Below are positions 1-10,127 of a stretch of 10,127 bases of DNA, in pieces. The notes beneath the pieces are model-generated. The model was not told the DNA's origin. It saw only the letters and a list, made by a program, of their open reading frames with translations, and ran no database searches. The stretch is from a virus. Taxonomy: Duplodnaviria; Heunggongvirae; Uroviricota; Caudoviricetes. How positions within the stretch are numbered: the stretch's first letter is position 1; each line of letters starts with the position of its first letter. Both the position numbers and the translations under genes were made by a program. The stretch is taken from the IMG/VR virus record IMGVR_UViG_2778261152_000007, one strand, 5' to 3'.

Positions 1-99
1 CCCGACATAGCCCCACTGTTCGTCCATTTCCGCGCAGACGATGACGTCACTGCCCGGCTGTATGCGCGAGGTTACCGACTGCGGCCTGAGTTTTTTAAG
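1..99 (-). CDS. insB: IS1 InsB reading frame, N-terminal portion only (rest lies beyond window start); expressed as InsAB' by -1 frameshift
   Basis: Minus-strand translation in the -1 frame relative to insA gives [33 protein letters not shown], the start of IS1 InsB. It overlaps the insA 3' end at the A6C slippery site. Confidence 0.85.
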
Positions 100-347
100 T
101 GACGTAAAATCGTGTTGAGGCCAACGCCCATAATGCGGGCAGTTGCCCGGCATCCAACGCCATTCATGGCCATATCAATGATTTTCTGGTGCGTACCGGG
201 TTGAGAAGCGGTGTAAGTGAACTGCAGTTGCCATGTTTTACGGCAGTGAGAGCAGAGATAGCGCTGATGTCCGGCGGTGCTTTTGCCGTTACGCACCACC
301 CCGTCAGTAGCTGAACAGGAGGGACAGCTGATAGAAACAGAAGCCAC
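72..347 (-). CDS. insA: IS1 InsA (transposition repressor / N-terminal part of InsAB' transposase), GTG start
   Basis: 91-aa translation [22 protein letters not shown]...LKNSGRSR matches IS1 InsA as I remember it. GTG start at 347..345, TAA stop at 74..72. Confidence 0.95.
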
Positions 348-375
348 TGGAGCACCTCAAAAACACCATCATACA

Positions 376-1413
376 CTAAATCAGTAAGTTGGCAGCATCA
401 CCAAGCTGGGCTATATCCGTCGTACTTGCGTTACTTGATTTTCTGGAATCCCCGGAAGCATCTGGATAAATATAAATTTCCCTCACTTTCCGGTAATCAT
501 TCCCATCATACAGCCAGAAGCGTTCTTTAATGATGCGGATCATATCCGGCGTATCGTAGGCATTGATGATTTCAGTTACCGCACATGGAAGCCCCAAACG
601 CAGCACATGGACGATTCCCGCCATCTTTCCAACGTTAAAATCCATCCCAATATAAATCGGCTCCCCTGGCTGCTCCACTTCTTCGCAATTATTCAGTTTC
701 CGGTCAAACTGATGGTAAACAGTACCACTTGTCAGGTTAGTAAACTGTCCTCGAAGATAGGCTTTAATCAGCTCTGGAGGGTATGATTCAAGAAGCGAAG
801 GAATGTAATCTGCTGGCAGGTTCTTTTCATTATCGAAAGTAGATGCCTGCACCAGACCATACAGTGAGGCCAGCTCTGTTTTTTCACGCACGGCTTTAAC
901 AAACTGCTCGTAGACAAATTTGAATCCTTCCGGCGTGGTTGTAACGTCAATACCGTTGCGAAGTCCATCAATCTTATAACGCATACGTGCAATTATCTTG
1001 CGCCACGCCGTTCTGGCTTTTTCCTTCGGCAAAATGTCCAGTTCATCCACCAACGCATTACCAATTTTGAAACCGACGATCGTTTGTGGCTTCTCCATCG
1101 ATCTGCAGATAGTGGTTCCCCGATACTGGCGTCCGTAATAAAAGTGAACCTCTTTATTTCCCTCATTAATTTTTACGTTCAATCCCCAGTCAGCAGCAAC
1201 TTCTTCCACTGTAGGGTAAAAAATATCGCGAATTTGGGGATACGTTGGCGCAAAATATCCCTGATTTATACCTGGATGCTCCCAAATCCCCTTGCATATG
1301 CCGCCACACCCAACCCATATTTTGCCCGAGCCAAAACCAGCAATATAGGCTTTAAATTTATGGGGCATTGAAAGAAATCGCGCCTGAGGCACATTAAGCG
1401 TCGGAGAGATCAT
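376..1413 (-). pseudogene. Phage terminase large subunit, 3'-truncated by IS1 insertion; native part 403..1413, last 8 codons plus stop come from IS1
   Basis: Translation carries a Walker A-like AGFGSGKI, a Walker B-like ALVDELD and the first two acidic motifs of an RNase H-like nuclease domain (IYIGMDFN, IYIYPDASG). The reading frame runs straight into the IS1 terminus at 402/403 and ends GDAANLLI-stop inside IS1. Preferred start is the ATG at 1413 (AAGGAG 8 nt upstream); the track ORF begins at a GTG at 1422. Confidence 0.8.
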
Positions 1414-2488
1414 CTTCATCACTCCTTACTCTGGCATCAACCACATTAATATTGATCGCCACAGGCTGGGGATGTTCATTATCTTCCACCGTTTCGATCT
1501 CTTTGCGCAGCTTCTGGTTTTCCATTCTGCGCCGTTCAATTTCCAGTTCCTGTAGCCGTTTATCTGCACATAAAGCCCCGCCAGCAGAAAACAAACGCAA
1601 CAATTCACGCCGGGCGGCAGCCTTATCCTCCAGCAGGATCTCAACGCCGAATTTTCCGAATTTTGCCCCTGCATATAATTGCCGCGCATCCCCATCAAGC
1701 AGAGTGGTATCAGCCATATAAAGCTGTCCCGTTCCCTCACCGCAGCACTTCGGGCAGTCCGGATTGGGTATGGCGTTATCAACAAAGCCGAGGCCTCCAT
1801 ATTCCGGTTCGGGTTTGCCATCTCTGGAAGCCTGCGCCGCTGCCTTGTCGAATTCTGCTATATCGCGCCACTGGTAGAGATGATTCTCGCCCCAGCAATA
1901 ACGGCAGTTAACACGGCGAAATTGTGCAAGCTGATTGGGGTCGGCCAGGACAATAGCCATCAACTGACTCACTAGTAAATCCAGGTCTGCGGTATAGCGT
2001 TTCTGGTACTGATTGCGGAAGTAGCTGATAGCGCGAAAAACCCTGGCATTTCTAAGCATACGACTGGCGTTGCTGTTAGCTGTCGCACCTTGCCCCTCAT
2101 AACCGGCTAGTCGGTACGCCTCTGTCGGCTTTTTACCCTGAGCAACAAGCATCGCAAACTTAGCCTGCTGGTCAGAAATGCCGAATTCATCGGGACAGAA
2201 CGAAAATTCCTCCGCGTCGCCCTCATTCAGGCCCGCATCGAATACTGGCTTTTTTTCCTGAGATTTTTCGTTCCGCTTTTGTGCAGTCTGCGCAGATTTT
2301 TTCTGCGCACTTTTTTGCGCAGTTTTGCACATTTCTGTCTGCGCATTTTTCGGAGTTTTTTTGATGTAACGACGGGCTGTTGCGTAATTCAGTCCCCTTG
2401 CTTCACACCATGCCACCGGAGATATACCGGAGCGGGTGTATTCAGCAATATACTCCTGCTGCAACGCCCCCCAGTCCGGTCTGCTCAT
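1394..2488 (-). CDS. Phage terminase small subunit (Terminase_2-like core with extra N-terminal HTH, AQK low-complexity linker and C-terminal Cys4 zinc-ribbon-like region)
   Basis: Core motif GISDQQAKFAMLVAQGKKPTEAYRLAGYEGQGATANSNASRMLRNARV is typical of terminase small subunits. ATG at 2488 with AGGA upstream. The gene overlaps the terminase large start by about 20 nt. C-terminus has CRYC...CPKCC. Confidence 0.8.
   Translation of the reverse strand: MSRPDWGALQQEYIAEYTRSGISPVAWCEARGLNYATARRYIKKTPKNAQTEMCKTAQKSAQKKSAQTAQKRNEKSQEKKPVFDAGLNEGDAEEFSFCPDEFGISDQQAKFAMLVAQGKKPTEAYRLAGYEGQGATANSNASRMLRNARVFRAISYFRNQYQKRYTADLDLLVSQLMAIVLADPNQLAQFRRVNCRYCWGENHLYQWRDIAEFDKAAAQASRDGKPEPEYGGLGFVDNAIPNPDCPKCCGEGTGQLYMADTTLLDGDARQLYAGAKFGKFGVEILLEDKAAARRELLRLFSAGGALCADKRLQELEIERRRMENQKLRKEIETVEDNEHPQPVAININVVDARVRSDEDDLSDA
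2288..2345. repeat. Short imperfect tandem repeat (CTGCGCA followed by T-runs, 4 copies, ~15-nt period) inside terS
   Basis: CTGCGCA at 2288, 2303, (GCGCAG at 2317), 2339 on the plus strand. On the coding strand it encodes the KTAQKSAQKKSAQTAQK low-complexity stretch. Confidence 0.5.
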
Positions 2489-2491
2489 CAG

Positions 2492-2743
2492 TTAGTCCTG
2501 ATTTTTATCCACCCTGAGTAGTTCGCGCAGAGCAAAGGCATCCCCTTTTCTGGCAAGCTTAAACAATGCCGCTCGTAACTCGGCTTCACCTTTCGCTCTG
2601 CCCTTACGGATGGCCGCATAAAAATCTGTCATTGCTTCCCGATTTTCTTTCAGTCGGTTCAGATCAACATCCAGAACGTCAGCGATTTGTTGTGCAGTCA
2701 TCCGGCACGCTGCCAGAGACTCGACTTTCGAATACGGAATCAT
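2492..2743 (-). CDS. Small helix-turn-helix protein (83 aa), possibly packaging-associated DNA-binding protein
   Basis: ATG at 2743 preceded by GGGGGTGA (near-consensus Shine-Dalgarno). TAA stop at 2492 lies 3 nt before the terS ATG (coupled). HTH-like segment MTAQQIADVLDVDLNRLKE. Overlaps the upstream gene's 3' end by 65 nt. Confidence 0.6.
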   Translation of the reverse strand: MIPYSKVESLAACRMTAQQIADVLDVDLNRLKENREAMTDFYAAIRKGRAKGEAELRAALFKLARKGDAFALRELLRVDKNQD

Positions 2744-3611
2744 TTGTCACCCCCATTGATATGCAGGGTGTCTTCTTCCTGTATTTTTCGTGAAGGATTT
2801 TTACTGCAGCGTTGTTCCAGGTGACCTGATGGTGAATGCGTTTATGGCTGGCACCCATCAGTGAGATTTTTACGCACGACGGCGCATACATGACGGAGTA
2901 AAAACTTTTAACGTAGGTTCCGGAATCCAGATACAGCTCGGTCATTCCGCCGCTGTTTTTCTGCGTCTGTTTCTGCCCTAACTGGACAGCACCGATCGTC
3001 ATAAACAATTCACCACAGCGACCGAGATTCGTGTACGTATTCACATCCTCGTTAATGCGCCCCATGAATGAGAACGGTCGATCAACCGAACAGATAAAGC
3101 TGTTCATTGCCTTGCGTTTCACCCACGAAGCATGGCCGCCATTGTCACCAAGAAAATCCCCGCCCTGCGACATAGCGATGGAAAGAGCAGGTATTGATTC
3201 GTAGTACGCCAGCATTTCAGAAAGGATCGCATCCAGTTTCCTTATCGGAAAATAGGCCTGGTCATAGTTGCGATCCACCCGAAACTGGAACTCGTGATAA
3301 TCATCATCGAGCTGAATGAAGTATTTACACCCGACCAGTTTTGCCAGGTCGAAACAGGCATTACGGGCGTAAAAAATTGAGCGGCGGTCACAGAAATTAT
3401 CGGCTTCGTCAAAACGACTGGCGATATCGGCTTTGGAAAACACCAGCACCTGTTCACCAAATTCAGCCATGTACTGATTCCGTGTCTTATCTTCATCATC
3501 AACAACGATAAAAATTTTCCCGGTATAGCCAGCACGACGCAACGTCCGGTAAGTCAGAACTTTGTCCGGTCGCCCGTGAGTCAGAATAAAGGCGCAAAAA
3601 TCATCACGCAT
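2679..3611 (-). CDS. GT-A fold family-2-like glycosyltransferase (soluble, 310 aa from preferred start)
   Basis: Motifs KIFIVVDDEDK and FYARNACFDLAKLVGCKYFIQLDDDY match the GT2 hallmark (hhhhDDxS ... ARNxG ... hhhhDxDD). Preferred ATG at 3611 has GAGGAGGAGGA immediately upstream and overlaps the ParB-like stop by 8 nt. No C-terminal hydrophobic segment. Confidence 0.7.
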   Translation of the reverse strand: MRDDFCAFILTHGRPDKVLTYRTLRRAGYTGKIFIVVDDEDKTRNQYMAEFGEQVLVFSKADIASRFDEADNFCDRRSIFYARNACFDLAKLVGCKYFIQLDDDYHEFQFRVDRNYDQAYFPIRKLDAILSEMLAYYESIPALSIAMSQGGDFLGDNGGHASWVKRKAMNSFICSVDRPFSFMGRINEDVNTYTNLGRCGELFMTIGAVQLGQKQTQKNSGGMTELYLDSGTYVKSFYSVMYAPSCVKISLMGASHKRIHHQVTWNNAAVKILHEKYRKKTPCISMGVTNDSVFESRVSGSVPDDCTTNR

Positions 3612-4395
3612 ATTCCTCCTCCTCACCACCATGCATGATCTCCACCATGCGCTGCGTCATCCGGACAAATCCATTTTCAATAGCCTGCTGATAATCAATG
3701 ATCACCAGCGCCGACTCCTCGAAAAAACACTGAATTTCAGAGGGGGCGTGAGCGTAATAGTCCGCAATTCTGCTGAAATTAAACACCGTGTGACGTTCTG
3801 CCGCACACAGGAGGAATTTCTCAATATCAGGCTCAAGGGACGCCGAACGTATCCGGCTGATCAGCTCCTGAGTTTTCGTATCGTCGTACAGTTCACTGAT
3901 ATCCGGTTTACCGCCCGACGGCTCATAAACAGGCGTATCAATTTTCGTCGTATACGGCTCCTCCTCATTTCCTGTACCGGGCAAAACATCCGTCAACAGT
4001 TCATCAATTTCTGTCGGGATGAAGCCTGTCAGGGAGACATCAAAATCAGCATTGATTAGGTCCGACAGCTCCATCCGCAACAGATCTTCATCCCAGCCAG
4101 CATTCATCGGCAGGCGATTATCTGCCAGGCGGTACGCCTTTTTCTGCTCATCCGTCAGGCCAGACAGAACAATGACCGGAACAGAATCCATTTTGAGCAT
4201 TTCAGCCGCCATAACACGACCGTGACCCGCAATAATTTCGCCCTTTTCGTCAATCAGCACCGGATTAGTCCAGCCGAATTGCTTAATACTTTCTACCAGT
4301 TGTGCCACCTGCTCAGGGCTGTGCGTCCTGGCGTTGTGCGCATACGGTGACAATTCTTGTAATGGGCGATAGACTATCTTTAATTTCTCGCTCAT
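3604..4395 (-). CDS. ParB/sulfiredoxin-like nuclease-domain protein (263 aa) with uncharacterised acidic C-terminal domain
   Basis: N-terminal IVYRPLQELSPYAHNARTH...IIAGHGRVMAA...KKAYRLADNRL is the ParB N-domain signature; the linker FDVSLTGFIPTEIDELL follows. No methyltransferase motifs in the C-terminal ~130 aa. ATG at 4395, TGA at 3604. Confidence 0.85.
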   Translation of the reverse strand: MSEKLKIVYRPLQELSPYAHNARTHSPEQVAQLVESIKQFGWTNPVLIDEKGEIIAGHGRVMAAEMLKMDSVPVIVLSGLTDEQKKAYRLADNRLPMNAGWDEDLLRMELSDLINADFDVSLTGFIPTEIDELLTDVLPGTGNEEEPYTTKIDTPVYEPSGGKPDISELYDDTKTQELISRIRSASLEPDIEKFLLCAAERHTVFNFSRIADYYAHAPSEIQCFFEESALVIIDYQQAIENGFVRMTQRMVEIMHGGEEEEYA

Positions 4396-4410
4396 ACAGC
4401 CTTGCTTTAT

Positions 4411-4446
4411 GAATAAAACGCACCCCAGCAGCCAGTGCTACTGGGG
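4411..4446 (-). terminator. Putative Rho-independent terminator downstream of trkG
   Basis: Hairpin arms 4423..4432 (CCCCAGCAGC) and 4437..4446 (GCTACTGGGG) form a 10-bp GC-rich stem with one mismatch and a 4-nt loop. On the minus-strand RNA it is followed by UGCGUUUUAUUC. It lies about 90 nt after the trkG stop. Confidence 0.5.
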
Positions 4447-4532
4447 ACGGAGGGGTTGCTGGTAAAGTTAGGTATTGGATCAATGAGTGAGTCAACATAA
4501 TATTAAACTCACAATTATAAATCAGCCATATA

Positions 4533-5990
4533 TTAGGAGCGCCAAAAAAAACCTGAAAACAATATAATAACAGGATAAATTTCAAGGCGACCAAGAATCA
4601 TAGCTATGCACATTAAACATTTTGCAATGTCATTAAGCACTCCGAATGACGATGCAGTAGCCCCAAAACCTAATCCCATATTATTAATACATGCAGCCAC
4701 TGTTGCAAATGATGTAAGAAAATCATATCCCATACCATTTAACACCAGTATAAAAAACACCGTGAAGAGAGTATAAAGAAAAAAGAAACTCCATACAGAC
4801 CTCATTACACGATCTGTAACTATCTTCCCTCCTACATTTACACTCAACAACGCTCTGGGATGAGAAAGCTGATTTATCTCGTGTTTGCTTTGTTTGAAAA
4901 GTATAAGAAATCGAAGTGACTTAATTCCACCACAAGTTGAACCTATACATCCCCCAAAGAAACTTGACAACAGCAAAAACACTATCGTGTGCGTGGGCCA
5001 ACTTGCATAATCCTGCGTAGCTAAACCATTATCAGTGAGCATGGAGCTGGCAAGAAAAAACGAATGAATAAAACTTCCATGCAAGTCATACATACCTATA
5101 TGCCAGACCTGGAAAGAGGTAACAATGATCACCCCTAAGGCTATTAACAGAAAGAAACGAAGTTCAATATCTCTGATTAAAGGTTTTATCGTTTTCCTGC
5201 TAATAACAATATACCAAAGAGTGAAGTTGAAAGCCGATAGCAGGGAAAAAGAACCAGCCACCAGCTCAACCAAATAGTTATTAAAATATCCGATACTCTC
5301 GCTATGAGTTGAGAAACCACCAAGCGAAACTGTGGAAATCCCGTGACAAATAGCATCAAACAAAGGCATTCCTGCAAGTCTATAACAGACAATACAAGCA
5401 ATACCTAATAAAGAATAAGTTATCCACAGTGTCCGTGACGTATCGGCCAGGCGGGGAGTGAGTTTGTCATCCTTAAATGGCCCCGGCATTTCTGACTGAT
5501 AAAGCTTTGCACCACCAATACCCAATAATGGCAATACAGCAACCGCCAGAACAATAACTCCTAAACCACCTATAAAATTTAACTGTGACCGATAGTACAA
5601 ATATGCCCGAGGTAATGAACTAACATCATCAATTACAGTTGCTCCTGTTGTTGTTATTCCAGAAACCCCTTCAAACAGAGCATCAATGAACGTTAAATTA
5701 AGTTCTGAGTCAATCCATAAAGGGAATGCACTAATAACAGAAAACAAAATCCAAAACATTACAATTATAATAAACCCATCACGGGTACGTAATTGAATGC
5801 CAGATTTCTTAGTTGTATACCACGCTCCGCCACCAATGCAAAAAAATATAACGAAAGTTATAAAGAAAACGAACAGGCTTTTTTCTTTATAAAACAATGC
5901 TACAACCATTGGTGGCAACATTGAAAGACTATAGAGCCAAACCAGGAACCCACACATATGAGTAACAACTCTTACATGAGATGTATTCAT
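4533..5990 (-). CDS. trkG: TrkG-type potassium uptake protein (TrkH/TrkG family), prophage moron
   Basis: 485-aa multi-pass membrane protein starting MNTSHVRVVTHMCGFLVW, with the conserved GxTTTGATV and GGxGSTxGG selectivity-filter-like motifs. Matches my memory of Rac prophage TrkG of E. coli K-12. The track ORF begins at an upstream TTG (6008); the ATG at 5990 is preferred. The gene is visibly AT-rich compared with its neighbours. Confidence 0.9.
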   Translation of the reverse strand: MNTSHVRVVTHMCGFLVWLYSLSMLPPMVVALFYKEKSLFVFFITFVIFFCIGGGAWYTTKKSGIQLRTRDGFIIIVMFWILFSVISAFPLWIDSELNLTFIDALFEGVSGITTTGATVIDDVSSLPRAYLYYRSQLNFIGGLGVIVLAVAVLPLLGIGGAKLYQSEMPGPFKDDKLTPRLADTSRTLWITYSLLGIACIVCYRLAGMPLFDAICHGISTVSLGGFSTHSESIGYFNNYLVELVAGSFSLLSAFNFTLWYIVISRKTIKPLIRDIELRFFLLIALGVIIVTSFQVWHIGMYDLHGSFIHSFFLASSMLTDNGLATQDYASWPTHTIVFLLLSSFFGGCIGSTCGGIKSLRFLILFKQSKHEINQLSHPRALLSVNVGGKIVTDRVMRSVWSFFFLYTLFTVFFILVLNGMGYDFLTSFATVAACINNMGLGFGATASSFGVLNDIAKCLMCIAMILGRLEIYPVIILFSGFFWRS

Positions 5991-6127
5991 ATCTAAATAT
6001 TCTTTCAATTATAACCACCTTGCTGCAATATTATGATTATACTGTATAAAATTTAACTCCTCTTAGATCTTACTTCACTGTTCCTTATGAAACAATCATC
6101 AAAATGAATCATATTGTAGTTAAGATT

Positions 6128-6592
6128 TTACTTTAAACACTGCTCGGTTATGTATTGCTGAGCACCTTCAAGTTGGGCCTGCATCATTACCAGTCGTTCC
6201 CGGAGGGTGAAATAATCCCGTTCAGCGGTGTCTGCCAGTCGGGGGGAGGCTGCATTATCCACGCCGGAGGCGGTGGTGGCTTCACGCACTGACTGACAGA
6301 CTGCTTTGATGTGCAACCGACGACGACCAGCGGCAACATCATCACGCAGAACATCATTTTCAGCTTTCGCATCAGCTAACTCCTTCGTGTATTTTGCATC
6401 GAGCGCAGCAACATCACGCTGACGCATCTGCATGTCAGTAATTGCCGCGTTCGCCAGCTTCAGTTCTCTGGCATTTTTGTCGCGCTGTTCTTTGTAGGCG
6501 ATGGCGTTATCACGGTAATGATTAACACCCCATGACAGGCAGACGACGATGCAGATAACCAGAGCGGAGATAATCGCGGTTACTCTGTTCAT
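6128..6592 (-). CDS. Rz: Rz i-spanin (lysis)
   Basis: Translation from the ATG at 6592, [21 protein letters not shown]...[14 protein letters not shown], is close to lambda Rz. Start overlaps the endolysin stop (ATGA). The track ORF starts at an upstream GTG. Confidence 0.9.
6187..6372 (-). CDS. Rz1: Rz1 o-spanin lipoprotein, embedded in the +1 frame of Rz
   Basis: [53 protein letters not shown] has the lipobox VVGC and proline-rich region typical of lambda Rz1. Lies wholly inside Rz. Confidence 0.85.
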
Positions 6593-7086
6593 TGCTGACC
6601 CCACAAACAGATTTCACGCTCAATCTCACGACGAGTCATGAGACCTTTCCATTGCTTACCGCCAGCATATGTCCAGCGACGTAGCTGATCACATGCGCCT
6701 TTGATATCGCCCTGGTTTATTTTGCGAAGAAGCGTCGATGTTCTGAAATTGCCAGCACCCACGTTGTAAACGAATGAGTAAAGAGCGCCGCGCGTTGTTT
6801 CCGGTATATCGACTTTGATGTACGGGTTAATTTGTCTGGCGACCGTGGCAAGGTCTTTATTCAGGAGGGCTTTGCATTCTGCTTTGGTATACGTTTTACC
6901 GAGCATGATGTCTTTTCCTGTATGCCCGTGACATACAGTCCATACACCAACAATATCTTTGTATGGTATGTAGCTGACACCTTCCAGACCATCGTTACCA
7001 CTTGGGCCAGTGATTAACACTGATGCTATAGCAATTGCTCCGCCACCAATAGCAGCAGCAACGGCTTTTCGTAATGATGGAGGCAT
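6589..7086 (-). CDS. R: SAR endolysin (phage 21 R21-type lysozyme)
   Basis: 165-aa translation [44 protein letters not shown] has an N-terminal Gly/Ala-rich signal-anchor-release segment and a T4-lysozyme-like core. Near-identical to R21 as I recall it. Its ATG overlaps the holin stop (TAATG). Confidence 0.95.
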
Positions 7087-7301
7087 TATTCACCTCTCGC
7101 AGCCTTGCGCTTATCTTCTTTAATCTTGAAATAAAGGTTTGTCAGGTACGTCAGCAGGCCAAATACCAAGCTACCCAGCACACCTATTGCTGCCCACTGT
7201 GAGGGCGTGACTTTATCGAGCAGCTGTAAAAACCAGTAGCCAGCACTGCCTGCGGAGGTGCCGTAGGCAATGCCCGTTGTTAACTTATCCATGGATTTCA
7301 T
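7086..7301 (-). CDS. S: Pinholin (phage 21 S21-type class II holin) with dual-start motif
   Basis: 71-aa [71 protein letters not shown] is near-identical to S21 from memory. Met1 and Met4 give the antiholin/holin starts. Strong Shine-Dalgarno GGAGGTGAGG upstream. Confidence 0.95.
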
Positions 7302-7395
7302 AGCCTCACCTCCGCAAATAACGGATGGTGTACACGGTTCGGAACGAAGAGGAAAGGTATAGAAGTTACATTAGCGTAAGGCTTGAACATCTATT

Positions 7396-7427
7396 CAAAA
7401 AGAAAAACGCCGCGATTATTCTGGCGT
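7396..7427 (-). terminator. Weak candidate intrinsic terminator between the AraC-family gene and the holin
   Basis: On the minus strand, a short stem ACGCC/GGCGT (7407..7411 and 7423..7427) with an 11-nt loop is followed by UUUUUCUUUUU. The stem is short, so this is low confidence. Confidence 0.25.
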
Positions 7428-7488
7428 AGCTGAAAGCATCATACAATTATCAAATACGAAAATTACAAAATCATTAAAACGCATCACG

Positions 7489-8220
7489 TTACATCATGTC
7501 TTTTTCTAAAAAAAATCTTGATGAATATTGATGGGGAGGAACACCAAAATACCTTCTGAAAACACTTACAAAATATGACGTGTTTTCATAACCGCATATC
7601 TCAGCAACTTTTCCAACAGAATATAAATTGTAGCTTAATAACCTTTCCGCCATCACCATTCGCTCTTCAAGAATTAACTTACTAAATGATAAGCCTTCGT
7701 GCTTTAATTTTCTTTTTAACAGACTTTCACTCAGATACAGTCTTGAAGATATATCACAAAGTCTCCATGCTGCAGATATATCCGTGTGAATAATAGCCTT
7801 AACTTTACTTCCTAAACTATTAAGATATCCAAATAAAAAACTTTGCACTATTTTCTCTGAAGATAAGATAGCAAGACATGCAAGTGATATTTGATTTCTA
7901 ACAAAATCCACAGTTCTGCCATCACAATTCAAGCATGCAATCAAGTTCTTTAACAATGAAAAATCTTCACATTCCACCATCAAGTATGCCGGATAAAACC
8001 TTCTTACAGAAAAAGGTGAGAGTGTGTTGCTTTTAAAGAAATCATTAACTGTTTTTTCTTCAACATCTACGATCATTACATGATCTATATTTGATGAAAA
8101 AAAATCTTTTAAATTGTAATCAATGAGAACAGCACTTCCTTTTTTAAACAAAATATCTTCTTTACCAATTCGGACATCAAACGAGTTCAACACCAAAATG
8201 ATAGAACATATGTATAGCAT
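7489..8220 (-). CDS. AraC/XylS-family transcriptional regulator, AppY/YdeO/GadX-like
   Basis: C-terminal ESLLKRKLKHEGLSFSKLILEERMVMAERLL...VAEICGYENTSYFVSVFRRYFGVPPHQY is the AraC-type double-HTH signature. The N-terminus resembles AppY from memory. Preferred ATG at 8220 has AGGTGG 5 nt upstream; the track ORF starts at a GTG at 8229. The gene is very AT-rich (about 30% G+C in a line counted by hand). Confidence 0.85.
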   Translation of the reverse strand: MLYICSIILVLNSFDVRIGKEDILFKKGSAVLIDYNLKDFFSSNIDHVMIVDVEEKTVNDFFKSNTLSPFSVRRFYPAYLMVECEDFSLLKNLIACLNCDGRTVDFVRNQISLACLAILSSEKIVQSFLFGYLNSLGSKVKAIIHTDISAAWRLCDISSRLYLSESLLKRKLKHEGLSFSKLILEERMVMAERLLSYNLYSVGKVAEICGYENTSYFVSVFRRYFGVPPHQYSSRFFLEKDMM

Positions 8221-8570
8221 ATTATCCACCTGATATCATTGGGGTTACACCAGGTAAGTATAGGTGGAAAATCAATATTCGCCAGTTCAACAATAAGGAA
8301 AATTTCATTGCATACAAGTATAAAATTATGTATTTAACTCACAAAGACAAATTATTAAACCAATCTGTTATATTATATATAGCTGCGTGGAATCATAATA
8401 TTATATATTTTGACTGGCATGTTTACTAACTTTAAGTTGCATCTCAATTGTTTCTTCAGCGTAAACAGAGTTTTTATACAAACTGACACTCTGGGTATCA
8501 TAGTGTAGTTTTTACGATTGTAAATATCCTGCATGCAGGAACTCATCCTTTTGGATGATATCGCATACAA

Positions 8571-9530
8571 TTAATTTACCATCAGTCTTAGAGCCAGTTC
8601 GTCCGGATAGGGATCGAAGTAATTCTGTGTAAGCAAGTAATCATTAGGATACTCACCCAGATAATGCTTCAGCAGAGTCAACGGCGCAAGAAGAGGTAAT
8701 GTGCCAGAACGATAGTTAAGTATAACCTCGCTCAACTCTTTACGCTGGCGTGTACTTAAGTAGTTACTAAAATACCCCTGTATATGCATCAGCACATTCG
8801 TGTGATTTTTACGTGATGCAGGTTTTCTGAGAATCGCCATCAGCTTATCACGATACACCTCAAAGTATGATTCAAGGTCCGCCCACTCGTGTATTGCAGC
8901 CACAAATGGTCCCATATCTTTATAGCCTGCCTGACTATGCGCCAACAACTGAAGCTTATAACGACTATGAAAAGCTAATAACTCTCTTCTTGATAATTTC
9001 TCCTTGTAAAGGTGATTGAGCTCATGCAAAGCAAAAACTCTTTCAACAAAATTCTCACGAAGCACTGGATCATGTAATCGCCCATCCTCTTCAACCGGTA
9101 GCCAGGAAAACTTTTCCATCAAAGTGCTCGTAAATAGTCCCACTCCATCTTTACGACCTCGATTACCATTTTCATCATAGACACGCACGCGCTCCATGCC
9201 ACAGCTGGGAGATTTAGCACAAACCACAAACCCCGATACATCCTTTAATTTGTCCATATAAGAACGACTAAACTCTGTCATTCTCTCTGTCACATCCTCA
9301 TTCTGGTCGTGGCTGAAACACATCCGTATATTTCCTTGCGTCGAGCGCACAAGACGTAGAGCAGGACGCGGAACTGGCAGCCCTATAGCCATTTCCGGAC
9401 ATACTGGTCTGAATGTTACCCATTCCACTAATTTGTCCATTAAAAAGTCAGCTCTTTTGTGACCACCATCAAAACGAACAGCAGAACCGGCCAAACAACC
9501 GCTGATTCCAATCACAGGTTTTTTTATCAT
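8571..9530 (-). CDS. DUF523 (TudS-like, putative [4Fe-4S] thiouracil desulfidase) fused to DUF1722 (YbgA-like) protein
   Basis: 319-aa ORF. ATG at 9530 with AGGGGGAG upstream. N-terminal VIGISGCLAGSAVRFDGG, PVCPE and KSPSCG supply three conserved Cys as in TudS-type proteins. The C-terminal half resembles YbgA/DUF1722. Domain assignment is from memory. Confidence 0.8.
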   Translation of the reverse strand: MIKKPVIGISGCLAGSAVRFDGGHKRADFLMDKLVEWVTFRPVCPEMAIGLPVPRPALRLVRSTQGNIRMCFSHDQNEDVTERMTEFSRSYMDKLKDVSGFVVCAKSPSCGMERVRVYDENGNRGRKDGVGLFTSTLMEKFSWLPVEEDGRLHDPVLRENFVERVFALHELNHLYKEKLSRRELLAFHSRYKLQLLAHSQAGYKDMGPFVAAIHEWADLESYFEVYRDKLMAILRKPASRKNHTNVLMHIQGYFSNYLSTRQRKELSEVILNYRSGTLPLLAPLTLLKHYLGEYPNDYLLTQNYFDPYPDELALRLMVN

Positions 9531-9640
9531 ATTCTCCCCCTTGACTAATTCATTAACACATAAACTGTGTAGTGCACGGAATAAATTGCCTTTCTGGCGT
9601 CATCACTGACAATTTTTCTGTTATGGACTATTCCTAATAT

Positions 9641-9690
9641 AGTATGAAAGTTCTTTAAGTGATCGGTCGTAATCATCTATCTTTCATACT
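9641..9690. promoter_or_regulatory. Perfect 10-bp inverted repeat (AGTATGAAAG ... CTTTCATACT) with a 30-bp spacer in the divergent promoter region; candidate operator
   Basis: 9641..9650 is the exact reverse complement of 9681..9690. The right arm overlaps a CATACTTA element resembling an RpoS-type -10, about 30 nt upstream of the lipocalin ATG. Confidence 0.35.
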
Positions 9691-9722
9691 TACTCTCAAC
9701 TATCAAAAGTACAGGATTTATT

Positions 9723-10055
9723 ATGAAGTTATGGCCTGTGTTGACTGGCATTGCACTCTCTTTCACTCTTATAGCATGTAAGGCCCCGACACCACCTAAA
9801 GGTGTGCAGCCGATTACAAATTTTGACGCCAACCGCTACCTCGGAAAATGGTATGAAATAGCTCGCCTCGAGAACCGGTTCGAACGTGGTCTGGAACAGG
9901 TCAGCGCTACTTATGGAAAACGGAACGACGGAGGGATTCGTGTACTTAACCGTGGATACGATCCAACGAAAAATAAATGGAGCGAGAGCGAAGGTAAAGC
10001 ATACTTTACTGGAGATACTAAAACTGCAGCATTGAAGGTTTCGTTTTTTGGGTAA
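9723..10055 (+). pseudogene. blc: Blc-like outer-membrane lipocalin lipoprotein, truncated after codon 110 by IS1 (stop codon supplied by the IS1 terminus)
   Basis: MKLWPVLTGIALSFTLIACKAPTPPKG...NFDANRYLGKWYEIARLENRFERGL...SEGKAYFTGDTKTAALKVSFFG aligns with the first ~110 residues of E. coli Blc (lipobox LIAC). The frame ends at TAA 10053..10055, inside the IS1 end that starts at 10051. Full-length lipocalins are about 170-180 aa. Confidence 0.85.
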
Positions 10056-10127
10056 TGACTCCAACTTATTGATAGTGTTTTATGTTCAGATAATGCCCGA
10101 TGACTTTGTCATGCAGCTCCACCGATT
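10051..10127 (-). mobile_element. IS1: IS1 insertion sequence, second copy, IRR terminus (continues beyond window end)
   Basis: 10051..10127 reads GGTAATGACTCCAACTTATTGATAGTGTTTTATGTTCAGATAATGCCCGATGACTTTGTCATGCAGCTCCACCGATT, the reverse complement of the IS1 right end. It has the same orientation as the copy at 1..402. Confidence 0.95.

Follow-up and report, generated by a model that had tools for sequence, protein, structure and literature searches.

Two partial copies of the insertion sequence IS1, in direct orientation, bracket about 9.65 kb of prophage DNA in the 10,127-bp stretch analysed here (the window), and the locus raises the question of whether the bracketed DNA is a mobile unit of the Tn9 type or resident prophage DNA that IS1 interrupted in separate events. 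At a probability of about 0.8, we favour the second answer, in which a contig from a short-read E. coli draft genome would carry a segment of a resident defective lambdoid prophage (located beside ybhC in IS1-free relatives) and its two IS1 ends would be the products of two unrelated events. The right end would be an inherited insertion in the prophage lipocalin gene, forming one arm of an IS1-corA-ysgD-IS1 composite seen in relatives; the left end would come from IS1A entering or rearranging the gene for the terminase large subunit in this strain alone; and the 9.65 kb between them would not have moved, having kept its native order and context. The finding is an ordinary one.

An IS1-bracketed draft contig

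The window is the reverse complement of bases 39-10165 of NKEV01000081.1, with 0 mismatches, a draft contig of 10,165 bp in assembly GCA_002462895.1, and its right end is the end of that contig; a literature search for the WGS accession NKEV00000000 returned no match. Given this identity, the window amounts to nearly the entire length of a short-read E. coli contig and both IS1 ends are therefore assembly breaks in a repeat: a multi-copy sequence stopped the assembler, which left each end of the contig within IS1.

The left arm (1..402, minus strand) corresponds to IS1 nt 1-402, as identified from its IRL and by BLAST to complete IS1 copies (99.25% identity, 3 mismatches). Inspection of the sequence placed the IRL at 380-402, as the reverse complement of GGTGATGCTGCCAACTTACTGAT, with the IS1 terminus at 402. 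This arm retains an intact insA (72-347, minus strand), which encodes a 91-aa InsA with Zn_ribbon_InsA and HTH_Tnp_IS1 domains, while the insB' region falls outside the window. It belongs to the common IS1A isoform, with many genomes carrying IS1A copies of 100% identity, and 3 positions set it apart from the IS1A copies that flank corA in the composite of strain ET490; the left copy is cut by the window end, with 38 nt more in the parent contig. The right arm (10051..10127, minus strand) is the IRR end of IS1 (nt 692-768), exactly 77 nt long, 100% identical by BLAST to complete IS1 copies, and ends where the parent contig ends; its IRR, read inward as GGTAATGACTCCAACTTATTGAT, was found by inspection at 10051-10073.

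Both arms are in minus orientation and the copies are direct, so that the preliminary description was right in placing IS1 ends at 402 and 10051 in this arrangement. Its remark that a circular wrap of one copy does not account for the two ends, about 290 bp of IS1 being missing, was also borne out, as the arms cover separate parts of the element, about 289 nt are absent and both copies are incomplete in the window. A repeat scan of the window recovered no repeated IS1 sequence, only short chance matches.

How much the bracketing itself can tell depends on how common IS1 is. Among the complete genomes that share the right junction, IS1-matched places number at least 40 in each of 2EC1, ET490, ET670 and ET979, 18 in NCTC9080, and 5-6 in YZB902 and HE302. 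By our own estimate, roughly 40 IS1 copies in 4.6 Mb would presumably yield about 3 neighbouring pairs less than 10 kb apart per genome, half of them direct, and on this estimate direct IS1 bracketing is not beyond chance expectation. A caution follows for IS-rich short-read assemblies, where any contig between two IS copies looks bracketed (half of them directly), and the bracketed appearance of a contig alone is uninformative on unit mobility.

The segment and its counterparts in complete chromosomes

The DNA between the arms reads as the late region of a lambdoid prophage with accessory genes. From the left junction inward, all on the minus strand, a terminase small subunit matching the Pfam family Terminase_2 (1394..2488) is followed by a small ORF similar to the terminase small-subunit family phrog_309 (2492..2743), a homologue of TAGT-family glycosyltransferases (PF20691; phrog_842; 2679..3632), a ynaK-like protein with a ParB_N domain (3604..4395), and the potassium transporter gene trkG as a prophage moron (4533..6008). 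Next come a lysis cassette (6128..7301; holin at 7086-7301, lysozyme at 6589-7086, Rz at 6128-6604 and an embedded Rz1 at 6187-6372), an AraC-family regulator (7489..8229) that is intact in the window but carries a frameshift, or has given way to IS1B, in some relatives, and a YbgA-like protein combining DUF523/2-thiouracil desulfurase and DUF1722 (8571..9530). Pfam matches in the segment were to holin, lysozyme, Rz, Rz1, Terminase_2 and Terminase_6N. The order is that of a lambdoid late region, holin-endolysin-Rz/Rz1 and then the small and large terminase subunits, with Q upstream in relatives. PADLOC returned no defence-system match for the accessory genes, except that the ParB_N-type protein matched the N-terminal part of a methyltransferase profile, and domain annotation found no replication functions among the genes of the segment. 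The window covers the part of a defective lambdoid prophage in which packaging, moron and lysis genes lie and, with its terminase inactivated and its lipocalin moron disrupted, it documents the routine decay of such a prophage through IS1.

The origin of this DNA was addressed by comparison with complete chromosomes. Positions 403-10050 are collinear over their full length, at 97.9-99.7% identity, with at least 17 complete E. coli chromosomes, and 29 complete chromosomes cover at least 80% of the segment; strain ET151 aligns in a single piece at 99.7%. In the two genomes that we inspected, ET151 and MB52, the segment lies within a lambdoid prophage next to int-xis-ybhC and both end genes are intact, so that the uninterrupted terminase and lipocalin genes that the preliminary description had proposed to look for in related genomes do exist. 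There the segment runs seamlessly on the left into the 3' end of a full 433-aa terminase gene, the portal gene and head genes (also tail genes in MB52), and on the right into the 3' end of a 174-aa lipocalin gene, Q, ylcG and rusA. The trkG-type left part and the IS1-bearing right part were never combined in one complete genome, and the source prophage is therefore a mosaic.

Two junctions of different age and distribution

The right junction cuts the lipocalin gene (9723..10055, plus strand) at codon 110 of 174, and IS1 supplies the stop (TAA inside GGTAATG), just as first described. Seven complete genomes (2EC1, ET490, ET670, ET979, NCTC9080, YZB902 and HE302) share this junction with 100% identity over 428 nt, and the truncated 110-aa product is recorded in 393 collection blocks. 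In six of the seven (all except ET670), IS1 is followed by corA-ysgD and then by a second IS1 copy in inverted orientation, the whole composite measuring 3.2 kb, and in the four unrearranged genomes (2EC1, NCTC9080, YZB902 and HE302) the 3' half of the lipocalin gene lies directly beyond it. The 8 bp next to the right arm, GTTTTTTG (10043..10050), are one copy of a target duplication that stands on both sides of the whole IS1-corA-IS1 block in 2EC1, and the same 8 bp are present once in ET151. Judged from these sequence features, the right junction is an insertion and not a deletion. GTTTTTTGGCCCCTTC belongs to the lipocalin 3' half beyond the insertion and GAAAATAAAATAGAGAGAG... to the region downstream of corA.

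The right part of the window also points to the lineage from which this insertion came. Positions 7377-10127 show 1 mismatch in 2,751 nt against both ET490 and ET670, and positions 7377-10050 show 10 differences against ET151. Because the right 2.7 kb differs from that lineage by one SNP, identity by descent is the most likely explanation of the shared junction, and by comparison with these relatives the source genome probably continues beyond the window as IS1-corA-IS1-lipocalin 3'-Q.

The left junction has a far narrower distribution. Here the gene for the terminase large subunit (Terminase_6N; 376..1413, minus strand) is reduced to 345 aa and fused to 8 IS1 codons, in keeping with the preliminary description of a frame continuing 8 codons into IS1. 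The ORF ends ...TTDIAQL|GDAANLLI*, where the intact 433-aa protein reads ...TTDIAQLKQAGF..., so that 8 IS1-derived codons are gained and 96 codons are missing. The 9 bp abutting the IRL (403..411) are AAGCTGGGC, or GCCCAGCTT as the reverse complement, which encodes the terminase codons A-Q-L and would be the target-site duplication predicted for a simple insertion. This junction is known from only two contigs, NKEV01000081.1 and one listed similar place, and had no match among 5,426 complete E. coli genomes; nor did the reciprocal junction, built artificially from terminase 3' end + GCCCAGCTT + IS1 IRR, find a single-piece match in the complete genomes. The left junction is an IS1A event private to the strain.

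Whether this event was a simple insertion or left the endpoint of an IS1-associated deletion stands at roughly even odds. An IS1-mediated adjacent deletion or rearrangement, to which we give slightly less than an even chance, would have removed the 3' end of the terminase gene, probably together with head and tail genes, and would have placed unrelated DNA beyond the left IS1. The same kinds of IS1 event are seen at this region in relatives (ET670, YZB902 and HE302), and the Walker A motif of the truncated terminase reads GKI in place of GKT, a change consistent with a gene free of selection. Against this, simple insertion of IS1 in the terminase gene also occurs, as in ECSC054, where an independent IS1 lies about 370 bp off and the gene is continuous over the window's insertion site as far as that IS1. 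A search with the missing 96-aa C-terminus in a collection of 5.8 billion proteins traced no fragment to GCA_002462895.1, the source assembly; the fragments traced to other assemblies came from a 457-bp repeat contig (P0001) and from a ynaK::terminase fusion in Rac-like prophages (P0002). The far side of the left IS1, like the outer end of the right one, lies beyond both window and contig. The earlier suggestion that such junctions typically arise by deletion does not hold for the right one, given the 8-bp duplication in 2EC1 and the lipocalin 3' half beyond IS1 in four genomes, and on the left the two origins are about equally likely.

Relatives illustrate how active IS1 has been at this locus. 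ET490 and ET979 have undergone an inversion at the IS1 copies of the prophage locus; in ET670 a deletion has brought IS1 against the portal gene, and corA, the terminase and the lysis genes are lost; in YZB902 and HE302 about 0.86 kb, including most of the AraC-family gene, has been replaced by IS1B; and further IS1, IS3, IS5 and IS66 copies reside in the same prophage. Because the IS1 copies of relatives drive rearrangements at this locus, the source genome could be rearranged there too. As in the window, the ordinary IS1 insertions, deletions and inversions that defective lambdoid E. coli prophages accumulate leave junctions precisely at IS1 termini inside prophage genes, and no feature distinguishes the present case from that general pattern.

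Mobile-unit readings and related modules

The preliminary description had likened the arrangement to a Tn9-type composite; on such a reading, two direct IS1 copies and the 9.65 kb between them would have transposed, or be poised to transpose, as a unit through the outer IS1 ends. The direct IS1 ends around the segment do recall Tn9 (IS1-cat-IS1), in which two direct copies likewise enclose non-IS DNA, and IS1 composites exist next door, the identical IS1|corA junction occurring in 148 of 5,426 complete E. coli genomes, in both chromosomal and plasmid locations. Tn9, however, has foreign cargo, many contexts and a target duplication at its outer ends, whereas the window holds native prophage DNA in native order and has no second context. 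The segment is not foreign to its flanking DNA in ET151 and MB52 and is collinear with IS1-free relatives, where the genes truncated at its ends continue outside; the right junction is common to genomes in which the left IS1 is missing and the packaging module is a different one; and the left junction is limited to one strain, with no second genomic context for the IS-cargo-IS unit known from the complete genomes searched for it. The two junctions differ in age and distribution, which is a further departure from Tn9. A unit of 11 kb would also be a poor substrate, since the transposition frequency of IS1-flanked transposons reportedly falls steeply with size (Chandler, Clerget and Galas, 1982). 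We regard the composite as extremely improbable. Comparison with related genomes gave, at the right junction, an insertion with its own duplication (2EC1) and the other half of the lipocalin gene on the far side, an arrangement that the preliminary description had itself set against unit mobility.

No more credible is a circular or amplified molecule that IS1-IS1 recombination would have excised, made of the segment and one IS1. The contig runs into IS1 at both ends in one and the same orientation, as a one-IS1 circle would in an assembly graph. The right junction, however, is the chromosomal one of seven closed genomes, leading through IS1 to corA (or to the phage portal gene in ET670), and the segment has no replication functions of its own. 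The more general point made earlier, that direct IS1 repeats might in principle delete or amplify the segment by homologous recombination, is correct for any DNA between direct IS copies; we saw no sign that this has occurred. A cointegrate origin and intramolecular replicative transposition from the lipocalin IS1 were also rejected, for the right junction is an ancestral one on the chromosome, relative to which the segment is not inverted. Native prophage DNA with two unrelated IS1 events remains our preferred reading.

The composite found next door in relatives is a more interesting by-product than the window itself, as it duplicates a housekeeping Mg2+/Co2+ transporter gene. Its left outer junction is the right IS1 junction of the window, base for base, in six genomes, whereas only 77 nt of that IS1 are within the window, where neither corA nor the second IS1 is seen. 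With its inverted IS1 copies, the architecture is like that of Tn1681 (an IS1-flanked heat-stable enterotoxin gene), and we found no description of an IS1-corA-IS1 composite in the searchable literature.

The terminase site drew attention for another reason. The P0002 fusion, rare and found in Rac-like prophages of other strains, reads ...CTGGTA|GCCCAGCTTAAG..., and its breakpoint coincides, within a 3-bp microhomology, with the IS1 site of the window and its predicted duplication GCCCAGCTT (403-411). The window retains the 5' part of the terminase gene up to those 9 bp and P0002 the 3' part from them, as one would expect if the two were the opposite sides of a single IS1 insertion; the site falls after the Terminase_6N match, and the fusion retains only the Terminase_6C part. 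The coincidence is probably due to chance, because a pattern covering the IRL only had no match in the fusion-bearing contigs L021-L023, complete genomes lack the junction of the fusion, and the local similarity between the two sites, TAGnnnnnnTTAAGCA, offers a possible explanation of the fusion by microhomology. That the site is a recurrent break or recombination hotspot, or that an ancestral IS1 seeded the fusion and was then lost, is very unlikely in our estimation, as is, separately, an excised or amplified IS1 circle.

The accessory and lysis modules themselves have familiar counterparts in E. coli K-12. As in the trkG-ynaK region of Rac, trkG adjoins a ParB_N (ynaK-like) gene, and the S/R/Rz/Rz1 genes resemble the DLP12-type lysis cassette (essD, rrrD, rzpD/rzoD), with DLP12 gene names annotated in relatives. 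In contrast to Rac and DLP12, the modules of the window belong to a prophage beside ybhC and are accompanied by a full-length ParB_N gene, a TAGT glycosyltransferase and T4-type (Terminase_6N) packaging.

IS1 arms and contig ends

Window positions 1-402 are the reverse complement of IS1 nucleotides 1-402, with the IRL terminus (…TCAGTAAGTTGGCAGCATCACC) ending at position 402, and the final 77 nt (10051-10127) begin with GGTAATGACTCCAACTTATTGAT…, the IRR terminus in the inward direction. By BLAST, these arms were 99.25% and 100% identical, respectively, to complete IS1 copies of related genomes, and the left arm carries an intact InsA gene (72-347, minus strand; 91 aa). Both arms are in minus orientation, and hence the two IS1 copies are direct; neither is complete, and a repeat scan of the window found no sequence common to the two. 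Comparison with an intact 433-aa homologue (…TTDIAQLKQAGF…) showed that the truncated terminase ORF (…TTDIAQL, then GDAANLLI) ends in 8 IS1 codons and a stop, with 96 codons missing, and the lipocalin ORF has 110 codons and a TAA stop within the IS1 terminus (intact lipocalin, 174 aa). At both junctions, the break falls precisely at the IS1 terminus, inside a gene, and the preliminary description of the IS1 ends, their orientation, and the gene truncations proved accurate in each detail checked (IRL/IRR reads, BLAST, and ORFs). At terminase codon 33 (window 1319), the Walker A motif reads GFGSGKI rather than the GFGSGKT of ET151 (A in the window, G in ET151), a change that is probably inactivating, within a gene already cut by IS1.

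An exact-protein look-up placed the terminase::IS1 fusion product in two contigs only, one of which is NKEV01000081.1 (GCA_002462895.1, 10,165 bp). The window matched the reverse complement of this contig (bases 39-10165) with 0 mismatches, and its right end is the contig end. The window is thus essentially a whole short-read contig ending in IS1 on both sides. The 77 nt of the right arm probably represent a typical assembler k-mer length, and the IS1 bracketing is partly a by-product of assemblers breaking at repeats.

Native context and mosaic origin of the cargo

The cargo (403-10050) comprises, on the minus strand, the truncated terminase large subunit gene at its left end, followed by genes for the terminase small subunit, a small ORF, a TAGT-family glycosyltransferase homologue, a ParB_N protein, trkG, Rz/Rz1, lysozyme and holin, an AraC-family regulator, and a YbgA-like protein, with the truncated lipocalin gene at its right end on the plus strand. 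Full-length alignments (97.9-99.7% identity) were obtained with at least 17 complete chromosomes of E. coli; coverage reached 80% or more in 29. In ET151 and MB52, it lies within a lambdoid prophage whose int-xis end adjoins ybhC, with no IS1 at either junction: on the left, the terminase gene runs on and is followed by portal and head genes (and tail genes in MB52), and on the right, lipocalin also runs on, with Q, ylcG, and rusA beyond it. Because the cargo is collinear with its relatives and its end genes are continuous in these two strains, sequence comparison indicates that it was not brought in as a unit. The proposal of a Tn9-type unit was therefore not borne out, as the cargo is in native order and, in the two relatives inspected, in native context.

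Between the small-subunit gene terS and trkG, a gene of the TET-associated glycosyltransferase family overlaps a full-length ParB_N gene (2679-4395, minus strand). The former matched PF20691 (E=8e-35) and phrog_842, “beta-glucosyl-HMC-alpha-glucosyltransferase” (E=1e-103), and the window ORFs scanned included no TET/JBP partner. RefSeq labels it “GREB1-related protein” or “hypothetical protein,” and its only annotation for the ParB_N gene is a partial ynaK pseudogene.

The left 5.8 kb of the window is ET151-like (5 SNPs). Across the 2,751 nt of 7377-10127, a single SNP separates the window from ET490 and ET670, and 7377-10050 has 10 differences from ET151. Nearly half of the differences from ET151 (13/28) cluster in the lysozyme-holin region (6864-7272), which is only 96.9% identical to ET490. 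The lysis cassette thus represents a third allele, and at least three sources have contributed to this mosaic prophage.

Origins of the two junctions

Seven complete genomes contain the window's final 428 nt as one unbroken match at 100% identity, and the 110-aa truncated lipocalin product is recorded in the assembly collection in 393 blocks. In 2EC1, NCTC9080, YZB902, and HE302, this IS1 leads into corA and ysgD, then a truncated ORF and another IS1 in inverted orientation, directly past which lie the lipocalin 3' half and then Q. This 3.2-kb block in the prophage lipocalin gene, IS1(-)-corA-ysgD-truncated ORF-IS1(+), spans 14352-17594 of the 2EC1 locus (L002), where each outer end bears a copy of GTTTTTTG; since the uninterrupted ET151 allele has it once, an 8-bp target duplication accompanied insertion of the block as a composite. 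The near-identity of the right side to ET490 and ET670 (one SNP) makes it most likely that the right junction is identical by descent with this insertion, so that in the source genome the right IS1 would go on into corA, IS1, and the lipocalin 3' half. The right junction reflects an inherited insertion that relatives share, with the other lipocalin half kept beyond IS1 in them. It thus does not have the deletion origin first proposed; the retained half is an outcome that the preliminary description itself set against both deletion and unit mobility.

The composite, which provides an additional copy of the housekeeping gene corA, is also present at loci L003, L015, L016, L018, L019, L024, and L025. 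Of 5,426 complete E. coli genomes, 148 contain the identical IS1-corA junction; it occupies many different chromosomal sites and also occurs on several large plasmids, and the strain D1 copy has flanks without a match. The searchable literature yielded no description of this composite.

The left junction is strain-specific: neither it nor its predicted reciprocal is in any complete genome, and matches to the missing terminase C-terminus traced to other assemblies only. The left arm belongs to a common IS1A isoform, with 100% matches in many genomes, and has three mismatches to the IS1A copies in the ET490 composite. We infer that the two IS1 events were independent. At this locus, relatives show IS1 insertion as well as IS1-associated deletion. 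ECSC054 has an IS1 in the terminase gene about 370 bp from the window's insertion site, across which the gene is uninterrupted; ET670, YZB902, and HE302 carry IS1-associated deletions. Simple insertion and a deletion endpoint have about even odds at the left junction.

A rare fusion of ynaK to the terminase C-terminus (P0002, 133 aa) occurs in Rac-like prophages, with its joint running from …CTGGTA to GCCCAGCTTAAG… (contig L021, 6095-6115). Its terminase part starts at the same 8-9 bp that adjoin IS1 in the window (403-411, GCCCAGCTT), and the IS1 insertion point equals the fusion breakpoint within a 3-bp microhomology. The breakpoint lies past the Terminase_6N match, and the fusion keeps the Terminase_6C part only. 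The fusion junction is absent from complete genomes, and a pattern matching IRL only found no IS1 IRL on fusion-bearing contigs. As TAGnnnnnnTTAAGCA is common to the ynaK and terminase sites, microhomology there could have given rise to the fusion. The coincidence with the IS1 site, about 4 in 1,300 positions and noticed after the fact, is most likely due to chance. A 457-bp repeat contig (L020) starts 4 nt into the 9 bp of 403-411.

IS1 recombination in the window and its relatives

The 9.65 kb between direct IS1 copies could be deleted or amplified by recombination and, in principle, mobilised by the outer IS1 ends, a potential shared by any DNA between direct IS copies; no product of either process was found for this segment. 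In four relatives, a query including the IS1 arm matched at least 40 places, and with about 40 IS1 copies we estimate that a few pairs less than 10 kb apart would be expected by chance per genome. The IS1-bracketed segment is real but ordinary.

The same prophage has undergone several IS1-driven rearrangements in relatives. ET490 and ET979 carry the corA block plus a third IS1, with the AraC-YbgA-lipocalin 5' segment inverted; a deletion in ET670 removed corA through terminase, such that IS1 now adjoins the portal gene; and in YZB902 and HE302, IS1B has taken the place of about 0.86 kb and, with it, most of the AraC-family gene.

Follow-up and report, generated by a model that had tools for sequence, protein, structure and literature searches.

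Phage DNA glycosylation is currently viewed as the decoration of a hydroxyl that has been installed beforehand (hmC, hmU or 5-hydroxycytosine), and we know of no characterised DNA glycosyltransferase that does without a hydroxyl handle, be it on hmC, hmU, 5-hydroxycytosine or a sugar. The kinetoplastid enzyme JGT acts on DNA and requires hmU made by JBP. The TAGT group (TET-associated glycosyltransferases) is said to have been defined by Iyer et al. in 2013. The corresponding Pfam family, PF20691, includes the T2/T6 enzyme that glucosylates glucosyl-hmC in DNA as well as TET-associated DNA glycosyltransferases (PMC13216743; PMC8256090). A solitary TAGT without a known precursor pathway is found in 288 of 753 phage genomes (PMC13216743), and solitary GTs account for about 65% of GT contigs (bioRxiv 2023.12.21.572611). 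A protein can also be the acceptor, as GREB1 O-GlcNAcylates ER-alpha (PMC7968844).

ParB-like proteins have been linked to DNA modification in several ways. Iyer et al. (2013), as cited in PMC8256090, proposed a role for ParB in directing the modification machinery while DNA is packaged. In one subclass of phage thymine dioxygenases, activity on dsDNA depends on a ParB-like activator (5mYOX176/ParB176; O'Toole et al., PNAS 2026, PMC13229309), and this type of activator consists of an N-domain and a C-domain, both of which are needed, and has no DNA-binding domain (PMC13229309). How ParB-like proteins activate phage DNA-modifying enzymes is a loose end in this literature (PMC13229309). DNA modification by DpdA likewise depends on the ParB-like ATPase DpdB, and the two need not form a stable complex (PMC10164549); fusions of ParB_N to DNA methyltransferases have been surveyed (PMC12704722). 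The cassette described here joins two loose ends, the solitary TAGTs and the ParB-like activators. A previous reading of this DNA made from the sequence alone (the sequence-only reading) knew of no characterised function for the gene pair, a statement that is now dated, given the experimental demonstration of ParB-like activators in 2026 (PMC13229309) and the mention of solitary TAGTs as an unexplained group (PMC13216743).

The window is the whole stretch of DNA that was analysed (10,127 nt), and all coordinates refer to it. The pair is flanked by trkG on one side and terminase genes on the other, and both of its genes were called as ORFs on the minus strand. The ParB-like partner gene (3604-4395) encodes 263 aa and is the full-length form of K-12 YnaK; the glycosyltransferase gene (2679-3611, with the ATG at 3611 and the stop at 2679-2681) encodes 310 aa. 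As the minus-strand junction of the two genes reads GAGGAGGAGGAAT-ATG-CG-TGA, the ParB-like stop (3606-3604) shares ATGCGTGA with the glycosyltransferase start (3611-3609), giving an 8-nt stop/start overlap (3604-3611, minus strand) indicative of translational coupling. A Shine-Dalgarno run for the glycosyltransferase, GAGGAGGAGGAA (3613-3624, minus strand), encodes the EEEE tail of the ParB-like protein, and its GGAGG motifs lie 3 and 6 nt ahead of the ATG, within the ParB-like coding sequence. An alternative in-frame ATG at 3632 would give a glycosyltransferase of 317 aa; PGAP and the homologues favour the 310-aa start. Directly downstream of the pair follow a small HTH-like ORF (2492-2743), TerS (1394-2488) and an IS1-truncated TerL gene that still encodes the N-terminal 348 aa (376-1422), all on the minus strand. 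The small ORF (83 aa; 69 aa in PGAP) matches phrog_309, a terminase small subunit-like family (E 8e-23), overlaps the E. coli-specific tail of the glycosyltransferase gene and is kept 3' of the pair in enterobacterial loci, while TerS and TerL are identified by Terminase_2/Terminase_6N, phrog_51 and phrog_2 matches. The letters thus agree with the sequence-only reading on the gene overlap, on the ribosome binding site inside the ParB-like gene and on the position directly upstream of the packaging genes.

A terminator-like hairpin with a 10-bp stem, 7 G-C pairs and a T-rich tail (4423-4446, minus strand) lies between trkG and the ParB-like gene. Judged by its form, it would shield the cassette from trkG transcription unless antiterminated, and the stretch from the hairpin to the start codon of the ParB-like gene holds no promoter-like site. 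In strain MB46, whose locus is near-identical, genes for a Q antiterminator and for lysis precede the cassette in the same orientation, and in phage c5 the pair follows cos immediately as ORF1/ORF2. The best reading of this layout is that the pair would be expressed late, at the head of the packaging operon. The prophage carrying the present copy is a defective E. coli prophage crippled by IS1, which cut TerL; in MB46, too, the TerL truncation is annotated beside an IS1 transposase.

The 310-aa protein belongs to PF20691 (121.1 bits against a cut-off of 27.5, E 7.6e-35, covering positions 4-205 of the 205 in the profile) and matches phrog_842 (E 1e-103); UniRef and recent PGAP call it 'GREB1-related protein'. 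It had been read as a GT2 enzyme from the motifs FIVVDDED, ARNAC and FIQLDDDY. All three are present and fall on invariant columns of the family, but that family is PF20691 (TAGT) and not Glycos_transf_2. The invariant residues are D38, D39, D41, D102-D104 (DXD), N187-D189, H260 and H261. AlphaFold models the N-terminal half with confidence (residues 1-150 mostly pLDDT >85) and the C-terminal half with low confidence (pLDDT <50, shallow alignment), and the top Foldseek matches of the model are SpsA, WrtF and glycogenin. The protein is therefore predicted to have a GT-A fold with an intact DXD metal/donor site. It has no hydrophobic or TM segment (maximum Kyte-Doolittle 19-residue mean 1.08), which confirms the earlier claim that a C-terminal membrane anchor is lacking, and the profile and structure searches that had been suggested together point to a soluble GT-A enzyme of the TAGT family.

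Among known enzymes, the T2/T6 beta-glucosyl-HMC-alpha-glucosyltransferase resembles the present one in Pfam family, GT-A fold, phage origin and solubility. The homologue of the T4-like Aeromonas phage 65 has the DXD, NED-type and C-terminal HH motifs in common with it; however, this homologue, which was compared in place of the T2/T6 enzymes themselves, is only about 21-23% identical. Kinetoplastid JGT and human GREB1 are of the same glycosyltransferase superfamily, and neither has a ParB-like partner. GtrB is also a prophage-encoded GT-A enzyme with a DXD motif, but it is anchored in the membrane by its C-terminus, is partnered by GtrA/GtrC and bears a Glycos_transf_2 signature. A GtrB-like seroconversion enzyme was rejected here since there is no TM segment, no Glycos_transf_2 (PF00535) match and no GtrA/GtrC neighbour.

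The ParB-like protein (pI 4.5) has three parts, namely a ParB N-domain, a linker and an acidic C-terminal domain (CTD). It is matched over its full length by phrog_620 (E 8.5e-91), and PGAP names it ynaK or 'ParB/Srx family N-terminal domain-containing protein'. The ParB/sulfiredoxin N-domain recognised by the sequence-only reading corresponds to a Pfam ParB_N match (PF02195, E 1.2e-6, aa 23-90) and aligns with Noc/ParB structures, with GHGR in place of GERR. Together, this NTP-binding-type domain and the acidic linker (aa 1-140; 3976-4395, minus strand) are shared with phage DNA methyltransferase fusions, as had been suggested for the linker. Positions 31-171 of the 633 in phrog_498 (ParB-methyltransferase fusions) match the N-module (E 1.2e-50), and positions 13-151 of the 436 in PADLOC MTase_II match aa 10-144 (E 2.2e-38). 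By tblastn, the N-module matches 407 phage records, many of them annotated as adenine methyltransferases, with 45-55% identity to annotated methyltransferases. The defence-system library PADLOC matched only this methyltransferase-type N-module and gave no match to the glycosyltransferase. A canonical partition ParB was rejected, as there is no HTH, no ParA and a TIGR00180 score of 38.5 against a cut-off of 58.45; the Noc/Spo0J alignment covers only the N-domain, and the inspected loci have no annotated ParA in the vicinity of the pair.

The relation to the ParB_N-methyltransferase fusions (phrog_498; PADLOC MTase_II PDLC03229) is thus one of homology over the first ~140 aa (up to 55% identity) and of a common slot directly upstream of terminase genes; the fusion MW202613 lies just before TerS-like, terminase and portal genes. 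The present protein has the CTD instead of the methyltransferase domain of the fusions, and catalysis would be provided in trans by the coupled gene. The 5mYOX/ParB system is likewise a modifying enzyme beside a ParB-like gene without a DNA-binding domain, often with terminases adjoining, and the present ParB-like gene has the same layout (adjacent, co-oriented, ParB fold plus C-domain, no HTH). However, the partner there is an Fe(II)/2OG 5-methylpyrimidine dioxygenase and here a TAGT glycosyltransferase, and the present C-domain, unlike that of the 5mYOX/ParB system, can stand alone with its enzyme. DpdA/DpdB may be read in the same way, as an enzyme with a separate ParB-fold NTPase. DpdB is a DGQQR/DUF262-type ParB relative with another C-domain, and the 7-deazaguanine Dpd system works by base exchange and is found in a bacterial restriction-modification island, whereas the present pair sits in a putative phage late operon.

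The CTD (3607-3975, minus strand; core about aa 144-254) is an unannotated domain that partners this glycosyltransferase subfamily. The region of aa 141-263 is acidic (pI 4.4), matches no Pfam or NCBIfam model and is matched by none of the methyltransferase models of Pfam, NCBIfam or PADLOC, in line with the earlier description of an acidic region without methyltransferase motifs. We found the CTD in 1189 representative clusters, at the C-terminus in every case, with Y148, K151, Y157, R201, H202, Y214, E226 and D234 near-invariant. It starts with an extended, proline-rich peptide of low pLDDT that holds two ~99%-conserved tyrosines, and its AlphaFold model is poor (pLDDT <50, shallow alignment). 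A profile search of solved structures with both proteins found relatives for the ParB N-domain only, and none for the glycosyltransferase or the CTD. Stand-alone CTDs of 133-139 aa adjoin the glycosyltransferase in Vibrio phage pv27 and in contigs L016 and L101; a fourth of 133 aa, in L018, starts 19 nt from the contig end and may be truncated. The idea that the CTD is a degenerate ParB DNA-binding or dimerisation domain is not supported, as an hhalign comparison of a 150-sequence CTD profile with Spo0J/ParB sequences from the PDB matches gave a probability of only 5%. In the HMMER output, the CTD shows a weak look-alike of a ParB motif (LPxxV..ERH). A fusion of CTD and glycosyltransferase (Rosetta-stone) was also dismissed, the sole case being a 161-aa fragment (P0241) that looks like an assembly or frameshift artefact.

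In all 101 loci examined, the gene immediately 5' of the TAGT-subfamily gene is recognised by the CTD HMM. In 33 of the 35 non-redundant transferase clusters, the partner gene stops at most 4 nt short of the transferase start or runs into the transferase gene by up to 11 nt; most homologue clusters show overlaps of 8 or 11 nt, as do HHTV-2, phi jlb1, c5 and a Porphyromonas phage. This arrangement is far beyond chance, and the neighbourhood comparison proposed in the sequence-only reading therefore finds a strictly conserved and coupled pair across phyla. Its hosts are Proteobacteria, Bacteroidota, Firmicutes, Chlorobi, Saccharibacteria and Actinobacteria, and it is also carried by a haloarchaeal virus. 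In contrast to this subfamily, which is always preceded by a CTD-bearing gene, the Aeromonas phage 65 homologue has none, and its N-terminal extension gave no match when searched for the CTD. In the present subfamily, the 'solitary' TAGTs thus always have a companion, a dedicated partner domain that had not been annotated before and that is mostly fused to the ParB module also found with DNA methyltransferases.

Across these hosts, transferase identity is 42-60% and CTD identity about 50%. Temperate as well as virulent phages carry the pair, in most cases immediately ahead of the terminase, and the terminases beside it are of unrelated types (Terminase_6N, Terminase_3, TerL_ATPase, GpA). That both proteins keep this identity next to unrelated terminases speaks for a substrate common to all carriers, such as DNA, and not for a protein specific to one phage. 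DNA is also favoured by the DNA-centred surroundings of the pair where no terminase adjoins it: it lies between DNA polymerase A and beta-clamp in a Lachnospiraceae phage, and among SSB, primase, exonuclease and helicase genes in 191-kb Vibrio phages. In contig L020, the pair forms a tandem with another TAGT, one that is fused to a SAM methyltransferase.

We propose that the two genes form a phage cassette for post-replicative DNA glycosylation. The 310-aa protein would be the catalyst, a metal-dependent GT-A TAGT enzyme with a nucleotide-sugar donor, and the 263-aa protein its obligatory partner, whose CTD would bind or activate the glycosyltransferase, probably in a physical complex. The conserved stop/start overlap would ensure stoichiometric co-production of both proteins. 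The ParB N-domain and linker might bring the glycosyltransferase to double-stranded DNA or hold it there, possibly in an NTP-dependent manner, and such loading or activation would allow genomes to be modified before packaging, with a likely anti-restriction benefit. The acceptor would be some group on DNA other than hydroxymethyl-cytosine or -uracil. We give a ParB-assisted, late-expressed DNA glycosylation module with such a non-classical acceptor an even chance of being the correct reading of these sequences. The DNA glycosylation suggested by the sequence-only reading gains from the TAGT family, the coupled unit and the methyltransferase-type ParB module, and loses from the lack of a hydroxymethyl-pyrimidine source in complete carriers. 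That the ParB-like protein is strongly acidic and without a recognisable DNA-binding HTH also speaks against a role on DNA.

No TET/JBP, thymidylate-synthase-type hydroxymethylase or C5-methyltransferase was found in c5 (31.8 kb), phi jlb1 (38 kb) or SE11 Rac, nor at 18 diverse loci (109 neighbour proteins; top 25 of 49 families). Two Pfam-annotated contigs with the pair likewise gave no hydroxymethyl-pyrimidine source, a primary alpha/beta-GT was absent from them as well as from these three genomes and the 18 loci (top 25 of 49 families), and there was no TET_JBP match among the neighbours of the pair in these contigs or at the 18 loci (top 25 of 49 families). Oxygenase and thymidylate-synthase models matched none of the tested unannotated ORFs of c5 and phi jlb1; the largest unannotated ORF of c5 is 208 aa. 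The expected co-occurrence with base-modification genes was thus not borne out, as complete genomes carrying the pair have no hydroxymethyl-pyrimidine source. Because the carrier phages encode no enzyme making 5-hydroxymethyl-cytosine or -uracil, the acceptor is not expected to be one of these classical bases. It probably also differs from that of T2/T6, given the low identity, the missing alpha/beta-GT and precursor enzymes, and the CTD partner. Since a hydroxyl handle has to our knowledge always been needed and the precursor enzymes are absent from the carriers, the proposed chemistry would be without precedent. A sugar might be put on DNA without a hydroxymethyl handle, at an exocyclic amine, a backbone phosphate or a DNA terminus, and we hold this version as possible but doubtful; the machine could then consist of a TAGT-subfamily enzyme and a CTD adaptor that in most cases carries a ParB loader.

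A packaging or virion protein, the other acceptor that had been considered earlier, has to be weighed as well, since GREB1 of the same superfamily glycosylates a protein and a hydroxymethyl-pyrimidine source is lacking. In this main rival to the DNA reading, the pair might be a protein O-glycosylation system in which the transferase modifies its own partner or another protein and the ParB part localises the product, which we consider unlikely. The CTD is the sole protein that always accompanies the transferase, and its first peptide with the two conserved tyrosines could serve as acceptor, for example at one of the invariant tyrosines in Y-x-x-K-x-x-x-P-x-Y-E-P, in a glycogenin-like manner; glycogenin is also among the solved structures that the transferase fold resembles. 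The carrier genomes examined offer no hydroxylated DNA base, and one contig has four more GT2 genes in its head module, hinting at virion glycosylation there. However, a self-contained enzyme-substrate pair leaves both the ParB/methyltransferase-type DNA module and the positions among replication genes unexplained, and DNA is the acceptor for most family branches that have been characterised (T2/T6 TAGT, TET-associated GTs, JGT). Nor is a conserved external protein target evident, because terminase and capsid types vary widely among the carriers.

We regard as improbable that the enzyme is a classical TAGT acting on hydroxymethyl-pyrimidine or glucosylated DNA, with the precursor coming from an unrecognised phage dioxygenase, the host or a co-infecting T-even-like phage. 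This chemistry defines the Pfam family, thousands of 5mYOX-like sequences are missed by the Pfam TET_JBP model, and prophage GTs might modify invading genomes (bioRxiv 2023.12.21.572611). Within the top 25 of 49 families, N6/N4 methyltransferases were present in 3 of the 18 neighbourhoods and a QueD-like gene in one. On the other hand, the oxygenase and thymidylate-synthase searches in c5 and phi jlb1 came out empty, and the low identity to the Aeromonas phage 65 homologue goes together with the lack of a CTD partner there. Additionally, the gene lies behind a terminator in what appears to be a late operon, unlike a lysogenic-conversion or defence gene, and the cassette is also carried by virulent phages and the haloarchaeal virus.

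Very improbable is a packaging accessory (nuclease, or pac/cos-site factor) with a separate transferase for envelope seroconversion or a small molecule: the pair does adjoin terminase genes in most carriers and such proteins are commonly annotated 'ParB-like nuclease', but the ParB part is dispensable where stand-alone CTDs pair with the transferase, the pair is also found in replication modules away from terminases, the transferase lacks the membrane anchor, the GtrA/GtrC neighbours and the Glycos_transf_2 match expected of GtrB, and the strict coupling points to one joint function.

If the substrate is DNA, as in the preferred reading, the cassette would represent a new modification chemistry with bearing on restriction and Type IV evasion, sequencing artefacts and the host range of phages in therapy. 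If it is the partner protein, the pair would constitute a novel system of protein glycosylation in phages. In both cases, a functional context is gained for a conserved domain that comprises more than 1000 sequence clusters.

In E. coli K-12, ynaK and ydaY had been suggested as decayed remnants of the pair. This is correct for ynaK, which preserves the ParB-like gene up to about codon 85, but ydaY is a remnant of neither gene; it is an unrelated tail-region gene moved beside ynaK by a deletion. Of 5426 complete E. coli genomes searched with the 1717-nt pair region, 889 match at least 80% of it, or roughly every sixth genome.

The relevant genes in the window were all called on the minus strand, in the order holin (7086-7301), lysozyme (6589-7086), an Rz-like gene (6128-6604), the potassium transporter moron trkG (4533-6008), the ParB-like gene (3604-4395; 263 aa), the glycosyltransferase gene (2679-3611; 310 aa), a small HTH-like ORF (2492-2743), TerS (1394-2488), TerL (376-1422) and insA of IS1 (72-347). 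The sequence-only reading placed the ParB-like stop codon across the transferase start, and the junction GAG GAG GAG GAA TAT GCG TGA on the minus strand confirms this, as the transferase ATG (3611-3609) and the ParB-like stop (3606-3604) create an 8-nt overlap. Two GGAGG motifs lie 3 and 6 nt 5' of this ATG. A second in-frame ATG (3630-3632), 21 nt 5' of the annotated start, would add MVVRRRN and give a 317-aa protein, but homologues and PGAP favor the 310-aa form.

A strong terminator-like hairpin (4446-4423, minus strand; 10-bp stem with 7 G-C pairs followed by a T-rich tail) separates trkG from the ParB-like gene, and no promoter-like site was seen from this hairpin to the start codon of the ParB-like gene. 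Strain MB46 has a locus 98% identical to the window in a prophage remnant that adjoins bioA-ybhB, and there the same strand runs upstream to a Q antiterminator gene. This layout suggests that the pair is part of a Q-dependent late transcript and not a lysogenic-conversion gene. Genes for an AraC/HTH-type regulator (7489-8229) and a YbgA-family protein (8571-9530), together with a lipocalin gene fragment (9723-10055), separate the Q region from the lysis cassette and appear to be cargo within the late region.

Loci were gathered through a transferase alignment from species-representative genomes (20) and viral contigs (80); the viral scan gave at least 588 confirmed relatives. Every locus gathered has a ParB-like homologue upstream on the same strand. 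An HMM of the acidic C-terminal domain (CTD) of the ParB-like protein matches the gene directly upstream of the TAGT-subfamily gene in 101 of 101 loci, and in 33 of 35 transferase clusters (90% identity) the end of the partner gene falls in a range from 11 nt within the transferase gene to 4 nt ahead of its start, most commonly with an overlap of 8 or 11 nt. The pair is an adjacent, coupled and conserved unit, so this check proposed in the sequence-only reading came out in its favor. The two exceptions are a cluster with a 44-nt gap and a Hyphomonadaceae MAG prophage (L020), where a TAGT paralogue fused to a SAM methyltransferase sits between partner and transferase and overlaps the CTD gene. 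The order in this prophage (L020 2614-6161) is ParB-CTD, a 564-aa fusion of a TAGT paralogue (49% identical) with a class-I SAM methyltransferase, and a second TAGT, which suggests modification in more than one step, perhaps yielding a disaccharide or a methylated sugar.

Hosts of the species-representative loci include Enterobacteriaceae, Hyphomonadaceae, Thiotrichales, Prosthecochloris, Bacteroides/Dysgonomonas, Lachnospiraceae/Faecousia and Saccharibacteria. The pair is also found in cultured viruses, among them Nocardia phage NTR1, 191-kb Vibrio phages, Lactobacillus gasseri phage phi jlb1, Lactobacillus delbrueckii phages c5, LL-Ku and phiLdb, Porphyromonas phages and the haloarchaeal virus HHTV-2. 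From E. coli to haloarchaea, the two proteins show an unusual degree of conservation that the packaging proteins encoded next to them do not share, and this sequence comparison points to a universal substrate.

The transferase (pI 8.0) matches the Pfam family 'TET-Associated Glycosyltransferase' (TAGT; PF20691) with 121 bits against a cut-off of 27.5, and phrog_842 ('beta-glucosyl-HMC-alpha-glucosyltransferase') with an E-value of 1e-103. Iyer et al. 2013 reportedly defined TAGT. In UniRef and in recent PGAP annotations, the transferase is named 'GREB1-related protein'. No hydrophobic segment was found in the transferase sequence, in agreement with the earlier claim that it lacks a membrane anchor. 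In the AlphaFold model, confidence is good up to residue 150 and poor beyond it, and the solved structures most like it are the GT-A enzymes SpsA, WrtF and glycogenin. Invariant residues among close homologues are D38/D39/D41, the DXD triplet D102-D104, N187-E188-D189 and H260-H261, of which D102, D103, D189, H260 and H261 are still invariant when a 21%-identical homologue from a T4-like Aeromonas phage is aligned. As the catalytic-motif residues are invariant, the transferase looks active. The E. coli protein has a lineage-specific C-terminal tail of ~20 aa (aa 291-310; window 2679-2743), absent from the ~288-aa homologues, which overlaps a conserved downstream 83-aa ORF by 65 nt (23 nt with the 69-aa start chosen by PGAP) and looks like read-through following loss of an ancestral stop.

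The ParB-like protein (pI 4.5) can be divided into three. Its ParB N-domain (residues ~1-100) matches PF02195 and aligns to Noc/Spo0J, but has an invariant GHGR in place of the GERR box, and residues ~101-140 form a very acidic linker. Phage ParB-DNA methyltransferase fusions begin with a module that residues 1-140 as a whole match (phrog_498, E 1e-50; PADLOC MTase_II, E 2e-38), and this methyltransferase-type module is present in 407 phage records, many of them annotated as adenine methyltransferases. The third part, the CTD (~144-254), has no match among Pfam, NCBIfam, PADLOC and PDB profiles. An exhaustive HMMER search found it in 1189 clusters at 50% identity, invariably C-terminal, with the near-invariant polar residues Y148, K151, Y157, E158, D171, K174, R201, H202, Y214, H216, Q222, E226, S228, D234 and E240.

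In several phages the partner is the CTD alone, as in two loci with 134-aa proteins (L016 and L101) and in Vibrio phage pv27, whose 139-aa protein shares 54% identity with the E. coli CTD. A 133-aa CTD ORF in another locus (L018) starts 19 nt from the contig end and is possibly truncated. Short forms of this kind account for about two dozen of the top 150 CTD clusters. Because these phages have only the CTD upstream of the transferase, the constant member of the partner protein is the CTD, to which the ParB module is added often but not always. One CTD-bearing representative of 346 aa (P0293) starts with a region that weakly resembles Toprim, MKTIVLAEKPSVGRELA... (Pfam Toprim E 0.0024, which misses the cut-off), followed by ParB_N and the CTD.

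The order partner-transferase-TerS-TerL-portal is found in Rac-type prophages (SE11), phi jlb1, c5, Bacteroides prophages, a Porphyromonas phage and HK97-like contigs, and in c5 the pair is ORF1 and ORF2, immediately after cos. Among the 109 neighbor proteins of 18 non-enterobacterial loci (25 most frequent of 49 families), large terminases predominate, and they belong to four or more unrelated Pfam types. Away from terminases, the pair lies among replication genes in the loci examined, flanked by DNA polymerase A and a beta-clamp homologue in a Lachnospiraceae phage and surrounded by SSB, exonuclease, primase and helicase genes in pv27. In phage MW202613, the slot before the terminase genes is taken by a fusion of ParB_N with an adenine methyltransferase. 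In phi jlb1, a stretch of 1.4 kb without any ORF >73 aa (L105 11351-12745) lies immediately upstream of the ParB-like gene and may contain a late promoter or a packaging site. An HK97-like phage carrying the cassette has four consecutive small Glycos_transf_2 genes right after the major capsid gene (L112 17837-20316 and L113 8659-11138), and these may serve virion glycosylation or further sugar tailoring.

Characterized TAGTs act on hmC, hmU or glucosyl-hmC (PMC13216743, PMC8256090). A TET/JBP enzyme, a thymidylate-synthase-type hydroxymethylase or a C5-methyltransferase was not found in the intact SE11 Rac prophage, in the complete c5 (31.8 kb) and phi jlb1 (38 kb) genomes with unannotated ORFs included, or in the cassette neighborhoods (18 loci, 25 most frequent of 49 families, plus two Pfam-annotated contigs). 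The homologue in T4-like Aeromonas phage 65 (L111 2168-3364) differs from the cassette subfamily, as it is only about 21-23% identical, has no CTD and carries a ~100-aa N-terminal extension that is unrelated to the CTD and missing from the ParB-associated subfamily. The intact SE11 Rac prophage, a carrier of the cassette, also has in its early region (L001 32193-33875) a gene for a 560-aa protein with a DUF262 domain. This domain forms the N-terminal part of the GmrSD family, whose Type IV enzymes are directed against glycosylated DNA.

We propose, with even confidence, that the cassette is a late-expressed DNA glycosylation module. The transferase would catalyze the glycosylation with the CTD as obligatory subunit or activator, the ParB N-module would place or retain it on dsDNA, and the benefit to the phage may be anti-restriction or packaging-related. 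This proposal builds on three of the four characterized branches of the transferase superfamily acting on DNA, on the ParB module being interchangeable with a DNA methyltransferase one in the same genomic slot, and on the universal substrate to which the conservation of both proteins points. ParB-fold helpers of DNA-modifying enzymes also have direct precedents: a phage thymine dioxygenase (5mYOX) subclass requires a ParB-like protein with an N-domain and a C-domain, but without a DNA-binding domain, for action on dsDNA (PMC13229309), DpdA depends on the ParB-fold ATPase DpdB (PMC10164549), and a 2025 survey found ParB-fold/methyltransferase fusions enriched in prophages and binding ATP, CTP or GTP (PMC12704722). 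Our confidence is not higher because chemistry without a hydroxymethyl handle would be new.

Glycosylation of a protein is an unlikely alternative. In its favor, GREB1, of the same superfamily, transfers O-GlcNAc to protein (PMC7968844). Additionally, a conserved Y-x-x-K-x-x-x-P-x-Y-E-P stretch, probably in an extended conformation, opens the CTD and may serve as an acceptor or docking peptide. A classical role on hydroxymethylpyrimidines with the precursor supplied from elsewhere is improbable, being a poor fit with the small complete genomes and the late-operon placement. That a packaging-accessory ParB protein merely adjoins an unrelated transferase is very improbable, as it is at odds with the stand-alone CTD forms and the replication-module contexts.

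The protein families themselves are already known and annotated, and the literature mentions in passing that ParB genes occur close to glycosyltransferase and terminase genes in phages. Solitary TAGTs have been flagged as unexplained in 288 of 753 phage genomes (PMC13216743), and contigs with a glycosyltransferase gene but without a 5mYOX or ThyS (hydroxymethylase) gene were earlier set aside as 'less likely' DNA modifiers. The strict translational coupling of the TAGT subfamily to a dedicated unannotated domain and the usual fusion of this domain to a methyltransferase-type ParB module are undescribed in the searchable literature, although Iyer et al. 2013 may mention a ParB link. The presence of the cassette in genomes without a precursor pathway is likewise undescribed there. 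We class the cassette, as a proposed DNA glycosylation module, with ParB-assisted phage DNA hypermodification; that its chemistry is new is possible but somewhat doubtful.

Within E. coli, the 1717-nt pair region is matched in 1580 of 5426 complete genomes (at least 80% covered in 889), and the full window arrangement occurs in only 29. The K-12 genes ynaK and ydaY had both been suggested as remnants of the pair, which holds for ynaK, equivalent to the N-terminal 85 aa of the ParB-like protein, and fails for ydaY, an unrelated tail-region gene joined by a deletion. The K-12 sequence after trkG tracks the window from 4532 to 4142 and from there continues in the ydaY region, which SE11 has between its genes for the tail tube and the tape measure. 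From this jump, we conclude that a deletion of ~11.6 kb left ynaK and removed the transferase, terminase, head and tail-tube genes. Its left endpoint (K-12 MG1655, L109 6378-6981) is window position 4142, inside the ParB-like gene, and its right endpoint is position 9903 of the SE11 Rac prophage (L001), upstream of ydaY.

Both genes of the pair are intact in the window, where TerL is cut by IS1; about 344-348 N-terminal codons of 436 remain, the ORF ends in the IS1 inverted repeat, and its final codons (GDAANLLI) come from the IS1 end. Judged from this truncation, the prophage is packaging-defective. Since it cannot package DNA, its cassette is probably an unexpressed relic. At the same locus in MB46, the transferase gene is frameshifted and the ParB-like gene is truncated.

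Follow-up and report, generated by a model that had tools for sequence, protein, structure and literature searches.

The prophage-encoded AraC-type regulators AppY, PatE, PsrA and PsrB are known to feed into the acid resistance and virulence circuits of Escherichia coli. PatE (Z0321), which is carried by prophage CP-933H (O-island 8) of EHEC strain EDL933, activates gadB, gadC, gadE, and hdeAB (PMC10877973). PatE and PsrB both are activators of gadE/hdeA, and PsrA and PsrB, which are secretion regulators encoded by EHEC prophages, work via GadE and YhiF (PMC10877973). AR2 acid resistance genes also are acted on by the prophage-encoded AraC/XylS regulators PsrB and PatE, as noted in a study of AppY which itself is prophage-borne and subject to H-NS (PMC10057817). 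The stretch of DNA analyzed here (the window; 10,127 nucleotides from the Caudoviricetes record IMGVR_UViG_2778261152_000007) includes a gene for an AraC/XylS-family paralog of PatE (7489..8220, minus strand, 243 amino acids) that was assigned by Pfam helix-turn-helix domains, BLASTP and PHROG 1450. The gene probably is a self-contained lysogenic conversion cargo gene, or moron, of lambdoid phages that is located in the variable slot between Q with the late promoter and the holin gene. The product is labeled in RefSeq only as a 'helix-turn-helix domain-containing protein', and a literature search on the window regulator found no paper.

A Pfam search located AraC-type helix-turn-helix domains in the regulator (PF12833, 1.1e-14, residues 161-237; PF00165, 2.1e-11), and the match to PHROG 1450 (1e-104) spanned the whole protein. 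The C-terminal DNA-binding domain of ~100 amino acids with two helix-turn-helix motifs that typifies AraC/XylS proteins is present, and the regulator is assigned as a two-domain member of the group that contains PatE, PsrA, GadW, AppY, and YdeO. When compared with these five proteins by BLASTP, the regulator was 53% identical to PatE of EHEC over 235 amino acids, with lower values for PsrA (39%), GadW (34%), AppY (32%), and YdeO (32%). As a prophage-encoded protein with full-length homology to PatE or PsrA, it belongs with the PatE/Psr proteins. The K-12 proteins AppY (prophage DLP12), YdeO, GadW and GadX also are full-length homologs which share an M-x-x-x-C-S-V N-terminus and the C-terminal double helix-turn-helix with the window protein. 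The preliminary description had termed the regulator AppY/YdeO-like: placement with GadW, AppY and YdeO stands, but the nearest characterized relative is PatE. An AppY ortholog was ruled out by the low identity and by location, as appY follows tfaD/tfaX in DLP12 whereas the window gene precedes the holin gene. The protein similarly is not a YdeO or GadX equivalog as its NCBIfam scores were far under the cut-offs (125.7 bits against 348 for YdeO, 85.1 bits against 500 for GadX), and identity to YdeO is low.

Identity to PatE was 72% in the DNA-binding domain and 39% in the N-terminal domain, and 11 of the 12 residues of the first recognition helix are as in PatE. The C-terminal domain of an AlphaFold model superposed on the DNA-binding domain of GadX with a TM value of 0.88 and an rmsd of 1.4 Å. 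Confidence in the N-terminal domain was too low for inspection of a ligand pocket, with pLDDT values <50 at residues 70-133. As this sensing domain is just 39% identical to that of PatE and is poorly modeled, the signal and regulon of the window protein may differ from those of PatE. The best full-length Foldseek matches of the model were Rns, CsvR and ToxT, and a profile of the regulator family matched these three proteins over residues 67-234, 15-234, and 24-233, respectively. These matches point to the same two-domain fold as in the three virulence regulators, which have solved structures and are 17-20% identical to the window protein. Rns and ToxT own a fatty acid pocket, a feature for which the N-terminal model is too poor for comparison.

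The regulator ORF was listed as 7489-8229 on the minus strand, with a GTG at 8229. The true start is assigned instead to the ATG at 8220, and the GTG excluded, because nearly all homologs are 243 amino acids long and begin with M-x-x-I-C-S. The GTG falls within the predicted Shine-Dalgarno sequence AGGTGGA for this ATG (8225..8231, minus strand; identified by reading the sequence), which is kept in the clade as AGGTGG or GGGTGG. The G+C content of the gene is 31.4%, with 26% at third codon positions, compared with 48.6% for the holin, 47.4% for the lysozyme and 43.4% for the ybgA-like genes; by group, the lysis genes are at 47-52% and the other cargo genes at 43-46%. Moreover, in a comparison of the window with the L070 variant, dS was 0.32 in the regulator and 0.045 in ybgA. 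Given both the 31% G+C content against 43-49% in the neighbors and the disparity in dS, the gene is judged to be of foreign origin with a separate history. Values of dN/dS between variants were 0.22-0.26, which indicates purifying selection on the regulator.

The gene for a P21-type (class II) holin (7086..7301, minus strand; PF04971, 2.2e-35; essD in RefSeq annotations of related genomes) starts 187 bp downstream of the regulator. The remainder of the lysis cassette (6128..7086) consists of genes on the same strand for lysozyme (6589-7086; PF00959, 1e-45) and Rz (6128-6604; PF03245, 4e-53), with an embedded Rz1 (6187-6372) from the ORF list. Upstream of the regulator lies a ybgA-like gene (8571..9530, minus strand) for a fusion of a 2-thiouracil desulfurase and DUF1722 (TudS-DUF1722; PF04463, PF08349, PHROG 3275), which accompanied the regulator in 75 of 80 IMG/VR loci. 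A gene for a Blc-like lipocalin (9723..10050, plus strand; PF08212, NCBIfam Blc subfamily), 174 amino acids at full length in phages, is cut off in the window by IS1. The regulator, lipocalin and ybgA-like genes together make up a three-gene cargo. An anti-phage defense role for the cargo was rejected, as PADLOC gave no matches for the regulator, the ybgA-like gene, the lipocalin or trkG.

In related loci the gene order is Q antiterminator, a terminator resembling lambda tR', lipocalin (opposite strand), ybgA-like gene, regulator and holin. This order was observed in a prophage at the lambda attachment site, in a Qin-like prophage of E. coli B, and in the active phages IdasGreatGrand and Jouyvirus 1H12. 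The preliminary placement of the gene in the moron position between Q and S was borne out: Q lies ~2.2 kb upstream on the same strand in E. coli HH194M, IdasGreatGrand and 1H12, and immediately adjoins the regulator in loci L092 and L093, which carry the regulator alone without the lipocalin and ybgA-like genes of the window type. For homologs at 64% and 56% identity, the flanking genes are a Q of another type and the holin gene. Prophage DLP12, with which Q and the lysis genes are shared, has nmpC in exactly this interval; homology to DLP12 ends 18 nt short of the Q stop codon and restarts 11 nt before the holin ATG. Presence or absence between homologous phage genes, deviant base composition and an own terminator, as expected of a moron, all were found. 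The arrangement thus has the appearance of the classic moron layout, and there is precedent for it because PsrA holds the same slot in Sakai prophage Sp4. There, psrA (ECs1087) is positioned between the Q antiterminator gene (ECs1084) and the ileZ-argN-argO tRNAs upstream of the lysis region. The Sakai locus was used for PsrA as no AraC gene was found in EDL933 at 1.615-1.690 Mb, the interval inspected on the basis of the O-island 50 assignment in a review (PMC10877973).

At least 80% of the 7302-8570 region was present in 873 of 5426 complete E. coli genomes, and estimates of carriers ranged from 873 to 1085 (about 16-20%). Every locus examined was in a prophage or phage context, and the regulator is accessory rather than core, which agrees with the initial view of a prophage-borne gene. 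A core genome regulator also was rejected in a scan of one genome per species, in which the clade was recovered solely on one 3.2-kb contig in a metagenome bin labeled Candidatus Nanosynbacter, and this contig is taken to be mis-binned.

A promoter-like site proximal to the regulator (8257..8285, minus strand) comprises a -35 element CTGGCG (8285-8280), a 17-nt spacer and a -10 element TATACT (8262-8257), ~36 nt upstream of the ATG. The -10 element (TATACT or TATAAT) and a -35 element were at matching positions in 10 homolog loci, including those of patE and psrA, with -35 forms of (T/A/C)TGGCA/G, TTGGTA, or TTGATG. A promoter scan called the site in L093 (TTGGCA-18-TATACT, 10/12) and in 1H12 (ATGGCA-17-TATACT), and made no call in the window where the -35 element matches at 3/6 positions. 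Promoter-like hits in the AT-rich region overall were not above those in shuffled sequences (7 observed, 8.8 expected). A distal promoter-like site, TTTACA-16-TATGAT (8497..8524, minus strand; scan score 10/12), predicts a 5'UTR of ~275 nt. Both of its hexamers are identical in three leader variants in which the spacer differs, and the site is the conservation peak of the leader (90% compared with 13-60% around it).

On the 3' side of the regulator, an intrinsic terminator (7397..7427, minus strand) was recognized by scanning relatives and by folding. The scan called the sequence ACGCCAG-loop-CTGGCGT followed by a T-run in IdasGreatGrand and 1H12; L070 and L093 carry a homologous hairpin, and a terminator also was called in L093. 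In the window, a 1-nt deletion in the 3' arm weakens the structure (-8.1 kcal/mol, compared with -12.1 kcal/mol for the intact form), and this form was not called by the scan. Among the 80 IMG/VR loci, the 7-bp stem was found in 41 (one with a loop change) and the deletion in 17. The spacer from the terminator to the holin start (7302..7396, minus strand) includes the holin ribosome-binding site, and conservation is 90-97% over its final ~60 nt. Identity of the 3'UTR between the window and 1H12 is 96%, whereas synonymous sites in the adjacent coding sequence differ at 21-33%. A small RNA derived from the 3'UTR was rejected, as the region is divergent in the L070 variant and only the terminator stem is kept across the clade. 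Because of this divergence in L070, a recombination mosaic is the likelier source of the 3'UTR conservation.

As it has a conserved promoter-like site and a terminator to itself, the regulator gene looks autonomous and not primarily a late gene. The opposing view is of a gene that, as for stx, is transcribed chiefly from pR' under Q antitermination and acts during lytic growth in host reprogramming or in tuning of the lysis genes. The layout expected of Q-dependent late cargo, downstream of Q, pR', and tR', upstream of S and on the same strand, is present in the related prophages and phages: the regulator is the first gene after Q in L092 and L093, and in the latter also follows the tR'-like terminator. 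PsrA-like genes have the same slot in Sakai Sp4 and in an Stx2k phage, upstream of tRNAs and stx2. However, a dedicated promoter-like site and terminator would be superfluous for a purely late gene. Moreover, close relatives (patE and the copies in mEp332 and ev099) are found after tail fibre genes, outside the late leader, yet have the same proximal promoter-like site, and the regulator stays intact in decayed prophages in which Q is lost or truncated. The characterized relatives also act in lysogens (PMC10877973). A mainly late role therefore is considered unlikely. A search for pR' in the stretch from the Q stop codon to the tR'-like terminator produced several weak hexamer pairs, none of which was decisive. 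In IdasGreatGrand there are just two late-strand terminators between Q and S, one right after Q and one right after the regulator.

The Q and pR' that were anticipated upstream are matched by Q in the related prophages and phages, but no Q is visible in the window itself: the end of an IS1 copy (10051..10127; exact IS1 terminal repeat, with the inverted repeat at 10051-10073) sits in the lipocalin gene and parts the cassette from the upstream DNA. In strain 2EC1 the same junction has an IS1-corA-IS1 insertion, with Q ~3.6 kb further. IS1 copies flank the window segment and truncate the terminase and lipocalin genes. These insertions, together with the degenerate -35 element and the terminator deletion in the window, raise the prospect that the regulator is a silent, functionless leftover that is becoming a pseudogene in a defective prophage. 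Frameshifts fit this scenario: the HH194M copy contains one, and they occur early in the gene in about 8 of 80 IMG/VR copies (~10%). Foreign AT-rich DNA typically is silenced, which also would be in keeping with an inert gene. Nevertheless, the ORF is intact in the window and in 65 of the 80 IMG/VR loci, the dN/dS ratio reflects purifying selection, and the gene is kept in active phages and in 16-20% of complete E. coli genomes. Decay to a functionless remnant thus seems improbable.

The region from the stop codon of the ybgA-like gene to the regulator ATG (8221..8570, minus strand) is a 350-bp leader with a G+C content of 31.4% (68.6% A+T). The preliminary description of this leader as non-coding and extremely AT-rich was accurate except for slight overstatement, as the gene itself has the same 31% G+C content. 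An ORF with a TTG start (8373-8570), already regarded as implausible, gave no family match and is disrupted by 2-nt, 1-nt, 11-nt, and 20-nt indels in the 1H12 variant. As it has neither a family match nor conservation, the leader is assessed as non-coding and the ORF as no gene. The middle part of the leader is indel-rich and poorly conserved, with 13-50% identity to 1H12. The AT-richness of the region is consistent with silencing by H-NS. The high-affinity H-NS nucleation motif TCGATAAATT had no match in 7302-8570 and was not enriched in the window, and no GadE binding site (GAD box) was detected with up to three mismatches.

The leader also had been put forward as a small RNA locus. A related possibility is that the 5'UTR is structured and regulates translation, for example via a hairpin in which the Shine-Dalgarno sequence is occluded. 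The distal promoter-like block (8524-8497) at the conservation peak would suit a leader RNA, as would an inverted repeat, TCCACCT (8268-8262) and AGGTGGA (8231-8225), that is kept in three close variants despite differing loops and whose arms are paired in the centroid fold. In contrast, Rfam searches of the leader and the whole window at E values up to 1 revealed no RNA family, a scan of 8221-8570 found no terminator inside the leader, and the fold was no more stable than that of shuffled sequence (z = -0.32), which counts against the small RNA proposal. Furthermore, the repeat is missing from the more distant leaders of L092, L093, and patE, and there is no covariation as both stems are invariant. 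The anti-Shine-Dalgarno arm shares positions with both the spacer and the -10 element of the proximal promoter-like site and would therefore be missing from transcripts that begin there. A masking hairpin or RNA thermometer was rejected on the basis of the fold stability, the distribution of the repeat and this overlap, and an RNA function of the leader is most improbable.

Within the favored model of a self-contained moron, a sigma-70 promoter belonging to the gene, ~36 nt ahead of the ATG, would drive transcription of the regulator in the lysogen, perhaps with a contribution from a second promoter where the AT-rich leader begins. H-NS probably holds expression down, judging from base composition. 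Transcription would end at the intrinsic terminator so that the downstream lysis genes are left silent. The protein is envisaged to bind AT-rich host promoters as an activator or anti-silencer and, if PatE, PsrB and AppY are a guide, the gadE/hdeA acid resistance regulon would be the likeliest target. For hdeA, PatE and PsrB bind the -132 to -45 fragment. Following induction of an intact phage, RNA polymerase modified by Q is expected to read from pR' through both terminators, such that the gene would be transcribed as a by-product. In the window, this link to late transcription probably is broken or weakened by the upstream IS1.

A variant of this scheme envisages a dual-mode regulator. In lysogens its own promoter would sustain low-level production, and the regulator also would be the first protein made from the Q-dependent late transcript; in L092 and L093, the gene comes straight after Q and pR'-tR'. 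Translation would be gated by the hairpin in the window subclade. This proposal is decidedly doubtful. The TCCACCT/AGGTGGA hairpin would form only in long read-through transcripts, and the two modes accordingly could be handled differently. If the dual mode were true, induction would lead to a sudden rise in an AraC activator, with reprogramming of host stress and acid resistance genes or control of lysis timing as the outcome.

As a probable self-contained moron, the window regulator is an uncharacterized PatE paralog that is present in ~1 in 6 complete E. coli genomes as well as in E. coli B and propagatable phages, and may be a common, unrecognized source of strain differences in stress regulation. 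The current understanding of such systems is unchanged: the gene is worth annotating, but is not a new kind of system. PatE resembles the window protein in being prophage-borne, AT-rich and of the same length class, with a homologous proximal promoter-like site, but patE is located at a prophage end after tail fibre and pin genes rather than between Q and S. AppY, YdeO, and GadW are only 32-34% identical to the window protein, and they differ also in location: appY follows tail fibre genes and ydeO and gadW, as well as gadX, are chromosomal. PsrA belongs to the same AraC subgroup and shares the slot, and in phage phiSTEC1575-Stx2k a PsrA-like gene has the order Q, regulator, tRNAs, and stx2. 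The neighbors of the Psr genes are tRNAs, an esterase gene and stx, whereas those of the window type are the lipocalin, ybgA-like and holin genes. In classical lambdoid cargo between Q and S, which includes stx in Stx phages, nmpC in DLP12, and cspB/cspF in Qin, phages with common Q and lysis genes differ in what the slot contains, and foreign base composition is common to this cargo and the window gene. Unlike classical cargo, the first gene of the window-type three-gene cargo is antisense to late transcription, and the regulator, a transcription factor, has a terminator of its own directly before the holin gene. The position of this conserved terminator, between a gene that presumably is expressed in lysogens and the holin gene, provides a clear example of cargo insulated from lethal lysis genes.

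The gene upstream of the holin (7489-8220, minus strand) encodes an AraC/XylS-type regulator that matched PF12833 at 1.1e-14 and PF00165 at 2.1e-11. Translation from the ATG at position 8220 yields 243 amino acids, which is the length of nearly all database homologs, and the family alignment begins at an M-x-x-x-C-S-V start. The Shine-Dalgarno sequence AGGTGGA is at 8231-8225 and encompasses the alternative GTG codon at 8229. The gene and its leader (8221-8570) each have a G+C content of 31.4% compared to 47-52% for the lysis genes and 43% for the ybgA-like gene. The Pfam matches, start context and base composition bear out the preliminary description of a real, AT-rich regulator gene upstream of the holin. 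The TTG-start ORF at 8373-8570, which had been considered implausible as a gene, elicited no match in a family search and its counterpart in a homologous leader is disrupted by several indels, in agreement with that view. The regulator protein falls into PHROG 1450, a family of phage proteins without an assigned function, and no paper on the protein was found in the literature.

In BLASTP comparisons the regulator was nearest to PatE (Z0321 of strain EDL933; 53% identity over 235 amino acids), followed by PsrA (ECs1087 of strain Sakai; 38.7%), GadW (34%), AppY and YdeO (32% each) and EnvY (30%), and GadX matched in the C-terminal domain only. The top NCBIfam model was YdeO, which matched along the full length of the protein, but the score of 126 bits was below the cut-off of 348 and the regulator therefore is not a YdeO ortholog. 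The identity with PatE reaches 72% in the DNA-binding domain and 39% in the N-terminal domain, and 11 of the 12 residues in the first recognition helix are common to the two proteins. Thus, the AraC type assigned initially is correct, whereas the proposed AppY/YdeO affinity gives way to PatE as the nearest relative, and the regulator is best classed as PatE-like rather than AppY- or YdeO-like. The family profile matched CsvR, Rns and ToxT across nearly the full length, and the same three proteins were the best full-length Foldseek matches to the AlphaFold model, which had a mean pLDDT of 63.6 and was confident in the C-terminal domain only. The modelled C-terminal domain aligned with the DNA-binding domain of GadX with a TM value of 0.88.

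According to the ORF list, all phage genes in the window are on the minus strand with the exception of a plus-strand lipocalin gene. Domains were called from Pfam and NCBIfam matches, and IS1 ends were identified from the IS1 sequence. In transcription order the map opens at the right edge with the terminal part of an IS1 copy (10051-10127), which interrupts the Blc-like lipocalin gene (PHROG 2809; 9723-10050), followed by a ybgA-like gene for a 2-thiouracil desulfurase (TudS)-DUF1722 fusion (PHROG 3275; 8571-9530), the non-coding leader of 350 bp and the regulator gene. A 187-bp spacer (between 7489 and 7301) precedes the P21-type holin (7086-7301), lysozyme (6589-7086), Rz/Rz1 (6128-6604), trkG (4533-6008), a ParB-like gene and a TET-associated glycosyltransferase gene (PF20691; both within 2679-4395), the small terminase subunit gene, and the large terminase subunit gene, which is cut short by another IS1 copy (1-402). 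The two IS1 copies have the same orientation and bracket a 9.6-kb segment. The trkG gene, located between Rz and the ParB-like gene, encodes a TrkH-family potassium transporter and is a second AT-rich cargo gene (37.8% G+C); its gene order is repeated at L093, the locus of a regulator homolog with 56% identity. The glycosyltransferase belongs to PHROG 842 ('beta-glucosyl-HMC-alpha-glucosyltransferase'), and the N-terminus of the adjacent ParB-N-domain protein also matches the PADLOC type II methyltransferase model; the pair may constitute a phage DNA-modification module. A defence-system search produced no match for the ybgA-like gene or the lipocalin.

The regulator gene is flanked by conserved promoter-like and terminator elements. 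A proximal -10 hexamer (TATACT or TATAAT) is positioned ~33-38 nt before the ATG in ten loci, including patE and psrA, with a -35 element (TTGGCA, TTGGTA, ATGGCA, CTGGCG or TTGATG) ~17-19 nt further upstream. In the window this site consists of a weak -35 (CTGGCG, 8285-8280), a 17-nt spacer and TATACT (8262-8257) on the minus strand, and a promoter scan called the site in L093 (10/12) and in Jouyvirus 1H12. Conservation of the leader is highest at a distal promoter-like site (TTTACA-16-TATGAT, 8524-8497, minus strand) whose hexamers are identical in three leader variants; the middle of the leader shows 13-50% identity and many indels. The earlier suggestion that the leader is a small-RNA locus fails, as a small RNA or riboregulator encoded there gained no support. 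Straight after the stop codon is an intrinsic terminator with a 7-bp stem (ACGCCAG/CTGGCGT) and a T-run, which was called by a terminator scan in the active phages IdasGreatGrand and 1H12 and has homologous hairpins in L093 and the variant locus L070. The window terminator (7397-7427) lacks one nucleotide in the 3′ arm, which lowers its stability from -12.1 to -8.1 kcal/mol. The deletion recurs in 17 of 80 IMG/VR loci and in the decayed prophage of E. coli HH194M; neither of the two active phages examined has it.

In IdasGreatGrand, 1H12 and HH194M, the antiterminator gene Q is followed by a brief stretch containing weak promoter-like hexamers and closing with a strong hairpin, AGCCAGCC...GGCTGGTT, and a T-run. 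This is the layout expected of a pR′-tR′ unit, with the putative pR′ among several weak hexamers. The Q protein is a remote relative of Q21 (E = 2e-8 versus PDB 6P18). The late strand of IdasGreatGrand has only two terminators from Q to S, the Q-proximal one and that of the regulator. Purely late expression of the regulator in the manner of stx is possible, but fits poorly with a conserved private promoter-like site and terminator, and with the same promoter-like site in relatives outside the late region. Taken together, the promoter-like site, the ORF, the terminator, a foreign base composition and polymorphism for presence or absence would define the regulator unit as a moron, apparently an autonomous unit inside a three-gene cargo. 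The initial reading was right in outline, with corrections on three points: the AppY/YdeO affinity, the small RNA and this autonomous unit.

The region 7302-8570 was matched in 1085 of 5426 complete E. coli genomes, with at least 80% coverage in 873, and nearly all copies were single and chromosomal. In HH194M and LF3-1 the element is a decayed lambdoid prophage integrated at the lambda attachment site (bioA/ybhB to ybhC); HH194M has a complete Q gene on the regulator strand, ~2.2 kb upstream of this gene, and Q is truncated in LF3-1. A Qin-like prophage in E. coli B (ATCC 11303) possesses a 237-aa regulator variant in unchanged gene order; at this locus (L101, 7191-11781) IS3 splits the ybgA-like gene and an intact Q is upstream. 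The cassette also occurs in active phages, with 99% nucleotide identity in IdasGreatGrand; 1H12 and a group of 'Lambda_ev' phages have versions that are 87% identical at the nucleotide level and 82% at the amino-acid level. In the two phages examined in detail, IdasGreatGrand and 1H12, Q is followed by the lipocalin gene on the opposite strand, then by the ybgA-like gene, the regulator and the holin. As the lipocalin gene and Q are convergent, the former would be antisense to late transcription. Among IMG/VR viral contigs the regulator is immediately upstream of the holin in all 80 loci, and the ybgA-like and lipocalin genes also are upstream in 75, the other five loci being truncated. Two homologs (64% and 56% identity) are placed directly between Q and the holin without other cargo, next to Q genes of a different family (PF03589, PF06323). 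A one-genome-per-species bacterial scan located the clade only on a single 3.2-kb contig in a metagenome bin labelled Candidatus Nanosynbacter, which was taken to be mis-binned. These contexts therefore did not reveal a core-genome regulator in its native chromosomal setting, the alternative raised in the preliminary description.

The dN/dS values of 0.22-0.26 among three regulator variants indicate purifying selection. The full-length ORF is present in 65 of the 80 IMG/VR loci with early frameshifts in about eight, and the HH194M copy is frameshifted. Silent, decaying DNA is a possible description of the window copy alone, but not of the family. Comparison of the window with the L070 variant gave a dS of 0.045 for ybgA and 0.32 for the regulator, varying from 0.11 to 0.98 along the latter; the regulator module and its neighbors have had separate histories. 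The regulator 3′UTR (7397-7488) is ~96% identical in the window and 1H12, and 21-33% of synonymous sites differ in the adjoining coding sequence. As the 3′UTR is divergent in the L070 variant, a recombination mosaic is a more probable explanation than a functional 3′UTR element; across the clade the terminator stem is its only conserved part.

The observed domain architecture, family relationships, phage-map position and conserved promoter-like and terminator elements frame a proposed mechanism. The regulator would be transcribed in lysogens from its own promoter(s), possibly dampened by H-NS as suggested by the 69% A+T content and the H-NS effect reported for appY (PMC10057817). The terminator would insulate the holin from regulator transcription, and Q-modified polymerase would read through after induction. 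By analogy with PatE and PsrB (PMC10877973), the host targets may lie in the gadE/hdeA acid-resistance regulon. In the window, an IS1 copy separates the cassette from the place where Q and pR′ would be expected. In strain 2EC1 the identical lipocalin::IS1 junction marks one edge of a composite IS1-corA-ysgD-IS1 element that has inserted into the prophage, and Q is located 3.6 kb beyond the insertion. Thus, coupling of the regulator to late transcription is uncertain in the window.

The DLP12 prophage of K-12 has Q and lysis genes in common with the regulator phages, but nmpC fills the interval instead. Homology to DLP12 breaks off 18 nt ahead of the Q stop codon and restarts 11 nt ahead of the holin ATG; the content of the Q-to-holin slot is variable. 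In two reviews psrA (z1789) is assigned to O-island 50 of EDL933; tblastn across EDL933 1,615,001-1,690,000 (L094, L095), the pot-locus prophage CP-933N that was taken to be O-island 50, detected no AraC-type gene. A 2026 paper equates psrA of EHEC Sakai with ecs1087 in prophage Sp4 (PMC13502914), and an AraC gene is present at ECs1087. It is situated between the antiterminator gene ECs1084 and the ileZ-argN-argO tRNAs, like the slot of the window regulator, and phage phiSTEC1575-Stx2k has the order Q, PsrA-like gene, tRNAs, stx2AB. In contrast, patE and the PatE-like genes of mEp332 and ev099 follow tail-fibre genes, and appY in DLP12 occupies the same kind of position. Thus, PatE/PsrA/AppY-type regulators recur at the two sites where lambdoid phages classically carry cargo. 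The window adds one more example of this arrangement and no new design: its regulator is a new and hitherto uncharacterised addition to a known prophage-regulator type, in a slot already documented for its relative PsrA.
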